In this document: piece after piece, positions 1-64,000 of the stretch | How the letters are laid out: each line of letters opens with the position of its first letter | How positions within the stretch are numbered: position 1 is the stretch's first letter | Source: an uncultured Gemmatimonadales bacterium | Lineage (GTDB): Bacteria > Gemmatimonadota > Gemmatimonadetes > Longimicrobiales > Gaopeijiaceae | Assembly (NCBI GenBank): GCA_963809895.1 | Contig: CAWELD010000003.1 | Location: 416,001 to 480,000, forward strand | DNA: 64,000 bases | Reading direction: 5' to 3' | Position numbers and translations under genes: made by a program | Notes under the pieces: generated by a model | What the model saw: only the letters and a program-made list of their open reading frames with translations | Databases searched by the model: none | Told to the model about the DNA's origin: nothing

Positions 1-880
1 CGCTGCCCGGCACGTGCTCGAACGCGTCGCGCGCCGGATCGTACCGATGGAGTCCGCCCCCGATGGTTGCGACCCAGAGCGTGCCCCCGTCATCCACGTG
101 CAGCGCCATCACGTCGTCGTAGGCCAGGCTCCCGGGATCGGCGGGGTCGTGGCGGTAGCGCCGGAAGGCGTCACCCCCGGGTGGCAGGCGGTTGAGCCCC
201 GACCAGGTGGCGACCCACAGGTTCCTGTCCTGGTCGAGCACCATGGACCGGATCCGGTTGTTGGACAGACTCGTGGGATCGGCGGGGTCATGTGTGAACT
301 GCCGCACCACGGTCCCCGTCTCGGGGTCCAGGAGCGCGAGACCCGACGCCTGACGGTCGGACCAGTCCAGCGTGCCCACCCACAGGCGCCCGTCGGGATC
401 CTGGAGCATGTGGGAAACGGACCCAACGGGAAGGCTCGCCGGATCGTCGGGATCGTGGCGGAAGACCGCGTCCACGGTGCCGCGCGCGGGATCGATCTGG
501 ACCAGAGCCGCACGTTGACCCACCCACAGCCGCCCCTCGCGGTCGACGAAGAGGGATTCCACCGGCGTCTGCGGAAAGCTCGCGACGCTGCCCGGTCCCG
601 CCCGGAATACCTCCACCCGGTACCCGTCGAAGGATCGGAGCCCGCTCTCCACCCCCATCCAGACCCGTCCCTCCGGCCCCTCCACCATCGCGCGCACCCG
701 GTCGTTCAGGTCGGGGCCGGGCTGCACCCCGGTCCAGCGGGTGGTCTGCGCGCCGAGGGGGGTGGCGATTCCGACGAGGGCGCTGACCAGGCCGACGGCG
801 GGGCCGGTGGCGGGCCCGAGAGAGAGGGCCAGAAGAGTGGGGGCGACGGTCGCGGGTCGCCGCGAGATCCAGCGACACAT
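1..880 (-). CDS. Two-component regulator propeller (beta-propeller sensor) domain protein, N-terminal part; runs off the left edge
   Basis: Not in the ORF track because no stop lies in the window. Manual translation from ATG 880: MCRWISRRPATVAPTLLALSLG...VRAMVEGPEGRVWMG...LFVDREGRLWVG...FRHDPDDPASLP...QDPDGRLWVGT...HDPADPTSLSNNRIRSMVLDQDRNLWVAT. Repeated HDPxDPxSL and DxxGxLWVGT blades after a signal-peptide-like N-terminus. Confidence 0.85.
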   Translation of the reverse strand, partial: MCRWISRRPATVAPTLLALSLGPATGPAVGLVSALVGIATPLGAQTTRWTGVQPGPDLNDRVRAMVEGPEGRVWMGVESGLRSFDGYRVEVFRAGPGSVASFPQTPVESLFVDREGRLWVGQRAALVQIDPARGTVDAVFRHDPDDPASLPVGSVSHMLQDPDGRLWVGTLDWSDRQASGLALLDPETGTVVRQFTHDPADPTSLSNNRIRSMVLDQDRNLWVATWSGLNRLPPGGDAFRRYRHDPADPGSLAYDDVMALHVDDGGTLWVATIGGGLHRYDPARDAFEHVPGS

Positions 881-987
881 GGCGCGCGTATCAGGAGGGT
901 CGTCGTGGACTGCCAACCTGGGGGGGCGAGATGGTACGCGCCAGGAGTTCGGGTGGGACTCCCCCGAACTCGGGGTCGCCATGCGAG

Positions 988-1016
988 TTGACAGATATGC
1001 ATGGACCATGCATGAT
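988..1016 (+). promoter_or_regulatory. Sigma70-like promoter of vapBC with overlapping palindromic operator
   Basis: TTGACA (988-993), 17 bp, CATGAT (1011-1016); perfect inverted repeat ATGCATGG-A-CCATGCAT at 997-1013. Confidence 0.7.
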
Positions 1017-1022
1017 ATGTGT

Positions 1023-1271
1023 ATGGCGACCAAGACCATCTCTCTGAAACTGGCGGCGTACGAGCGCCTCCGTCGCGCACGGCGTGAACCCGGCGAATCC
1101 TTCAGTGATGTGGTGATGCGGGCCGAGTGGCCCGACATGACGGCCAGGGGTGGAGAACTGCTGGCGCTGATCCGCGAGCGCGGGCCTGACTACGCCCCAC
1201 CCGATCTCGACGCGATCGAAGCGGTGAAGGCGTCCGATCAGGCTCCGGCCGACAAGTGGACGGAGCAGTGA
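1023..1271 (+). CDS. vapB: Antitoxin, VapB family (DUF217-like)
   Basis: MATKTISLKLAAYERLRRARREPGESFSDVVMR matches the KTISl..eAYerL...K..gESFSdvi.R pattern; its stop overlaps the start of a PIN toxin gene (GTGA). Confidence 0.85.
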   Translation: MATKTISLKLAAYERLRRARREPGESFSDVVMRAEWPDMTARGGELLALIRERGPDYAPPDLDAIEAVKASDQAPADKWTEQ

Positions 1272-1654
1272 TCCTCGAGACGACCTTCCTGGTGGCACTG
1301 GAGCGCGAGTTGATGGCGGGGTCGGAGGGGCCCGCGCATGCGTTTCTGGCGTCGCACGCAGAGACCCGCTTCCGGCTCACCTTCACCATCGCGGGGGAGG
1401 TGGCGGCGGGCTACGGCACGAGTGCGCGTCCCAGATGGGAGTCGTTCCTCGCGCCGTTCGACCTGCTCCCGGCGACTCCCGAGGTCTGCTGGCGATACGG
1501 GCAGCTGTTCCGCTATCTGAACGCCAACGGTCTGCTGATCGGAGGGAATGATCTTTGGATCGCAGCCACGGCTGTCGCCTTCGCTTCGCCCCTGGTGACG
1601 CGCAACACGAAGCACTTCAACCGGGTCCCGGGGCTCGAAGTCGTGACCTTCTAG
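1268..1654 (+). CDS. vapC: Type II toxin VapC, PIN-domain ribonuclease
   Basis: GTG start; ILETTFLV...GEV...IGGNDLWIAATA...LVTRNTKHFNRVPGL is a typical PIN pattern. Confidence 0.9.
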   Translation: MILETTFLVALERELMAGSEGPAHAFLASHAETRFRLTFTIAGEVAAGYGTSARPRWESFLAPFDLLPATPEVCWRYGQLFRYLNANGLLIGGNDLWIAATAVAFASPLVTRNTKHFNRVPGLEVVTF

Positions 1655-2001
1655 CGGGTCACGCGACCGCGCTTGGCCTCCCGGTCCCGGAGCAGCCGGT
1701 TCGCGAGCCGGACGCTCCAGCCGGCCCACGCCAGCACCGCCACGATGACCACGGCGACCCAGACCAGTGGGCCCACGGGCGCGAACGCCAGCCCGGTCAT
1801 GACCGCGCCGATGGCCAGCAGCCCCTGTGCGCTCCGGGCGTTGGCCTCGTACCAGACCCATTCGTCCTCGAACGTGGCCCGGACCCGGAGTCCGTACCAC
1901 ACGTTGGGCTTCACCCGTCGTCGGATCAGGGGGATGGAGAGGACCATGAACAGCACGCCGGTCCCGGCCAGCAGCAGCGTCACAAGGCGGTCCGCCATCA
2001 T
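1651..2001 (-). CDS. SdpI/YhfL-family membrane protein (immunity-like)
   Basis: IPLIRRRVKPNVWYGLRVRATFEDEWVWYEANARS matches the PN.wyG.R...t......W..aN motif; about 3 TM segments; ATGA overlap with the upstream ATPase gene. Confidence 0.8.
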   Translation of the reverse strand: MMADRLVTLLLAGTGVLFMVLSIPLIRRRVKPNVWYGLRVRATFEDEWVWYEANARSAQGLLAIGAVMTGLAFAPVGPLVWVAVVIVAVLAWAGWSVRLANRLLRDREAKRGRVTR

Positions 2002-2924
2002 GCCTCCGAGCGTGTCTTCGTGGGGTCGACCTGGCCGTGCTTCCCGGCCATCACGCTGAAATAGACGTCTTTGAGGTCGGGCGGAACAGGCTCGAACCCG
2101 GGGCCGGGGCTCGTGGCGGAGAAGACGTGGGCGATGGTGCGGCCGGCGAGCAGGCGCGTGGAGATGACGGTGTGGTCCCGCTGCAACTCGGCCAGCTCCT
2201 CGGCCGTGACGACCCGGCGCCAGATGTGGCCCGCGAGATCCTCGATGGCATGCGACGGCTCCGCCTCCAGCAGGATGCGGCCTTCGTGGATGATGGCCAT
2301 GCGGGTGCACAGCTCGGACACGTCCTCGACGATGTGCGTGGACAGCACCACCACGCTGCGCTGGCCGAGCTCACTCAGGAGGTTGAGGAAGCGGACGCGC
2401 TCGGCGGGGTCGAGGCCCGCGGTGGGCTCGTCCACGATGACCAACCGGGGGTCGCCGAGGAGCGCGATGGCGACGCCGAAGCGCTGCCTCATACCTCCGG
2501 AATACGTACCCAGCTTCTCCTTGCGCACGTCCCAGAGGTTCGTCTGCCGGAGGAGCGACTCGACCACCTCCTTGCGCGCCGCCCGGTCGACGATGCCCTC
2601 GAGCACCGCGAAGTGCGTGAGCAGCGCCTCTGCGCTCACCCGGGGGTAGAGGCCGAAGTCCTGGGGCAGGTAGCCCAGCATTTCCCGGACGCGCTCCTTG
2701 TCCGCCAGGACGTCGATGTCGCCGAGGTGCACCGTGCCCGTGTCCGGGTCCTGCAGTGTGGCGAGGATGCGCATGAGCGTCGACTTGCCGGCCCCGTTGG
2801 GTCCCAGCAGGCCGTACATGCCGGGCGGGATGGTCAGCGACACGTCGTCCAGCGCCCGAACGCCGTTGGAGTAGGTCTTGGAGATCCCGCGGATGTGGAG
2901 CTCCATGCGGGTGTCCTGGTTCAC
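1998..2924 (-). CDS. ABC transporter ATP-binding protein
   Basis: Walker A GPNGAGKS, signature YSGGMRQR, Walker B VIVDEPT, H-loop STH; start GTG 2924 (GTGA overlap) or ATG 2906. Confidence 0.95.
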   Translation of the reverse strand: MNQDTRMELHIRGISKTYSNGVRALDDVSLTIPPGMYGLLGPNGAGKSTLMRILATLQDPDTGTVHLGDIDVLADKERVREMLGYLPQDFGLYPRVSAEALLTHFAVLEGIVDRAARKEVVESLLRQTNLWDVRKEKLGTYSGGMRQRFGVAIALLGDPRLVIVDEPTAGLDPAERVRFLNLLSELGQRSVVVLSTHIVEDVSELCTRMAIIHEGRILLEAEPSHAIEDLAGHIWRRVVTAEELAELQRDHTVISTRLLAGRTIAHVFSATSPGPGFEPVPPDLKDVYFSVMAGKHGQVDPTKTRSEA

Positions 2925-5900
2925 GGCTCTCCCCCTGCGGAGGATCGAGGGATATCCACGACGTTGTCGGCCGGCTGCACGTCGATGAGGAGATGGCGGG
3001 GGTCGATGCCGGCCCGGGCCGGGGGCACGGGGACCGTGACGGTGATGGTCTGCGAACCGCTCCGTACGCGTCGCATGCCCAGGTACAGCGGTTCGCCCGT
3101 GTCGCCGTCCCGGGCGGGGCCGTAGACGCCGACCTCGACGAGGTCGTCCATGGGCCGTTCGCTCTCGGCGCCCGCCGTGTCGACCACGACCTTGCGCGCC
3201 TCCACGTCGAGGGTCACCTGCCACTGACCCCCGGCGGTCGGCTCGGCCGTCGCGCGCTCCGTCTTCAGCTCCCAGAAGGTGTTCCGCTCGAGCAGGTCGC
3301 CCAGGAGCGTCTGCAGGGAATCGGGCGTCACCTCCCGCAGCTCGCCAAGGAGCTCGAGCGAGGTCGCAAACGGGGGCTCGTACGACGCGTGCCGTTGGCG
3401 GAGGTGCCGCCACGCCTGGTCCACCCCCTCCTGGCCCACGTACTCCCGCAACGCGTACATGGCGAACGGGCCCTTGCGGTAGCCCAGGAAGGAGTCGTTG
3501 GCGCGGAGCAGCGGAACGTCGGTGCGGGAGCGAGGGGTCAGATAGGATCGGCGCATGAAGTCCAGCAGACGTTCCAGCTGCGCGGTCCCGTACTGATCTT
3601 CGATCACGCCCATGGCGGCGTACCAGGCGAAGCTCTCGCTGAGGAGGACGCGGCCCTCCATGCGGGCGGGCACCGGCTGGAACTGATGGGCCACCTCGTG
3701 GGCCGTCACCGCGAACACCATGTCCGGATCGTGGGGATTCCGGTCGGCGTCGAAAAGCGGAAACAGCTCCTGATACCAGATGGTGCCCGACGCGGCGTGC
3801 AGCGATCCCCCGGCCGACGGGTACTCCACCATCCGGATCACGTGATACGGAAACGGTCCGAACCGCTGGGTGAACTGCGCCAGCGAGGCCTCCACGGCCT
3901 GCATCATGCGCGGCACGTTCCTGTCGTGGGTGGGATCGTGGTAGACCTCGATGTCCACGTCCTGCCAACGCCCTCCGGCCACCGCGTAGTCGGCGGAGAA
4001 GACGGCGTACCCGTTCCCGATGGGGGCGCTGGTCTCGTACCGGAAGTAGCGTCGGCCGTTCTCGGTCCAGCTCCGGACCAGGTCTCCGGGCGCGACGGCG
4101 ATCTGATCGGCCGCCGTCCCGATGGTGACCGAGAGATCGAGGTGCTCCATCCCGTAGCGGTCGCTCGCCGCCTGAGCATCGTACAGGGAGGGGAAGGGCT
4201 CCCAGGGCGGCAGTCCGTGATCCCTCCGCTCGCCCGGAGTGGAGAGTTGCCTGGCGAGCTGATAGCCGATGAGCGGCATCCAGTCCTGCAGGACGAAGAA
4301 GCTCCCGTTGCCGACGACGGCGGTGCTGGGGGTCCCGGCCGGAAAGCCCCGTGGCGCGTGGCGCACCTGCCACGTCATCTGCAGCGTGTCGCCGGGCTGG
4401 AGCGGCTCGTCCAGTGTGTAGATGCGATGACCCAGCGTGTCGTCGACGAGGGCGGCACGCACCGGACGGTCGAAGTCGATGACCGGTGGGGGTAGCTCGA
4501 GCGACGTCGCCACGTGCAGGGTGTCCAGGGGCCGGTCGGTACGATTCACCAGGTGGTGGGTGCCGCGGATGTCAGCCGCACGCCGGTCGGGATGGATCTG
4601 GATGTCCAGCTCGGTGGCCACCAATTCGGGTCGGGGCGCGCCCCGGTAGGCCCCGTAGTGCCGCTCGTACTCGGCCCGGGCCTCCGCGCGATCCGCGCTC
4701 GTCCGGTAGGTGTTCAGGATGTCGGTGTTGTAGAAGACGAACCCGGCCACGAGCAGGAAGAGGGCCAGCGCCCCCGTCACGGCCCCGGCCGGCGGCCCCC
4801 TGAACCGGCGGCGCGCCAGGCGCACACGCTCCAGCAGCCCGCCCTCGATCCCCCGTACCCAGAAGAGGCGTGCCACGCACGCGATGAGCAGTGCTCCTGC
4901 GGCCCAGTACAGATCGAACCACAGGACCGGCGACAGGTACGGCCCGAACCCACTCATGGCCGAGTGATACCAGCTCGGCAGGGAGCCGAGGATCAGCATG
5001 GGGTGCTCGAGGCCCAGGAGCTGCGGGATCAGGGGAGCTACGAGGAACAGCGCGATGACGTGCCCGAGATACTTCTGGTTCACGAGCACGTGGATGGAGA
5101 GCGCGAACAGGGCGAAGAGGAGCGGGCGCACCAGGACGAGGGGAAGCACGCGGGCGTAGAGCCCCGGCTCGACGTCGTGCCAGCCGAGGCGAGCCTGGGC
5201 GAGCACGGCCCCCAGCGTGAGGAGCCCGTACAGGGCGAGGATCACCAGCCACAGCCCCAGGAGCTTGCCCACGAACCGTGCGCCGTCCGGCACCGGCGCG
5301 GCATCGGTCAGCGCCTGCATGTTCGCGTCGCGTTCGCGCCAGACCAGCTCCCCGGCGAGAAGGATGGGGAGCAGGACCATGGCCAGCACCACCGGAGGGG
5401 GCGTATCGCCCACATCGGGTCCGAGAAGGGTGCGCAGCACGAGGTCCGTGGCGGGCAGGACCGGCATGCCGGCCCCCATGCTTCCCAGCATGGTCAGGGT
5501 GAGCGCGAACTGCGCACCCACGACCAGGGGGACCAGAAGCCAGGCCCAGGGTGGCACCGCCTCCCGCAACGAATCGCGCGTGACGGCGAGCGCCTGCCGC
5601 ACGTGGCCCGCGAAGCCCAGCATCCGGGGGGCCACGGGTACCGCCACGGGCGCGCCGAGGGCGGGCGCCGCCCCCAGAACCGGGAGCGGCGTGCCCCCCG
5701 GCGCCTGGCTCCGGGTCGCTCGACCTGGACGCAGGGGGCCTCGCTGCCACCAGTGCACGGCGCCGGCGTTCCCACCGAAGTCGAAGCGCCGGTGGGCTAC
5801 CACCAGCAGGGCGCACGCCACGGCGAGCCACAGGGCCCGGTTCAAGATCAGTGCGCTGTCTGCGCCGATCAGGCGTTGGCTCAGGTCCAGAGGAGACCAG

Positions 5901-6571
5901 GTCCGCGCCATCATTTCGACCACGTTGATCCCGGTGGGATCCAGGGTCTGTGCCAGGTCCCAACGACCGAGAAGGTCGCCGAAGTAGGACGAGGTGAACT
6001 GCCCCCAGGCGAAGACGAGCGCCGCCCCGGCCCAGCTCCCCAGCGGATGGCGCACCAGCGTCGCCAGGGTGAAGAGCAGCGCCGTCGCCACGAAGGCGTT
6101 GGGGAGCATGATGAGGACGTGGGACTGGAGGTAGGGCGCCAGGCGGAACGGTCCCACCACCCCTGCCGCCAGCTCCGGCTGCGCGAGTGGCACAAGGATG
6201 CGGGCCAGGGGCACCGCGGACACCACGATGACTGCCACGATGACCGCGCCCACGAAGCGGCCGCCCAGATAGGCGGCTCGACCGACGGGCGCCGCGTGCA
6301 TGAGCGGCTCCAGCCGCGTCCGCACGTCTCGTGTCGCCGCGTCTCCAGCCACCGCGGCGATGAGGATGAGGGCGACCAGGCCCATGACGATGCCGCTGGC
6401 CGCGATGGAGAGCGGGGCGTTGAACAGGATGTCGCGGCCGCGGGCCTTGGCGAGGTCGTCGCTCGTCACGCCGACGAGGGGGATGAGATACAACCCGAAG
6501 AGGATCCAGAAGGACCGGCGCCTGAGCTGATGGACCAGCTCGAAGCGGACGATCTCCAGCCACTTCAGCAT
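2921..6571 (-). CDS. ABC-2-type permease fused to M1-family aminopeptidase domain
   Basis: Two hydrophobic permease halves then a soluble domain with HEVAH...LSESFA and GYRKG; start ATG 6571 (or GTG 6586). Confidence 0.85.
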   Translation of the reverse strand: MLKWLEIVRFELVHQLRRRSFWILFGLYLIPLVGVTSDDLAKARGRDILFNAPLSIAASGIVMGLVALILIAAVAGDAATRDVRTRLEPLMHAAPVGRAAYLGGRFVGAVIVAVIVVSAVPLARILVPLAQPELAAGVVGPFRLAPYLQSHVLIMLPNAFVATALLFTLATLVRHPLGSWAGAALVFAWGQFTSSYFGDLLGRWDLAQTLDPTGINVVEMMARTWSPLDLSQRLIGADSALILNRALWLAVACALLVVAHRRFDFGGNAGAVHWWQRGPLRPGRATRSQAPGGTPLPVLGAAPALGAPVAVPVAPRMLGFAGHVRQALAVTRDSLREAVPPWAWLLVPLVVGAQFALTLTMLGSMGAGMPVLPATDLVLRTLLGPDVGDTPPPVVLAMVLLPILLAGELVWRERDANMQALTDAAPVPDGARFVGKLLGLWLVILALYGLLTLGAVLAQARLGWHDVEPGLYARVLPLVLVRPLLFALFALSIHVLVNQKYLGHVIALFLVAPLIPQLLGLEHPMLILGSLPSWYHSAMSGFGPYLSPVLWFDLYWAAGALLIACVARLFWVRGIEGGLLERVRLARRRFRGPPAGAVTGALALFLLVAGFVFYNTDILNTYRTSADRAEARAEYERHYGAYRGAPRPELVATELDIQIHPDRRAADIRGTHHLVNRTDRPLDTLHVATSLELPPPVIDFDRPVRAALVDDTLGHRIYTLDEPLQPGDTLQMTWQVRHAPRGFPAGTPSTAVVGNGSFFVLQDWMPLIGYQLARQLSTPGERRDHGLPPWEPFPSLYDAQAASDRYGMEHLDLSVTIGTAADQIAVAPGDLVRSWTENGRRYFRYETSAPIGNGYAVFSADYAVAGGRWQDVDIEVYHDPTHDRNVPRMMQAVEASLAQFTQRFGPFPYHVIRMVEYPSAGGSLHAASGTIWYQELFPLFDADRNPHDPDMVFAVTAHEVAHQFQPVPARMEGRVLLSESFAWYAAMGVIEDQYGTAQLERLLDFMRRSYLTPRSRTDVPLLRANDSFLGYRKGPFAMYALREYVGQEGVDQAWRHLRQRHASYEPPFATSLELLGELREVTPDSLQTLLGDLLERNTFWELKTERATAEPTAGGQWQVTLDVEARKVVVDTAGAESERPMDDLVEVGVYGPARDGDTGEPLYLGMRRVRSGSQTITVTVPVPPARAGIDPRHLLIDVQPADNVVDIPRSSAGGEP

Positions 6572-6648
6572 TGCGACATCGTCCACCCCCGGTTTCGATG
6601 GTCTCGTGCCGGTCGCTCGGCGCCTGATCGATCAAGTATGCATGGTGA

Positions 6649-6674
6649 AGTTTGCACTGTAAAGTACTTTGCAC
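6649..6674. promoter_or_regulatory. AT-rich operator-like repeat (ACTTTGCA half-sites)
   Basis: AGTTTGCA-C-TGTAAAGT (6649-6665) followed by ACTTTGCAC (6666-6674); contains perfect palindrome AAAGTACTTT (6661-6670); lies between divergent genes. Confidence 0.55.
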
Positions 6675-6770
6675 AATATGATTACTCCACGCTCAGGTGA
6701 AAGCCGTTCAACGAGGCGGCGTAGACGCCAGGGTCTGAGCCGTCTTCGCTCCTCCCGCCGGAACCCCCCG

Positions 6771-7637
6771 ATGCGCGCCCACCTCGTCCTCACCGTCGGA
6801 TTCTCGCTCTCACTGCCGCTCCTCGCCGGGGCGCAGCAGCAGCCGACGCGGGCTGTCGCCGATCGCTACCTGACGCTCACGATGAACCAGGAGTACGACG
6901 CCCTCCTGGACGCGTACAGAGACGATGCCCGGTTCTTCGATCCGACGGCCGAGGTCTTCGAGGGGCCGATTGCCGAAGGGCCGATCGAGGGTGCGCGGAA
7001 GATCGTCGAGCTCCAGCAGAGCTGGGGGCTGGCGGCCTCCGAATTCGATGTGGCGGCTGCCTTCTCCGTCGGAAGATACGCCCTGTATCGCGGCACTCTC
7101 CGTGTGCGCCATGACGTCGCCGACGCGTGGATCGCGATGCCCTTCGTCACGGTCCTGCGGATCGACGCGGGTCAGGTCGCCGAGCGTACGGACTTCGGCG
7201 GATATGTCGAGCCCTTCGGGATGGAAGATCGGTTCGGGTCCGTGACGGAAGAGACGAGACGGATCTCCGCAGAATACCTGAAGGCGTACCTGGGAGCCGA
7301 CCTCGAGGCGCAGCGTCGTCTGCTCGCGCCCGATGCGGTCTTCCAGGATCCGACGGCGCAGGTGTACGGGCCCGGCTCGGGCCAGCGTCTCGTGGGCGCC
7401 GGTGACATCATGGAGCGGAGGACCCAGACGTTCCAGAACGTCGCCGCGTTCGATCTCGCCGTCTCGGACTCGTTCGTCTCCGGCCATCACGCGGTCTACA
7501 TGGGCCGCACGACGTACACCCTTCGAAACGGGACCCGCTTCGATCAGCCCGCGGTGATGGTCATCGAGGTGCGCGGCGGCCAAGTCACCCGCCACTGGGA
7601 CTTCGTCGATTACTCGGTCGCTCCGGTCGGCGCCTGA
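6771..7637 (+). CDS. Secreted tandem SnoaL/NTF2-like domain protein
   Basis: Signal peptide ending LLAGA-Q; two similar halves (YRDDARFFDPTAEVF / LAPDAVFQDPTAQVY; QVAERTDFGGY / QVTRHWDFVDY). Confidence 0.75.
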   Translation: MRAHLVLTVGFSLSLPLLAGAQQQPTRAVADRYLTLTMNQEYDALLDAYRDDARFFDPTAEVFEGPIAEGPIEGARKIVELQQSWGLAASEFDVAAAFSVGRYALYRGTLRVRHDVADAWIAMPFVTVLRIDAGQVAERTDFGGYVEPFGMEDRFGSVTEETRRISAEYLKAYLGADLEAQRRLLAPDAVFQDPTAQVYGPGSGQRLVGAGDIMERRTQTFQNVAAFDLAVSDSFVSGHHAVYMGRTTYTLRNGTRFDQPAVMVIEVRGGQVTRHWDFVDYSVAPVGA

Positions 7638-7671
7638 TGGGTGAAGCGAAGATCACGTCCGCGCGGTCGTC

Positions 7672-10359
7672 TCACTCCGCCCGGAGAGAGATGGCGGGGT
7701 CCACTCTTCCGGCCATCCGGGCCGGAACCCAGCTCGCCAGGCCACCTACCGCCAGCATGAGGCCCGAAGCCCACGCCCACACCGATGGCTCGGTGGGGGT
7801 CGTCCCGAAGAGGAACGCCTCCAGCAGCCCCGATCCGGCGGCAGCGAGCCCCAGCCCCAGCGCCACGCCCAGGGCGGCGACCGTGGACCCCCGTACGACC
7901 ACGCGCCGGACCAGGCGGTCGGCGTCGGCGCCCAGGGCCATGCGGATGCCGAGCTCCCTCCTCCGGCTCTGCACCGCGTGGGCCAGGGTGGAATAGAGGC
8001 CCACCGACGAGAGGAGCAGGGCCATGGCCGCGAAGGACGCCAGGAGGGTGGCGAAGAAGGTAGGCTCTACGAATTGCTCGGCCATGACGGACTCCACGCT
8101 CCGGTAGGATCGGAGCTCCACGCGGTCGTCGAAGTCCGCGAGGATCGCCAGGAGTCCCTCGCGCACGGACCGTCCGGGCTCGGCTCTGAGGACCAGGTCC
8201 AGGGGCCCCAGGGGCACCTGTGTGTAGGGCATCCAAAGGTGCTCCTCCGGGTCTGACCCGGGGCCCCGGTATCGGGGTGAGCCGGCGATCCCCACCACTG
8301 TCCGTGGGGTGAACGTTCCATCGCCACCCACCACGATCTCGGCGCCCAGCGCACCCCCCCCGGGCCAGTACTTTCGGGCCAGGGATCGGCTGATCACCAC
8401 CACGGGCCGCGTTTCCGCCCGGTCCGACGACTCGATGTCCCGGCCCTGCAGGATGGGCACGCCCATGCTCGCGAGATGGCCTCCACCCACACGGTGGAAC
8501 TCGATTCGCGCGCGAATCAGCTCGTCTTGACCGAGTTCCATTCCGACGGGATCGATGTAGCCCACCCGCCCCCCCGGGGTGTATGGACTTCCCGAGGAGA
8601 GGGACGCGGAACGGACGCCGGGGATGGCCCTCGCCCGTCGTTGTAGCTCGTCCAGGAGGCCGGGATTGAAATCGTCGCCTCCGAGGCCACGCATGCGGAA
8701 GGTGGCCACCTCGAGCCCCGCCGGATCGAAGCCCGGATCCACCTGGTGAAGGCGCACCAGGCTCCGCATGAGGAGTCCGGCCCCCACGGCCAGGGCCAGA
8801 CCCATGGCCACCTGCGCCAGGACCAACCCCTCCCGGGTCAGGGCCGCCCGCTTCGAGGTGGCTCGGCCCGGGCCGGCGCGCAGCGGCGCCGACCGCCCGG
8901 ACGCCACTACCCACGCCCCGGGCAGGACGCCGACCACCAGGCCCACCACCAACGACACGGCAAGGGCCACGAGAGCCACGCGTGCATCCAGCCCCACCTC
9001 CACGAGCCGGGGCAGGTCCACGGGACCGCTGCGACGTACGGCGCCCACTCCGACCCAAGCGGCGAGCGTGCCCAGGCCGCCGGCCCCGAGCGCGAGAATC
9101 ACCGTCTCCGTGGTCACCTCGCCGACCACCCGGAGGCGGCTGGCTCCCAGGCTCAGGCGGACACGGAGGCTCTCGGCTCGATCGAGGGTCCGCAGGAGGA
9201 CCAGGTTGGCGACGTTCAGGCAGGCGATGGCCAGCAGGAGTCCCACGGCCCCCAGGAGGAGCTTCAGCGTCCTGGACGCCTCGCCCAGGGTCTCGTCCCG
9301 GAGGGGGCGAGTCGTGAATCCCGTGAAGACCCGGGGCGACAGACCGTTGACCTCGGCGATACCGCGGCCGAGGGCGCTGAGCTCGTCGGACACCTGGGTT
9401 CTGGAATAGCCGCTGGCCACGCGGCCGATCATGTCCAGCCCGGAGAGGTCACGCTCCTGAAGGGGCAACTCGGCTCGGGCGAGGGGAGCCCACAGCTCCG
9501 TGCCGCCCATGTGCATGCCCTCGGGAGGGTGGAAGTCCGCGGGCATGACGCCCACCACGGTGGCGGTGCGGCCGTCCAGCTTCAGCGATCTGCCCAGGAT
9601 CGAGGCTCCACCCAGACGAGACTGCCACAGCCCGTGGCTCACGACTACCACCAGGGGCGCTCCGAGACGGTCGTCCGAGGGTGCCAGGGTCCGTCCAAGA
9701 AGGGCCGTGCGGCCCAGGGTGGTGAAGAAGGTACCGGACACCCAGCCACCCCGGACCAGCTCGGGTGCGGTCCCGGGGAGGCCCACCGCCATGGAGCCGG
9801 GAACGCTTGCCGCCACTGACGACAAGGTGGTGGATTCAGCCTCCAGGTCCCGGAAGTTGGGACCGGAGGTGGCACCGAGTCCGGGCCGACCTTCCCGGGT
9901 GGAGCCCAGCCGCAGAAGCTCGTCCGGCCTCTGGTAGGGGAGAGGCCTCAGCGCCACCGAATCCACCACCGTGAAAACGCCCACCGCCGACCCCAGGGCC
10001 GCCGCCAACACCAGGACCACCACCGCCGACCACCCCGGGCTCCGGGCCACCGCCCGCATACCGTGCCGGATCACGTTCGCTACACCCATCCCCCTTCTCC
10101 CTGTCGTCGTGAGCTCGCGGGTGCCACGGACCGAGTGGAAGCGCAAACGGAGGCCCGCACCGGCCAGGTTGGCCGCCTCGCACCAGGTATCCCACCAAGC
10201 CGGTCCCCGAACACTTCCACGCGCCTTGCGCCGCTCCTCCACCAGGGCCTCCAGCGAGGTCCCGGCTTCTTCCCGATCGCGCCGGGGCCAGGTCAGCAGT
10301 GCAGCCCGGAGCAGCCAACGCTCCCAGGGGCGATGGCGCCGACCCCGAGGCCCTTTCAT
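7672..10359 (-). CDS. ADOP-type duplicated MacB/FtsX ABC permease
   Basis: VFTVVDSVALRPLPY, LLAIACLNVANL, RSLVRLHQVDPGFD, RRRELGIRMALGA, VDPAISLRAE; ATGA-coupled to padR. Confidence 0.9.
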   Translation of the reverse strand: MKGPRGRRHRPWERWLLRAALLTWPRRDREEAGTSLEALVEERRKARGSVRGPAWWDTWCEAANLAGAGLRLRFHSVRGTRELTTTGRRGMGVANVIRHGMRAVARSPGWSAVVVLVLAAALGSAVGVFTVVDSVALRPLPYQRPDELLRLGSTREGRPGLGATSGPNFRDLEAESTTLSSVAASVPGSMAVGLPGTAPELVRGGWVSGTFFTTLGRTALLGRTLAPSDDRLGAPLVVVVSHGLWQSRLGGASILGRSLKLDGRTATVVGVMPADFHPPEGMHMGGTELWAPLARAELPLQERDLSGLDMIGRVASGYSRTQVSDELSALGRGIAEVNGLSPRVFTGFTTRPLRDETLGEASRTLKLLLGAVGLLLAIACLNVANLVLLRTLDRAESLRVRLSLGASRLRVVGEVTTETVILALGAGGLGTLAAWVGVGAVRRSGPVDLPRLVEVGLDARVALVALAVSLVVGLVVGVLPGAWVVASGRSAPLRAGPGRATSKRAALTREGLVLAQVAMGLALAVGAGLLMRSLVRLHQVDPGFDPAGLEVATFRMRGLGGDDFNPGLLDELQRRARAIPGVRSASLSSGSPYTPGGRVGYIDPVGMELGQDELIRARIEFHRVGGGHLASMGVPILQGRDIESSDRAETRPVVVISRSLARKYWPGGGALGAEIVVGGDGTFTPRTVVGIAGSPRYRGPGSDPEEHLWMPYTQVPLGPLDLVLRAEPGRSVREGLLAILADFDDRVELRSYRSVESVMAEQFVEPTFFATLLASFAAMALLLSSVGLYSTLAHAVQSRRRELGIRMALGADADRLVRRVVVRGSTVAALGVALGLGLAAAGSGLLEAFLFGTTPTEPSVWAWASGLMLAVGGLASWVPARMAGRVDPAISLRAE

Positions 10360-10718
10360 GGCCGGCCGGGCTCCAGGAGAGCACGTTTCTCGCCGAGGCG
10401 CACGAGCTCCCTGAGGCGGCTGAGCTCCTGTGACACCACCTCCCGGCCCAGGGGAGTGATGCACACGTATTTTCGGCGGGCGTCTCCTCCCTTCTCGGCC
10501 TCCGGCGGGTCTGACGGCTCCACCAGTCCGTTGGACCGTAGACGGCGGATGGCGAGGTAGAGCGTGCCCGATCGTAGGTCCGAGGGCACGCCGGCGCGGG
10601 CCTCGATGTCCTGGATGATGCCGTAGCCGTGGAGGGGGCCCGTGCCCAGCGCCAGGAGGATCTGGAGCTCCAGCTCGGTGGGGGGGGTGAGGTCGGGGGA
10701 GTCCGGGGCCCTGGCCAT
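10356..10718 (-). CDS. padR: PadR-family transcriptional regulator
   Basis: ILLALGTGPLHGYGIIQDI...GTLYLAIRRL...RRKYVCITPLGR. Confidence 0.92.
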   Translation of the reverse strand: MARAPDSPDLTPPTELELQILLALGTGPLHGYGIIQDIEARAGVPSDLRSGTLYLAIRRLRSNGLVEPSDPPEAEKGGDARRKYVCITPLGREVVSQELSRLRELVRLGEKRALLEPGRP

Positions 10719-10743
10719 GGCGTTCCGTTTCGCGTGGGTGTTT

Positions 10744-10766
10744 TCTATAGCTATGACAACTATAGA
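10744..10766. promoter_or_regulatory. Putative PadR operator
   Basis: Inverted repeat TCTATAG-N9-CTATAGA 25 bp upstream of the padR start. Confidence 0.65.
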
Positions 10767-10866
10767 TACGTCACCCTTATCGGACACGGCAAGGGGGACG
10801 AGGGTTGCCGGCTAGCCACACCGACCCGACGCGGCGTGTCCGGATCCTGGCTCGCCGAGACGGGCC

Positions 10867-11223
10867 TCAGCTCACCAGCCTCCACAGATCGGCCAGATCG
10901 AAGGGCTTGCCGAGAACGCCCCGGATGCGTTCGGGGGGAATGGTGTGGGGTGGCAGATCCAGCCCGAAGCCCGACATGAGGATCACGTCCAGGTCGTGCT
11001 TCTCGCTCACGGCGTGGGCCGCGAGCTCGAGCCCGCACTCCTCGCCCAGATGGCGGTCGGTGAGGAGGACGATGGGCCCGGCGAGCGCGTCCAGCGCCGC
11101 CAACGCGGCCTCCTTGGAGCCCACGGCGACGCAGGGGACGGCGAAGCGGCGCAACACCAGCGTCAGCGTCTGTCTGAGCACCGGATCGTCCTCGACGAGG
11201 AGGACCGTCGACCGTGAAGACAT
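10867..11223 (-). CDS. Single-domain response regulator (CheY-like receiver)
   Basis: VLLVEDD...LLTD...GLEL...ILMSG...KPF. Confidence 0.88.
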   Translation of the reverse strand: MSSRSTVLLVEDDPVLRQTLTLVLRRFAVPCVAVGSKEAALAALDALAGPIVLLTDRHLGEECGLELAAHAVSEKHDLDVILMSGFGLDLPPHTIPPERIRGVLGKPFDLADLWRLVS

Positions 11224-11431
11224 GACCGGCGCCTTTCTGGGTGCGGGGAGGGCAGGACCGCCCCGAATCATATCTCGCGGGGGCTGCGGTCGCTTGATTC
11301 GGAAGAATTCTTGACGAAGGGAGCGCGGACCCCGGTCGGCAGAAATCCGCGGAGCCGAACGTCGGAGAGTGAGCGGTCGCGCCTCGGGGCGTCTGTGCGT
11401 ACCGGGGCATCATCCAATCCCACACCCGACC

Positions 11432-12718
11432 ATGCGCCTCCACCGTCTCGCGCTTGCTATGCGTCCGCCCCTGGCCCGATCCGTGGGCTGGCTCATGGCT
11501 CTCGCACTCCTGGCGCCCCTGGCCTGTTCCGACGCTCCGTCCGCCCCGGAGATCCCGCCGGGCGAGCTGGTCTTCACCGTCCAGCCGACGGACGCGCCCG
11601 CCGGTACCTCATTCGAGAGGTCTCCGGCCGTGCAACTCCAGGACCCGAACGGAGCGCCTCTTCTGCTGGAGGGCGACGTGACGCTGCGATTGGAGGGAGG
11701 ACCGGAGGGGGCGAGCCTCGGCGGAAAGACCGTCGCCACGGGCCGGCCGGTGACGGCGACCTTCACGGGGGCCTCGGTGAGCACGCCCGGCAACTACTGG
11801 CTCGAGGCGGAGTGGAAGGGCAAGACGGCCCGGAGCCGCGACTTCGAGGTGGTGACGGCGCCGGACCTGATCCGCATCCACAACGGCGGCACCGAGGCGC
11901 GGGGGATCGTCATCGACGGCGCCACGTCGCAGGAGTTCATCAACGACGACACGCTCCTGACCACCGATACGATCATCGAGCTGGTCCGGCGCTCGCCCGG
12001 ACTCAACGGCGAGGTGGTGGTCTTCGACCGCCAGCGTGCGGTGACCGCCGCGCCGACACCGTGGACGCCCGGCGTGGACACCTTCGACATCACGCTTCGG
12101 GATCCCCCGACGATTCCCATCACGATCTGGATGCTGAGCTCCCGACCGCAGCGGGTGCAGACCGCGGTGGATGCCTGGCTCGAGATGTGGGGTACGGAGG
12201 GCATGGGACTGGAGGTCGACCTGGAAATGGTGGACCTGTCCGACATTCCCGGGGCACCGCAGGTGGATGGCCTCGGGTTCTGCCGGACCGGCTCGGACAC
12301 GCGCAAGGAGTGGGGATACCGGCCCGACCGCATCAACGTGTACTACGTGGAGTTCGAGGGCACCGGGGGGGTGGCCTGTGGCGAGCATCTGGGTGTCGTC
12401 ATGATCATCAACCGGCTCGCGGACGTGGGGAACCTGCTCACCCACGAGATCGGTCACTCCTTCGGACTCCCGCACTGGTTCGAGCTCGGCCTCACCGGAT
12501 TCGCCGACACGGGCAATGCCATGGGGGGCGGCGAGCAGTACCTTACCGAAGGGCAGATCTTCTACTCGCACTTCTCGAAGACATCGGCGCTGGTGACCGT
12601 GTACGGCCTCGACGAGGGCGCCCGCGACTGCTCGCCTCCGAGAGACGAAGAGGACGACCGGCCCTGGTGCCTGCCCCACGCCTTCCGGTTCTGGCCGGAC
12701 AGATCGCCAGCGGGATAG
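11432..12718 (+). CDS. Lipoprotein with Ig-like region and metzincin zinc-metalloprotease domain
   Basis: Lipobox LAPLAC; LVFTVQP...PAVQLQD Ig-like motif; HEIGHSFGLPH zinc motif and Met-turn GNAMG. Confidence 0.75.
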   Translation: MRLHRLALAMRPPLARSVGWLMALALLAPLACSDAPSAPEIPPGELVFTVQPTDAPAGTSFERSPAVQLQDPNGAPLLLEGDVTLRLEGGPEGASLGGKTVATGRPVTATFTGASVSTPGNYWLEAEWKGKTARSRDFEVVTAPDLIRIHNGGTEARGIVIDGATSQEFINDDTLLTTDTIIELVRRSPGLNGEVVVFDRQRAVTAAPTPWTPGVDTFDITLRDPPTIPITIWMLSSRPQRVQTAVDAWLEMWGTEGMGLEVDLEMVDLSDIPGAPQVDGLGFCRTGSDTRKEWGYRPDRINVYYVEFEGTGGVACGEHLGVVMIINRLADVGNLLTHEIGHSFGLPHWFELGLTGFADTGNAMGGGEQYLTEGQIFYSHFSKTSALVTVYGLDEGARDCSPPRDEEDDRPWCLPHAFRFWPDRSPAG

Positions 12719-12952
12719 GTGCCGACCGCCCCGCGCGGCGGCGACCCGGCGACCTGACCTGAGGAGGACTTCCCCACGTCGACTGCGGGGGTTCTCCCTA
12801 CGGCGCGATCGCGCCTGGTCACCCCATATATCAATCGGCCACCCTCAGGTGGTGGTTTCGACGCTCGTTCGCCAGACTCGCCCATCGGGGGCGCATTCAT
12901 AGAGATCCCATCCAGGGACTCCCCCCGGTGCGCGTATGATCCGGAGGCGGAC

Positions 12953-13672
12953 ATGAGCGCCATCGCTTCACCCACCGCACGCTCCTCCACCCTGAATCCG
13001 GACGCCCTCTCCCGGGTCGGTCTGCGGCCGGTCGGCCGTGTCGCTCTGTCGTGGTGCATGGCCGGTGGGGTGGTTGCCGGTGGACTCCTCGTCGTGAGCA
13101 TCACGCTCGCCGGACGGTTGAGCGCCGGCGGGATCTCGGTGGTCGCGGCCACACTCTTCGTCATGGGCGCCGCCGCGGGCCTGGTGCACGGAGGCTTGCT
13201 GGGCTATCTGGCCCGAGACCCGGGCGTGCCGCGCAAGGACGCCTTCAGGCAACTGGGGCTCGCCGCGCTCTGGCTGATACCGGCCCTGGCGCTCTCCGGC
13301 CTGGCCGCCATGTGGATGTCGTTGACCGCGGCCGCGCTGTCGGGATCGCTTCCCGCAACGGCGACGGCCGGGGTGGCCTTCGGATGGATGCTGGGCCTGG
13401 CCTTGTGCGCATGGGCGGTCGCCGAAGGGTGGATGGCGCTGAGCCGGGCATTCCGGCGTTGGCCCGACTATCGGTGGGGCGCGTTGATCCTCAGCGGCGT
13501 CTTCGGCGTGCTGGTCGCGATCTTCCACACGGTTCGCCCGGAGATCTGGTTCACGGACCTCCGCGTCACCGGGTTCGGCGCCATCTTCCTGGCGCTGGTG
13601 GCCACGGTGTGGATCGGCCTTCCGGTGGCCATCGTCCTGCTCCGCGTCTGGCACCGGTTGGTGGCGGCATGA
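12953..13672 (+). CDS. Hypothetical multi-pass membrane protein
   Basis: GGAGG RBS before ATG; about 6 hydrophobic segments. Confidence 0.75.
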   Translation: MSAIASPTARSSTLNPDALSRVGLRPVGRVALSWCMAGGVVAGGLLVVSITLAGRLSAGGISVVAATLFVMGAAAGLVHGGLLGYLARDPGVPRKDAFRQLGLAALWLIPALALSGLAAMWMSLTAAALSGSLPATATAGVAFGWMLGLALCAWAVAEGWMALSRAFRRWPDYRWGALILSGVFGVLVAIFHTVRPEIWFTDLRVTGFGAIFLALVATVWIGLPVAIVLLRVWHRLVAA

Positions 13673-13726
13673 GCCTTCCACCCGCACCGAGCCACTGATA
13701 CCTTTACAGGCTGACATTCCAGTCCC

Positions 13727-13776
13727 GCTCCGCCCGGCGCTCGGCACCGCAAGCCGACCGCGTTCAGAGGCGGGGC
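13727..13776 (+). promoter_or_regulatory. Candidate bS6:bS18 autoregulatory mRNA leader
   Basis: Outer stem GCTCCGCC (13727-13734)/GGCGGGGC (13769-13776), inner hairpin TCGGC-accgcaa-GCCGA followed by CCG (13758-13760), just upstream of rpsF. Confidence 0.5.
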
Positions 13777-13806
13777 CCGTACACCCCGAACGGACCGAGG
13801 GAAACC

Positions 13807-14427
13807 ATGCGGCTCTACGAGGTCGTCTACATCTTCGACGCGTCCATGGACGAGGACGCCGTCAACGCCAAGCTGGACCGGTATCACGGTCTCATCACCG
13901 AAGCCGGCGGTGAGATCACTGCCGTCGACCACTGGGGCGCCCGCCAGCTTGCCTACCCCATCGGCAAGGCCAAGTCCGGGTACTATGTGGTGGCCCAGTT
14001 CGACGCGCCGGCCGACGCCCTGCCCGAATTCGAGCGCATCGTCAAGCTCGACGACGAGGTGCTGCGCTATCTGGTGGTCCTGAACGAAGGCGAGCCTTCC
14101 AACGGCATGTCCATCATGGCCGAGGCGGCCCCTTCGGCGTCCACGGACGACGACGAGGACGACGAAGAAGAGGACGAGGACGACGACGACAGCCCGCCGG
14201 AGTTCCAGGGCGGCCGCGGCCGACGGCGGCGTCACGAGGGGCCCGCCATCACCCTGCTGAACTACAAGGACGTCTCGACGCTGTCACGCTTCCTGACGGA
14301 GCAGGGAAAGATCCTGCCCAAGCGCACCACCAAGGTGGACGCCCGCTTCCAGAGGCAACTCGGGCGCGCGGTGAAGCGGGCCCGCTACCTGGCCCTGATC
14401 CCGTACATGCGGGACCACGAGGCCTGA
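13807..14427 (+). CDS. rpsF-rpsR: Fused 30S ribosomal proteins bS6-bS18
   Basis: N-terminal MRLYEVVYIF...WGARQLAYPI...GYY...VLRYLVV (S6); C-terminal NYKDVSTLSRFLTEQGKILPKRTT...QRQLGRAVKRARYLALIPY (S18); no stop between them. Confidence 0.93.
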   Translation: MRLYEVVYIFDASMDEDAVNAKLDRYHGLITEAGGEITAVDHWGARQLAYPIGKAKSGYYVVAQFDAPADALPEFERIVKLDDEVLRYLVVLNEGEPSNGMSIMAEAAPSASTDDDEDDEEEDEDDDDSPPEFQGGRGRRRRHEGPAITLLNYKDVSTLSRFLTEQGKILPKRTTKVDARFQRQLGRAVKRARYLALIPYMRDHEA

Positions 14428-14431
14428 TTCG

Positions 14432-15391
14432 GTGCAGGAAGCCAGCCGTCCGGGCGACGAGCCGTTGCCGGAGGGGGATCCCCGGGAGTGGCGCCGTCCT
14501 GCGGCGCTGTTCCTGCTCCTGCTGGCGTTTTCCGCCGTGCGGCCGTCGGTCCTCGTGGGCCTGCCGTTCGCCCTGATGGTCCTGGCCCTGCCGATCCGAC
14601 GTCCCATGGCGTTGCTGCTGGCCGGAGCCATGGTGTTCTTCTCGCTGCTGGGGCCGGAGCGGACGGGCATCTGGTACGCCGAGCGAGGGTGGGCGGTACT
14701 CCTGGGCGGGTGGTTCGCCGCCCTGACCCTGCGCTGGCCCGCCACCCGGTTCCTCACGCGAGCGCTCATGGCGGTGGCCGGTGCGGCCGGCGTGGCGCTG
14801 GCGTTCGGGTTCGCGGCCCCGGGCTCGCTCTCGGTGCTGGACTGGGGGATGGCGGAGCGTCTCCGCGAAGGCGTCACCACGGCCCTGGCCGCCGTTCGCG
14901 TGCTCCAGGGCGGGGCGGAGACACTCTCGCCCGCGCTGGTGACCACGGTCTACCAGGCGGCCGAGACGCAGGCGCACCTGTTCCCGGCGCTGCTGGCGCT
15001 GGGTTCGGTGGCCAGTCTGGGGGTGGCGTGGTGGCTCTACGTGCGGGTGGGTCTGGGCGTGCGCGGCGCGCTCGCTCCGTTGAAGGACTTCCGTTTCAAC
15101 GACCAGCTCGTCTGGTTGTTCATCGCCGGCCTCTTGGTTCTGGTGATCTCGCCGGGCGAGGGATGGATGCGGGCCGGGGCGAACGCGGTCGTCTTCATGG
15201 GCGCCATGTACGCGCTGCGCGGCGCCGCGGTGGTGTTGTTCATCAATGGGGGTATCTCGGTCCTGGGCGTCATCGCCGTCGCCTTGGGCCTGCTGTTCGT
15301 GGCTCCGATCATCCTGGCGGGAGCGCTGGTGATCGGACTGGGTGACACATGGTTGGACCTCCGGGCGAGAGCCGGATCCCGGACGGCGTGA
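14432..15391 (+). CDS. DUF2232 / YybS-family membrane protein
   Basis: Multi-TM; LKDFRFNDQLVWLFI and GLGDTWLDLRAR; usual position between rpsR and rplI. Confidence 0.8.
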   Translation: MQEASRPGDEPLPEGDPREWRRPAALFLLLLAFSAVRPSVLVGLPFALMVLALPIRRPMALLLAGAMVFFSLLGPERTGIWYAERGWAVLLGGWFAALTLRWPATRFLTRALMAVAGAAGVALAFGFAAPGSLSVLDWGMAERLREGVTTALAAVRVLQGGAETLSPALVTTVYQAAETQAHLFPALLALGSVASLGVAWWLYVRVGLGVRGALAPLKDFRFNDQLVWLFIAGLLVLVISPGEGWMRAGANAVVFMGAMYALRGAAVVLFINGGISVLGVIAVALGLLFVAPIILAGALVIGLGDTWLDLRARAGSRTA

Positions 15392-15414
15392 TCAATGGAC
15401 GAAGGAGACATCCG

Positions 15415-15879
15415 ATGAAAGTGATCCTGAAGGAAGACATGCCGAACCTGGGCGAGTCCGGCACCATCGTCGACGTGAAGCCCGGATACGCTCGCAACTA
15501 CCTGCTTCCCCGGGGCTTCGCCTACGAGGCGAGCGAGACGAACCTGCGCCGCATCGAAGAGGAGCGGCAGCGGGCCGAGGAACAGGCGAAGCGCGACTAC
15601 CTGGAGGCCCGGCGGCGCGCGTCCCAGCTCGAGGGCCAGTCGCTGGTCTTCGAGGCGCGGGCCGGTGAAGGCGAAGACGGAAAGCTGTTCGGCTCCGTCA
15701 CCAACGCCGATATCGCCGACCGCCTGAACCGCGACGGAGGGCTCGACTTCGAGTTGGACCGTCGTCTCGTTCAGCTCGAGGAGCCCATCAAGGCGCTGGG
15801 CGCATACGTCGTTCCCATTCGCCTCCACGCCGACGCGGTGGTGGAGGTGGACATTCGAGTGGAGCGCGCCGAAGACTGA
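15415..15879 (+). CDS. rplI: 50S ribosomal protein bL9
   Basis: MKVILKEDMPNLG...VKPGYARNYLLPRG...KLFGSVT...PIKALG; AGGAG RBS. Confidence 0.98.
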   Translation: MKVILKEDMPNLGESGTIVDVKPGYARNYLLPRGFAYEASETNLRRIEEERQRAEEQAKRDYLEARRRASQLEGQSLVFEARAGEGEDGKLFGSVTNADIADRLNRDGGLDFELDRRLVQLEEPIKALGAYVVPIRLHADAVVEVDIRVERAED

Positions 15880-15892
15880 GTCGGACCGGGCC

Positions 15893-15928
15893 CGCCCCCG
15901 TTCGCGGTCGAGGCCGTGAGCGGGGGCG
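15893..15928 (+). terminator. Strong hairpin after rplI (terminator-like, no U tract)
   Basis: CGCCCCCGTTCGCGGT / GCCGTGAGCGGGGGCG 16-bp stem with G-U pairs. Confidence 0.4.
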
Positions 15929-15952
15929 CACCCCGATCAGCACGGAGAGGGC

Positions 15953-16357
15953 ATGGAGTCGATCAGGACCGTGACCCCGGCGGAGCTGCCGGAAGAAGTC
16001 CAGCGGGCAGGAGCGCTCGCCCTGGAGCGAAAGGCGCAGGACGTGTTGGCCCTCGATCTGCGGGGGATCAGCAGCGCCACCGACGTGTTCCTGCTCGCCA
16101 GCGGAACGTCGGACATCCAGGTCCGGGCGGTGGCCGAGCACATCGTCGAGGAATTGAAGAAGGACGGCGTCCGACCCGACCACGTCGAAGGGATGGAGGG
16201 AGGACGTTGGGTCCTCATCGACTACATCGACTTCGTGGTCCACGTCTTCCATCCACAGGCCCGGGGCTTCTACCAGCTCGAGACGCTCTGGGGTGACGCA
16301 CCGCAGGTGGGCTTCGAAGACGAGATGGCCGACTCGGCGGAGAACCCCTCCTCGTGA
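15953..16357 (+). CDS. rsfS: Ribosome silencing factor RsfS (Iojap)
   Basis: KAQDVLALDL...D.FLLASG.S..QVRA...WVLIDYIDFVVHVF...RGFYQLETLWGDAP. Confidence 0.96.
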   Translation: MESIRTVTPAELPEEVQRAGALALERKAQDVLALDLRGISSATDVFLLASGTSDIQVRAVAEHIVEELKKDGVRPDHVEGMEGGRWVLIDYIDFVVHVFHPQARGFYQLETLWGDAPQVGFEDEMADSAENPSS

Positions 16358-16463
16358 CCTCGCGGGGGTCGCACACCCCGATTGCCCGGCCTTCCGACGC
16401 CGGGTTACCTTCTCGCCGGTTCAGGGATCACGTCGCTCCCGTCTCCCGGATCCTCCGCCATAC

Positions 16464-17909
16464 ATGACTTCCCGTAACGACTGGCAGCCCCTGCGGCTGA
16501 ACGACCCCTACCTTCCGGAGCTGCCCGAGGGCGGGCGCGCCACGGTGGCCGTGGTCGCGTTTCCCAGGGCGCGGGAGTCGGGCTGGTCGGCGCGTGCCAC
16601 CGCGGCCATGGCCCGTGGCTGGTGCCTGTCCGGCCTCCCCACCTACGCCTGCGATCTCGATCTGGAGGAGCCGGCGCTGCACACCGCCTTCGGTGTGGCC
16701 AACGGCGAGGGGATCAGCGACGTGCTCCTGTACGGGGTCTCGGCGAGGCGCGTGGCTCAGCGGGTGGAGGAAGGACTGTTCCTCGCGTCGGCGGGCACCG
16801 TGGCACCGGACCCGGGGGCGGTCAGGGCGAGCCCGCGCTGGGATGCCTTGGTCGACGGCTTCCAGGGCGCCGGGGCGTTGCTCCTCCTCTACGTCGTGGC
16901 GGGGGCGCCCGGCGCCGATGCCGTCCTGGCGCGAGCCGATGGGGTCGTCGCCCTGGCCGGTGCCGACGAGGCCATCGACCTGGGCGAGGCCGAGGAGCGG
17001 CTTCTGGCCGTGCTCGGTCCCGAGGATTCCACCCCGTCACGCGCTTCGCCGGGTGGTGCTCCCGAGCCCGCCGACGAGGAAGAGCCGGAACCGGCCGCCA
17101 GCGCGTCCGCCAGGGCGCCGACGGCCGACTCCTCGGGCCGGGGCTGTGGGCGCCTGGTCCTCATCGGAGTGCTGATCGTGGTGGTGGTCGTGGTGCTGGT
17201 TGCGGCGCTGGGATGGGTGAAGATCCCGGGCCTGAGCCTGCGAGAGGCCGATGCCACCCAGGTGGCGTCGCTCGCGACACCCTCCGCTGGGGTGATGGCG
17301 CTGGAACCGGGACCGGCGGCGACCTCCGCGGGTGTTGTGCCCGCTCCGGAGGAGCTCGAGGTCGGGACGAAGCCCGACGACCTGGCTGCGCAGGAGACCA
17401 CCGCACCCGTCACCGACCCGGTGCAGGCGTGGGCCGTGGCCCTGGAGTCGCTCAGGGCCCTGGATGTGGCGGCGGCGCGTGTCGAGCACCTGCGCTCCAG
17501 GTATCCGGGGACCGCGTTCTGGATCGCGCCGGTGCGCGTGGACGGCGTGCGCTACAACCGAGTGCTGGCCGGGCCGGCCGAGACGCCACAACGGGCCGAT
17601 GCCCTCGGCAAGCGCCTGGCCTCCGAGGCGGCCCGCGGAGGGTACCGCGTCCAGGAAGCGAGGCTCTCGTTCCTGGTGGGAGAGATGGACGGACTGGCCG
17701 CGGCCCGGGAATGGGCCACCTCGCTCGAGGACCTCGGGGTGCCCACGCACGTCCTGCGGGTCGGTCATCCCGACGGCACCACCGCCTTCCGGGTCTACAG
17801 CGGCACCTACGCGTCCGAAGCCGAGGCCGCCACCCTGCGTGAGGTCCTCGAGAGCCAGGGTCTCGGCTCCCTCCGGCTCACCGCACACCGAGGCGTCATT
17901 CCGGAATGA
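16464..17909 (+). CDS. Hypothetical bitopic membrane protein (degenerate MinD/CpsD-like N-terminus, SPOR-like C-terminus)
   Basis: ACDLDLEEPALHTAFGVANGEGISDVL resembles ParA/CpsD segments but has no Walker A; one TM; C-terminal YNRVLAGP and FRVYSGTYASEAEA resemble SPOR repeats; ATGA overlap with smc. Confidence 0.6.
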   Translation: MTSRNDWQPLRLNDPYLPELPEGGRATVAVVAFPRARESGWSARATAAMARGWCLSGLPTYACDLDLEEPALHTAFGVANGEGISDVLLYGVSARRVAQRVEEGLFLASAGTVAPDPGAVRASPRWDALVDGFQGAGALLLLYVVAGAPGADAVLARADGVVALAGADEAIDLGEAEERLLAVLGPEDSTPSRASPGGAPEPADEEEPEPAASASARAPTADSSGRGCGRLVLIGVLIVVVVVVLVAALGWVKIPGLSLREADATQVASLATPSAGVMALEPGPAATSAGVVPAPEELEVGTKPDDLAAQETTAPVTDPVQAWAVALESLRALDVAAARVEHLRSRYPGTAFWIAPVRVDGVRYNRVLAGPAETPQRADALGKRLASEAARGGYRVQEARLSFLVGEMDGLAAAREWATSLEDLGVPTHVLRVGHPDGTTAFRVYSGTYASEAEAATLREVLESQGLGSLRLTAHRGVIPE

Positions 17910-20900
17910 AGCTGCGCTCCCTTCGCGTCCACGGCTTCAAGTCCTTCGCCGACGCCACCGAGGTCCAGTTCCACGACGGGATCACGGCCATCGTGGGCCC
18001 CAACGGCTGCGGCAAATCCAACATCAGCGACGCCATCCGCTGGGTCCTGGGCGAGCAGCGTCCCACGGCCATTCGGGGCGCCAAGATGGAAGAGGCGATC
18101 TTTCAGGGCTCGGTGAACCGGCGGCCGGTGAACCGGGGCTCGGTCACCATGACGGTGACCAATGAAGACGGTGCGCTCCCGGTCCCCTTCGAAGAGGTGG
18201 AGATCGGCCGCATCGTCTACCGTGACGGGGGCAGCGATTACACGCTCAACCGCACCAACGTCCGTCTCAAGGACGTCGTGGACCTGACCCGCGACACGGG
18301 GCTGGGCGCCAACGCCTACAACGTCATCGAGAACCGCATGATCGACGCCATCCTGTCGGATCGGGCGGACGAGCGGCGCGCGCTCTTCGAAGAGGCGGCG
18401 GGCATCGGCAAGTACAAGGACCGGCGCAAGGCGGCCCTCCGCCGTCTGGAGCGTGCGGAGATGGACCTCCAACGGTTGGAGGACGTGATCTCCGAGGTGG
18501 AGACCAAGGTCCGGTCGTTGGCGCGCCAGAAGGGCAAGGCGGAGCGGTATCTGCAGTACCGGGCCCGACGTCTCGACGTCGAGGTCGCGGTGGTGCGGCA
18601 CCAGCTCGACACCCTCACCGGCCGATTGGCCGAGGTGAACCGGCATCTCGCGGGCGACACGGTGGAGGGCGAGGGCAAGGTGGCCGAGGTGCGCGCCGCC
18701 GAGGCCGAGTACGAGTCACTCCGCATCCAGCAGGTGGAGGCCCAGAAGGCCAGGAGCGCCTCGGCGGCGCGCCTCGACGAGATCCGCTCGGAGCTGGTGC
18801 GCTGGGAGCGGGACCTGGCCGTGGCCGACGAACGCGCCACGTACGCCCGTCGGCGCCTGTCCCAGATCGAGGGCGAGCGCTCCGAGGCCCGCTCCCGGGC
18901 GGAGACGGCCGGGGCGGAATCCGAAGAGCTGGCCGAAGATCTCTCGGTGGTGGAGTCCGAGCTCGCCTCGGCCGAGGCCGAGCTGGAGGAACGGCGGTCC
19001 ACCGCGAACGAGGTGCGCGCTCGACTGCAGGAGGCTCGAGAGGCGCTGGAGTCACTGGAGAGCCGCGAACGGGAGATCGCCCGTCGCGGGGCCCAGCTGG
19101 AGGGCGACGCCGAATCGTCCGAGGCCCAGGCGGCCGAGCTGGGGCGCCGTCTCGAACGGCTTGGCCGGGAGTTGGAGGAGGCGGCGGACACGGTCTCGGA
19201 CCTGGAGTCGCAGGGGGATCTCTTCTCTGGCCGACTGGACCTGCTGAAGCGCGAGGTCGACACGGCCAGGGGCGCCGCCCGTGCCGGCGCCGCCGAGGTC
19301 GAGGCGGCCCGGGAGGCGCTGGAAGAGGCGCGCGCCGCAGAGGTGGAGATCTCGGACCGCGCGCAGGCCCTCAGGGCGCGCCGAGCAGCTCTGGAGGCGC
19401 TGGAGCGTGACCGCGAGGGGATGGAGCCCGCCGTGCAAGCGGCGCTGGACGCGGGGATCGAGGGCGTTCACGGCCCGCTGGTGGATTTCGTGCGCGCAGA
19501 CGAGGACGTGGCTCCCGCGGTGGAGGCCTTCCTGGGCCCGCTGGCCCGGGGCCTGGTGGTGGCCGACGATGCGGCCGCGGAGCGCGCCCGCCGGTGGTTC
19601 ACCGAGGACTGGGGGAAGGGCGGGGGACTCGTGTTGCTGCCCCTGGACCGTGCGCCGGGGAGCGGCCCCGCCGGGACCTTGCTCGGCGCGGTGGAGGCCA
19701 CGGGCGAGGGCGCCCCATGGGTGCGGGCGCTCCTGGCCGGCGTGGACCTGGTGGACGAGGACGGCCTCATGGGGGGCAGCGGCGGAGCCCGCGTGACCCG
19801 CAAGGGCGCGACCCGGGAGGCCTCGGGCATCGTCCGCGTGGGCAATCCCACGGGATCGGGGGGGCTCCTGGAGCGGAAAGGTGAGCTGCGCAAGCTGGTG
19901 AAGGACGCCGAGCGCGCCTCCACTGCCGCCGCCGAAGCCCGGGAGGCGAGGGAGGCCGCCAGAGAGACGCTGCGCGCGCGTGAGGAGGCCCTCGAGGTCG
20001 CGCGCCAGGCGGCCCGCGTTGCCGAAGACACGCACCGCCAGGCGGCGGCGGAGGTGGCCGAGGCCGTGGACCGCAAGGACCGGGCGGACCGGCACCGCGA
20101 CGAGCTGGCGCGGCAGGTCGAGGGCACGCGGGCGGCCCGGGCTCGCGCCCAGGAGCGCGCCCGCCAGGCCCGCGAGGATCGCCAGGGCCTCCTGGCCGAG
20201 GAAGAGGGCCTCAGGGACCGGCGCGCCGAGGCGCGCTCGGCGGTGGAGGCGGTGCAGGAAGAGTGGGAGGTCGCCCGCAGCGAGCAGGCGAGCCTGGAGG
20301 TGCAGGCCACCCGTCTCCAGGGCGAGCGGTCCCGTCTGAGCGAGCGGGCCGGGGCGGTGGACCGGGCGCGGGCGTCGGCGCTGGCCCGGACGGAGGCGCT
20401 GGACCGGGAGGAGTCCCAGCTTCGCACCGAGCTCGAGCAGGTCGCCGCGACCCAGCAAGAGGGCGCCGACGCCACCGAGGCCCTCTTCCAGCGGCGCGAG
20501 GAAGCTCAGCAGGAGCTCCGCGCCCGGGACACGGCGTTGAACGAGGTCGGCGAGGCACTGGCCGCCGCCGAACGCAAGGCCCGGCAGGCACGGCAGGCGG
20601 AGCGCGAGGCGACGGACCGACGCCATCGCCTCGAGCTGGAGCGCCAGGAGCTGGAGGGGCGCATCGGGCGCATCCAGGACCGGCTCGAGGGTGAGTGGGG
20701 ACGCCCGCTGGCCGACCTCATGGCCGAGGCGCAGCCGGTGGAGGGCGAGCAGGAGGCGCTCCAGGAGGAGCTCCGCGAGATCGTGGTGGCGCTGGAGCGC
20801 ATCGGTCCCGTGAACATGTTGGCCGTGGAGGAGCATGCCGAAGAGAGCCAGCGGCTGGAGTTCCTCAAGGAGCAGCACGCCGACCTCATCAAGGCCCGCG

Positions 20901-21424
20901 ACGACCTGCGTGCCGCCATCCGCCAGATCAACCAGACCGCCACCGAGCTCTTCTTCGGCACCTTCGAGAAGATCCGAGAGAACTTCAAGACGGTGCACCG
21001 ACGCCTGTTCGAGGGCGGTGAGGCGGACATCTGGCTCGCCGACGAGGAGGATCCCCTGGAATCGCCGGTGGAGATCCACGCCTCGCCCCGGGGCAAGAAG
21101 ACCCAGCGCATCGACCTGCTGTCGGGCGGGGAGCGGGCGCTCACGGCCCTCTCGCTCCTCTTTTCGATCTACCTGGTCAAGCCCAGCCCCTTCTGCGTGC
21201 TGGACGAGGTGGACGCGCCGCTGGACGAGAACAACATCGGCCGCTTCATCCGGCTCCTGCACGACTTCAAGGAGCAGACGCAGTTCGTGGTCATCACCCA
21301 CAACCCGCGCACCATCGAAGCGGCGGACTGGATCTACGGCGTGACCATGGAAGAGCCCGGCGTGAGCACCATCGTGGGCGTGCGCCTGGAAGATGCTCTC
21401 GAACAGGCGCGAGGCGCCGCGTAG
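17906..21424 (+). CDS. smc: Chromosome segregation protein SMC
   Basis: GFKSF...GPNGCGKSNI, coiled coils, hinge, LSGGE, LDEVDAPLD, VITHN. Confidence 0.98.
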   Translation: MKLRSLRVHGFKSFADATEVQFHDGITAIVGPNGCGKSNISDAIRWVLGEQRPTAIRGAKMEEAIFQGSVNRRPVNRGSVTMTVTNEDGALPVPFEEVEIGRIVYRDGGSDYTLNRTNVRLKDVVDLTRDTGLGANAYNVIENRMIDAILSDRADERRALFEEAAGIGKYKDRRKAALRRLERAEMDLQRLEDVISEVETKVRSLARQKGKAERYLQYRARRLDVEVAVVRHQLDTLTGRLAEVNRHLAGDTVEGEGKVAEVRAAEAEYESLRIQQVEAQKARSASAARLDEIRSELVRWERDLAVADERATYARRRLSQIEGERSEARSRAETAGAESEELAEDLSVVESELASAEAELEERRSTANEVRARLQEAREALESLESREREIARRGAQLEGDAESSEAQAAELGRRLERLGRELEEAADTVSDLESQGDLFSGRLDLLKREVDTARGAARAGAAEVEAAREALEEARAAEVEISDRAQALRARRAALEALERDREGMEPAVQAALDAGIEGVHGPLVDFVRADEDVAPAVEAFLGPLARGLVVADDAAAERARRWFTEDWGKGGGLVLLPLDRAPGSGPAGTLLGAVEATGEGAPWVRALLAGVDLVDEDGLMGGSGGARVTRKGATREASGIVRVGNPTGSGGLLERKGELRKLVKDAERASTAAAEAREAREAARETLRAREEALEVARQAARVAEDTHRQAAAEVAEAVDRKDRADRHRDELARQVEGTRAARARAQERARQAREDRQGLLAEEEGLRDRRAEARSAVEAVQEEWEVARSEQASLEVQATRLQGERSRLSERAGAVDRARASALARTEALDREESQLRTELEQVAATQQEGADATEALFQRREEAQQELRARDTALNEVGEALAAAERKARQARQAEREATDRRHRLELERQELEGRIGRIQDRLEGEWGRPLADLMAEAQPVEGEQEALQEELREIVVALERIGPVNMLAVEEHAEESQRLEFLKEQHADLIKARDDLRAAIRQINQTATELFFGTFEKIRENFKTVHRRLFEGGEADIWLADEEDPLESPVEIHASPRGKKTQRIDLLSGGERALTALSLLFSIYLVKPSPFCVLDEVDAPLDENNIGRFIRLLHDFKEQTQFVVITHNPRTIEAADWIYGVTMEEPGVSTIVGVRLEDALEQARGAA

Positions 21425-21433
21425 GAGGGTGCC

Positions 21434-22258
21434 ATGAGCGCCGCCGATGCGACTGGAATGGAATGCCGGGTCCTGGGCTCGGGCACGCTCATCCCGTCCG
21501 ACGAGCGGCGGTCCGCCTCGCACATGGCGGTCTTCGGCGATGTGCACATGCTCCTGGACGTCGGATTCGGAACGGTGCATGGATTTGCGCGCCATGGAGT
21601 TGCGTGGCATGACTTCACCCATGTCGTGATCTCGCATTTCCACACCGACCACATCGGCGACCTGGCGCCCTACCTCTTCCTGCTCACCTACGGTCCCGAG
21701 CCCCGGAAGGCGCCCCTGACCATCGTGGGACCGCCCGGGATCGGCAGGGTGCTGGACGGGCTCGCCGAGGCGCACGGAGCGTGGGTCCGGGAGCCGCCGT
21801 TCCCGCTGAACGTGGTGGAGTTGGCGCGAAACGACCGCTGGAGTGATCCGGAGGGCCGTTTCACCCTGGTGTGCCATCCCACCCCCCACACCGACGAATC
21901 GGTGGCCTGGCGCGTGGAGACGAGCCACGGCGTCCTGGGCTACACGGGTGACACCGGACCCGATGCAGAGGTGGGCCGCTTCCTGGCCGGCGCGACGCTC
22001 CTCATCTCCGAGTGCGCCGTGCCCGACGGCAGCGACGTGCCCATCCATCTGACGCCGGGGCAGGTGGCCGAGCTGGCGGGTCTGGCGCGGCCGGAGCTCC
22101 TGGTGCTCACCCACGCGTACCCGCCTCTGGATCCCGCCGAGGTTCCGGACCTGGTGCGCCGCGGGGGGTACGACGGCCCGGTGATCGCCGCTCGCGACGG
22201 CGACACCTTCCGCATCGGAGACGGGCGGGCGGTTCCCGCCGATGGCCCGCCGCGGTAG
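21434..22258 (+). CDS. MBL-fold metallohydrolase (RNase Z-like)
   Basis: VLGSGT...LLDVG...SHFHTDHIGD...YTGDTG...ISEC...HLT...LTH. Confidence 0.85.
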   Translation: MSAADATGMECRVLGSGTLIPSDERRSASHMAVFGDVHMLLDVGFGTVHGFARHGVAWHDFTHVVISHFHTDHIGDLAPYLFLLTYGPEPRKAPLTIVGPPGIGRVLDGLAEAHGAWVREPPFPLNVVELARNDRWSDPEGRFTLVCHPTPHTDESVAWRVETSHGVLGYTGDTGPDAEVGRFLAGATLLISECAVPDGSDVPIHLTPGQVAELAGLARPELLVLTHAYPPLDPAEVPDLVRRGGYDGPVIAARDGDTFRIGDGRAVPADGPPR

Positions 22259-22300
22259 ACTTTTCCGGAGAGATCCTCCCACTCCGCAGGACATACGACG

Positions 22301-23353
22301 ATGCTGGTGGTCATGAAGCACAACGCCTCGGACGACGACATCGACGCCGTCGTCGAGGCGATCAAGGACATGGGATACGATGCCCGCCCCATTCCCGGGG
22401 GCCAACGGACCGCCGTGGGTCTGATCGGCAACGACGGGCGCGTGGACACGGCCAGCCTGGAGGGCATGGCCGGGGTGCTGGAGTGCATCCCCGTCACCCA
22501 GCCCTACAAGCAGGTATCGCGGGAGTGGAAGGAGGAGGACACGGTGATCCGGCTGGACAACGGCACCGTGATCGGGGGGAACGAGATCGTGGTGATGGCG
22601 GGCCCCTGCGCCGTGGAGAGCGAGGATCAGATCCTGACCGCGGCCCGGCAGCTCCGCGAGTTGGGTGCCACCGTGCTCCGGGGCGGCGCCTTCAAGCCCC
22701 GCACCTCGCCCTACTCCTTCCAGGGGCTCGGTGAGGCCGGACTCCGGCTCCTGGCCCGTGCCCGTGAGGCCACGGGCATGGCGGTGGTCACGGAGGCGCT
22801 GGACCCCGAGGGGGTGGAGCTGGTGGCCGAGTACGCCGACATCGTCCAGATCGGCGCCCGCAACATGCAGAACTACCCCTTGCTGCGCAGGGCGGGGAAG
22901 GTGGGCAAACCCGTGCTCCTGAAGCGGGGCATGAGCGCCACCATCGACGAGTTCCTCCTGGCCGCCGAGTACATCCTGGCCGAGGGCAACGAGCAGGTCA
23001 TTCTGTGCGAGCGCGGCGTGCGCAGCTTCGACAACCACACCCGCAACCTCCTGGACCTCACGGCCATCCCGGTGGTGCAGGCCCTGTCGCACCTGCCCAT
23101 CATCGCCGATCCCAGCCACGGAACCGGCATTCGCTCCAAGGTGGTGCCCATGGCCCGGGCGGCGGTGGCCGCCGGCGCCGACGGCCTCATCGTCGAGGTC
23201 CATCCCGATCCGCCCAAGGCCCTCTCCGACGGGGCGCAGTCGCTCTACCCGGAGCAGTTCGGCGAGCTCATGGGCCAGATCCACACCATCGCTCGGGCCA
23301 TCGGCCGGGAGCTGGTGGCGACCCTTCCCGAGCCCGCCGCCAGCCCGGGCTGA
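22301..23353 (+). CDS. aroF: DAHP synthase (type I-beta with N-terminal regulatory domain)
   Basis: [44 protein letters not shown]. Confidence 0.97.
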
Positions 23354-23405
23354 GAGAGCCCCGGCGGCACATCCTCCGAAACCCGCATCCCCCGATTTCC
23401 GTATT

Positions 23406-23439
23406 GCGGTATAACGTGACGCGGTATATCGTCACGCGG
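23406..23439. promoter_or_regulatory. Putative PadR operator (tandem 15-bp repeat)
   Basis: GCGGTATAACGTGAC GCGGTATATCGTCAC GCGG, containing TATAACG-N5-CGGTATA, upstream of padR. Confidence 0.6.
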
Positions 23440-23529
23440 AAGAGGTGACGAGGTCCGCCTCGGGGCACCCCCGAGGGGATCCACCGCTCACGCAGGCCAT
23501 TCTTCGGACGCCACGCGGGGAAGACCACG

Positions 23530-23901
23530 ATGCCATCCGACGCCGAGGCCCGGCACCTGCCGCTGTCGGTGCCCGTATACCAGATCCTCCTGTCGCTCAG
23601 CGACCGGATCCTGCACGGCTACGCGATCATCCAGGACATCCAGGAGCGAACCGAGGGTGTCGTGGACCTGACGGCCAGCACTCTCTACGGAGCCGTGAAG
23701 CGGCTTCTCGGTGACGACCTGCTCGAGGAAACCGAGGCGCCGGAGGGTGTGGAGATCGACGATCCGCGGCGTCGCTACTACCGCATCACGCCGGCGGGGC
23801 TCGCCGTGCTGCGGGCCGAGACCCGCCGACTTCGTCGAGCGTTGGAGGATGCCGCGGCCAAGGGGTTCACCGCCGAGAGCTCCGAGCGGGCGGTGCCGTG
23901 A
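23530..23901 (+). CDS. padR: PadR-family transcriptional regulator
   Basis: ILLSL...HGYAIIQDI...STLYGAVKRL...RRRYYRITPAG. Confidence 0.93.
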   Translation: MPSDAEARHLPLSVPVYQILLSLSDRILHGYAIIQDIQERTEGVVDLTASTLYGAVKRLLGDDLLEETEAPEGVEIDDPRRRYYRITPAGLAVLRAETRRLRRALEDAAAKGFTAESSERAVP

Positions 23902-26528
23902 GCTCCGGTGTGCCGTGGGTGGTGCGCTGGCTGGTCGGGCGTCTGCCGTCCGGCACCCGCCGGGTGGTCGGCGCCCCGCTGGAGAGGACCGTGGCCGACG
24001 CGCTGGCCCATGCTCGCTGCCGGGGTCGAATGGCCTGGGCCTGGGCCTTCGTCCGCGAGGTGACCTCGCTGGCCCGACTGGTGACTCGTGAACGTTTTGG
24101 CGCCGGGGCCCAGGGGGCCCGGGGGCCGGGGGAGTGGATGACGATGGGAATGCAGGAGATCCGATACGCGATCCGCACACTGAGGCGGAGCCCGGGCGTC
24201 ACGGTGGTGTGCATCCTCACGCTGGCGCTGGGGATCGGCGCGAATACCGCCATCTTCAGCGTCGTCGACGGCGTGCTCCTGCACAACCTGTCGTACGCCG
24301 AGCCCGATCAGGTCGTCTACATGGGCGAGCTCACGCCCCAGGGAGGCTACACCAGCACCTCGTACGAGAACTTCAGGGACTGGCAGGCGGCCGGGGTGAT
24401 GTCTTCGGTGGCCGCCCTGCTGGGCAACAGTGTGAACGTCACGGGGGAGGGCACCCCGGAGCGCATCCGTGGGCTGTTCGTGACGGCCTCGTACTTCGAC
24501 GTGGTGGGCGTGCGCCCGGTGTTGGGGCGGGCCATTCAACCCGGCGAAGACGTGCCCGGCGGGCCACGGGTCGCGGTGCTCAGCTGGGGCTACTGGCAGC
24601 AGCGTTTCGGCGGCTCGCCGGACATTCTCGGACGGACCCTGCTGCTGAACAACGAGCCGCACACCATCGTCGGCGTCATGCCCCAGGGATTTCGCTCCCC
24701 GTGGGACACGCCCGCGGCCTGGATCTCCCTCCAGACGGCGCCCCGGACCTTCAACCGCGGAGACCGCGGCTTCCAGGCCGTGCTGGGACGCCGGGCTCCG
24801 GGACAGTCCCTGGACGAGGCCCGCGACGCCATGCAGGGTGTCATGGCCGGCCTCGCCGAGCGCTATCCCGAGGTGAACGCCGGCCGCGGGATCTGGATGG
24901 AGCCGCTGGGGCCCTTCCTGGCCGCTCGCAACCGACCCGTCCTTCTGGGTCTCATGGGGGCCGTGGCCCTCCTGCTGCTCATCGCCGCCGCCAATGTCGC
25001 CAACCTGCAGCTGGCGCGAACCTCGTCCCGGCGTCAGGAGCTGGCCGTGCGCGCGGCACTGGGAGGTGGGCGTCGGCGTTTGCTGCGGCAGGTCCTCACC
25101 GAGAACGGCATTCTCTTCGGCGCAGGCGGTGCCGTGGGGCTGGCGGTGGCGGTCGTGGGAGTCAGGGGCTTGCTGGCCCTGGAGCCGTCCTTCGATCGCT
25201 ATTACCACGTGGCGCTGAACCTTCCGGTAGCGCTGGCGAGCCTGACCGTGGCCGTGGGGGCCGGCATCGTCTTCGGGCTGATTCCGGCCCTGGAGGCGCT
25301 TCACACCCAGCCGGCCGGAGCGCTCCGCGAGGGCGGCCGGAGCGGAGGTGGACGAACCGTGCGCCGCTTCCGGTCGGGCTTGGTCGTGGTACAGGTGGCG
25401 CTGTCCGTGAGCCTACTGGTGGGCGCGGGTCTTCTGACCCGGAGCCTGGGCAACCTGCTCGGGGTCGATCCGGGCTTCGATACGCGGCGGCTCCTCACGC
25501 TGGAGTTCCGCCTGCCGCAGAACTCGTACGCGGACGACGAAGCCACGGTGGTCTTTTTCGATCGCATGCTGGACGAGGTGCGGGCGGTGCCCGGGGTGGA
25601 GGCCGCCTCCGTGGCCCAGGATCTGCCGTTCTCCGGAAACGGCGGCACGCAGCCCTTCATCCGGGAAGGCGAGCCCCTGAATCTGGAGCAGGCTCCGGTG
25701 GTGCGCCGGAACGTGGTGAGTCCCGACTACTTCGAGACCATGGGGATCCCCCTGCTGCAGGGGCGCGGGCTTCAGGGCTCCGACCGCGCCGAGACCCCGA
25801 CGGTGGCCGTGGTCAGTCGCGCGGCGGCGGACCGGCTCTTCGATGGAGACGATCCCCTGGGCGCGCGCTTCTACTACACGGAGCAGCTCGACGTCGCCAC
25901 CGTGGTGGGCGTGGTGGGTGACGTGGCGACGTCGCTCACGGACGCGCCGGATCCCTACGTGTACTTCTCGTATGCCCAGAGCCCGTCACACTTCTCCAGT
26001 CTGGCGGTGCGCACGCGCGGCGAGCCCATGGCGCTGGCCGACGCGGTGCGCGAGGCGGTGTGGCGGGTGGATCCGCAGCAGCCGGTCTGGGAGATCATGC
26101 CCATCACCGAGCGCATGGCCGGCGACGCCAGGAGCCAACGCTTCGCCATGGTGCTCCTGGTCGCGTTCGGCGTCACGGCGCTGCTCCTGGCCAGCCTGGG
26201 CCTCTACGGCGTCATGAGCTACTCCGTGCGCCGCCGGGAGCGCGAGATCGGGGTGCGGGCCGCCCTCGGTGCCGCGCCGGTACGGCTCCTGGGCATGGTC
26301 CTCCGCGAAGGGCTCGCCCTGGCCCTGACGGGGCTGGCGATCGGGGTGCTGCTGGCGTGGTGGCTGTCCAGCCTCCTGCAGTCGCTCCTCTTCGGTGTGA
26401 GCGCCCGGGATCCGGTGTCCTTCGGGCTCGCCGTGGTGATCCTGGCCGGTGTGGCGGCGTTGGCGGCCTACCTGCCGGCGCGGCAGGCCGTGCGCGTGGA
26501 CCCGGCGGAGAGCCTGCAGGAGAGCTGA
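23898..26528 (+). CDS. ADOP-type duplicated MacB/FtsX ABC permease
   Basis: TLALGIGANTAIFSVVDGVLL, LLIAAANVANL, VDPGFD, REIGVRAALGA; GTGA overlap with padR. Confidence 0.92.
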   Translation: MSSGVPWVVRWLVGRLPSGTRRVVGAPLERTVADALAHARCRGRMAWAWAFVREVTSLARLVTRERFGAGAQGARGPGEWMTMGMQEIRYAIRTLRRSPGVTVVCILTLALGIGANTAIFSVVDGVLLHNLSYAEPDQVVYMGELTPQGGYTSTSYENFRDWQAAGVMSSVAALLGNSVNVTGEGTPERIRGLFVTASYFDVVGVRPVLGRAIQPGEDVPGGPRVAVLSWGYWQQRFGGSPDILGRTLLLNNEPHTIVGVMPQGFRSPWDTPAAWISLQTAPRTFNRGDRGFQAVLGRRAPGQSLDEARDAMQGVMAGLAERYPEVNAGRGIWMEPLGPFLAARNRPVLLGLMGAVALLLLIAAANVANLQLARTSSRRQELAVRAALGGGRRRLLRQVLTENGILFGAGGAVGLAVAVVGVRGLLALEPSFDRYYHVALNLPVALASLTVAVGAGIVFGLIPALEALHTQPAGALREGGRSGGGRTVRRFRSGLVVVQVALSVSLLVGAGLLTRSLGNLLGVDPGFDTRRLLTLEFRLPQNSYADDEATVVFFDRMLDEVRAVPGVEAASVAQDLPFSGNGGTQPFIREGEPLNLEQAPVVRRNVVSPDYFETMGIPLLQGRGLQGSDRAETPTVAVVSRAAADRLFDGDDPLGARFYYTEQLDVATVVGVVGDVATSLTDAPDPYVYFSYAQSPSHFSSLAVRTRGEPMALADAVREAVWRVDPQQPVWEIMPITERMAGDARSQRFAMVLLVAFGVTALLLASLGLYGVMSYSVRRREREIGVRAALGAAPVRLLGMVLREGLALALTGLAIGVLLAWWLSSLLQSLLFGVSARDPVSFGLAVVILAGVAALAAYLPARQAVRVDPAESLQES

Positions 26529-26584
26529 CGCGAGACGTCCCGTCAAACCCTGTAGTCGCCCCGTATCGGGCGCCATCGTCCGTC

Positions 26585-26953
26585 ATGGACACGCACAGAG
26601 TGGGACAGGCCTTCGAAGCCATGGCCGAGGCCATGCTGGTGGACGGCGGCTGGCACGTTCTCGAGCGCAACCTGCGCTTCGGCCGCAAGGAGATCGATCT
26701 CGTGGTGCGGCGTGGGGCGGTGGTGGCCTTCGTGGAGGTGAAGGGGAGGCGCGGCTCGGGATTCGGGCATCCCCTGGAGGCGATCACCGCGCTGAAGCGC
26801 CGCGAGATCGAGGCCGTGGCGCGCTGGTGGCTGGCGCGATTCCGTGAGCCCGGCGTCCGGTACCGGTTCGACGCCGTGGCGGTGGTGGCGGAGCGTGGCG
26901 CGCCCATCCGGATCACCCACGTGGAGGACGCCTGGCGGCCAGGTTGGCGTTGA
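26585..26953 (+). CDS. yraN: YraN-family (UPF0102) protein
   Basis: G...E..A...L...G..VLERN.R....EIDLV...VAFVEVK.R...RFDAVAV...HVEDAW. Confidence 0.92.
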   Translation: MDTHRVGQAFEAMAEAMLVDGGWHVLERNLRFGRKEIDLVVRRGAVVAFVEVKGRRGSGFGHPLEAITALKRREIEAVARWWLARFREPGVRYRFDAVAVVAERGAPIRITHVEDAWRPGWR

Positions 26954-26978
26954 CCTCCTCGGGGGGTCCGGGTAGCTT
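26950..26978 (+). promoter_or_regulatory. Sigma70-like promoter of ffs
   Basis: TTGACC (26950-26955), 17 bp, TAGCTT (26973-26978), 5 bp before the SRP RNA stem. Confidence 0.65.
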
Positions 26979-26983
26979 CAGAC

Positions 26984-27083
26984 GTGCCCCAGGTCCGCAG
27001 GGCGGGAGCCCACCAACTCCGTCAGGACCTCGCCGGTAGCAGCGGTACGTGCGGTGAACGCAGCTGCGGGTCGCCTGGGGCAC
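26984..27083 (+). ncRNA. ffs: Small bacterial SRP RNA (4.5S)
   Basis: Terminal stem GTGCCCCAGG/CCTGGGGCAC; helix-8 motif CCGTCAGG-ACC-loop-GGT-AGCAGCGG; usual position upstream of dnaX-ybaB-recR. Confidence 0.9.
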
Positions 27084-27091
27084 ATTTCTAC

Positions 27092-27132
27092 AGCCTCCCG
27101 GGCCGGGCCAGTCGCCGTGCCCGGGGGGCTTT
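27092..27132 (+). terminator. Putative intrinsic terminator after ffs
   Basis: AGCCTCCCGGGC / GCCCGGGGGGCT stem followed by a short T run. Confidence 0.5.
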
Positions 27133-27224
27133 CGTGCCCTGGCACGGGCTGCTAGGCTAACCCCTCTGCGACGCTCCCGCGCCACGCGCGGGCGCCGCCT
27201 TCTTCAGCTGCCGGCCCGGAGTCC

Positions 27225-28931
27225 ATGGCGCACCAGGCACTGGCTCGCAAGTACCGTCCTCGCCGTTTCGCCGAGGTCGCGACCCAGGAGCACGTCTCCG
27301 AGACGTTGCGACGCGCGGTGGCCGGGGGGCGCGTGGGACACGCCTACCTCTTCTGCGGCCCCCGGGGCGTGGGTAAGACCACGCTCGCCCGCGTGTTGGC
27401 CATGGCCCTCAACTGCCCCGAGCGGGGCGACGACGGTGAGCCCTGCGGCGTATGCCCGTCCTGTCAGCGCATCTGGGGTGGGCACACCGCCCTGGACGTC
27501 GTGGAGATCGATGCCGCCTCCAACCGCGGGGTGGATGCCGCGCGCGACCTGCGGGAGCGTGCCATGTACGCGCCCTCCGAGGAGGGGCGCTACAAGGTCT
27601 ACATCGTCGATGAGGCCCACATGCTCACCCGGGAGGCGTGGAACGCCCTCCTCAAGGTTCTCGAGGAACCGCCGCCACGCGTGATCTTCGTTTTCGCCAC
27701 CACCGAGCCCCAGAAGATCCAGCAATCGGCGGCGCCCATCCTGTCTCGCTGCCAGCGCTTCGATCTGCGCCGCATCGGGGTCTCCGACATCAGCCAGCGT
27801 CTCCGGGAGGTCCTGGACGCCGAAGGGGCGTCGGCCCCCGACGAAGCGCTGCGACTCCTGGCCCGCAAGGCCGACGGCGGCATGCGCGACGGGCTCTCGC
27901 TCCTGGACCAGGTCCTGTCGCTCACCGGCGGTGAGATCAGCACCGAGGGCGTGCGTCAGGTGCTGGGGTTGGTCGAGGACGAGCGCTACGTCGAGCTGCT
28001 GGACCTCCTCCGCGACGGACGTCACGGCGACGTGTTCGGCTTCGTCGAGAGCCTGCTGGACGAAGGGTACGACCTGTCGGAGTTCTACCACGGTCTCGTG
28101 GACGTGCTGCGCACCCTTCTGCGCTTACGCCTCACCGACGCCGACAGCCTCCCCGAGCTCGCCGATCACATGCTGGCGACGTATCGCCAGCGGGCGAGCG
28201 AGTTCGAGGCCGGTGACCTGGTGCGCATGCTGGCCATGGCCTCGGAGCTGGAGAGCACCGGCAGCCTGAGGAGAAGCGGACACCCCCGGCTCCTGGTGGA
28301 GATGCTGCTGCTGCGCCTCAGCTACCTGGACCGCACCGTCGAGCTCGAGGAGCTGTTGGGCGCTCTGGGTGGCGCCCCCGCACCTGGTGGACTACCGCCC
28401 CGGCCGCCCCGGCCAGGGTCGTCGCCCGGAGAGAAGGCGTCGAACGCCGAAACGAAGTCCCCCGCCGGGCCGCCCGCGGCCGAGTCGTCTTCCGCTGCGC
28501 CGCCGCCGGCACCGGAGGCCTCGTCGTCGTCGGCTCCCGCCGCCGGGCCGCCGGATCTCACGACCGCCTGGTTCCGGGTCCTGGAGGCCGGCCAGGGCGT
28601 GCCTACGGGCATGTCCAGCTTCCTGCGCACCAGTCGTCCCCGCGACGCCGGCGAGGGGAAGGTGGCCCTCGAGCTTCCCGCCCCGGCAGCGGAGCGCTTC
28701 GGGGCCGTCGCGGGCGCCCGACACGCCCTTCAGGAGGCTCTGTCCCAGGCTCTGGGGCGCGCCGTGGAGCTCGAGATCACGGCGCTTTCCGACGCGCCGG
28801 AGCAGGGTCGGGACGGCCCCGCTCGCGTGACCCAGGACACCGTGCGCCAGGGCCGCCTTCGTGAGCTCGTCGAGAAGGAACCACTCCTGGAACGAGCGGT
28901 AGAAGAACTCGATCTCGAACTCCTCGAATGA
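27225..28931 (+). CDS. dnaX: DNA polymerase III subunit gamma/tau
   Basis: ALARKYRP, GPRGVGKTT, Cys4 zinc motif, EIDAASNRGVD, IVDEAHML, SRCQ. Confidence 0.98.
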   Translation: MAHQALARKYRPRRFAEVATQEHVSETLRRAVAGGRVGHAYLFCGPRGVGKTTLARVLAMALNCPERGDDGEPCGVCPSCQRIWGGHTALDVVEIDAASNRGVDAARDLRERAMYAPSEEGRYKVYIVDEAHMLTREAWNALLKVLEEPPPRVIFVFATTEPQKIQQSAAPILSRCQRFDLRRIGVSDISQRLREVLDAEGASAPDEALRLLARKADGGMRDGLSLLDQVLSLTGGEISTEGVRQVLGLVEDERYVELLDLLRDGRHGDVFGFVESLLDEGYDLSEFYHGLVDVLRTLLRLRLTDADSLPELADHMLATYRQRASEFEAGDLVRMLAMASELESTGSLRRSGHPRLLVEMLLLRLSYLDRTVELEELLGALGGAPAPGGLPPRPPRPGSSPGEKASNAETKSPAGPPAAESSSAAPPPAPEASSSSAPAAGPPDLTTAWFRVLEAGQGVPTGMSSFLRTSRPRDAGEGKVALELPAPAAERFGAVAGARHALQEALSQALGRAVELEITALSDAPEQGRDGPARVTQDTVRQGRLRELVEKEPLLERAVEELDLELLE

Positions 28932-28982
28932 GCCCAGCCTCCATCCGCCTCGCGGCGGTGCTCGCCCCTTCCGGATGACGTC

Positions 28983-29300
28983 ATGACCAACCTTCAGCAG
29001 CTCATGCAGATGGGCCAGCAGCTCCAGGCCCGCATGTCCCAGCTTCAGGAGTCCCTGGAGCGCCAGGCGGTGACGGCCACCGCGGGCGGCGGGATGGTCA
29101 CGGTCACGGCGGACGGCAAGGGTGAGGTGAAGAAGGTCAAGATCGACCCCACGTGTGTCGACCCTGCCGACGTGGAGATGCTCGAGGACCTGGTGCTGGC
29201 GGCCGTCAACCAGGCCCAGACCAAGGCCAAGGAGCTGTACGAGGCCGAGATGAAGAAGGCCACCGGAGGGCTGCCTCTTCAGCTCCCGGGCCTGTTCTGA
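28983..29300 (+). CDS. ybaB: YbaB/EbfC nucleoid-associated protein
   Basis: AGGGMVTV...IDP...DVEMLEDLVLAAVN; between dnaX and recR. Confidence 0.96.
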   Translation: MTNLQQLMQMGQQLQARMSQLQESLERQAVTATAGGGMVTVTADGKGEVKKVKIDPTCVDPADVEMLEDLVLAAVNQAQTKAKELYEAEMKKATGGLPLQLPGLF

Positions 29301-29323
29301 GCGGCGAGCGTCGCCCTCGATCC

Positions 29324-29932
29324 ATGTCCGTCATCGATCGGCTCACCGCGGAGCTGTCCCGGCTCCCGGGGGTCGGCCCGAAGACCGCCCTCCGTCTCGT
29401 GTACCACCTGATGAAGGGTTCGGCCGACGACGCGCGAAGACTGTCCGCGGCCATCCGGGACGTCGCGGATCGGGTCCATCCCTGCGAGCGTTGTGGTAAT
29501 TTTTCGGAGGAGCGTCTGTGCGCCGTGTGCTCAGACCCTCGACGTGACGGCTCTCTTCTATGCATCGTAGAAGAGGCGTATGAAGTAGGTGCCATCGAGC
29601 GAACGGGACATTTCCGGGGTCGCTACCACGTCCTGGGAGGTCACCTGTCGCCCCTGGACGGCATCGGGCCTGAGGAGTTGAGCATCGTGTCGCTGATGCG
29701 GCGCGTGGAAGCAGAGACGCCGGAGGACGGGAACGAGAGGGTCGCCGAGGTGATCCTGGCCACCAGCTCAGGGGTCGAGGGTGAAGCGACGGCGGTGTAC
29801 CTGGAGGGCCTGCTCCGCCAGCGGGGCCTGCGGGTGACCCGTCTCGCCCGGGGTATCCCGGTGGGAAGTGACCTGGAATACGTGGATGGCAGCACGCTCG
29901 CCGAGGCGTTGGCGGGCCGGCGAGAGATGTGA
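29324..29932 (+). CDS. recR: Recombination mediator RecR
   Basis: LPGVGPKTA.R, CERCGN...CAVC, YHVLGGHLSPLDG, EGEATA.Y, RGIPVG. Confidence 0.97.
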   Translation: MSVIDRLTAELSRLPGVGPKTALRLVYHLMKGSADDARRLSAAIRDVADRVHPCERCGNFSEERLCAVCSDPRRDGSLLCIVEEAYEVGAIERTGHFRGRYHVLGGHLSPLDGIGPEELSIVSLMRRVEAETPEDGNERVAEVILATSSGVEGEATAVYLEGLLRQRGLRVTRLARGIPVGSDLEYVDGSTLAEALAGRREM

Positions 29933-29940
29933 GGATACGG

Positions 29941-30243
29941 ATGAAGCGGAAGCTAAAGATCGTCAGCGTGACCCTGGTCGCCGCAGCCGCCGCCGGTGCA
30001 GTCGCGGCGCTGATCGTGCGTGATCAGATCTCCCGCCACCGGCGGAATCTCTTCAGCCCGCACGCGCTCCGGCGCCTGGCCGCGCTGGGTCACATGTCCC
30101 GGGCCGAGGCGTCCGTGGACCATATCACCCTGCTCCGGGACTTCATCGCATGGGAGCCCCGGAAGCTCCTGCGCAGTCGGGCGCGGGCGATCCTCGCGAG
30201 GATGGAAGAGGAAGCGGCGATTTCGACCGCCCACGTGGGGTGA
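29941..30243 (+). CDS. Small hypothetical protein (N-terminal TM, HEAT-like helices)
   Basis: Hydrophobic N-terminus then LFSPHALRRLAALGHM...LLRDFIAWE; in frame with an alternative GTG at 29929. Confidence 0.7.
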   Translation: MKRKLKIVSVTLVAAAAAGAVAALIVRDQISRHRRNLFSPHALRRLAALGHMSRAEASVDHITLLRDFIAWEPRKLLRSRARAILARMEEEAAISTAHVG

Positions 30244-30414
30244 CGGTCCACCTTGCCAGCCTGCGCGGATCCCCCGACTATTGGGGCCGCATGCGCCCTT
30301 GGGCGCGGTACCCCCTTCTGGAGTGCTTCGTGACGGCTCAGATTCCCGCGGCACCAGCGACCCCGGCGGCCTTCCCCGCCGTGCGCGCGCAGCGCGCGTA
30401 GGAGACCTCGACCC

Positions 30415-30993
30415 ATGTCGATGATCAACTACGCCAGCCGCGAGATCAACTGCAAAGTGGTCTACTACGGCACCGGCCTCGGGGGAAAGACCACCAACCT
30501 GGAGTACATCTATTCCAGGGTGAATCCCGAGACGAAGGGGAAGATGATCTCGTTGGCCACGGAGACGGAGCGCACGCTCTTCTTCGACTTCCTCCCCATC
30601 GACCTGGGCGAGATCCGCGGGTTCAAGACGCGCTTTCACCTGTACACGGTCCCCGGCCAGGTCTACTACAACGCATCCCGACGCCTCATTCTGAAGGGCG
30701 TGGACGGTATCGTGTTCGTCGCGGACTCGCAGCAGGAACGGGCCGAGGCCAACATCGAGTCCATGCACAATCTCTACGAGAACCTGGAGTCGTACGGGTA
30801 CGATCTCGGGTCCATTCCCTTCGCGATCCAGTACAACAAGCGGGACCTGTCCAACGCCATCGGCGTCGAGGAGATGCGAGCTCAGCTCAATCCCATGGGA
30901 GTGCCGGACTTCGAGGCCGTGGCTATCGAGGGGAAGGGGGTCTTCGAGACCCTCACGGCCGTGAGCAAGGCAGTCGTGAAGGCCCTGAGCTGA
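30415..30993 (+). CDS. mglA: MglA-family small GTPase
   Basis: [28 protein letters not shown]...[11 protein letters not shown]...[10 protein letters not shown]...QYNKRD. Confidence 0.95.
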
Positions 30994-31001
30994 GCCCGGC
31001 C

Positions 31002-31646
31002 GTGTCGGAGCGTCGCCTGACCCTCCCCAACATCATCACACTCTCGAGGATCGCGGTGTGCCCGGTCCTCTTCTTTCTGGCGATGGCGCCCGGCACCGGT
31101 GCCCGCCTGGGAGCTTTCGTCCTGTTCGTGGTGGCGGCGCTCAGCGACGTATGGGACGGCTATCTGGCGCGCAAGCACGGCTGGATCACCGACATGGGCA
31201 AGCTTCTGGATCCCATCGCGGACAAGCTGCTCCTGGCCGTCACCTTCATCCCGTTCTATCTGATCAGCCATCGACCCGGCACCGTCAACGACGTGCCGTT
31301 CTGGGGTCCTCTGCCCCTGTGGGTGGTGGTGGTGATCTTCGGACGCGAGCTCTTCATCACCCTCTTCCGCACCTGGGCGGCGCGACGCGGCGTGGTCATC
31401 GCCGCTGGTCGCTCGGGCAAGCACAAGGCGCTCCTGCAGAACCTGTTCATCGGGGGAATGCTGCTCTGGTTCCCCGTGGCCAGGGCGGCGGTGGATCGGG
31501 GTTGGGGAGGAGGGGGATGGGCGTGGTGGAGCGTGTTCCACCGGTCCTTCGTTGGCCTGACGCTGGCCCTCGCCGTACTCCTGACGATCTACTCCCTGAT
31601 CGACTACCTGTGGCGGTATCGCTCCCTCCTGGGCTTCCGCGCGTGA
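31002..31646 (+). CDS. pgsA: CDP-alcohol phosphatidyltransferase (PgsA-like)
   Basis: LPNIITLSRI...SDVWDGYLARK...GKLLDPIADKLL. Confidence 0.9.
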   Translation: MSERRLTLPNIITLSRIAVCPVLFFLAMAPGTGARLGAFVLFVVAALSDVWDGYLARKHGWITDMGKLLDPIADKLLLAVTFIPFYLISHRPGTVNDVPFWGPLPLWVVVVIFGRELFITLFRTWAARRGVVIAAGRSGKHKALLQNLFIGGMLLWFPVARAAVDRGWGGGGWAWWSVFHRSFVGLTLALAVLLTIYSLIDYLWRYRSLLGFRA

Positions 31647-31653
31647 GGCGTCG

Positions 31654-32925
31654 TTGAGCGGGGCGCCGCGCAGCGTGGTCGTGACCGTGGGTGACGAACT
31701 CCTGCTGGGCCGAACCGTGGACACCAACAGCGCCTGGCTGGGGGCCGCGCTGGCCGATCTGGGCGCGCCGGTCCTCGAGCGGGCCACGGTGGCGGACACC
31801 GACGACGCCATCCGGGACGCCGTGGTCCGCGCCATGGAGCGGGCGCCCCTGGTGGTGCTCACCGGAGGTCTGGGGCCCACCGACGACGACCGCACCCGCC
31901 CGGCCGTGGCGGGGCTGCTGGGCATCGACCTGGTGGTCGATCCCGACCTGTTGGCCGCTCTGGAGGCGAAGTATCTGCGTCGCGGCTACGACGCCCTCCC
32001 GCCGGCCAACGTGAGCCAGGCGCTGGTCCCGGCGGTGGGCAAGGCGCTGCCCAACCCGGCGGGCTCGGCACCGGGTCTGGTCTTCGAGGCACCGGGTGGT
32101 GGGCTGGTGATCCTGATGCCGGGACCGCCCCGGGAGCTGCGGGCCGTCTTTCCGCAAGCAGCCGAGGAGATTCGCCGACACTTCGGAGACCGGCTTCGCC
32201 CGGTGCGGACCCGCACCATCCACACCACCGGGATCGCCGAGTCGGTGCTGGCGCCCCGCGTCGAGGAGGCGCTGGGCGAGCCCGGTCGGCGTGAGGCGAC
32301 CGTCGCCTACCTTCCCGATCTGGTGGGGGTCGACGTGCGCCTCACCGTGCGCGACGTGGACGGCGAGGACGAGGCGCAGCGGCGCCTGGACCGGGCCGAA
32401 GAGCGCCTCGACGACGTGGTGGCCCGCTACCGTTTCGAGGCGCCGGGCACAGGAGACCTGAGCGAAGCCGTCTTCGAGGCGCTGGGCCGCCGAGGCCTCA
32501 CGCTGGCCACCGCCGAGAGCTGCACCGGGGGCCTGGTGGCGAAGCGCATCACCGACAATCCGGGATCGTCGCGAGTGTTCGTCGGTGGTGTGGTGACCTA
32601 CTCCAACGCGGCCAAGGAGAGGCTCCTCGGGGTCCCGGGCGAGAGCATCGCCTCACAGGGCGCGGTGTCGCGGGAGGTCGCCGAGGCCATGGCGAAGGGG
32701 TGCCGGGAGCGCCTCGGCGCAGACTGCGCCATCGCCATCACGGGCATCGCCGGGCCCGAGGGCGGCAGCGAGGACAAGCCGGTGGGCACGGTCTGGTGGG
32801 CGGTGGCGGTGAACGACCGCCTCGAGGCGCGGCGAGACGTCTTTCCCGGCGACCGGGAGGGCGTGCGGGCCCGTGCGGCCCAGGCCAGCCTCCATACCCT
32901 CCTGTGGATGCTGGGGGACGGATGA
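31654..32925 (+). CDS. cinA: Competence/damage-inducible protein A (CinA with PncC domain)
   Basis: VGDELLLGRTVDTN, GGLGPTDDD.T, AESCTGG, TYSN, ITGIAGP.G...KPVGTV. Confidence 0.95.
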   Translation: MSGAPRSVVVTVGDELLLGRTVDTNSAWLGAALADLGAPVLERATVADTDDAIRDAVVRAMERAPLVVLTGGLGPTDDDRTRPAVAGLLGIDLVVDPDLLAALEAKYLRRGYDALPPANVSQALVPAVGKALPNPAGSAPGLVFEAPGGGLVILMPGPPRELRAVFPQAAEEIRRHFGDRLRPVRTRTIHTTGIAESVLAPRVEEALGEPGRREATVAYLPDLVGVDVRLTVRDVDGEDEAQRRLDRAEERLDDVVARYRFEAPGTGDLSEAVFEALGRRGLTLATAESCTGGLVAKRITDNPGSSRVFVGGVVTYSNAAKERLLGVPGESIASQGAVSREVAEAMAKGCRERLGADCAIAITGIAGPEGGSEDKPVGTVWWAVAVNDRLEARRDVFPGDREGVRARAAQASLHTLLWMLGDG

Positions 32926-33824
32926 GCGGGCCCCGTGCCGGCCGGATCGACGTGGCGGACGGGGCGTCGCTGCGCACCCTGGCGTGGCCGGTGGACGAGG
33001 CCCGGGGCCGCGTGCTGGTGGTGCATGGCTTCAGCGAGCACGCCGGCCGCTACGACCTGCTGGCGGAGGCGCTCAATCGCCGGGGTTGGGGGGTGCTGGC
33101 GTACGATCAGCGCGGCCACGGCGATTCGGACGGGCGGCGGGGGGTGCTCGGTGACTTCGACCACTACCTGAACGACCTGGATGCCGTCCGAGGCCAGGCG
33201 GACCGGCTGTTGCCCGGCCCGGGGGACCCTTTCCTCCTCGGCCACTCGCTGGGCGGCCTCGTGGTCCTGCGTTACCTGCAGCGCCGCCGACCGCGGGTGC
33301 CAGGGGCGATCCTGTCGGCGCCCTGGTTGGCCACGGCCCTGCCGGTGCCACGCTGGAAGTCGCTCCTGGGCCGGGTGCTCCTGCGCGTGGCCCCCGATCT
33401 GACGCTCGCCAACGGCATCCACCCGGAGCGCCTGACCCGGGATCCGGCGCGGGCCCGGGCGTACGAGGAGGATCCCAGGGTGCACCACCGGGTCTCCGCG
33501 GGCCTTTTCCACCAGGTCCAGCAGGCCCAGGCCGCCGCCTCCCGCGAGGCGCCGCCCGCCGGTATCCCGCTGCTGCTCCTGTTGCCCGGCGACGACCAGG
33601 TTGCGGACGCGACGGTCGCCGCCAGCTGGGCCTCGGCGCACGCGTCCGCCGACCTCGAGACCGTGTGGTTGCGGGACCGGCGGCACGAACCCTTCAACGA
33701 CCTGGGGCGTGAAGAAGTGTTCCGGCTCCTGGACGACTGGTTGTCGCGGGTCCAGGGGGCTGAACCAGACTCCACCGAGAGGGTATCTTCAGGGAACCCC
33801 TCGACGGAATTCGACCGAGCCTGA
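32922..33824 (+). CDS. Alpha/beta hydrolase (lysophospholipase / monoacylglycerol lipase-like)
   Basis: VHGFSEHAGRY, DQRGHG.S, GHSLGG nucleophile elbow, D..V, HE. Confidence 0.9.
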   Translation: MSGPRAGRIDVADGASLRTLAWPVDEARGRVLVVHGFSEHAGRYDLLAEALNRRGWGVLAYDQRGHGDSDGRRGVLGDFDHYLNDLDAVRGQADRLLPGPGDPFLLGHSLGGLVVLRYLQRRRPRVPGAILSAPWLATALPVPRWKSLLGRVLLRVAPDLTLANGIHPERLTRDPARARAYEEDPRVHHRVSAGLFHQVQQAQAAASREAPPAGIPLLLLLPGDDQVADATVAASWASAHASADLETVWLRDRRHEPFNDLGREEVFRLLDDWLSRVQGAEPDSTERVSSGNPSTEFDRA

Positions 33825-33833
33825 ATCCGGACC

Positions 33834-34448
33834 ATGACCGAACGTATCGAGAGCGACCAAGAGCTTCAGGACCCCGAGAGCGCCGAGTCGCCCGACCCGG
33901 CCGATGACAGCCCCGAAGACGAAGGTGCCCGCCGGCATACGCCGGAGGAGGTCGAGGAGGCGCTGGCCGATGCCGAGCTGGGGTCGGAGCTCGACCACTT
34001 GCAGGCGGAGTTCGACACCCTCAACGACCGCCATCTCCGGCTCGCCGCGGAGTTCACCAACTATCGGCGCAGGGTCGAGAACGAGCGCCTGGAAGCCTGG
34101 GCTCGGGCCCAGGCGGACCTGCTGCGCCGCTTCCTCGATGTCCTGGACGACCTCCAGCGCGTGAGCGGTCTCGACCCGGCCGAGGAATCGGTCACCGTCG
34201 AGGCCATCGTGGAGGGGGTGGATCTGGTGGAGCGCAAGTTCCTGCGGGCGCTCCTGGACGCGGGCACCGAGATCGTGGACCCGGAAGACGGAGAGGCCTT
34301 CGACCCCGAGACCATGGAGGCCATGATGCGCGTGCAGGTGGAGGACCACGAGCACGACGACCACGTCGCTCAGGTGTTCCAGAAGGGCTACGTCTTCCAG
34401 GGGCATCTCGTGCGGCCCGCGCGGGTCAGCGTCTACAAGGCCGACTGA
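33834..34448 (+). CDS. grpE: Nucleotide exchange factor GrpE
   Basis: LRLAAEFTNYRRR, FDPETMEAM, QKGY....LVRPARVSV. Confidence 0.95.
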   Translation: MTERIESDQELQDPESAESPDPADDSPEDEGARRHTPEEVEEALADAELGSELDHLQAEFDTLNDRHLRLAAEFTNYRRRVENERLEAWARAQADLLRRFLDVLDDLQRVSGLDPAEESVTVEAIVEGVDLVERKFLRALLDAGTEIVDPEDGEAFDPETMEAMMRVQVEDHEHDDHVAQVFQKGYVFQGHLVRPARVSVYKAD

Positions 34449-34451
34449 GCG

Positions 34452-35573
<1,122 letters not shown>

Positions 35574-35586
35574 GACGACACCTGCC

Positions 35587-35820
35587 ATGACACGGACCAT
35601 CATCGATTCCGACCTGCGGCGCTGGGAGGTTTTCGCCAGCAGCGGCCCCCACGGGTTCCCCGATCCGGGATGCCTCGTCTTCCGATGCTCATCCGACCGC
35701 GACGAGCCGAGCCGTTCGTTGGTCTTCAAGGGTGATCGCACCGCCGCCGAGGAGGCGGTACTGCGCCTGCCGCCGGCCGACCTCAGGGCGTATCTGGAGA
35801 GCGCCCGACCGCTGAGCTGA
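35587..35820 (+). CDS. Small hypothetical protein
   Basis: 77-aa ORF right after dnaJ (WEVFAS...LVFRC); overlaps the 3' end of mnmA convergently by 38 bp. Confidence 0.65.
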   Translation: MTRTIIDSDLRRWEVFASSGPHGFPDPGCLVFRCSSDRDEPSRSLVFKGDRTAAEEAVLRLPPADLRAYLESARPLS

Positions 35821-36967
35821 GCGCCTCGGCCGGGCGTCGGGCCGTCCGGCGCGCCCGCACGATACGGCCGCCACCCAGGACCCGGTCGTCGCGGAACACC
35901 ACCGCCGACTGACCGGGGGTCACCGCCGCCCGCGGGACCGTGAGCGCGAGTCGCAGACGCCGCTCGTCGAGCTCCTCCACGACGGCGGGCGCTGCGCTGG
36001 CGCGGTGGCGGAGCTGCACCTGTACGGCGTCACCCGGCTCGGGTGGCGCGGCGAGCCAGCTGGTCTCCTCCACCTCTACCGTTTCGGCGTAGAGAGCCTC
36101 GCGGGGGCCCACCACGACCTCACGGGTCGCGGGCCGGATCTCCAGCACGAACATGCGCTCGTCGAACCCGCCGCCCAGCCCGCGCCGCTGCCCGACCGTG
36201 AACGCGGCGTAGCCATCGTGGGTCCCGACCCGGGTGCCGTCCAGCGTCACCAGGGGACCGGGCTCCAGCGCGCCGTGGCGGCTCGGGAGGCGCTCGCGCA
36301 GCAGGTCCCGGTAGTCGCCGGTGGGCACGAAGCAGATCTCCTGGGATTCCGGCTTGTCGGCCGTGACCAGTCCCAGCTCGCGGGCCCGGGCGCGCACCTC
36401 GGGCTTGGTCAGCTCACCCAGGGGAAAGAGGAGGCGGGGCAACAGCTCCGCGGGCAGCCCCCACAGGAAGTAGGCCTGGTCCTTGTCCCGGTCGGCTCCC
36501 CGGAAGAGGGCGCTCCCCTCGTTCGAGTGCTCCACGCGCACGTAATGCCCGGACGCGATCCCCCGGCACTCCAGGAGCTCGCCCCGGGCCATGAGGTCCT
36601 TGAACTTCGTGTAGGAGTTGCAGCGGACGCAGGGGTTGGGAGTGCGGCCGGCGGCGTACTCGGCGACGAAGTCGTCGATGACGTCGCGCGTGAAGTCCTC
36701 CTCCACGTCGAACACGTAGTGGGGGATTCCCAGGCGGTCCGCCACCCGGCGTGCGTCCACGATGCCGTCCAGCCCGCAGCAGGTCTTGCCGTGATCCACG
36801 GTGCCGCTGTAGCAGAAGGTCTTCATGGTGACCCCCACCACGTCGTAGCCCCGCTCCACCAGGAGGGCCGCGGCCACGGAGGAGTCCACACCCCCGGACA
36901 TGGCTACCAGAACCCGATCGCCGGGCCGGGGCGTGGCGCGCTCCAGCGGGGGCTCGGCCCTAGGCAT
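35783..36967 (-). CDS. mnmA: tRNA-specific 2-thiouridylase MnmA
   Basis: AMSGGVDSSV, GRTPNPCVRCN, SGHY, KDQAYFL, SQEICF, TVGQRRG, TPGQ. Confidence 0.97.
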   Translation of the reverse strand: MPRAEPPLERATPRPGDRVLVAMSGGVDSSVAAALLVERGYDVVGVTMKTFCYSGTVDHGKTCCGLDGIVDARRVADRLGIPHYVFDVEEDFTRDVIDDFVAEYAAGRTPNPCVRCNSYTKFKDLMARGELLECRGIASGHYVRVEHSNEGSALFRGADRDKDQAYFLWGLPAELLPRLLFPLGELTKPEVRARARELGLVTADKPESQEICFVPTGDYRDLLRERLPSRHGALEPGPLVTLDGTRVGTHDGYAAFTVGQRRGLGGGFDERMFVLEIRPATREVVVGPREALYAETVEVEETSWLAAPPEPGDAVQVQLRHRASAAPAVVEELDERRLRLALTVPRAAVTPGQSAVVFRDDRVLGGGRIVRARRTARRPAEALSSAVGRSPDTP

Positions 36968-38117
36968 GGACCGGTGCCTCGCGGAGTCGGGCCACCACGC
37001 GCACGGTCACGTCGGCCGCCCGCTCGATGTCGTCGGGGGTCGTGTGCCGCGCGAACGAGTAGCGAATGGTGGCCGGGAGGGCGTCTTCACCGTAGAGCGC
37101 CTGCAGGACGTGGCTGGCGGCATTGGAGCCGCTGGAGCACGCCGAGCCGCCCGACACCGCCAGCCCCTCCATGTCCAGCGAGACCATGAGCATCTCGGGT
37201 GACACGTCAGGCACGCCCACACTGAGGATGTGGGGGGCACGCACGCCGCCGCCGCCGTTCACGTGCAGGTCCGGGATCGCCGCTCGGAGCCGCCCCTCCA
37301 ACGCCTCGCGCAGGGCCAGCATGCGCGCGGCCGTCTCCTCCTGCTCCGCGACGGCGAGGGTCACCGCTTCGGCCAGCCCCACGGCTCCCGGGACGTCCTG
37401 GGTTCCCGGGCGCAGCCCTGCCTCCTGGCCGCCTCCGTGAACGCGGGCGTGCAGCTCGGTGCCGTCGCGCACGAAGAGCGCCCCCGCGCTCTTGGGCCCG
37501 TAGATCTTGTGGCCCGTGAGGCTGAGGCAAGCCACCGCTGTCTCGTCCACCCGGACCCGCACCTTGCCCAGGGCCTGCACGGCATCGGTGTGGACCGGCA
37601 CCCCTCGGCGCTCGGCCAACGCCACGATGTCGGCCATGGGCTGGACGATCCCCACCTCGTTGTTGACCCACATGACCGAGACCAGGCACGGATCCCGGTC
37701 CAGGTGGGTCCGCAGAACGTCCAGGTCCGGCGCGCCGCGCGCGTCCACCGGAAGCGTGAGGACCTCGCCTCCGTCGGTCGTCACCGACGCCGCTGCCTCC
37801 AGCACCGCCTTGTGCTCCAGCGCGCTGATCACGACCCGGGGCACCTCGCCGCGGGCCCGAACCGCGTCCGCGCGCCCCAGAACCGCCAGGTTGTCGGACT
37901 CTGTTCCTCCTCGCACGAAGACGATTTCCCGCCGTCGCGCGCCCAGGGCGTCGGCGATCCGTGAGCGGGCATTCTCCAGGGCCGCCTGTGCCTCGCGCCC
38001 CCAGCGGTGCGTAGAGGAGGGATTTCCGAAGCGCTGGTCCAGATACGGCTCCATGGCCGCGCGCACTTCGGCGCGCATGGGCGTGGTGGCCGCGTAGTCG
38101 AGATAGAGAGGGTCCAT
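36960..38117 (-). CDS. iscS: Cysteine desulfurase (IscS/NifS-like)
   Basis: YLDYAATTP, GNPSS, GGTESDN, NNEVG, HTDAVQ, GHKIYGPK, SGGSACSS. Confidence 0.93.
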   Translation of the reverse strand: MDPLYLDYAATTPMRAEVRAAMEPYLDQRFGNPSSTHRWGREAQAALENARSRIADALGARRREIVFVRGGTESDNLAVLGRADAVRARGEVPRVVISALEHKAVLEAAASVTTDGGEVLTLPVDARGAPDLDVLRTHLDRDPCLVSVMWVNNEVGIVQPMADIVALAERRGVPVHTDAVQALGKVRVRVDETAVACLSLTGHKIYGPKSAGALFVRDGTELHARVHGGGQEAGLRPGTQDVPGAVGLAEAVTLAVAEQEETAARMLALREALEGRLRAAIPDLHVNGGGGVRAPHILSVGVPDVSPEMLMVSLDMEGLAVSGGSACSSGSNAASHVLQALYGEDALPATIRYSFARHTTPDDIERAADVTVRVVARLREAPVHA

Positions 38118-38235
38118 GGATCGGTTTCGTTCGTCTCGGGGGGTGTCTAAGTTACACGCGACGCTCCACCCCGTGCACCCGCCGAGTGAGCGATGACGCG
38201 TGCTCCGGCGCCCGGCTGCGGTTCCTGGAGGCCTC

Positions 38236-38586
38236 ATGTCCCGGCAGTCTCCGCCGTTCCCAAGCGGCCGCCCCAGAACCTTCCGAGCCACCGTGCACGG
38301 CACCGTGTTCGCGGGTCGGGATCGGCACCTGGCCGGGCTCCACGCCGGCGATCCCCTCGTCCTGGTTCCGGACCCTCCCGGCGGGGAGGAGCCGGAGGTG
38401 TGGGTCCACCTGCTCTCCGGCGATCCCGTGGGCCACCTGCCGCCGGAGATCGCCAGTTGGCTGTGGCCCTGGATCGTCGGCGGCGGCCGGGTGGAGGCCC
38501 ACGCGCTTCAGGTGCACGGCGACGAGACCCCTTCGTGGCGCCGGCTGCTGGTCCAGGTGAAGTGTGACCGGGACGCCGAGGGCTAG
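38236..38586 (+). CDS. Stand-alone HIRAN-like domain protein
   Basis: VHGTVF...L..GDPLVLVPDP...VWVH...VGHLP..IA..L pattern. Confidence 0.65.
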   Translation: MSRQSPPFPSGRPRTFRATVHGTVFAGRDRHLAGLHAGDPLVLVPDPPGGEEPEVWVHLLSGDPVGHLPPEIASWLWPWIVGGGRVEAHALQVHGDETPSWRRLLVQVKCDRDAEG

Positions 38587-39308
38587 AACGACGCCACCGG
38601 AAGCGTGCCCAGCGTCTCCCAGGCCAGCGTTTCACGGGTGCGGAAGGGTTCTCCGAAGGCAGCCCGGATCAGCGAGCCGTACGTGGCGCACAGCGCGGTG
38701 ATCTGGTCCGGAAGCAGGCGTTCGCCGCCGGGGAACACCTCGCCGGCCTGCGTCAGTCCCTGGAACTGGGACTCGTAGGCCGCCAGCGCCTCCAGCTTGC
38801 GGGACATCTGAGCGCTGATGTCGACCACGAAGGTCGGCTGCCCGGCGTCTTCCCGGAACGCGGTGGCGTGCACGAGCTTGCTGGGCCGGTGCCGCGTGCC
38901 GGCGGCGTCGAAGTTGGTGAGGCCGGCCAGGAAGCAGGCGTCGTGAGCGAGTTGCGCGGCCACCCTGTGGTCGGGATGCCGGCCCTCGCGCCAGTGGGTG
39001 ATCACCACCCGCGGTCGCAGCTCCCGGATGAGCTCCGCCAGCACGCGCCGCGCTTCCAGTGTGTTCTGCAGGTGACCGTCCGGTAGCCCGGCGTTCCGTC
39101 GCTCCGCCAGGCCCAGGATCTCCGCCGCACGTTCCGCTTCACGGGCGCGGATCGCGGGTGTGCCCCGCGTGCCCAGCTCCCCCCGGGTGAGATCCACCAC
39201 GCCCACGCGCTCGCCCGCGTCGGCGGACTTGGCCAACGCTCCCCCACACAGGAGCTCGGCGTCGTCGGGATGCGCGAAGACCCCGAGCACGTCGAGGGGC
39301 TCAGGCAT
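38583..39308 (-). CDS. bshB1: Bacillithiol biosynthesis deacetylase BshB1 (PIG-L family)
   Basis: AHPDDAEL.CGG, DLTRGELGTRGT, RHPDH, VVDIS...K..A..AY.SQF. Confidence 0.88.
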   Translation of the reverse strand: MPEPLDVLGVFAHPDDAELLCGGALAKSADAGERVGVVDLTRGELGTRGTPAIRAREAERAAEILGLAERRNAGLPDGHLQNTLEARRVLAELIRELRPRVVITHWREGRHPDHRVAAQLAHDACFLAGLTNFDAAGTRHRPSKLVHATAFREDAGQPTFVVDISAQMSRKLEALAAYESQFQGLTQAGEVFPGGERLLPDQITALCATYGSLIRAAFGEPFRTRETLAWETLGTLPVASF

Positions 39309-39366
39309 GGGGCACTCCTGAATGGGATGGAGGGGAAGGGCGAGCGCACCTGACGTTCGCCAGGGG

Positions 39367-40671
39367 TCACTCGGCCCGCAATGCCTCCACCGGCTCGAGA
39401 CGGGCGGCCCGGTAGGCCGGCAGGATGCCGAAAACCACCCCGGTGAGACCCGCCGTGCCCAGGGCCGCGATCACCGACCAGATGGGGATCTTGGCCGGCA
39501 CCGGGGTGAAGTGGGCCACCACCCACGCCAGCGCGCCCCCCAGGATCATGCCGGCGGCACCTCCCAGCATGGTGAGTACCCCCGCCTCCACCAGGAACTG
39601 CCAGAGGATCTCCCGCCGGGTGGCGCCTACCGCCTTGCGGATGCCGATCTCGCGAGTCCGCTCGGTGACCGAGATGAGCATGATACCGATGACGCCCACG
39701 CCACCCACCATGAGCCCCGCCGACGACAGCGCCAGCATGACCAGGAAGAAGACGCCGGTGAGCTGGTTGAAGCTCTCGATGAGCTGGGCCGACGCCACCA
39801 GCGCGAAGTTGTTCTCGTCGCGGGGCCCGAGACCGCGCATGGAGCGGAGGGCGCCGATCACCTGATCCTGGGCCTGCGACATGCCGACCCCCTCTCTGGG
39901 CACCACCTGGATCTGCGCCTGCTCGCGCGACGCCTTCAGGCGCTTGAAGCCGGTGGAGTAGGGAAGAAAGATCAGGTGGTCCACGATGTTGGTGAAGATG
40001 TTCTCGTCCGGCTCGAAGACGCCGATGACCCGGAAGTCGTCGCGCACTCCCCGGAAGGGGCTGGACAGGCGCACGGTCTTGCCGATGGGATCTCGCTGGC
40101 CGAAGAGGTCCTCGGCCAGCGCCTTCGTGATCACGATCACCGAACGAGATTCCCGCACCTCGGCGGGAGTGAAATCCCTGCCCGCCACGAAATCGCCCTG
40201 GGCGTAGCGCGGCCACCCCGCCGACAACCCCTGCGTGGTGACGCCGTCCAACGACTGCCCCTCGAAGTCCACGTTGGTGGACAGGTTGTAGCTGTAGAGC
40301 GCCTCCTCGATGGCCGGCAGACGGGCGACCCGCTCGGCTTCTTCGGGCGTGATCTCCGGCTTGTTCCACCACGGAGGGCGCGAGTCTCCCACCGAGATCC
40401 GCACCGCGGTGAAGTCGAAGCGCATCACGGAGAAGTTGCTCGGCCCCGCGGACTGGAAGGCGTCGAGCACGCTGGACCGGACCCCGGTGATCAGCGCCGC
40501 CATGGTCACCACGACCGACACGCCGATGCCGACGCCGAGAATGGTGAGGCTCGCCCGGATCTTGTTGGCCCGGATGGCGTCGAGGGCGATGCGCACACCC
40601 TCGAAGAGCGTGGCGAGACTCGCGGCCTGCGAGGACGCCCGGGGTCCCGGGGTGGGGGTCGTGGAGCTCAT
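39367..40671 (-). CDS. MacB/FtsX-family ABC permease (no ATPase domain)
   Basis: NKIRASLTILGVGIGV...VGGVGVIGIMLISVTERTREIGIRKAVGA...PVEALRAE. Confidence 0.93.
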   Translation of the reverse strand: MSSTTPTPGPRASSQAASLATLFEGVRIALDAIRANKIRASLTILGVGIGVSVVVTMAALITGVRSSVLDAFQSAGPSNFSVMRFDFTAVRISVGDSRPPWWNKPEITPEEAERVARLPAIEEALYSYNLSTNVDFEGQSLDGVTTQGLSAGWPRYAQGDFVAGRDFTPAEVRESRSVIVITKALAEDLFGQRDPIGKTVRLSSPFRGVRDDFRVIGVFEPDENIFTNIVDHLIFLPYSTGFKRLKASREQAQIQVVPREGVGMSQAQDQVIGALRSMRGLGPRDENNFALVASAQLIESFNQLTGVFFLVMLALSSAGLMVGGVGVIGIMLISVTERTREIGIRKAVGATRREILWQFLVEAGVLTMLGGAAGMILGGALAWVVAHFTPVPAKIPIWSVIAALGTAGLTGVVFGILPAYRAARLEPVEALRAE

Positions 40672-40675
40672 GATC

Positions 40676-41918
<1,243 letters not shown>

Positions 41919-41929
41919 GGGCCCGCTCC

Positions 41930-43204
41930 TCAGCCCTCGGGCGTGGCGGTGGTCTCGCTGGTGCGGGCGCTCTCCCGCTGGACGGGGTCGCCGTCCCGGA
42001 GCTGACGGATGGTCTGATACGGTCCGGACACGACCGTGTCGCCGACCTCGACCCCCGACAGGATCTGGAAGTACTCGCGGCCGGCGATCCCCACCTTCAC
42101 CGGGACGAACGTCACGGTCCCGTTCTGCACGCGGAAGACGCCCTCCACCTCGGTGCTCGGCTCACCCTCTTCAGTCGTGGGCGTGTCCAGCGTGTCGGCC
42201 GCGGTGGAGTCTTCCCGCACCGTAAGGGCGATGATGGGCACGGCCAGGGCATCGGAGGCCACGTCGGTGACGATCTCGGCCGTCGCGGACAGATCGGGAC
42301 GCAGCACGGCATCGGTGGGGTCCAGGGTGAGGACGACCTCGAAGTCGATGGCGGCCTGCTGCCCGCTGGCCTGCTGCTCCGACGGCGGGCGGATCGCCGA
42401 GTTGCCAATCTCCGTGATACGGCCGCTGAAGACCCGGTCCGGGAACGCGTCGATGTCGACGCTGGCCGAGTCGCCCAGGCTCAGTTGGGGCACGTCCGTC
42501 TCGTCCACCTGCACCACGACCTCCACCACCGACAGGTCGCTGATGGTGAGTACGAGGCTGCCGGCGTTGTTCATGGTCCCCACGATGACCGTCTCGCCCT
42601 CGTCCACGTTGAGGCGCGTGACCTTTCCGGCCATGGGCGCCGTGATGATGGTCTTGGACAGCCGGTCCTGGGCCTCCGCCAGCGAGGCTTCGGCCTGCTC
42701 GACGCCGAAGCGGGCGGCCTGGGCATTGGCCTGGGCGACTTCGAGGTCCGTCTGCGCGTCGTCGACCTGCTGACGGCTGACCAGCAGGGAGTCACGGGCC
42801 CACAGCGCGCGGATGCGGTCGTACTCCCGCTGCGACCGGGCCAGGTTGGCGCCCTGCTGCGTCGCCTGTGCCCTGGCCTGCGACAGCGCGGCCTCGGCGC
42901 GGGAGCGCGCGGCGTCGAGCTGGGTGCGATCCAGCCTCAGCAGAATCTGGCCCTCCTTCACGTCGTCTCCCTCGTCCACCTCCAGCGAGGCCACCCGGGC
43001 CGACACGTCGGAGCTGATGTCCACGGAGCGGCGCGCGCGGATGTTGCCGCTGGCCGTGACCGTCGCCACGAGGTTGCGACGACCCACGGTCTCCATACGC
43101 ACCTCCGGACCCCGCCCGCCGTTCCGGGAGAGGCTCAGCGCGAAGGCGGTTCCGAGCACCGCCACCACACCGATCCCAACCAGGGCCTTCATTCGTCCGG
43201 TCAT
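41930..43204 (-). CDS. Efflux periplasmic adaptor subunit (MacA-like)
   Basis: VTASGNI, VDEGDDVKEGQILL.L, I.APMAG, VDETDV, DAFPD, LRPDLSA. Confidence 0.93.
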   Translation of the reverse strand: MTGRMKALVGIGVVAVLGTAFALSLSRNGGRGPEVRMETVGRRNLVATVTASGNIRARRSVDISSDVSARVASLEVDEGDDVKEGQILLRLDRTQLDAARSRAEAALSQARAQATQQGANLARSQREYDRIRALWARDSLLVSRQQVDDAQTDLEVAQANAQAARFGVEQAEASLAEAQDRLSKTIITAPMAGKVTRLNVDEGETVIVGTMNNAGSLVLTISDLSVVEVVVQVDETDVPQLSLGDSASVDIDAFPDRVFSGRITEIGNSAIRPPSEQQASGQQAAIDFEVVLTLDPTDAVLRPDLSATAEIVTDVASDALAVPIIALTVREDSTAADTLDTPTTEEGEPSTEVEGVFRVQNGTVTFVPVKVGIAGREYFQILSGVEVGDTVVSGPYQTIRQLRDGDPVQRESARTSETTATPEG

Positions 43205-43244
43205 GTCTCTACGCGTCTCGTCGTTTCGAGTGTGTGGGGTCGGG

Positions 43245-44762
43245 TCAGGGCGTGCGGAGGGAACGGCCCACGACGGCTTCCAGCGCCGTCAGGGCGTCGT
43301 GATAGCCGTACACGGCGTTCAGGAGGTCCCGATCCGCCTGGACCTTCACCGTTTCCGCCTCCACCAGGTCGAGGAAAGGGATGAATCCCAGGCGGTAGCG
43401 CTCGCGGGCGAGACGCAGTTGCTCGTCGGCCAGGTCCTGGTTGCGTCGCTCCAGCTCCGCGCTCCGGTAGGCGGTACTCACCTGGGCGAGCTGGATGGAG
43501 ACGTCGGCCTCCAGGGCGAGCTCCTCCTCTCGCACCTGATACTCCGCGTCCTCCTTCTGGGCCTGGGCCGCTTCGAGGTCGCGCTGCCGCCCGAGACCCT
43601 GGAAGACGGGGATGCTGAGCGACAGCGACATCGACGGCGGGTTCCGCTCGAAGTTGAACGGGAAGACGTTGTTGTTGGAGATGATGGACGCCCGGTCCTC
43701 GTCGGTGAAGGCGTAGCGCGTGCAGTCCTGGGCCGGGAGGGGATCGGCCAGACGGCTGTAGAGCTCGTTGGTGAACTGGCACTGCTGGATCGCCGACGAG
43801 ACCTGCGCCTGCGCCTGGGCGATGAGATAGCCGGTGTTGCTCGCCTTGCGTGTGAAGCCGCTCCATCCGGCGCTCATGGAGAGCGACGGCAGGTAGGCGG
43901 TCTTGGCCATGCGCACCCCGACACCGGCGGCGTCACGGCTCCGTCGGCGGCTCTCCAGCGTGGGATTGTCGGCCATGGCCATGTCCAGGAGCTGGTCCTC
44001 GGACCAGGTGGGCTCCTGGACCTGGAACTCCGTGGTCAGGGTGACGTCCCGGTGGAGGTCCACGCCCAACTGCTGCAGGAGTCGGAGACGCGCCGTCTGG
44101 GCGCCGTTCTGGGCCTGTAGCAGCGACACCTCCGCCCGTCCCACCTGCACCTCGGCCTGGCGGACGTCCAGCGGGGTGGCGGTGCCGACCTCGGCCTGCC
44201 CCTGGGCCAGTCGCAGGTTGAAACGGGCGCGCTCGAGCTCCTGCTGCGCCAGGTCGACCCCGTCCCGTTGACGGAGCGCCTCGAGATAGGCCTGGGTGAC
44301 CTGGGTCTGGAGATTGATCCGGGCGATGGAGATCTGGGCGTCGGTGGCTGCCAGCGACGCCTTGGCCTGCGAGGGGGCCAGGAGCGTGCGGCCACTGAGC
44401 TGGTAGTTGAGCCCCACGTTGTAGGAGCTGAAGTAGTACGATGGCTGCCCGCCGAAACCCAACTCGTCCAGGGTGATGCTCCCCAGGCGCTGCTGGCCTG
44501 CGCCCTGCCACGACACGCCTCCACCCAGCGAGGCGCTGGGAGCCAGCGCGCCATAGGCGGATCGCAGGTCCCATTCCGCGACGCTACGATCGTTGCGGGT
44601 CGCCTGAAAGCCCGGGTTGTTGGCCCGGGCGAGCTCCAGCGCGCGATCGAGGGAGAGGTCCTCGGACCCGGTCTGGGCGGTGGCAGGGGCGGGGGTGGTG
44701 AGGAAGACGAGAGCGAGGAGCGAGAGTACGCTGGTAGCGCGCACGCGTCGCGAGGTATCCAC
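43245..44762 (-). CDS. TolC-family outer membrane efflux protein
   Basis: Signal peptide, LSLDRALELARANNP, two OEP repeats, ERYRLG...LDL; GTG start with GGAGA RBS. Confidence 0.9.
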   Translation of the reverse strand: MDTSRRVRATSVLSLLALVFLTTPAPATAQTGSEDLSLDRALELARANNPGFQATRNDRSVAEWDLRSAYGALAPSASLGGGVSWQGAGQQRLGSITLDELGFGGQPSYYFSSYNVGLNYQLSGRTLLAPSQAKASLAATDAQISIARINLQTQVTQAYLEALRQRDGVDLAQQELERARFNLRLAQGQAEVGTATPLDVRQAEVQVGRAEVSLLQAQNGAQTARLRLLQQLGVDLHRDVTLTTEFQVQEPTWSEDQLLDMAMADNPTLESRRRSRDAAGVGVRMAKTAYLPSLSMSAGWSGFTRKASNTGYLIAQAQAQVSSAIQQCQFTNELYSRLADPLPAQDCTRYAFTDEDRASIISNNNVFPFNFERNPPSMSLSLSIPVFQGLGRQRDLEAAQAQKEDAEYQVREEELALEADVSIQLAQVSTAYRSAELERRNQDLADEQLRLARERYRLGFIPFLDLVEAETVKVQADRDLLNAVYGYHDALTALEAVVGRSLRTP

Positions 44763-44952
44763 GATGGATTCTCCGGCGGCGAGAGTCGGGGCTTCTGGAG
44801 TTGTGGGGCGGGCCCGGAGGGGAGGGGTTCGGCCTCCCGCCCGTACGGGCCCGGCCCTGGCGCGGTTTCGCGCTCCGGGCGTCCTGGGTCCGTCCAACGG
44901 TACGCGCGGGCGCTCGGGATTCTTCAGCGCGCCGAATCGGAGGCGCGAGCCA

Positions 44953-45660
44953 TCAGTTCGGCGTGCGCTCGGCGCGGTAGCCGCGGGAAGGGATTTCCAC
45001 ACGCAGGACCCGGCCCTGATCGTCGAGCCAGACCTCGTGGAGTCGGTCGCCTCCTTCGAGCCTGACGTGGCGCACCTGGAGCTGTTCCCGACCCAGCCTG
45101 AACGGCTCGACCTCCGCCGAGGCGACCTTCAAGCGGTACTGGGCGCCCGACAACGGCTCGATGACCATGAGGTCGGCGCCGGGCTTCTCGGCGAGCTTGG
45201 AGACGAAGTAGTAGAGGAAGGCCACGTCCCGTTCCAGGATGACGGTGCCCGGGCCTGCCCGGAACTCCTTCTGGGACTCGCCCTCCTGCGACGTCGTGCG
45301 GCTCACGAAGCGGTTCCCCTGCAGGAAGCCGGCGACCTTGGCCGTGCTGGCGCCGGTCATGTCGTTGTTGTAGGCCGACGGCGCCAGTGCCGGCGTGGCC
45401 TGCAGCACCGGTCGCATCTGCGTGGTCTCGCCGTCGCGGCGGATCTCGATCTCGGCGGTGGCCAGGATGCGGGCGTCGTCGCCCACGCCCTGACGTTGGA
45501 TGGTGAACCGCTCGGTTCCGGCATCGCTGCCGTCCAGGAAGAGCGTGAAGCTCCCCTCGTCGAGTACCGCGGCCTGCGATGCGGCTTGCGCGGGGGCGAG
45601 GGCGGCGAGGACGAGCGAGAAGAAGAGCCCCGGAACGGGCGAGAGGCCGGTTCGACGCAT
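44953..45660 (-). CDS. Secreted hypothetical protein (beta-rich)
   Basis: AGGAGA RBS, signal peptide, G.E.F.I and VWLDDQGRVLRVEIP motifs. Confidence 0.75.
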   Translation of the reverse strand: MRRTGLSPVPGLFFSLVLAALAPAQAASQAAVLDEGSFTLFLDGSDAGTERFTIQRQGVGDDARILATAEIEIRRDGETTQMRPVLQATPALAPSAYNNDMTGASTAKVAGFLQGNRFVSRTTSQEGESQKEFRAGPGTVILERDVAFLYYFVSKLAEKPGADLMVIEPLSGAQYRLKVASAEVEPFRLGREQLQVRHVRLEGGDRLHEVWLDDQGRVLRVEIPSRGYRAERTPN

Positions 45661-45744
45661 GATTCTCCTTCCGATGGGTGGGAGCGTGCGGGAACCCGGA
45701 ATGTGTGGCTTTGCTACACCTCGTGGAAAGGGCGAGGTCCGCCG

Positions 45745-46467
45745 TCAGCGCCGCAGCGCCGACTCCAGGGTCTCCACCCAGCGGCGAAACACGGACTCGC
45801 CCGTGAGGGCGGAAGCCGCCGACGGGAAGCCGATCACGCCACGGGACCCCGGCGGGGGTGTGGGGCTGCGGCCCTGCGTGTACCTTCGAAGCGCCCCGGC
45901 GTCTGGTGGCGCGTCTTCCAGGGTATCGGTGATCACGCGCTCGGGCGCGAGATGGAGAAGGACAGACGTCTCCAACTCGCCGGCGTGCTCCGGGCCCGGC
46001 GCACCCGAGAGGAGGTCGCTCACATCGATGCCATACAGGTCGAAGACCGTGGTCCGGGACTCGGAGGTGAGTGCCATGAGCAGCGCATCCATGTGGGCTT
46101 CGGAGCGGTGCGCCGAGATGATGACGAACTCGGAGAATCCGTGATCCTCCCAGGCCGCCAGGAGTTCGTTCACCGCACGGTGCAGCGTCTTGCGCCTCAA
46201 TCCCGCGGTGCCGGGGAACGCCTCGGATCCCGGCAGGTTCACCCCATAGGGGAAGGCCGGCGCCCGCAGGATCCCCAGGCGCTCGGAGAGACTGGCCGCC
46301 ACGCAGCGGGCGATGAAGGTGTTGGACCCCATGGGCAGGTGCGGGCCGTGCTGTTCCAGCGCGCCCACTGGCAGCAGAAGCCGGGAGTCCCGGGCGAGCT
46401 GTCGTGCCACCTCGGGCCACGGCAACCGGTCCAGGCTTCGGCCGTCGTCGAGATCGTAGTCCGTCAT
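45745..46467 (-). CDS. Creatininase-family amidohydrolase
   Basis: LPVGALEQHGPHLP.G, FPGT, HAGELETS, GVIG.P..ASA..GE. Confidence 0.85.
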   Translation of the reverse strand: MTDYDLDDGRSLDRLPWPEVARQLARDSRLLLPVGALEQHGPHLPMGSNTFIARCVAASLSERLGILRAPAFPYGVNLPGSEAFPGTAGLRRKTLHRAVNELLAAWEDHGFSEFVIISAHRSEAHMDALLMALTSESRTTVFDLYGIDVSDLLSGAPGPEHAGELETSVLLHLAPERVITDTLEDAPPDAGALRRYTQGRSPTPPPGSRGVIGFPSAASALTGESVFRRWVETLESALRR

Positions 46468-46490
46468 CGTTCGTACTCCGGGGGGCGCTC

Positions 46491-49400
46491 GTGAGCCGGG
46501 CGCGCGTGCTGTCCGCCCTGCCGTGGGCGTCGCTTCTGGCGGTGGCCGCCTGGGCCCGTTGGCCGCACCCGGGCTGGCTCGTGGCCGCAGCGGGCTGCGC
46601 CGTCGCCGCGCTGCTGCTCGGCGCGGCGCGCGGGCGCCGCACCGCCGCCGGGCTGATCCTCGTGCTGGCCGCCGTGGCCGTCGGCTTCTGGGCCGAGGGC
46701 CGGGACTCGGCACTGGCGAGGGACTTCCAGGGCTATTGGGCGGATCGCGAGACCCAGGTGTTCGAGACGCTGGGCCAGGAGCTCTCGCAGGTTCTCGACC
46801 GCGCGACCCTCGCCGCCACCACACTGGCGGAGAGCGCCGCCGGCGGCAACACCCCGGACCGCTCGGAGGTGGTGGGCATTCGCCGCTCGTCGGGGATGGC
46901 CGCCGTCGCGGTCTACGACGGGATGGGGCGTCTGCGAACCTGGGACGGTGTGCACCGCGGGCCCGTACCCGAAGAAGTCCAGATGGGACAGGTTCGGTAC
47001 CGGTACGGCGAGCGTCCGCTGGTGAGCTACTTCTACGTCACCGTCCCGGTGGACGGTGGCGGCACCGCGGTGGCGGCCCTCCTGCTGCGGGCCGACCTGC
47101 CCACCGGGAGCCGCGGCAGTCGGGATTTCGTTTCGGGGATCCGGGAACACACCGGCGAGTCCATTCGCATCACCTCGGCGGACCGGGCCCAGAGCGACGA
47201 CGTCTTCGACTACCAGTGGGAAGGCGAGGTCCTGTTCTCGGTGTCGCTGGATCGCCCCGGCGAGGCGGCTCGCCGGGCGGACTACCTGGCACAGGCGCGC
47301 TCGTGGGTGGTCCTTCTCCTGGCGATGGGGTGGCTGTTGACCGGACTGGGAGCCGCCGGCGGCCCGCATCGGGGCTGGGGGGCCGCGTCGGTGGGTCTGG
47401 GATTGGCCCTGCTGGTGCCGGTGACTGCGCTGCCGGGCCTCGACAGGGTCGGATCTCCGGCCGACGTCCTGCTCCCGGGTGGCCTCACCCTGGCCCGTCT
47501 GGTGCTGATCGTAGGGGCCGGCGTAGTGGCGGCGGGGGCGCTGCGGGCGTCCAACCTGTGGAACGCTCGGGCGCCGGGGGCGGTGATTGCGGTGGCCGCG
47601 GGATTCCCGCTTCTGGTCCGGATCGGGTCGGGCGGTGCCTCCAGCGGCTTCCTGGCCGGGGCAGAAGCGCCCTGGCTCGTGTTCACCATCACGCTGGCCG
47701 GCGCCCTGGGCCTGGTGGCCTGGGCGGCGCTGGCGGCGGGACGGCGTGAAGGCCGGCGCCGCGTGCGCGTGACCCTCGGTGTGGCGACGACGGTGCTCCT
47801 GTCGTTGGGCGCCGCGTGGTGGGCGGTGCGGCGGCCCGGCCTACCCGCGTGGGCCTTGTCGGCGTGGGCGCTCCCGCTGTGGCTCCTCCTGCCGGCCGGT
47901 CCCAGGAAGGGCGGGCGGGGGGCGTTTCTGGCGTGGATGCTCGCGCTGCTCCTCGGCACCTCCGCGACCTTGCCGTGGGCCTGGGGATCGCGCATTCGAG
48001 CGCGCATGGCGGTGGCGGAGGTCCAGTTGGACCGTCTGGGCACTTCTGTGGACCCGTACCTCCAGTTCCTGTTGGAGCGTACCGCGGCCGCGGTGGACTC
48101 CCTGGACGCCCAGGGCACCGTCGCGGTGGAGCTCCTCTACGAGGCGTGGCGCCAGGGAGGGCTCGCCGACGCGGGATATCCCGTGTGGCTGACCCTGTGG
48201 TCGCCGGCGGACTTTCCGTCTCCCGAGCTGCGCATCGGGTTCGGCTCGCTTCCGCGGCCCGCCGTGGCCGCCAGCGCGCTGGATTCGGCCCGGGCGTCGG
48301 GCCAGGCGCAGGTGCAGCGCTTCGAACTGGCCGATGCCCACTACCTGCTGACCGTTCCTCTCCCCGGCGGGCGTGTCGTTACGGGCGTGGTACCGCCGCT
48401 GCGAGGTGCGGGGGGCGGGGCGTCGTTGCTGGGACCGCTCTTCGGAAGCCTGTCGCCGGCGGCCGCCGAGCCCATCACGCTGATCCCTGCGCTGGCGAGC
48501 GATTCGGTGCGGCAGCGCGACTCCTTGCGCTGGGTGCACCTGGACGGCGGATGGCAGGGGGAGCTGGCGCTGACCTATCCGGGCACCTTGTACCACGCCC
48601 ACTACCGGGTCGCTCTCCCGGGGGCCATGGTCACCGTCGCCCGCGCCACGTTGATCCTGGCGTTGGCGGCGCTGCTCTTTGCCGTCCTCTGGGGCGTGGG
48701 TCGGACCCTCGGCGACCGTGAGGGCCGCTGGGGGGTCGACGCGCGCAAAGCGCTGTCGTCGTTCCGGGCGCGGGTGACGCTGGCGCTGTTCGGCTTCTTC
48801 GCCCTCTCGAACCTGATCTTCGGAAGCCTGGCCTACCGCACCCTCGCCGGGGCGTCACAGCGCGCGGCCAGGGTCCTGTCGGAACGGGCCGTGGACGACG
48901 CCTCGGGGACCTATTTCGAGGTGCAGGGAGAGGTCCACCTCCTGTCACGCCTGGTGGGTTCGGACCTGCTGGAATACCGGCGTGGTGAACTTCTCGAGGG
49001 TTCGGTGGAGGAGTTGGTGGAGCTGGGCCTGTACGAGGGCTGGGTGCCCTACGACGTCTACCAGGGTCTGAGCTCTCGAGAGACGCTGCGAGAGGTGTCC
49101 ACCACCGATCTGGGGACCTGGGAGTACGTCACCGCCTACCGCCGCTTGCCGGATCCCGACGGCGACATCCTGGCCGCGCCCGTGCCGCTCATCGCCGGCG
49201 CCACGGCGGTGCGCAGTCGCGAGGTGGCGCACCTGCTGGGCCTGGCGGTGCTGCTCGGCGGTGCCCTGTCGCTGGGGCTGGCGCTCCTGGTGGGGCGCGC
49301 GCTCACGCGGCCCATCCAGACCCTGCGGGTGGCGTCCGAGCGCGTCGGCAGTGGAAACCTGCGGGTGCGTCTCCCCGCGGGCCGGGCCGACGAGTTCGGG

Positions 49401-50528
49401 GCCGTCTTCGATGCCTTCAACCGCATGGTGCGACGCCTGCGTGGGGCTCGCCGGGACCTGGTGCGCACCACCCGGCGCACCCAGGCGATCGTGGACGACG
49501 CGGCCACGGGCGTCCTGGCCTTCGACGCCGAGGGTGCCGTGACCCTGGTCAACCCGCGTGCGCGGGAGCTTCTCCACCTGCCCCTCACCGTGGGCCGGCG
49601 ACTCCCCGAGGCCGAGGGTGCCGGTGGGGAGTTCGTGCGCTGGGTCGAGCTCTACTTCCGCGACGGGCTCCGCGAGGCCGCCACGGAGCTCCAGTCCGGC
49701 GAGCGGCGCATCCGGGCTCGAGCGCGCCGTATCGGCCAGGACAGCCCCGCGGGGGCGGTGGTGAGCCTCGAGGACGTGACCGACGAGCTGCGCACGGAGC
49801 GGGTGCTGGCCTGGGGTGAGATGGCGCGACAGGTGGCGCACGAGGTCAAGAATCCCCTCACCCCCATCAAGTTGAGCGTGCAGCACATTCGTCGGGCCTG
49901 GGAGGATCGTCGGACCGACTTCGACGCCATCCTGACCCGTAACGCCGACGCCATGCTGCGGGAAATCGACCGGCTGGCCGCCATCGCCACGAGCTTCTCG
50001 CGCTTCGGCGCTCCCCGCGCCGCCGGCGAACAGCCGCTGGGCCCGGTGAGGCTTCCGGAGATCGTCGCCGAGGTGATGGCGCTCTATTCCACCGGCGAGG
50101 GCCCCATCCGCTTCGTGGCGGATCTGCCTGCCGACCTGAGCCCGGTGGCCGCCCGCGGCCCCGAGGTCAAAGAGGTGCTGGTGAACCTGCTGGAGAACGC
50201 GCGGGCCGCCATCAGGGAGGGGGGTACCGTCCTGGTCCAGGGGTTCGTCGAGGGAGACCGGGTCGCGCTCCGGGTCGTGGACGACGGCACGGGGATCCCC
50301 GAAGCCATGCTCTCCAGGGTGTTCGAGCCCCACTTCTCCACGCGCTCCACCGGAACCGGACTGGGATTGGCCATCGTCCAGCGTCTGGTGGATGCCTGGG
50401 GGGCCAGCGTGACCGTGGAGAGCGAGGAAGGGGAGGGTACCATCGCCACGCTGCGCTTCAGGCCCTGGCGGGAGACCGTCGCCGACGGCGACAGGGGTGG
50501 CCCCGAGCATGACGATACGCGAAATTGA
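46491..50528 (+). CDS. Large membrane sensor histidine kinase (HAMP-PAS-HisKA-HATPase; NtrY-like core)
   Basis: Many TM segments; HAMP RPI..L..A...V.SG...DEFG...FNRM; H-box MARQVAHEVKNPLTPI; N-box NLLENA; DDGTGI; GTGLGL. Start uncertain (GTG 46491 or 46404). Confidence 0.92.
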   Translation: MSRARVLSALPWASLLAVAAWARWPHPGWLVAAAGCAVAALLLGAARGRRTAAGLILVLAAVAVGFWAEGRDSALARDFQGYWADRETQVFETLGQELSQVLDRATLAATTLAESAAGGNTPDRSEVVGIRRSSGMAAVAVYDGMGRLRTWDGVHRGPVPEEVQMGQVRYRYGERPLVSYFYVTVPVDGGGTAVAALLLRADLPTGSRGSRDFVSGIREHTGESIRITSADRAQSDDVFDYQWEGEVLFSVSLDRPGEAARRADYLAQARSWVVLLLAMGWLLTGLGAAGGPHRGWGAASVGLGLALLVPVTALPGLDRVGSPADVLLPGGLTLARLVLIVGAGVVAAGALRASNLWNARAPGAVIAVAAGFPLLVRIGSGGASSGFLAGAEAPWLVFTITLAGALGLVAWAALAAGRREGRRRVRVTLGVATTVLLSLGAAWWAVRRPGLPAWALSAWALPLWLLLPAGPRKGGRGAFLAWMLALLLGTSATLPWAWGSRIRARMAVAEVQLDRLGTSVDPYLQFLLERTAAAVDSLDAQGTVAVELLYEAWRQGGLADAGYPVWLTLWSPADFPSPELRIGFGSLPRPAVAASALDSARASGQAQVQRFELADAHYLLTVPLPGGRVVTGVVPPLRGAGGGASLLGPLFGSLSPAAAEPITLIPALASDSVRQRDSLRWVHLDGGWQGELALTYPGTLYHAHYRVALPGAMVTVARATLILALAALLFAVLWGVGRTLGDREGRWGVDARKALSSFRARVTLALFGFFALSNLIFGSLAYRTLAGASQRAARVLSERAVDDASGTYFEVQGEVHLLSRLVGSDLLEYRRGELLEGSVEELVELGLYEGWVPYDVYQGLSSRETLREVSTTDLGTWEYVTAYRRLPDPDGDILAAPVPLIAGATAVRSREVAHLLGLAVLLGGALSLGLALLVGRALTRPIQTLRVASERVGSGNLRVRLPAGRADEFGAVFDAFNRMVRRLRGARRDLVRTTRRTQAIVDDAATGVLAFDAEGAVTLVNPRARELLHLPLTVGRRLPEAEGAGGEFVRWVELYFRDGLREAATELQSGERRIRARARRIGQDSPAGAVVSLEDVTDELRTERVLAWGEMARQVAHEVKNPLTPIKLSVQHIRRAWEDRRTDFDAILTRNADAMLREIDRLAAIATSFSRFGAPRAAGEQPLGPVRLPEIVAEVMALYSTGEGPIRFVADLPADLSPVAARGPEVKEVLVNLLENARAAIREGGTVLVQGFVEGDRVALRVVDDGTGIPEAMLSRVFEPHFSTRSTGTGLGLAIVQRLVDAWGASVTVESEEGEGTIATLRFRPWRETVADGDRGGPEHDDTRN

Positions 50529-50618
50529 AAGACTCGCAGCCCTCCCCCCCGACCCATACTCAGACCCCTGGATTCGCTGGATTTCTCTCGCTGGATCGAG
50601 GATCGCGCGCGGCCTCTC

Positions 50619-51122
50619 GTGGAGCGTTGGCTCGCCGAGGTGGAAGGCCGTGATGCCGCGTGGAACGACGGCGTGCACGAGCTCATGGAGGCCTTCATGG
50701 AGCTCTTTCTGGAGTTGTTGCCGGCGTGCCTCGGCCCCCTGCGGGACCAGACCGATCCCCTGTGGCTGCAGACGGCGGAGCTGTTCGGCTCCTTCGCGGC
50801 GCAGCGAGGCCTGGCGGCGGGAGAGGTGATCGAAGAGTTCCAGGTGCTCCGGGAAGCCGTCATCCGGCTGCTGTGGGCGGATCCGCCCGCCGTGGCGTCC
50901 AACCGCACGGCGCTGCGCGAGGCCCTCCGTCTGAACCGCGTCCTGGACCGCGGCGTGACCCAGGCCTCGGTCGGTCACACCGACGCGCTCTTCTTCGCTC
51001 TCTTCCAGGGCTCGGGGGTACCGGAGCACCTCACCGACGACGCCCGCTACGAGATCCGGAACCAGCTCCAGGCCGTCCGCAAGGAGCTCAGGATCATCAG
51101 GGGGGCGGTGGGGATCCGCTGA
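50619..51122 (+). CDS. Hypothetical protein, RsbRD N-terminal / globin-like helical domain
   Basis: AELFG...AQRGLAAGEVIEEFQVLREAVIRLL...LNRVLD; the frame is open upstream to 50529 so the true start is uncertain. Confidence 0.65.
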   Translation: MERWLAEVEGRDAAWNDGVHELMEAFMELFLELLPACLGPLRDQTDPLWLQTAELFGSFAAQRGLAAGEVIEEFQVLREAVIRLLWADPPAVASNRTALREALRLNRVLDRGVTQASVGHTDALFFALFQGSGVPEHLTDDARYEIRNQLQAVRKELRIIRGAVGIR

Positions 51123-51142
51123 CACCTTTGGGGAGAGGACGC

Positions 51143-52642
51143 ATGCAGGATCCCGAGGCCCGACTGGCTCCGCCGACCGGTGACATGCCTCCGGAGGACT
51201 TCCGGCGTTTCGGTCACGAGGTGGTGGACTGGATCGCCGAATACCTGGCCCACGTGGAGGACCTGCCGGTCTTTCCCGACATCGAGCCGGGGTGGGTGCG
51301 GGAGCGCCTCCCCGACGCTCCGCCGGAGTCGGGCGAGGCGATGGGCGCCATGCTCGACGACTTCCGCCGGGTCATCGTGCCGGCCACGACCCACTGGAAC
51401 CACCCGTCCTTCCACGCCTACTTCTCCGTCACCGGCTCGGGTCCGGGGATCCTGGGCGAAATGCTCTCCGCCGCGCTCAACATCAACGCCATGGTGTGGC
51501 GCTCGTCTCCGGCGGGCACGGAGCTCGAGGAGCACACCCTCGATTGGTGGCGACAGATGCTGGGCCTGCCGGATGCGTTCCTCGGGACCATCAACGACAC
51601 GGCCTCCAGCAGTTCTCTGATCGCGCTGGCGGCGGCCCGGGAGGCCGGGTTGCCCGAAGCACGCCGGGACGGCCTCTTCGGCGCACCTCGCGCACGGATC
51701 TACTGCTCGGCCGAGGCCCACTCCTCCATCGACAAGGCCGGCGTGGTGCTGGGCTTCGGCCGCAGCGGCGTGCGCCGGGTGGCGGCGGACGACCGGTTCC
51801 AGATGGAGCCCGACGCGCTGCGGGCGGCGATCCGTGACGATGTGGAGGCCGGCGTGCGCCCACTTGCCGTGGTGGCCACGGTGGGCACCACCTCCACCAC
51901 CAGCGTGGACCCGGTGGACGCCATCGCCGACATCGCCGGGGAGCACGGCATGTGGCTCCACGTGGACGCGGCGTATGCCGGTCCCGCGGCGGTGGTTCCC
52001 GAGCTCTCACACCACTTCAACGGCTGGGAGCGGGCCGACTCCATCGTGGCGAACCCCCACAAGTGGCTCTTCACACCGGTGGATTGCTCGGTCCTGTACT
52101 GCCGGCGTCCCGACATGCTGCGGGCCGCCTTCAGCCTCACTCCCGAGTACCTGAAGACCAGGGAGCAGGGCGTCGGCACCAACCTCATGGACTACGGCAT
52201 CGCGCTGGGCCGCCGGTTCCGGGCGCTCAAGCTCTGGTTCGTGCTGCGGTACTTCGGACGAGAGGGCATCATCGCCCGCATCCGCGACCACGTGCAGATG
52301 GCCGACGAGGTGGCTGGCCGGATCGAGGGGGCTCCCGGCTGGGAGAGGGTCGCGCCGCACCCCTTCAGCACCGTGGTGTTCCGGTATGCGCCGGAGGGGG
52401 TCGCGCCGGAGGAGCAGGATCGATTGAACGAGGAGATTCTGGAACGGGTCAACCGCTCGGGCGAGGCCTTCCTCTCCCACTCGAAGCTGGGAGGGCGGAC
52501 GGTGATCCGCCTCGCGGTGGGGAACCTCAAGACCACCCGGGAGCACCTCGAGCGCACCTGGCAAGCGCTCCAACGGGCAGCGGCGGCGCTGGTCCGGGAC
52601 GTGTCCGACCCGGCCGCCGGGGGCGGCAGCTCAGCGTCCTGA
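51143..52642 (+). CDS. Group II PLP-dependent decarboxylase (aromatic-L-amino-acid decarboxylase-like)
   Basis: THWNHPSFHAYF, SPAGTELE, HSSIDKA, VGTTST.SVD, HVDAAY, NPHKW, LGRRFRALKLWF. Confidence 0.93.
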   Translation: MQDPEARLAPPTGDMPPEDFRRFGHEVVDWIAEYLAHVEDLPVFPDIEPGWVRERLPDAPPESGEAMGAMLDDFRRVIVPATTHWNHPSFHAYFSVTGSGPGILGEMLSAALNINAMVWRSSPAGTELEEHTLDWWRQMLGLPDAFLGTINDTASSSSLIALAAAREAGLPEARRDGLFGAPRARIYCSAEAHSSIDKAGVVLGFGRSGVRRVAADDRFQMEPDALRAAIRDDVEAGVRPLAVVATVGTTSTTSVDPVDAIADIAGEHGMWLHVDAAYAGPAAVVPELSHHFNGWERADSIVANPHKWLFTPVDCSVLYCRRPDMLRAAFSLTPEYLKTREQGVGTNLMDYGIALGRRFRALKLWFVLRYFGREGIIARIRDHVQMADEVAGRIEGAPGWERVAPHPFSTVVFRYAPEGVAPEEQDRLNEEILERVNRSGEAFLSHSKLGGRTVIRLAVGNLKTTREHLERTWQALQRAAAALVRDVSDPAAGGGSSAS

Positions 52643-53095
52643 GCGGCCTCCGTCGTGCCGGCGGAGCCTCTCCTCCAGATCGTCGCCCTTGGGCAGCGCC
52701 AGGGCCATGACCAGGACCGCCGCGCCGGCCAGCGCGGCGCCGGCCGCCACGTCGCCGGAGACCAGGATCATCATCCCTCCCAGGAGCCCCACGGCCTCTC
52801 GGAGCGCCATGCCCACCAGGGTGCCCGAGAAGTGCGCCCGTACGATGGCTTCCCGATCGGCGTGAGCGGGGCCCCGCCGGATCCGTCGCTCCAGGGCGCG
52901 CGCCGTGCCCAGGAAGACGATGGCGATCACCACTACGATCCCCCGGAGCAGCGGTGTGGTGGCCATATAGGGCGTCGTCGCCCCCCGCATGACGAGAAAC
53001 GACGCCACCCCGGCCAGGAGGATGACTCCCCCGGCCAGGGTGGCGGTGATGACGAGCTCGACCCGCAGCGGGCCAGCCACGTCGTCGTGGCTCAA
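52631..53095 (-). CDS. Hypothetical membrane protein
   Basis: About 4 TM segments; TTG start overlapping the pntB stop. Confidence 0.65.
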   Translation of the reverse strand: MSHDDVAGPLRVELVITATLAGGVILLAGVASFLVMRGATTPYMATTPLLRGIVVVIAIVFLGTARALERRIRRGPAHADREAIVRAHFSGTLVGMALREAVGLLGGMMILVSGDVAAGAALAGAAVLVMALALPKGDDLEERLRRHDGGRSGR

Positions 53096-54492
53096 GCTTC
53101 CCGGATCTCCTTCACCAGTCCGCTCATGGCGGCCTTGGCGTCGGAGAAGAACATCATGGTCTTGTCCATGTAGAAGAGCGGGTTGTCGATCCCGGCGAAT
53201 CCGGGGCTCAGGCTCCGCTTGATGACGATGACGTTCTTGGCCTTGTCCACGTCCAGGATGGGCATGCCCGCGATGATGGAGTCGGGATTGCGCGCCTCCG
53301 GGTTCACCACGTCGTTGGCCCCCACGAGCAGCACCACGTCCGTTCGCGAGAAGTCGTCGTTGATCTCGTCCAGGTCGTAGAGCTTGTCGTAGGGCACGTC
53401 GGCCTCGGCCAGGAGCACGTTCATGTGCCCCGGCATGCGGCCCGCCACCGGGTGGATGGCGTACTTCACGTCGATGCCCCGGTCCTCCAGCAGGTCCATG
53501 GCCTTCTTGAGCTCGTGCTGAGCCTGCGCCACGGCGAGCCCGTAGCCCGGCACCACGATGACGGACTGGGCGTAGGCCATGACCATCGCCGCCTGTTCCG
53601 CGTCGACGCTGCGCACGGGCTTGTCACCGGACGACACCGCCGCCTTGGCGCCCTCGGTCCCGAAGGCTCCGAAGGCCACGTTGGCCAAGGACCGGTTCAT
53701 GGCCTTGCACATGAGCATGGTGAGGAACAGCCCGGCGGCGCCCACCAGGGCCCCGGAGATGATCAGCACCATGTTGCCGATGATGAAGCCCGCCGCCGAG
53801 GCGGCCAGCCCCGAGTACGAGTTCAACAAGCTGATCACCACCGGCATGTCCGCGCCCCCGATGGGGATCACGAGCAGGATCCCCAGGAGGAGCGAGAGGA
53901 TGGTGAAGATCAGGAAGACCGTGAGCGGGGTGAGGGATCCCAGGGGATAGGCGATGGAGATGACCACGCCCAGCACCAGGATCCCCAGGAAGATCAGCGC
54001 ATTGAGGGTCTTCTGCAGCGGGTAGGTCACCGGGTTGCCGGTCACCATGCCGTTGAGCTTTCCGAAGGCCACGAAGCTTCCGGAGAAGGTCACACCGCCG
54101 ATGAGCATGGACAGGGCGATGGTGACACCCGCCGCCAGGTCCATGCTGGTACCGGCGTGGTGGAGCCGGGTGAACTCCGCGGCGGCCACCAGCGCCGACG
54201 CGCCACCTCCGAAGCCGTTGAAGGCGCCGACCATCTCGGGCATGGAGGTCATCTTCACGGTCCGCGCGGCGACGGCCCCGATCAGGCCACCGACGACGAT
54301 CCCGATGAGGATGCCGGTCCAGCTGACGATCTGGTTGTCCACCAGCGTGGCCACGATGGCCAGGAGCATGGCTGCGGCGGCCAGCGCATTTCCTTGACGG
54401 GCCGTGGCGGGCGACTGCATGCGCTTGAGACCCACCACGAACAGGATGGCGGAGAGGAGGTAAGCCAGCTCCACCCAGGTCGAGAGATCCAT
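53092..54492 (-). CDS. pntB: NAD(P) transhydrogenase subunit beta
   Basis: MPEMVGAFNGFGG, IGGADMPVVISLLNSYSG, VPGYG, HPVAGRMPGHMNVLLAEA, GANDVVNP. Confidence 0.98.
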   Translation of the reverse strand: MDLSTWVELAYLLSAILFVVGLKRMQSPATARQGNALAAAAMLLAIVATLVDNQIVSWTGILIGIVVGGLIGAVAARTVKMTSMPEMVGAFNGFGGGASALVAAAEFTRLHHAGTSMDLAAGVTIALSMLIGGVTFSGSFVAFGKLNGMVTGNPVTYPLQKTLNALIFLGILVLGVVISIAYPLGSLTPLTVFLIFTILSLLLGILLVIPIGGADMPVVISLLNSYSGLAASAAGFIIGNMVLIISGALVGAAGLFLTMLMCKAMNRSLANVAFGAFGTEGAKAAVSSGDKPVRSVDAEQAAMVMAYAQSVIVVPGYGLAVAQAQHELKKAMDLLEDRGIDVKYAIHPVAGRMPGHMNVLLAEADVPYDKLYDLDEINDDFSRTDVVLLVGANDVVNPEARNPDSIIAGMPILDVDKAKNVIVIKRSLSPGFAGIDNPLFYMDKTMMFFSDAKAAMSGLVKEIREA

Positions 54493-54521
54493 TCTCTAGC
54501 CTCTCTTCTATCGCGATGGGG

Positions 54522-54800
54522 TCAGTTTTTCTTGAACATGTGGAGCATGCGGTCGGTGACCATGAAGCCACCCACCACGTTGATCGTGGCCATGGCGATG
54601 CCCACCACGCCCAGCACCTCCACCAGCATCGTGTCCGCCTGCGCCGACACCACCAACGCGCCGATGATGGCGATTCCGCTGATGGCGTTGGCCCCGGACA
54701 TGAGGGGGGTGTGGAGCGTCGGTGGCACTTTGCCGATGACCTCGCGTCCGGCCAGGGTGGCCAGGACGAAGACGTACAACCCGATCAGCATCTCTCCCAT
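54522..54800 (-). CDS. pntAB: NAD(P) transhydrogenase subunit alpha part 2
   Basis: VPPTLHTPLMSGANAISG...INVVGGFMVTDRML; GAGGAG RBS before ATG 54800. Confidence 0.96.
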   Translation of the reverse strand: MGEMLIGLYVFVLATLAGREVIGKVPPTLHTPLMSGANAISGIAIIGALVVSAQADTMLVEVLGVVGIAMATINVVGGFMVTDRMLHMFKKN

Positions 54801-54814
54801 GGAGATCTCCTCGC

Positions 54815-55960
54815 TCAATCGGCCGAAGGCGCGGCAGCGAGCCGCTCCTTCGTGGGCTCATGTCGGACCTCGCCTCCGTGGGTGAGGCAGGACGGGCCCA
54901 GGATATCGTTCTCGAAGTCCAGCTTGAGGTTGCCCTCGTCGACCATCTCCAGGAGGAGCATGGCGATGTTGCGGGCGTACATCTGGCTGGCGTGTACCGG
55001 CAGGGTCGCCGGCAGGTTCAGGGGTCCCATGACCTTCACGCCATGGACCTCCACCACCTCGCCGGGCTTGCTGCCCGCACAGTTGCCGCCCGACGCCGCG
55101 GCCAGGTCCACGACCACCGAGCCGGGGCGCATGCTCTTCAGCATCTCCTCGGTGATGAGCAGCGGAGCGTCTCGCCCAGGGATCTGCGCCGTGGTGATGA
55201 CCAGATCGGTGTCGTGGACGTGGCTCGCGATGAGCTCCAGCTCCCGCTGGTGCTGCTCTTCGCTCAGCTCCTTGGCGTAGCCCCCCTCGCCCTCGGCCGA
55301 CACGTCGTGCTCTGTCTCCAGGAAGGTGGCGCCCAGGCTTTCCACCTGCTCTTTCACGGCCGGACGCACGTCGAAGGCTTCCACCTTGGCCCCCAGACGC
55401 CGGGCCGTGGCGATGGCCTGCAGCCCCGCGACGCCCGCGCCCAGTACCATGACCTTGCCGGGCCGGATGGTGCCGGCCGCGGTCATGAACATGGGCAGGA
55501 ACTTGTCCAGGTTGTCTGCGCCCATGAGCACGGCCTTGTAGCCGGCCACCGTGGCCTGTGACGACAGGGCGTCCATGCGCTGCGCCCGCGTGGTCCGGGG
55601 CACGAGCTCCATGGAGAAGGAAGTGAGGTTGTGGTCCGCCATGCCCTGGACGATGTCCAGGTTGGCGAACGGGGACATGAAGCCGATGATCACGGTGCCC
55701 TCGGCGAAGCCCGCTACCTCGTCCATGGTAGGGGGCTGGACCTTCAGGACCACCTCGGCCCCGGAAAGCACCGAGGAGGCGTCGCCCAGCCGGGCACCCG
55801 CCTCCTCGTATTCGGCGTCCGCGTAGCGGGCCGAGACGCCCGCTCCCGCCTGGACGGCCACCTCCAGGCCGTGTTTTTCCACCAGCTCCCGTACGAGAGA
55901 GGGAACCAGCGCCACCCGGCGTTCGCCGGGCCGCGTCTCTGCGAGGACGGCGACCTTCAT
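54815..55960 (-). CDS. pntAA: NAD(P) transhydrogenase subunit alpha part 1
   Basis: ERRVALVP, RTTRAQRMDALSSQ, GAGVAGLQAIATA, EGGYAKE, GGNC. Confidence 0.97.
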   Translation of the reverse strand: MKVAVLAETRPGERRVALVPSLVRELVEKHGLEVAVQAGAGVSARYADAEYEEAGARLGDASSVLSGAEVVLKVQPPTMDEVAGFAEGTVIIGFMSPFANLDIVQGMADHNLTSFSMELVPRTTRAQRMDALSSQATVAGYKAVLMGADNLDKFLPMFMTAAGTIRPGKVMVLGAGVAGLQAIATARRLGAKVEAFDVRPAVKEQVESLGATFLETEHDVSAEGEGGYAKELSEEQHQRELELIASHVHDTDLVITTAQIPGRDAPLLITEEMLKSMRPGSVVVDLAAASGGNCAGSKPGEVVEVHGVKVMGPLNLPATLPVHASQMYARNIAMLLLEMVDEGNLKLDFENDILGPSCLTHGGEVRHEPTKERLAAAPSAD

Positions 55961-56295
55961 GGGCGCGCTCCGATGCAGGTGCGACGTAGGGTTTCGGAAA
56001 GCGTTGCCCGCGCCTTCCGTCGCCGGAGGGACATCTCCGGCGCAATCTCCGGATGAAGCTAGACGGCCCGGGGGGTCCATTCTGTCGGGGGATTCCTCCA
56101 CCCCCTGTGGGGTCCTTTCCCACAACCCCGGCGCGGCCGACGCGTGCCAACCTATCCGGCCCACACCGCTGGCCGCAACGGAGGGTGGACCGACGACCCG
56201 CTACGAGGTTCGCTTGCGCGGGGCGGGGCGGCGGCGCACGCTATGGCGGTTCCCGCCCTTCTGGCGCCGCGGCACCCACCCGCCTGGAGTCCTGG

Positions 56296-57990
56296 ATGAT
56301 GCCCACGCACCTCGATCGTCGATCCTTCATGGGGTACTTCTCCGCCATCGGACTCGGTGGCACGCTTCTGCCCGGAGTCCTGTGGGCCAGGAGCCAGGAG
56401 GTCCAGGATATCACCACGGCCATGATCGCCGACGCCGAGGAGCTGGCGGGGCTCTCCTTCACCGAGGAAGAACGGGAGATGATGCTCCGGGGGCTGGAGA
56501 ACAATCGTCAGGCCTACCGAGCGCTCCGCGCGCAGGACCTTCCCAACGGGATCCCCCCCGCCGTGGTCTTCGATCCCGCGCTGCCCGGTCGTGCGCCGGC
56601 GCCGGGACCCGACCGGGTACGACCGTCGCGTCGGCCCGACGTGCTCGAGCCGGGAACGGTGGAAGAGGTGGCCTTCTGGCCCGTGACCTGGCTGTCCGAG
56701 CTCATCCGCACCCGTCAGGTGTCGTCGGAGGAGCTGACCCGGATGTACCTCGATCGCCTGGAGCGCCACGGACCCACGCTGGAAGCGGTCATCACCCTCA
56801 CCGAGGACCGGGCCCTGCGGCAGGCGCGGCAGGCCGACGACGACATCGCCCACGGTCGCTGGCGGGGTCCTCTCCACGGCATTCCGTGGGGGGCCAAGGA
56901 CCTCCTGTCGGTGAAGGACTATCCCACGACCTGGGGAGCACAGCCCTACCAGACCCAGGTGATCGACGAGGACGCCACCGTGGTGCGCCGGCTCGACGAA
57001 GCCGGCGCGGTCCTCGTGGCCAAGCTGACCCTCGGCGCCCTGGCCATGGGCGACTACTGGTACGGCGGCCGCACGCGCAATCCCTGGAACCTGGAGCAGG
57101 GATCGTCGGGCTCGTCGGCGGGGCCCGCCGCCGCGGCCGTGGCCGGGCTGGTGGGCTTCACCATCGGCACCGAGACGCTGGGCTCCATCGTGTCGCCCTC
57201 CACGCGCACCGGGGCCACCGGCCTCCGGCCCACCTTCGGACGGGTGAGCCGGCACGGGGCCATGGCCCTCTCCTGGACCATGGACAAGCTGGGACCGATC
57301 TGCCGGTCCGCGGAGGATTGCGCGCTGGTCTTCCACGCCATCCACGGCGCCGACGGCAAGGACCCGACGGCTCGGACCGTTCCATTCGACTGGGATGCCG
57401 AAGCCCCGCTGGACGACCTGCGCGTGGGCTACCTGGCGGCGGCTTTCGAGGACGACAATGCCAACTCCGCTTTCGACCGGGCGGCGTTGGAGGTGGTGCG
57501 CGGGCTCGGCGTGGAGCCGGTGCCGGTGGCGCTTCCCGACGACTTTCCCCTGGGACCCCTGCGCGTGATCCTAAACGCAGAGGCGGCGGCGGCCTTCGAC
57601 GACCTCACCCGGTCCGGCCGGGACGACGAGCTCGTGCGCCAGACCCCGGGAAGCTGGCCCAACTCCTTCCGTACCGCGCGCTTCATTCCGGCGGTGGAGT
57701 ACATCCAGGCCAACCGCGTGCGGACCATGGTCATGGGCGCGCTGGCGGCGGCCCTGGACGGCATCGATGTCTTCGTATCACCGTCCTTCGCCGGCGATCT
57801 CCTGCTCATGACGAACCTCACGGGACACCCGGTGGTGGTGCTGCCCCACGGCTTCAACGACGCGGGCTCGCCGGTGAGCTTCTCCTTCGTGGGCAACCTC
57901 TACCGGGACGCGGAGGCGCTGCGCCTGGCGCGGGCCTATCAGGAGGCCACCGACTTCCACCGCAAGCACCCGCCGCTCTTCGGAGGCTGA
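56296..57990 (+). CDS. Amidase-signature family amidase with Tat signal
   Basis: DRRSFMG twin-arginine motif; GPLHGIPWGAKD, GSSGSSAG, IGTETLGSI. Confidence 0.92.
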   Translation: MMPTHLDRRSFMGYFSAIGLGGTLLPGVLWARSQEVQDITTAMIADAEELAGLSFTEEEREMMLRGLENNRQAYRALRAQDLPNGIPPAVVFDPALPGRAPAPGPDRVRPSRRPDVLEPGTVEEVAFWPVTWLSELIRTRQVSSEELTRMYLDRLERHGPTLEAVITLTEDRALRQARQADDDIAHGRWRGPLHGIPWGAKDLLSVKDYPTTWGAQPYQTQVIDEDATVVRRLDEAGAVLVAKLTLGALAMGDYWYGGRTRNPWNLEQGSSGSSAGPAAAAVAGLVGFTIGTETLGSIVSPSTRTGATGLRPTFGRVSRHGAMALSWTMDKLGPICRSAEDCALVFHAIHGADGKDPTARTVPFDWDAEAPLDDLRVGYLAAAFEDDNANSAFDRAALEVVRGLGVEPVPVALPDDFPLGPLRVILNAEAAAAFDDLTRSGRDDELVRQTPGSWPNSFRTARFIPAVEYIQANRVRTMVMGALAAALDGIDVFVSPSFAGDLLLMTNLTGHPVVVLPHGFNDAGSPVSFSFVGNLYRDAEALRLARAYQEATDFHRKHPPLFGG

Positions 57991-58057
57991 GCGCCCGGCC
58001 TCCCAGCGGGACCCATCGAGGCATTCCAGCGCCCGGGCTCCCGTGCCTTCGTGATGC

Positions 58058-59590
58058 ATGCTGGCTCGCATCCCCACCGCTGCGCTGCAAGGCGTCGACG
58101 CCCTCGCTGTCTGGACCGAGGTGAGCCTCACCTCGGGCCTGCCCGCGTTCACCGTCGTGGGCCTTCCCGAGGGCGCGGTCAGGGAAGGTCGTGAGCGGGT
58201 CATGGCCGCGCTCCGCCACTCGGGCGTGCCCCTCCCGCCCAAGCGCATCACCGTGAACCTGGCACCCGCCGACGTGCGCAAGGAGGGGAGCGCCTTCGAC
58301 CTGCCCATCGCCGTGGGGTTGATGGCGGGCTGTGGCCAGATACCGGCGGAGTCGCTGGAGGGGTTGGCGTTTCTGGGCGAGTTGGGCCTGGACGGGACGC
58401 TTCGACCGGTGCGGGGCATCCTGCCGCTGGCTCTGGAGTGTCGCCGGGCGGGCGCGCGAGGGGTGGTGGTGCCGCCGGGCAACGCCGCGGAGGCCGCGGT
58501 GGTCGGGCGGCTACGGGTGCTGCCCGCCCCGAACCTCATCGCCCTGCGCGCGCACCTGACAGGCGAGACACCGCTGAGCGAGGTGGCGCTGGACGACGCC
58601 ACGGTCGACCTGGAGAGCGCGGCGGGCGGACCCGACCTGCGCGACGTCCGGGGGCAGGCGGCGGTGAAGCGGGCGCTGGAAGTGGCGGCGGCGGGAGGCC
58701 ATAACCTCCTCATGATCGGCGCTCCGGGCTCGGGCAAGACCATGCTGGCCCGACGACTCCCGGGCATCCTTCCGCCCCTGACACTGGAGGAAGCGTTGGA
58801 GGTGACGCGGGTGCACTCGGTGGCGGGGGGATTGCCACCCGGTGAGGCGCTGGTGCGCCGCCGGCCGTTTCGGGCTCCTCACCACACGGTCAGCGACGCA
58901 GGGCTGGTGGGAGGCGGCTCGCCGCCCCGGCCCGGCGAGGTCAGCCTGGCCCATCGCGGGGTGCTCTTCCTCGACGAGCTCCCGGAGTTCCGGCGCAACG
59001 TGCTGGAGGTGCTCCGCCAGCCGCTGGAGGACGGTCACGTCACCCTGGCCCGGGCGCGGGCGAGCCTTCGCTTTCCAGCGCGCGTGGTGCTGGTGGCGGC
59101 CATGAACCCGTGCCCCTGCGGACATCGCGGAGACGGAACGGATGCCTGCACCTGCGACCCGGGCATGGTCGCTCGCTACCGGGGGCGCATCTCCGGACCG
59201 CTCCTGGACCGCATCGACCTGCACGTGGCCGTGCAACCGGTGCCCATGGAGGCACTGCGGGGCGAGCCTCGCGGCGAGCCCAGCTCGGCGGTGCGCGCAC
59301 GGGTGGTCGCCGCACGCCGACGCCAGCACCGTCGCCTTCGCGACGAGAACATCCACTGCAACGCCGAGATGCAGCACACCCACCTGCGCCGTCACGTACG
59401 GGTGCGGCGCCAGGTGGCGCACCTGCTGCAGCAGGCCATGGACCGGCTCGGACTCTCCGCGCGGGCCTACCACCGCACCCTCAAGGTGGCGCGCACCATC
59501 GCCGACCTCGACGGCGCCCCGCAGGTGGCCGAGCGGCACGCCGCCGAGGCCATCCAGTACCGGTCGCTGGACCGGGAGGTGCGGGTGTAG
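58058..59590 (+). CDS. comM: YifB/ComM Mg-chelatase-like AAA ATPase
   Basis: NLAPADVRKEG.AFDLPIA, GAPGSGKTMLA, PFRAPHHT, FLDELPEF, MNPCPCG. Confidence 0.95.
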   Translation: MLARIPTAALQGVDALAVWTEVSLTSGLPAFTVVGLPEGAVREGRERVMAALRHSGVPLPPKRITVNLAPADVRKEGSAFDLPIAVGLMAGCGQIPAESLEGLAFLGELGLDGTLRPVRGILPLALECRRAGARGVVVPPGNAAEAAVVGRLRVLPAPNLIALRAHLTGETPLSEVALDDATVDLESAAGGPDLRDVRGQAAVKRALEVAAAGGHNLLMIGAPGSGKTMLARRLPGILPPLTLEEALEVTRVHSVAGGLPPGEALVRRRPFRAPHHTVSDAGLVGGGSPPRPGEVSLAHRGVLFLDELPEFRRNVLEVLRQPLEDGHVTLARARASLRFPARVVLVAAMNPCPCGHRGDGTDACTCDPGMVARYRGRISGPLLDRIDLHVAVQPVPMEALRGEPRGEPSSAVRARVVAARRRQHRRLRDENIHCNAEMQHTHLRRHVRVRRQVAHLLQQAMDRLGLSARAYHRTLKVARTIADLDGAPQVAERHAAEAIQYRSLDREVRV

Positions 59591-59635
59591 AGGGAGCGCA
59601 TGAGGCGGCCGCGGTCCGTGTTATCTTCCGTCGCC

Positions 59636-60598
59636 ATGCCTGCCACCCCCTCCGCGCCTGCCGGCGCCTCGCCGGCTTCCAGCCCCTCCACCCTGGCGGT
59701 GGTGGGGGCGTTCGCGGCGGTCTACGTCATCTGGGGGTCCACCTATCTCGCCATCCGCTTCGCCATCGAGTCGATTCCGCCCTTCTCCATGGCGGGCGTA
59801 CGCTTTCTAGTGGCAGGCCTGATCCTCATGGGCTGGGCCCGCGCTCGGGGGGTGCCCGCGCCCACGCGAGCCCAGGTCCGGGACGGCGCGGTGGTGGGCG
59901 GGCTCCTGCTCCTGGGAGGAAACGGAGCGGTGGTGTGGGCCGAGCAGTGGGTACCGTCGGGTCTCGTAGCCCTCCTGGTGGCCACCGTCCCCCTGTGGAT
60001 GGTCCTCCTCGACTGGTTGTGGTCCGACGGCGCCCGGCCGTCGGCGGGCCTCTGGGGCGGCCTGGTCTGGGGTCTCTTCGGGGTCGGGCTGCTCGTGAGT
60101 GGGCGGGAGATGGGGGGCGGTGGGTCGCGAGAGCTCGCCGGAGGCCTGGTGGTCCTGTTCGGGGCGCTGTCGTGGGCCGCCGGCTCCATCTACTCGCGCT
60201 CCGCCCGGGTGCCGCCGGCGCCCCGCATGGCCACGGCCCTCCAGATGCTGTGGGGCGGCGGCATGCTGCTCGCCGTCGGAGGCGTCACCGGGGAATGGCC
60301 GCGGTGGGCCGCCGCGACGCCCTCCACCCGTTCGGTGCTGGCCCTGGCCTATCTGGTCGTGTTCGGGTCGCTGGTGGCCTTCGCCGCCTATATCTGGCTG
60401 CTGACCGTGACGACTCCGGCGCGAGTGTCCACCTACGCGTACGTGAATCCCGTGGTGGCACTGGTCCTGGGCTGGGCGTTGGCGGGAGAGCCACTGACGC
60501 CCCGCACGGGTGTGGCGGCGGCGGTCATCCTCTCGGCGGTGCTGGTCCTGAACGTGGTGGGCGTTCGCCGTCGGCTGGCCCGTGCCGAGCGTGCCTGA
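59636..60598 (+). CDS. EamA/DMT-family transporter (YedA-like)
   Basis: VYVIWGSTYLAIR, PSGLVALL, YLVVFGS, STYAYVNPVVA. Confidence 0.93.
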   Translation: MPATPSAPAGASPASSPSTLAVVGAFAAVYVIWGSTYLAIRFAIESIPPFSMAGVRFLVAGLILMGWARARGVPAPTRAQVRDGAVVGGLLLLGGNGAVVWAEQWVPSGLVALLVATVPLWMVLLDWLWSDGARPSAGLWGGLVWGLFGVGLLVSGREMGGGGSRELAGGLVVLFGALSWAAGSIYSRSARVPPAPRMATALQMLWGGGMLLAVGGVTGEWPRWAAATPSTRSVLALAYLVVFGSLVAFAAYIWLLTVTTPARVSTYAYVNPVVALVLGWALAGEPLTPRTGVAAAVILSAVLVLNVVGVRRRLARAERA

Positions 60599-60651
60599 GA
60601 TTGCGCCTCGGGCAACCGGGTTGGACGGAGGTCGGTCCAATTCGTAGTCTT

Positions 60652-60925
60652 GAAGGGTGTTGAAGAAGTGGGGTGCGGCCGCGCGCAGGGGTCTTACGGA
60701 TGCCAGGGTAGGAAGAGTGGCGAAAGCGATGCTGTAGCATCGGTGAGCCGCTCTGACGACGCCTGGCGCCGTAACCCCCCTGCGCCCGAAGGGTTGGGGC
60801 GGCATGGCCCCATCTTCGTCGTTGGCACGACTCGACGTAGCTTTGGCTATGCCTTCGCCGCGCCGCCTTGAAGCTGGAGCCATGGCGCTCCCAACGCGGC
60901 TCGCCCCATTTCTTCAACACCCTTC
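60652..60925. mobile_element. MITE-like non-coding element with terminal inverted repeats and two internal homologous hairpins
   Basis: TIR GAAGGGTGTTGAAGAAGTGGGG (60652-60673) / CCCCATTTCTTCAACACCCTTC (60904-60925), 21 of 22 match; hairpins 60683-60785 and 60793-60895. Structure is directly visible; mobility is inferred. Confidence 0.7.
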
Positions 60926-60971
60926 TACTCCTGAATCGACGTCGCCCTGGAGCACCCATCGCCGAGAGCGG

Positions 60972-62123
60972 ATGACCGTCTATCTGGACTTCGCAGCCAC
61001 GTCTGCGCTGCGTCCCCCCGAAGTCGCCGAGGCCGTGAGCACCTTCCTGGCCCGATGTGGAGCCACACCGGGCAGGGGCGGGCACGCCCCCGCGGTGGAG
61101 GCGGGGCGGATGGTACTTCGATGCCGCCGCGCGCTCCTGGATGTGCTGGGGCTCGATGGCGGTGACCCGGGGCGGCTGGCGTTCACGCACAACGCCACCC
61201 ACGCGCTCAACACGGCGCTGCGGGGCGTCCTGCGTCCGGGCGACGTCGTGGTGGGGACGGACTTCGATCACAACGCCGTGGTGCGACCCCTGTACGCGCT
61301 CAGGCGGGAGCGTGACCTGGAGGTGCGCGTGGTCCCGGGAGCCACCGACGGATCGCTGGATCTGGCGGCCTTCGACCGTGCCCTCGACGGTGCTCGCCTG
61401 GTGGTCCTGAACGGCGCCTCCAATGTTCTCGGCACCGCCTTGCCGGTGGGCGAGCTGGCCCGCCGAGCTCGGGCGGCGGGCGTGTTGGCGCTGGTGGACA
61501 CCGCGCAGACCGCCGGCCACCTGGTCCAGGACCTGAAGGACGCCGACCTCGTCGCCGTAACCGGCCACAAGGGGCTGCTGGGGCCGCAGGGCACGGGCGC
61601 CCTCTGGGTCCGCCCCGGGGTCGAGGTCGAACCGCTGCTCCGGGGAGGGACGGGTGGTGACTCGATGAACCCCGAGATGCCGGAGGCCATGCCGGATCGC
61701 CTGGAGGCGGGCACGCTCAACGGCCCGGGGATCGCCGGCCTCGAAGCCGGATGCCGCTTCGTGGCGGAGCGGGGCGTGGACACCATCCACGCGCACGTCT
61801 CCGCCCTCAAGGCTCGGCTGCACGAGGGGCTGTCGGCCCTCGCGGGTGTCGACGTGCTGTCGCCCCCGGCGCCCGACGGCCCCGGTATCGTCACCATTCG
61901 CGCCCATTCCATGGATGCGGCGACGCTTTCGCATCGTCTGGAACGGGACTTCGGTGTTCAGGCGAGAGCGGGGCTCCACTGTGCACCGGGTGCTCACCGG
62001 CTCCTGGGCACCGCGTCCACCGGGGCCCTGCGCTTTTCGCTGGGCTGGGCATCGACGGCCGACGATGTGGATCGGGCGCTCGAGGCCGTTACAACGCTGG
62101 CGGCGCCGGTTCGGGCTTCCTGA
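60972..62123 (+). CDS. Class V aminotransferase / cysteine desulfurase-family protein
   Basis: YLDFAATS, NATHALN, DHNAV.RP, SNVLG, DTAQTAG, GHKGLLGPQG, RAGLHCAP. Confidence 0.9.
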   Translation: MTVYLDFAATSALRPPEVAEAVSTFLARCGATPGRGGHAPAVEAGRMVLRCRRALLDVLGLDGGDPGRLAFTHNATHALNTALRGVLRPGDVVVGTDFDHNAVVRPLYALRRERDLEVRVVPGATDGSLDLAAFDRALDGARLVVLNGASNVLGTALPVGELARRARAAGVLALVDTAQTAGHLVQDLKDADLVAVTGHKGLLGPQGTGALWVRPGVEVEPLLRGGTGGDSMNPEMPEAMPDRLEAGTLNGPGIAGLEAGCRFVAERGVDTIHAHVSALKARLHEGLSALAGVDVLSPPAPDGPGIVTIRAHSMDAATLSHRLERDFGVQARAGLHCAPGAHRLLGTASTGALRFSLGWASTADDVDRALEAVTTLAAPVRAS

Positions 62124-62181
62124 TATCCAAGTGACGTGCGCTCCGGGCCGGGGTCCGGAGCGTCGAACGCAGGGACAAGAC

Positions 62182-62748
62182 ATGCGCCTTTTCATCGCTC
62201 TGAATCTTCCCAAGAAGGAGAGGGGCCGGATCCATCGAGCCGCCCGTGCCCTGAGGGAACGGGAGCTCCCCGTGCGTTGGGTGGATCCCGAGCACTTTCA
62301 CGTCACCCTGAAGTTCCTGGGTGAGATCCCCCCCGAACGGCAGTCCCGGGTCGAGGAGGTGATGGAGCGCGTCGGCGGGTCCACCGCCCCCTTCGTGGTG
62401 CGCCTCGGAGGATTCGGGGCGTTTCCCACCATCCGGCGCCCGCGGGTCCTGTGGGCCGGCGTCGAGGCGTCTCCCGAACTGCGTTGTCTCAAGCAGGACC
62501 TGGAGTGGGGCCTGGCCGAGGTGGACTTCCCGCGTGAGACGCGGGCCTTCCATCCGCACCTGACGCTGGGTCGCGCCGGTGAGGAGGGAGGGGCGGGCGC
62601 CTTCAGGGGGTTGGACGATCTGGTGGCGGGGCTCAGCTACGAGGGGAGCGTCAACGTGCGCAGTATCGACCTCATGCGCAGCCATCACTCGCGGACGGGA
62701 CCCCGCTACAGTGTCGTAAGTACAACCAGATTGTCGGGATCGAACTGA
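62182..62748 (+). CDS. thpR: RNA 2',3'-cyclic phosphodiesterase (2H family)
   Basis: MRLFIAL, HVTLKFLG and FHPHLTLGR HxT motifs. Confidence 0.93.
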   Translation: MRLFIALNLPKKERGRIHRAARALRERELPVRWVDPEHFHVTLKFLGEIPPERQSRVEEVMERVGGSTAPFVVRLGGFGAFPTIRRPRVLWAGVEASPELRCLKQDLEWGLAEVDFPRETRAFHPHLTLGRAGEEGGAGAFRGLDDLVAGLSYEGSVNVRSIDLMRSHHSRTGPRYSVVSTTRLSGSN

Positions 62749-62788
62749 GCCGGTGCCGGAGACGGGGCCGGGCGTGCCGAGGAGTGCC

Positions 62789-63451
62789 ATGCGCGGATGT
62801 GTTGGCGGTTTCCTGAGAACGGTGGGGCTCGTGGTGGCGACCATCGCGTCGGCGTATGCCGGATGGCGCTGGGGAGACAACCTGTTTCCACGCATGGAGC
62901 GTTGGCTGGGAGAGCAGGTGGCGGCATCGGCCAGCGAGACCCCGACGCCGTCTCCGCAGCTGGCCGAGGCCACGCTCGACCGGGTGGAATCGCTGCGCGA
63001 GGGTCGCGGGAGTGACCGGCTGCGGTTGAACGCCGTGGAGTTGTCCAGCGTGCTGCGCTATTCGATTCCCGGCGTGATCCCTCCCGGCGTCGAGAACCCG
63101 GACGTGGACCTGCGCGACGGCAAGGTGTTCCTCCGGGCGCGCGTGGCGTTGAGCGCATTTCCCGACATCCCCCGTCTGGATGAGATCGCCGACCTGCTCC
63201 CCGACACGGTGGACCTGGTCATACGGGGGACCCTGCTACCCTTCGACGACTCGCACGCGGCGCTCCACGTGGAGCGCCTCGAAGCGTCTCGAGTGCCGCT
63301 GCCGGGCCGGATGATTCCCGGAATCCTGGCCGCGTTGGGGCGCCGCGATCGGGAAGGACTCCCGCCCGACGCCCTCGCCGTGCCTCTGCCCAGTGGCCTG
63401 TCGTCGGCGTACGTGGAGGAGAACCAGCTCGTTCTGGTGGCCGATCGATGA
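62789..63451 (+). CDS. Hypothetical membrane-anchored protein
   Basis: GAGGAG RBS, N-terminal TM, ATGA overlap with the next gene. Confidence 0.7.
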
Positions 63452-64000
63452 CGTCGGCGACGGCGCGTCTGCTCGTGGTGGACGACGAGGCGTCGATTCG
63501 AGACGTCCTGCGTCAGCTCTTCGAGTACGAGGATTACCAGGTCGAGGTGGCCGGTAACGGCGCCGACGCTCTCCGGCGCCTGCAGTCCTTCCAGCCCCAC
63601 GTGACCTTTCTGGACGTGAAGATGCCGGGCATGGACGGGCTCGAGGTGCTGGAGCGCATCCGCGAGGAGGACCCCGGGGCGGTGGTGGTCATGATCAGCG
63701 GCCACGGCACCATCGACACCGCGGTGGAGGCCACCCGCAAGGGCGCCTTCGACTTCCTGGAGAAGCCGTTGGACACGGACCGCCTGCTGGTGACGCTGCG
63801 CAACGCGCTCCAGGTGAAGGGGCTCTCGGAGCGGGTCGAGCGGCTCCGGGGCGAGATCGAGAGCAAGCACGAGATCGTGGGCGCGTCCTTCCAGATCCGG
63901 CAGGTGCTGGAGCGGGTCGAGCGTGTCGCTCCCACCGACGCCCGCGTCCTCATCACCGGAGAGAACGGGACCGGCAAGGAGCTGGTGGCCCGGGCCGTTC
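63448..64000 (+). CDS. Sigma-54-dependent response regulator (NtrC/NtrX-like), partial
   Basis: Manual translation: LLVVDDE...[11 protein letters not shown]...MISGHG...FLEKP...[18 protein letters not shown]; runs off the right edge. Confidence 0.93.

Follow-up and report, generated by a model that had tools for sequence, protein, structure and literature searches.

In the stretch of DNA analysed here (64,000 nucleotides in all, referred to as the window), the ribosomal proteins bS6 and bS18, which are normally separate chains that pair up in the small subunit, are encoded by one fused rpsF-rpsR gene. The fusion is real and lineage-wide, and in this family it is coupled with the loss of the S18 zinc site and with a new conserved motif. 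The gene product is probably an uncleaved, single-chain S6:S18 module.

The fused gene and its distribution

The fused gene (13807..14427, + strand, 206 aa), recognised by profile matches and by the architecture of its homologs, is an open frame of 206 codons with zero internal stops. Its bS6 domain (aa 1-95; 13807..14091, +) carries the RQLAYP loop (aa 46-51) and R87 of the S6:S18 interface, and is matched by Pfam Ribosomal_S6 (PF01250) over aa 4-91 (E 1.3e-29; 102.7 bits against a cut-off of 27) and by TIGR00166 over aa 1-92 (90.7 bits against a cut-off of 42.9). The bS18 core (aa 148-206; 14248..14427, +) is matched by Pfam Ribosomal_S18 (PF01084) over aa 151-198 (E 1.8e-19; 70 bits against a cut-off of 21) and by TIGR00165 over aa 148-202 (74.5 bits against a cut-off of 38.75); it keeps Y153/K154 and K190/R191/R193, is free of cysteine, and has V177 and F181 at the third and fourth zinc-ligand positions. 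Between the two domains lie an ancestral S6 C-terminal tail turned linker (14092..14190, +), made up of a PSNGMSIM segment and then a 15-residue Asp/Glu run (aa 114-128; 14146-14190), and a PPEFxG plus Arg-rich motif (aa 129-146; 14191..14244, +), which includes GGRGRRRR at aa 135-142 and replaces the S18 N-terminus and its CxxC. The initial annotation had described a 206-aa frame holding S6 and S18 with no stop and no ssb/priB gene between them, and an acidic run followed by GGRGRRRR; both descriptions are borne out, the former by Pfam and TIGRFAM matches over their cut-offs. It had also described a full S18 core, and this core is indeed complete, with the refinement that it has no cysteine, whereas the S18 of most unfused relatives inspected is of the CxxC type.

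PF01250 and PF01084 have one match each in this genome (95% complete), both inside the frame 13807-14427, and no second copy of either family was found in the 95%-complete assembly; the cell must therefore obtain both proteins from the fused gene. The canonical heterodimer comes from two separate rpsF and rpsR genes, whereas this genome has the one frame. Neither ssb nor priB lies between the S6 and S18 domains at the window locus; two SSB-family matches are located elsewhere in the genome, and so is rpsU. The missing ssb between rpsF and rpsR is the normal state of the phylum and no part of the fusion event. The next gene in the operon encodes a DUF2232 membrane protein (14432..15391, +; PF09991, E 2.1e-07), followed by the operon partner rplI (bL9; 15415..15879, +; PF01281 and PF03948). 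The DUF2232 gene stands beside the S6/S18 genes in 39 of 49 tree loci, and rplI is present in 44 of the 49. Past the operon are a gene for the RsfS ribosomal silencing factor (15953-16357) and a long, SMC-like ORF, named by look (17906-21424).

S6 and S18 share one open frame in 134 of the 146 family genomes sampled, several of these 134 being single-contig; the number comprises 107 single stop-free matches (two cut short at a contig end) and 27 genomes assigned from inspected loci. Among the other 12, three gave no match and one matched only in part (completeness is 60-70% for three of the four and 93% for the other), two are broken by contig ends and one by an N gap, and two (G483 and G501) have a frameshift inside an otherwise fused-type linker, probably an error in both. 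G458 and G451 are truly split, and the last one, G446, looks foreign. By SecA, G446 is nested among fused genomes, but it has a split rpsF-ssb-rpsR locus on a 4-kb contig (L343, G446:C9), with divergent S6 and S18; its S6 is 33% identical to that of the window's genome, as compared to 37-75% for most C7 proteins. This locus is likely a foreign contig, or else a gene replacement. In another genome (L262, G583), the S18 is unlike that of its family.

Fusion was seen in each of the 80 loci retained from the genome collection, and the best 120 of 2531 homologs match the whole length of the query at 70-100% identity and carry both Pfam domains. One of these homologs is from Gaopeijia maritima, a cultured marine species (PMC11651109). 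The natural single chain proposed in the initial annotation, which was to be checked against related genomes, is supported by the 134 fused genomes, and the situation named there as evidence against it, separate genes in all close relatives, is the opposite of the family-wide fusion found.

None of the 87 genomes with an S18 match in two sister families (90 genomes searched) is fused; the open frame is at most 149 aa in 81 of them, and the six longer ones proved to be split on inspection. A sample of 401 genomes of the phylum was searched with a second fused protein (E 1e-40); matches came from 66 genomes outside the family and contained one internal stop in 65 of them and none in the remaining one (G357). 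This search recovered only 22 of 69 family members and thus misses long-linker fusions. The phylum tallies include four genomes flagged as unpublished (G057, G097, G157 and G182), and no single claim rests on these. Compared with other members of its genus, the lone in-frame S6-S18 fusion in family f4 (L363, G357:C149:12500-15800) seems to result from a frameshift in the acidic tail, and is either an error or a young fusion. In 60 of 94 genomes of family f5, a single stop separates rpsF from rpsR, which share a reading frame but are unfused, and the junction is mostly a stop, 3 nt and an ATG (loci inspected, e.g. L352-L354, L356-L358, L361). Being in frame is therefore not enough, and family f5 poses the question of what must change before fusion is tolerated. 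Read-through in this family would give a low level of S6-S18 fusion.

Origin of the fusion, the linker and the zinc ligands

In unfused relatives, the S18 ATG lies mostly -4 to +5 nt from the S6 stop, after an acidic tail. In G458 and G451, the junction reads TAG, 3 nt and ATG, in frame, and S18 is of the CxxC/CxxH type. These two genomes are sister to the fused clade in the SecA tree (28 rows; 100/97), the S6+S18 tree (96/99) and the four-gene locus tree (100/99), and G451 is sister to it in the RpoB tree as well (support 97); a 174-aa piece of RpoB from G458 is nested among the fused genomes (96), contrary to SecA and the locus genes. All trees are quick IQ-TREE runs with SH-aLRT support only. 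With the unfused G458 and G451 as sisters of the fused clade, the most probable history is a single fusion event on the stem of this clade, in which the stop of rpsF was lost. The event would date to the ancestor of most of a single family of Longimicrobiales, the one to which Gaopeijia belongs.

In the ancestor, rpsR would have started no more than a few bases away from the stop codon of rpsF. Once this codon was lost, an existing acidic S6 tail would have been joined to the S18 N-terminus, and on the same branch the S18 zinc ligands would have been lost and the N-terminus remodelled to the PPEFxG and Arg-rich segment, an order of events that we infer. The unfused rpsF/rpsR pairs of Gemmatimonadota, the closest being those of G458 and G451, share with the fused gene the adjacency without ssb, the acidic S6 tail, DUF2232 and rplI downstream, and the leader RNA. 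However, they keep the stop codon, their S18 has its own ATG, and they mostly have the CxxC and CxxH ligands.

The S6 of unfused relatives ends in a PTAPMS-like segment plus an acidic tail, homologous to the linker in the window. As this S6 already has the same acidic tail, the acidic linker, by sequence comparison, is the inherited ancestral tail and not an invention for shielding, so that the case made in the initial annotation for an acidic linker that shields the basic S18 is weaker than proposed. The linker varies between 50 and 194 aa, with 40 different lengths among 140 complete, distinct fused genes, and the frame is always kept; its median net charge is about -11 in the fused genes, and its length and composition drift widely. 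Linkers of 100-194 aa, rich in Ala, Glu and Asp, occur in several genera of the family (L059, L122-L128), and S6 tails of similarly great length are found in unfused f7 genomes (L009-L011). In unfused loci such as L022, L068 and L278-L280, the last acidic S6 codons, GAG GAG, stand (by eye) at the expected position of the rpsR Shine-Dalgarno (SD) sequence, and the acidic S6 tail may double there as the rpsR ribosome-binding site.

A PPEF-like motif is present in 141 of 144 distinct fused genes, and Gly and the Arg run come next. In the unfused sister pair G458/G451, the S18 N-terminus begins with M and a proline run (by eye), from which the PP of PPEFxG may descend. A passive linker does not explain the strong conservation of PPEFxG within a stretch that is predicted to be disordered. 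Possibly, though we hold it to be rather doubtful, the PPEFxG and Arg-rich motif is a new element of the 30S platform, either a maturation site for a ribosomal-polyprotein protease, or a tethered peptide that replaces the zinc knuckle, contacts rRNA near the mRNA exit and co-evolves with the extra hairpin of the leader. If this were true, one chain would act as a ribosomal subunit and as its own translational repressor.

Cysteine is absent from the S18 part of all fused genes (144 of 144), which lack the CxxC plus CxxH of zinc-binding (C+) bS18, and V/F occupy the last two zinc-ligand positions in 133 of 140. S18 proteins without zinc ligands are termed cysteine-free (C-) bS18 variants. All zinc ligands are lost in these variants and likewise in the fused S18, but the fused S18 is the sole copy and not a zinc-starvation paralog. 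As judged by their Cys motifs, S14, L31, L32, L33, L36 and S4 of the window's genome keep their cysteines; with six other zinc-type ribosomal proteins unchanged in this respect, the zinc-site loss is therefore specific to S18, and genome-wide zinc sparing was rejected. The fused family is a case of zinc-site loss limited to one protein.

Cysteine-free S18 is also present unfused in family f4, and zinc loss therefore does not require fusion; the sequences place the two changes together in this family, where they coincide and are not obligately linked. The loci concerned (L019, L024, L027, L348, L364 and L366-L369, part of family f4) have an S18 with a KGDP-like N-terminus, and zinc-site loss in this part of f4 is a separate event. 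Over 401 genomes of the order, a degenerate DNA pattern for the CxxC region performed no better than the same pattern reversed, and was discarded.

The probable single-chain product, alternative readings and a leader-like RNA

In the canonical pair, as described in the available part of PMC4647458, R44, Y48, P49 and R85 of S6 and Y23 and K24 of S18 form the dimer interface, while K60, R61 and R63 of S18 (E. coli numbering) contact RNA. The residues matching those in that text, R46, Y50, P51, R87, Y153, K154, K190, R191 and R193, are invariant or at least 90% conserved among 31 aligned homologs; K190/R191/R193 are invariant in the 31, and KRAR is found in 138 of 140 genes. On the same partial source, the canonical bS6:bS18 of E. 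coli, B. subtilis and T. thermophilus (1G1X) shares with the fused protein both folds, RQLAYP, R87, YK, KRAR and an operon with rplI. However, it is built from two chains, as opposed to one chain with a linker of 50-194 aa.

An AlphaFold2 model from 107 fused sequences reached a pTM of 0.70, with pLDDT values of 84-96 over both cores, above 90 for aa 1-90 and below 50 for aa 97-141, which are predicted to be disordered; a model from 31 close sequences reached a pTM of 0.50, and its S18 part was not resolved. With a quarter of the chain disordered, a pTM of 0.70 suggests that the two domains have a fixed position relative to each other. The predicted model has the ferredoxin-like S6 fold and lies 1.0-1.7 A rmsd from most of the top-ranked solved bS6 chains (best TM 0.94 to the target, rmsd 1.0 A). 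The best 50 fold matches are all S6-sized chains, and no PDB sequence covering both domains was among the best 60 listed in either search. Three fusions of 155-158 aa (P0184, P0201 and P0236) are near-seamless, with 6-14 residues between their domain matches, a spacing which suggests that the two ends would lie close in the dimer. The main idea of the initial annotation, a natural single-chain S6:S18, is in keeping with the family-wide conservation, the intact interface and RNA-binding residues and the two-domain model.

Most likely, translation would start from 13807 only. Within the product, the S6 and S18 parts would pair with each other as a heterodimer, the acidic loop being disordered, and the fused chain would bind the 16S central domain as usual; assembly of the 30S platform on 16S rRNA with S15 is suggested by its sole-copy status and by residue conservation. 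We infer dimer-like folding and autoregulation, with no cleavage of the chain.

Several other readings bear on this conclusion, beginning with the frame itself. Collapse of the GAC/GAG/GAA run during assembly, joining two genes, had been raised as a caveat in the initial annotation. The run is of low complexity and draws unrelated contigs, the lone fusion of G357 resembles a frameshift in such a tail, so that artefacts of this kind may exist, and no single assembled contig from the sequencing runs spans the whole gene. However, a collapse is hardly conceivable, and the caveat is refuted, because it cannot yield the same junction in 134 genomes, let alone with linker sequences that differ and in a cultured species as well. 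The check by reads proposed for 14100-14230 was made with contigs: one from an RNA run agrees fully with the window over 14123-14245, without gaps, and 14090-14719 is covered by overlapping DNA contigs, again without gaps. Contig depth over the acidic run consists mostly of unrelated low-complexity contigs, and the RNA-run contigs do not show transcription. It is also very unlikely that a free S18 arises by internal initiation, at 14107, 14116 or another start, with the long frame only partly used. Two in-frame ATGs do exist, at 14107 (M101) and 14116 (M104), and in 32 of 144 fused genes an ATG, GTG or TTG with an SD-like word lies between the S6 domain and the PPEF motif. However, only 46 of 144 genes have an ATG at the M101 position (others often have Gln, Ala, His, Leu or Asp there); before the PPEF motif, 77 of 144 have no ATG and 32 have none of ATG, GTG and TTG, and over the whole linker the corresponding numbers are 39 and 17 of 140. 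M101 corresponds to a Met within the S6 tail of unfused kin, an SD-like word is present before 13807 (as ahead of the S6 start in 138 of 144 fused genes) and absent before 14107 and 14116, and S6 would still be without its own stop. The two ATGs, suspected in the initial annotation to be S18 starts, belong to the S6 tail and are not conserved, and an internal S18 start was rejected.

Other readings accept the long frame and differ on the fate or purpose of its product. The chain could be a polyprotein that is recognised at PPEFxG and cleaved within the linker, releasing ordinary S6 and S18 at a fixed 1:1 ratio; ubiquitin-ribosomal protein precursors and the Prp cleavage of bL27 are precedents. 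A short conserved motif with an aromatic residue at the border of the disordered acidic loop and the S18 N-terminus would suit this reading, as would the tolerance of linkers up to 194 aa. We consider it unlikely, though, since the Prp cysteine protease (PF04327) was found in 0 of 5 genomes searched (the control was positive in 3 of 14), fusions of other lineages are without the motif and some almost without a linker, and the PP may simply come from the proline run of the unfused sister pair. Alternatively, the linker and motif might have gained a function, either as a loop on the mature 30S platform that modulates initiation near the mRNA exit and the anti-SD, or as a chaperone of the basic S18. 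The acidic charge of the linker and the fixation of the motif across the family speak for this, as does the finding that in Bacteroidetes the S6 C-terminal extension and S18 touch the 16S 3' end (PMC7797042, in its available part). It seems quite unlikely nonetheless, as the acidic tail is older than the fusion, the linker drifts as described above, and the canonical anti-SD, bS21 and SD-like words in the genome (155 of 513 first ATGs against 665 of 7946 internal ATGs in the window's genome) give no sign of anti-SD sequestration. Bacteroidetes-like sequestration was accordingly set aside. A link with RimK loss is not supported, as a RimK-family gene occurs in four of five genomes, both fused and unfused.

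The uncleaved single chain, which we prefer to these alternatives, would also take part in regulation. Just upstream of the gene, an rpsF-leader-like mRNA structure (13723..13802, +) was identified by a three-helix pattern and pair counts. On the same strand, stem 1 pairs 13723-13726 with 13799-13802, its 3' strand overlapping the Shine-Dalgarno-like GAGGGA; stem 2 pairs 13727-13732 with 13771-13776; an extra hairpin of 4 bp (13777-13780 with 13790-13793) completes a three-way junction; and an unpaired CC(G) lies at 13795-13797 beside the SD stem. The pattern was found in 136 of 143 fused loci versus 1 of 429 shuffles. In 39 pattern-selected leaders, 96.8% of cells are paired with 12 two-sided changes, and 0 of 500 shuffles were as high. 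The two-sided changes concern stem 2; stem 1 hardly varies, nor does the extra hairpin, so that covariation says little about the latter. The folding energy of the window's leader alone is no better than that of shuffles (z -0.25), and Rfam gave no relevant match to it up to E 5. Unfused kin have a two-stem form (by eye), while G458 and G451 already have the extra hairpin plus a bulge, and the hairpin is therefore older than the fusion. A TG-n-TAnnnT word, like an extended -10, lies just upstream of the leader (13696-13704), and similar AT-rich words occur in relatives (by eye).

According to the available part of PMC4647458, the rpsF leader has a helix H1 holding the SD, a helix H2 and a conserved cytosine pair, and its repression requires the S6:S18 complex, neither protein being sufficient by itself. 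The upstream structure fits this leader, and binding of S6:S18 to it would follow by analogy. Compared with the motif as given in that part of the paper, it shares the SD-pairing stem, the second stem and the unpaired CC next to the SD stem; the family adds the 4-bp hairpin in the 3' strand of the loop, as does the unfused pair. The fused chain would itself be the S6:S18 complex that represses the leader: in excess, it would bind leader RNA via the KRAR residues of S18, thereby hiding the ribosome-binding site.

Fusions in other bacteria and implications

Both domains are found in 48 of the best 150 representatives at 50% identity; seven of these belong to the type seen in this family, and about six seem to result from gene calls that are broken or overlap. 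In the tree, 35 fusions are scattered among and outside the unfused Gemmatimonadota rows, none joining this family's clade, and three of the 35 group with other Gemmatimonadota. The cysteine-free S6-S18 fusions that group with other Gemmatimonadota (P0132, P0138 and P0142) come from one contig each, and a metagenome scan for the genomic context of P0132 found nothing. As 22 of the 29 fusion clusters looked up are single-member clusters, many other-lineage fusions remain unconfirmed. "Candidatus Hydrogenosomobacter endosymbioticus" (PMC8852324) has an S6-S18 fusion (BDB96116.1) on an 827-kb record. Such fusions in other bacteria have the same domain order in one chain, but they fall outside this family's clade, are without the PPEFxG motif and have linkers that are mostly shorter and less acidic. 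S6-S18 fusions thus recur in other bacterial lineages, and the one in this family is a variant and not a new kind of thing.

The automatic UniRef label for such proteins is "Multifunctional fusion protein". A published description of an S6-S18 fusion was not found among titles and abstract beginnings, most subscription journals being outside the coverage, and the main text of the Gaopeijia paper (PMC11651109), in its available part, has no "ribosomal protein", "fusion" or "rpsF". Databases name the fused genes of this family S6 only, so that rpsR can look missing from these genomes, which should serve as a warning in annotation.

Core ribosomal proteins are usually taken as fixed units, and this family indicates that S6 and S18, an obligate pair, can become permanently joined in a single chain. 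The fusion has been kept across some 80 genera, unfused sister genomes preserve the likely pre-fusion junction, and a cultured species makes the system testable. The fusion offers a clade marker and a natural single-chain reagent for studies of 30S platform assembly and of the S6:S18 leader switch.

Follow-up and report, generated by a model that had tools for sequence, protein, structure and literature searches.

A probable MITE at a CTAG-type site in a Gemmatimonadales genome carries twin structured modules that may act in transcripts

Introduction

Bacterial MITEs are usually seen as decayed shells of insertion sequences (ISs). REPs are 20–40 bp in length and are not known to have IS-type terminal inverted repeats (TIRs) and a 4-bp duplication among their features. 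Several described families share part of their make-up with the element reported here. MITEPye1 of Paracoccus yeei, linked to ISPye18 of the IS1182 family, is likewise intergenic and ORF-less, with 18-bp IS1182-like TIRs, 4-bp direct repeats and a long predicted stem-loop (PMC11578231). Its helper was inferred rather than demonstrated. It differs from the present element in having 1–3 copies per chromosome, and the accessible part of its description contains no cross-phylum module, twin inverted modules, change of ends or polarity (PMC11578231). MITEPsy1 of Pseudomonas syringae, which is IS5-type, has an 18-nt TIR of similar pattern ending in CTGAAAAAG, and uses CTAG/YTAA sites with a 4-nt duplication. 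Unlike the present element, it is 100 nt long and its transposition has been shown by experiment, and the portion of the report at hand mentions no such structured module (PMC3189936). ERIC/IRU and Correia/NEMIS are also hairpin MITEs that are co-transcribed, and differ in their TA termini and other end types; in Yersinia, ERIC affects mRNA stability through RNase E in an orientation-dependent manner (PMC2229807), and by analogy it may serve as a model for how the module described below works. REP/REPIN sequences with RAYT share a strand-specific imperfect hairpin with an AA/GC internal mismatch (PMC3733652). Their tag, a terminal GTAG/CGTC on a 20–40-bp palindrome, is not what we find: here GTAG is internal to a 103-nt arm and variable, with GATG or GTGG in homologues.

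For the interior, the closest system is the Gmet_R1005 family of Geobacter metallireducens, intergenic and multicopy, whose central palindrome GRCGTAGCGCTGCTACGCC is the core of our module. Its 24 members were reported as 'predicted short RNA elements' and taken as a possible regulatory RNA, not a transposon (Aklujkar 2009, PMC2700814). It has one palindrome against two here, and the likeness is drawn through the central palindrome alone. We found GRCGTAGCGCTGCTACGCC letter for letter in four loci (L054, L075, L125 and L139). Written as GRCGTAGC-loop-GCTACGCC, the palindrome is thus exact in these four and is present in the window with another loop, in hairpin 2.

The kind of element, a MITE, is therefore already known, and the module core has been in print since 2009 as a Geobacter 'predicted short RNA' (PMC2700814). 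What we describe belongs to that known kind and has inside it a structured module that is widely shared and unexplained. In the literature covered, the twin-module element, the exchange of ends and the polarity are undescribed; the collections of Weinberg 2017 and of the 2024 50-genome survey (250 mobile or repeat candidates) may hold the motif. Desulfotalea-1 and four other motifs of Weinberg 2010 were considered and rejected, as those shown there differ from the module, and no motif with the core words turned up in the accessible part of that work's supplementary files.

Results

Anatomy of the element

The window analysed here is a 64,000-nt stretch of the genome of an uncultured Gemmatimonadales bacterium (assembly GCA_963809895.1, hereafter G000; contig CAWELD010000003.1, positions 416,001–480,000). 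An EamA-family transporter gene (59600–60598, + strand) is followed after 373 bp by a class-V aminotransferase gene (60972–62123, + strand), and the element sits in the gap. Both genes lie wholly outside the element, which is crossed by long GC-rich frames only.

The TIRs, at 60652–60673 and 60904–60925, are complementary at 21 of 22 positions, as an earlier note on this DNA had stated. That note gave a size of 274 bp, of which the anatomy stands and the extent needs trimming. The outermost G (60652) and C (60925) are most likely part of a 4-bp flanking duplication, with CTTG (60649–60652) and CTAC (60925–60928) as its left and right remnants (family consensus, CTAG/YTAR). With these bases assigned to the flanks, the element proper is 272 bp (60653–60924), bounded by 21-bp TIRs (left, 60653–60673, + strand; right, 60904–60924, − strand) and devoid of a transposase gene, as befits a MITE. 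It lies on the + strand in what we call the 'sense' orientation, that of most copies relative to flanking genes. The duplication of this copy has decayed, such that 2 of 4 positions match.

Inward of the TIRs, the closing stem continues at 60674–60682 (+ strand), which pairs with 60896–60903 (+ strand). It encloses hairpin 1 (60683–60785), the more variable arm, which shows the purine-loop form of the module on the + strand and has its core at 60710–60761; a central mini-hairpin (60786–60792) reading C-GAA-G on the + strand and C-UUCG-G on the − strand; and hairpin 2 (60793–60895), the best conserved arm, which shows the purine-loop form on the − strand and has a core (60868–60817) that recurs across phyla. 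The module model matches hairpin 1 at 60698–60770 (+ strand, 68 bits) and hairpin 2 at 60808–60880 (− strand, 84 bits), both being training rows themselves. No promoter- or terminator-like site was found within 60560–61000.

Copies and empty sites

The element proved to be dispersed and multicopy. G000 contains 11 full-length copies, one truncated copy and several solo ends. Two full copies are of the window's type, the second (C10:1083256) being 93% identical, and the remaining nine, of 301–349 bp, have a related end. The solo ends, found at C3:131604, 2662778, 2355415, 1679875 and 2214212, at C4:91366 and 188861, and at C10:1206210, lie in several cases beside gene ends, which suggests older insertions with deleted interiors. 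A DNA search gave matches in 34 of 61 related genomes including G000, several being single weak matches, and among the matches listed the nearest named ones were from Gemmatimonadota. Among the matches listed for four DNA runs, whose contigs were short, there was no joint across the element. A search of plasmids returned one 32-nt match (E 0.07), and that of phages none.

At 12 of 27 other aminotransferase loci, all from the same genus, eamA lies directly upstream, with a gap of 14–103 bp as opposed to the 373 bp here; the module model found nothing at any of the 27. The element is thus absent from the orthologous site in all 12 congeners that keep the gene pair. These empty sites and the number of copies, together with the target duplication and IS-like ends described below, bear out the earlier proposal of a non-autonomous mobile element. 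In addition, a single-module relative in a Lachnospiraceae genome splits an IS110 transposase ORF with CTAG on both sides (continuation of the ORF judged by eye).

Target sites and flanking duplication

Flanks were compared in two partly overlapping sets. In the first, of 72 bounded copies (four rows mis-anchored), CTAG stands on both sides in 28 and an identical non-CTAG pair in 6. In the second, drawn from five near-closed genomes, both boundaries could be set for 71 of 91 copies; flanking 4-mers are identical in 23 (CTAG/CTAG in 19, other pairs in 4) and non-identical in 48. After removal of three mis-anchored rows (n=68), an A at left base 4 is accompanied by an A at right base 4 in 4 of 5 copies (p 0.009), and a T at right base 1 by a T at left base 1 in 3 of 4 (p 0.016). 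Such rare bases common to both flanks are the signature of a 4-bp duplication. Departure from CTAG increases outward (10, 15, 22 and 40 of 136), and mismatches between flanks occupy 30 of 152 positions in older copies and 5 of 60 in young ones; for the 15 young copies, 0.7 would be expected from interior divergence. From these patterns, we read the flanks as a YTAR duplication that probably decays faster than the constrained interior. Less probably, the duplication is one of 2 bp (TA), the G being terminal to the element, or the joining follows another chemistry.

An IS1272-type stem-loop replacement was rejected, as it predicts no duplication (PMC5678879) and one is seen here.

CTAG is scarce in G000, with 780 occurrences against about 4,700 expected. 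Among the 52 copies with an inward-pointing gene, 25 adjoin its stop codon. Two loci show elements stacked end to end with one CTAG in common, namely an IS701 with a two-module MITE (L095:957-2711) and an IS1182/IS5-type IS with a single-module MITE (L330:936-2630).

Ends and the putative helper

The end pattern has a match in 29 of 251 genomes of the order. Inspection of 30 such loci revealed two that enclose a 1.5-kb transposase gene (L219 and L230), and a protein search led to two further ISs (L236 and L330). All four are CTAG-flanked ISs of 1.5–1.6 kb with the window's end type. The best end match, 16 of 17 nt, is between one end of L219 and the first 17 nt of the window's left TIR. Their proteins score 242–268 bits against IS1182 (cut-off 270) and 159–184 bits against IS5_4 (cut-off 140), that is, just under the one and over the other, and we therefore write the family as IS1182/IS5-type, meaning either one. 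The L230 and L330 proteins have DUF772 and DDE domains. The earlier note could assign the element to no named family; a named kind does fit, MITEs with IS1182/IS5-type ends.

Inside L219, L230, L236, L330 and L032, the last holding the frameshifted IS1182 of G000 described below, the module model has no match. Thus, the interior of the element is no deletion remnant of these ISs. The distribution of the transposase differs from that of the element as well: the L230-type protein occurs in 4 of 61 relatives, none of which has a DNA match to the element. Neither IS1182 nor DDE_Tnp_1 was found in the near-closed carriers G003, G015, G028 and G060 (1–20 contigs), and no intact matching transposase was found in G000 or in these four. 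The IS1182 of G000 is frameshifted and has a different end type, and the genome's other DDE_Tnp_1 elements and its IS110 elements have, among the inverted repeats listed, no ends in common with the element. Identical element copies nevertheless occupy different sites in G000 despite the helper's absence. As the carriers lack a matching transposase, the copies would be orphans of a helper that passed through.

The frameshifted IS1182-family element itself (G000:C10:1011483-1012985; L032:681-2183) has 29-nt inverted ends and CTAG/ATAG-type flanks. Its end type is found on module-bearing MITEs elsewhere (L196, L025 and L042) and on no full G000 copy found.

Twin modules and their fold

On either strand, the predicted fold has one closing stem and two long arms, with a short CC-GAA-GG mini-hairpin between the arms. 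The minimum free energy is −184.3 kcal/mol for the + strand (z −13.1) and −173.4 kcal/mol for the − strand (z −12.0), and 0 of 200 dinucleotide shuffles are as low in either case. The core of hairpin 1 read on the + strand and that of hairpin 2 read on the − strand agree at 32 of 52 positions without gaps, the number obtained earlier by hand; shuffles average 14.5, with none of 20,000 exceeding 27, and the best same-strand match is 23 of 52. The whole 103-nt arms are identical at just 44 of 103 positions, which locates the homology in the core.

Covariation was assessed in 23 two-module homologues, in which double changes occur at 62 of 82 predicted pairs. Any transposon should show double changes in its terminal stem, and the arms themselves were therefore aligned. 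The rows, 16 of 23 hairpin-2 and 8 of 23 hairpin-1, were picked visually for having a canonical core, a choice that works in favour of the result; in them, 18 of 22 pairs show double changes and 92% of cells are paired. The covariation score is 0.565, compared with 0.172 for shuffled and at most 0.141 for slid alignments, the shuffles ignoring relatedness. In the hairpin-1 rows left out, there is instead a variant stretch in which G.A tandems are repeated. The conserved unpaired parts of the module are a GAA/GA loop and two AA/GC loops, which are purine-rich on one strand only. With RNA energies, hairpin 1 folds better on the + strand in 21 of the 23 homologues and hairpin 2 on the − strand in 18; with DNA energies, the counts are 17 and 8. 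Thus, the two hairpins are homologous and covary, as first supposed, and covariation together with strand asymmetry supports the accompanying claim of selection on a strand-specific single-stranded fold.

The idea that each strand must present one module did not hold up. Among 71 end pairs, both arms were scored in 60, hairpin 2 only in 9 and hairpin 1 only in 2, some probably mis-scored, in loci that had been chosen with the module model. There is also an ends-only element of 49 bp, lacking any interior, between two CTAGs (L208:1501-1557). Bounded forms with a single module or with none show that a module on each strand is dispensable, and copies favour one orientation (see below).

Further variation is seen among relatives. 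Five module matches stand in tandem with an exact 113-bp period at G213:C1:4469315-4469838, and 160-bp single-module elements with another end type occur alongside two-module elements in G272 (C1, near 4137370 and 4770957). Mini-hairpins of 18–30 nt inserted into stems enlarge some copies and add branches (G000:C3:2766405-2766755 and several G249 and G272 copies), and the same few inserts recur at differing positions among copies. Subfamilies of ~300 bp have a 30–40-nt AT-richer spacer in place of the central mini-hairpin. This spacer, which contains CAT/ATG/TATGA-like words (e.g. the C3:949624 copy of G000, and L017, L049 and L216), could be a promoter remnant.

The module across phyla and exchange of ends

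A pattern for the module tip matched at least 122 loci, which are spread over many phyla and show ends of many types. Bacteroidales, Clostridia, Actinobacteria, Gammaproteobacteria, Deltaproteobacteria, Myxococcota, Gemmatimonadota and others are represented. Many of these loci are hairpins of 160–350 bp with quite different ends, often flanked by CTAG or YTAR, and many others have no detectable end pair. The lower AGGC/AACG loop, which is outside the search pattern, lies at a symmetric distance in 16 of 70 non-redundant cross-phylum loci; the shuffle mean is 1.8 (maximum 9) and the opposite strand gives 0. Its distance to the core is 7 nt in 8 loci, 15–19 nt in 7 and 22–25 nt in 1. The module is far older than the ends of the window element. 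It is also new to Rfam: the best match over the element scores 15.7 bits against a gathering threshold of 90, and none was found over the module in 20 cross-phylum loci.

A fixed partner gene was considered and rejected, the 123 ORFs neighbouring the cross-phylum loci being heterogeneous; four of them are transposases (IS630-like, IS110, IS701 and IS4-like), none enclosed by the element's ends.

Similar interiors are found between different ends. In one genome, the interiors of L173 and L196 differ at 6 of 234 positions and both of their ends at 7 of 17, and the end of L196 agrees with that of the frameshifted G000 IS1182 at 16 of 17 positions. When six end types are mapped on a tree of 106 interiors, 16 changes are required (minimum 5), part of which may be point evolution, as just about 3 of 17 positions separate end types A and B. 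L002, a nested chimera of two end types, is a plausible intermediate of such an exchange.

Orientation relative to genes and replication

Orientation was scored for 91 copies from five near-closed genomes, using our own crude dicodon gene caller and local GC skew. Between co-directional genes, 46 copies are sense and 10 antisense (p 1e-6), and the genomes individually give 7:2, 7:1, 9:2, 12:5 and 11:0. The bias has the same direction in an overlapping set (22:5) and in cross-phylum loci (10:2). Relative to replication, 37 copies are leading and 28 lagging (p 0.32), with 26 of the 91 having no replichore call, and lagging-strand operons still show 8:1 sense. Orientation therefore tracks transcription and not replication, which favours an effect at the transcript level. 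A model based on lagging-strand single-stranded DNA was rejected, replichore orientation giving it no support.

Given the sense bias, hairpin 1 is usually present in the mRNA in its purine-loop form and hairpin 2 in the weaker form with pyrimidine mismatches. For a functional RNA, it is odd that the best-conserved arm should mostly appear in its weaker form on the transcribed strand, and this counts against our preferred reading.

Discussion

Our preferred explanation, to which we give a probability of about 0.6, is that of a MITE that inserts at CTAG-type sites, is moved in trans and carries transcript-acting twin modules. Its parts differ in strength. That the element is a MITE is very probable. 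Judged from the ends and the protein scores, its helper is likely to be a transposase of the IS1182/IS5 type. For a transcript-level role of the module, the balance tips slightly in favour. Weighing against the explanation, no intact matching transposase was found in carriers, the flanking 4-mers disagree in 48 of 71 bounded copies, and the module was not found in the autonomous ISs.

The mechanism we envisage is as follows. A passing IS1182/IS5-type transposase would read the 17–21-bp ends and move the element in trans, by cut-and-paste insertion with a 4-bp YTAR duplication. The duplication would then decay, while inner bases are kept or corrected, lengthening the stem. Bursts of copying would take place while a matching IS is present, and the IS would be lost afterwards. 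New ends might be acquired through nested insertion and deletion or through recombination, and a new end might be copied to the opposite end by stem-guided template switching. The module would act when the element is co-transcribed with host genes, its purine-rich internal loops (the GAA/GA tandem and the two AA/GC loops) forming a putative surface by which a host factor that binds or processes RNA recognises it. Copies with the strong form of hairpin 2 in the mRNA would be purged more often than those with it on the template strand.

A more far-reaching, and tentative, possibility is that the folded module, rather than the ends, is the evolving unit. It would then be a pan-bacterial structured parasite whose phased purine loops bind a conserved host nucleic-acid-binding protein, and which outlives its helpers by swapping ends among IS1182, IS5, IS701-like and other YTAR-targeting families; with the same reserve, the window element would be its two-module form.

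The main rival, somewhat doubtful, is a reading in which the MITE is the same and the module works as folded single-stranded or cruciform DNA, read by a host DNA-binding protein or by the transposase. Reading of the mismatches would raise mobilisation or protect the palindrome, and the polarity would reflect transcription-coupled exposure of one strand. Consistent with this, the conserved loops lie 7 nt apart in 8 loci or 15–19 nt apart in 7, that is, about one helical turn more, and the strong form of the best-conserved arm is usually outside the mRNA. The central loop fits a C-RNA-G triloop, which is stable in DNA. Furthermore, the tandem G.A and AA/GC mismatches recall the AA/GC loop that an E. 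coli RAYT needs in REP single-stranded DNA (PMC3733652). Against it stand the lack of replichore bias (37:28) and the loss of the strand asymmetry of hairpin 2 when DNA energies are used (8 of 23). Moreover, bounded elements with one module or none imply that the module is not needed for movement, and the autonomous ISs do without it.

We consider it improbable that the interior of the MITE is functionless, with template-switch correction of quasi-palindromes making the compensatory changes and the core hitch-hiking between MITE families. The stem double changes do have few intermediates, minimal elements lack the module, and in L173 and L196 perfect pairs have taken the place of the lower loop in hairpin 2, an outcome that template switching would produce. 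Template switching, however, erases mismatches, whereas here the same purine loops persist, on one strand only and between varying helices, in many phyla; the 46:10 polarity would also be left unexplained.

The enzyme involved might belong to a different class, either HUH/RAYT or recombinases of the IS110 type that act on a CT core, in which case the ends would be the mere foot of a hairpin. The frequent non-identity of the flanking 4-mers, the missing DDE transposase in carriers and three IS110-family genes in G000 point that way. This is very improbable, given that two different types of DDE-type IS end are matched at 16 of 17 positions, that the correlated non-consensus flanks indicate a true duplication, and that the 123 neighbouring ORFs include no transposase lying between the element's ends. 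Of 20 genomes of the genus none gave a Y1/HUH transposase (Y1_Tnp), and of 36 of the family one did; the suggestion of a REP/BIME-type mobiliser accordingly finds no support. Finally, a host non-coding RNA gene readable in both directions, also raised in the earlier note, accords with the very stable fold of both strands and with the first description of the core as a 'predicted short RNA' (PMC2700814), yet is hardly credible in view of copies dispersed in unrelated contexts, empty orthologous sites, IS-type ends and the lack of a promoter- or terminator-like site (60560–61000) and of an Rfam family.

This MITE departs from the picture of a decayed IS shell. Conservation is higher in its interior than at its ends, and the interior recurs in many phyla, was found in none of the autonomous ISs examined and has a polarity that goes with transcription. 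If the loops bind a host factor, they would constitute a widespread, unannotated RNA or single-stranded DNA motif that, often adjoining stop codons, could tune operon expression. The exchange of ends would also account for the persistence of orphan MITEs. If the loops do nothing, this is an ordinary MITE family, which is worth adding to repeat and covariance-model libraries to guard against false ORF and ncRNA calls.

Two minor observations concern the surroundings of module matches. In the window, a weak match of the module model (20976–21056, 16.6 bits) falls in a coding sequence that by eye resembles an SMC-type gene, and is taken as chance. At L121:475-574, ~150 bp separate a small SRP RNA gene from an element with the module.
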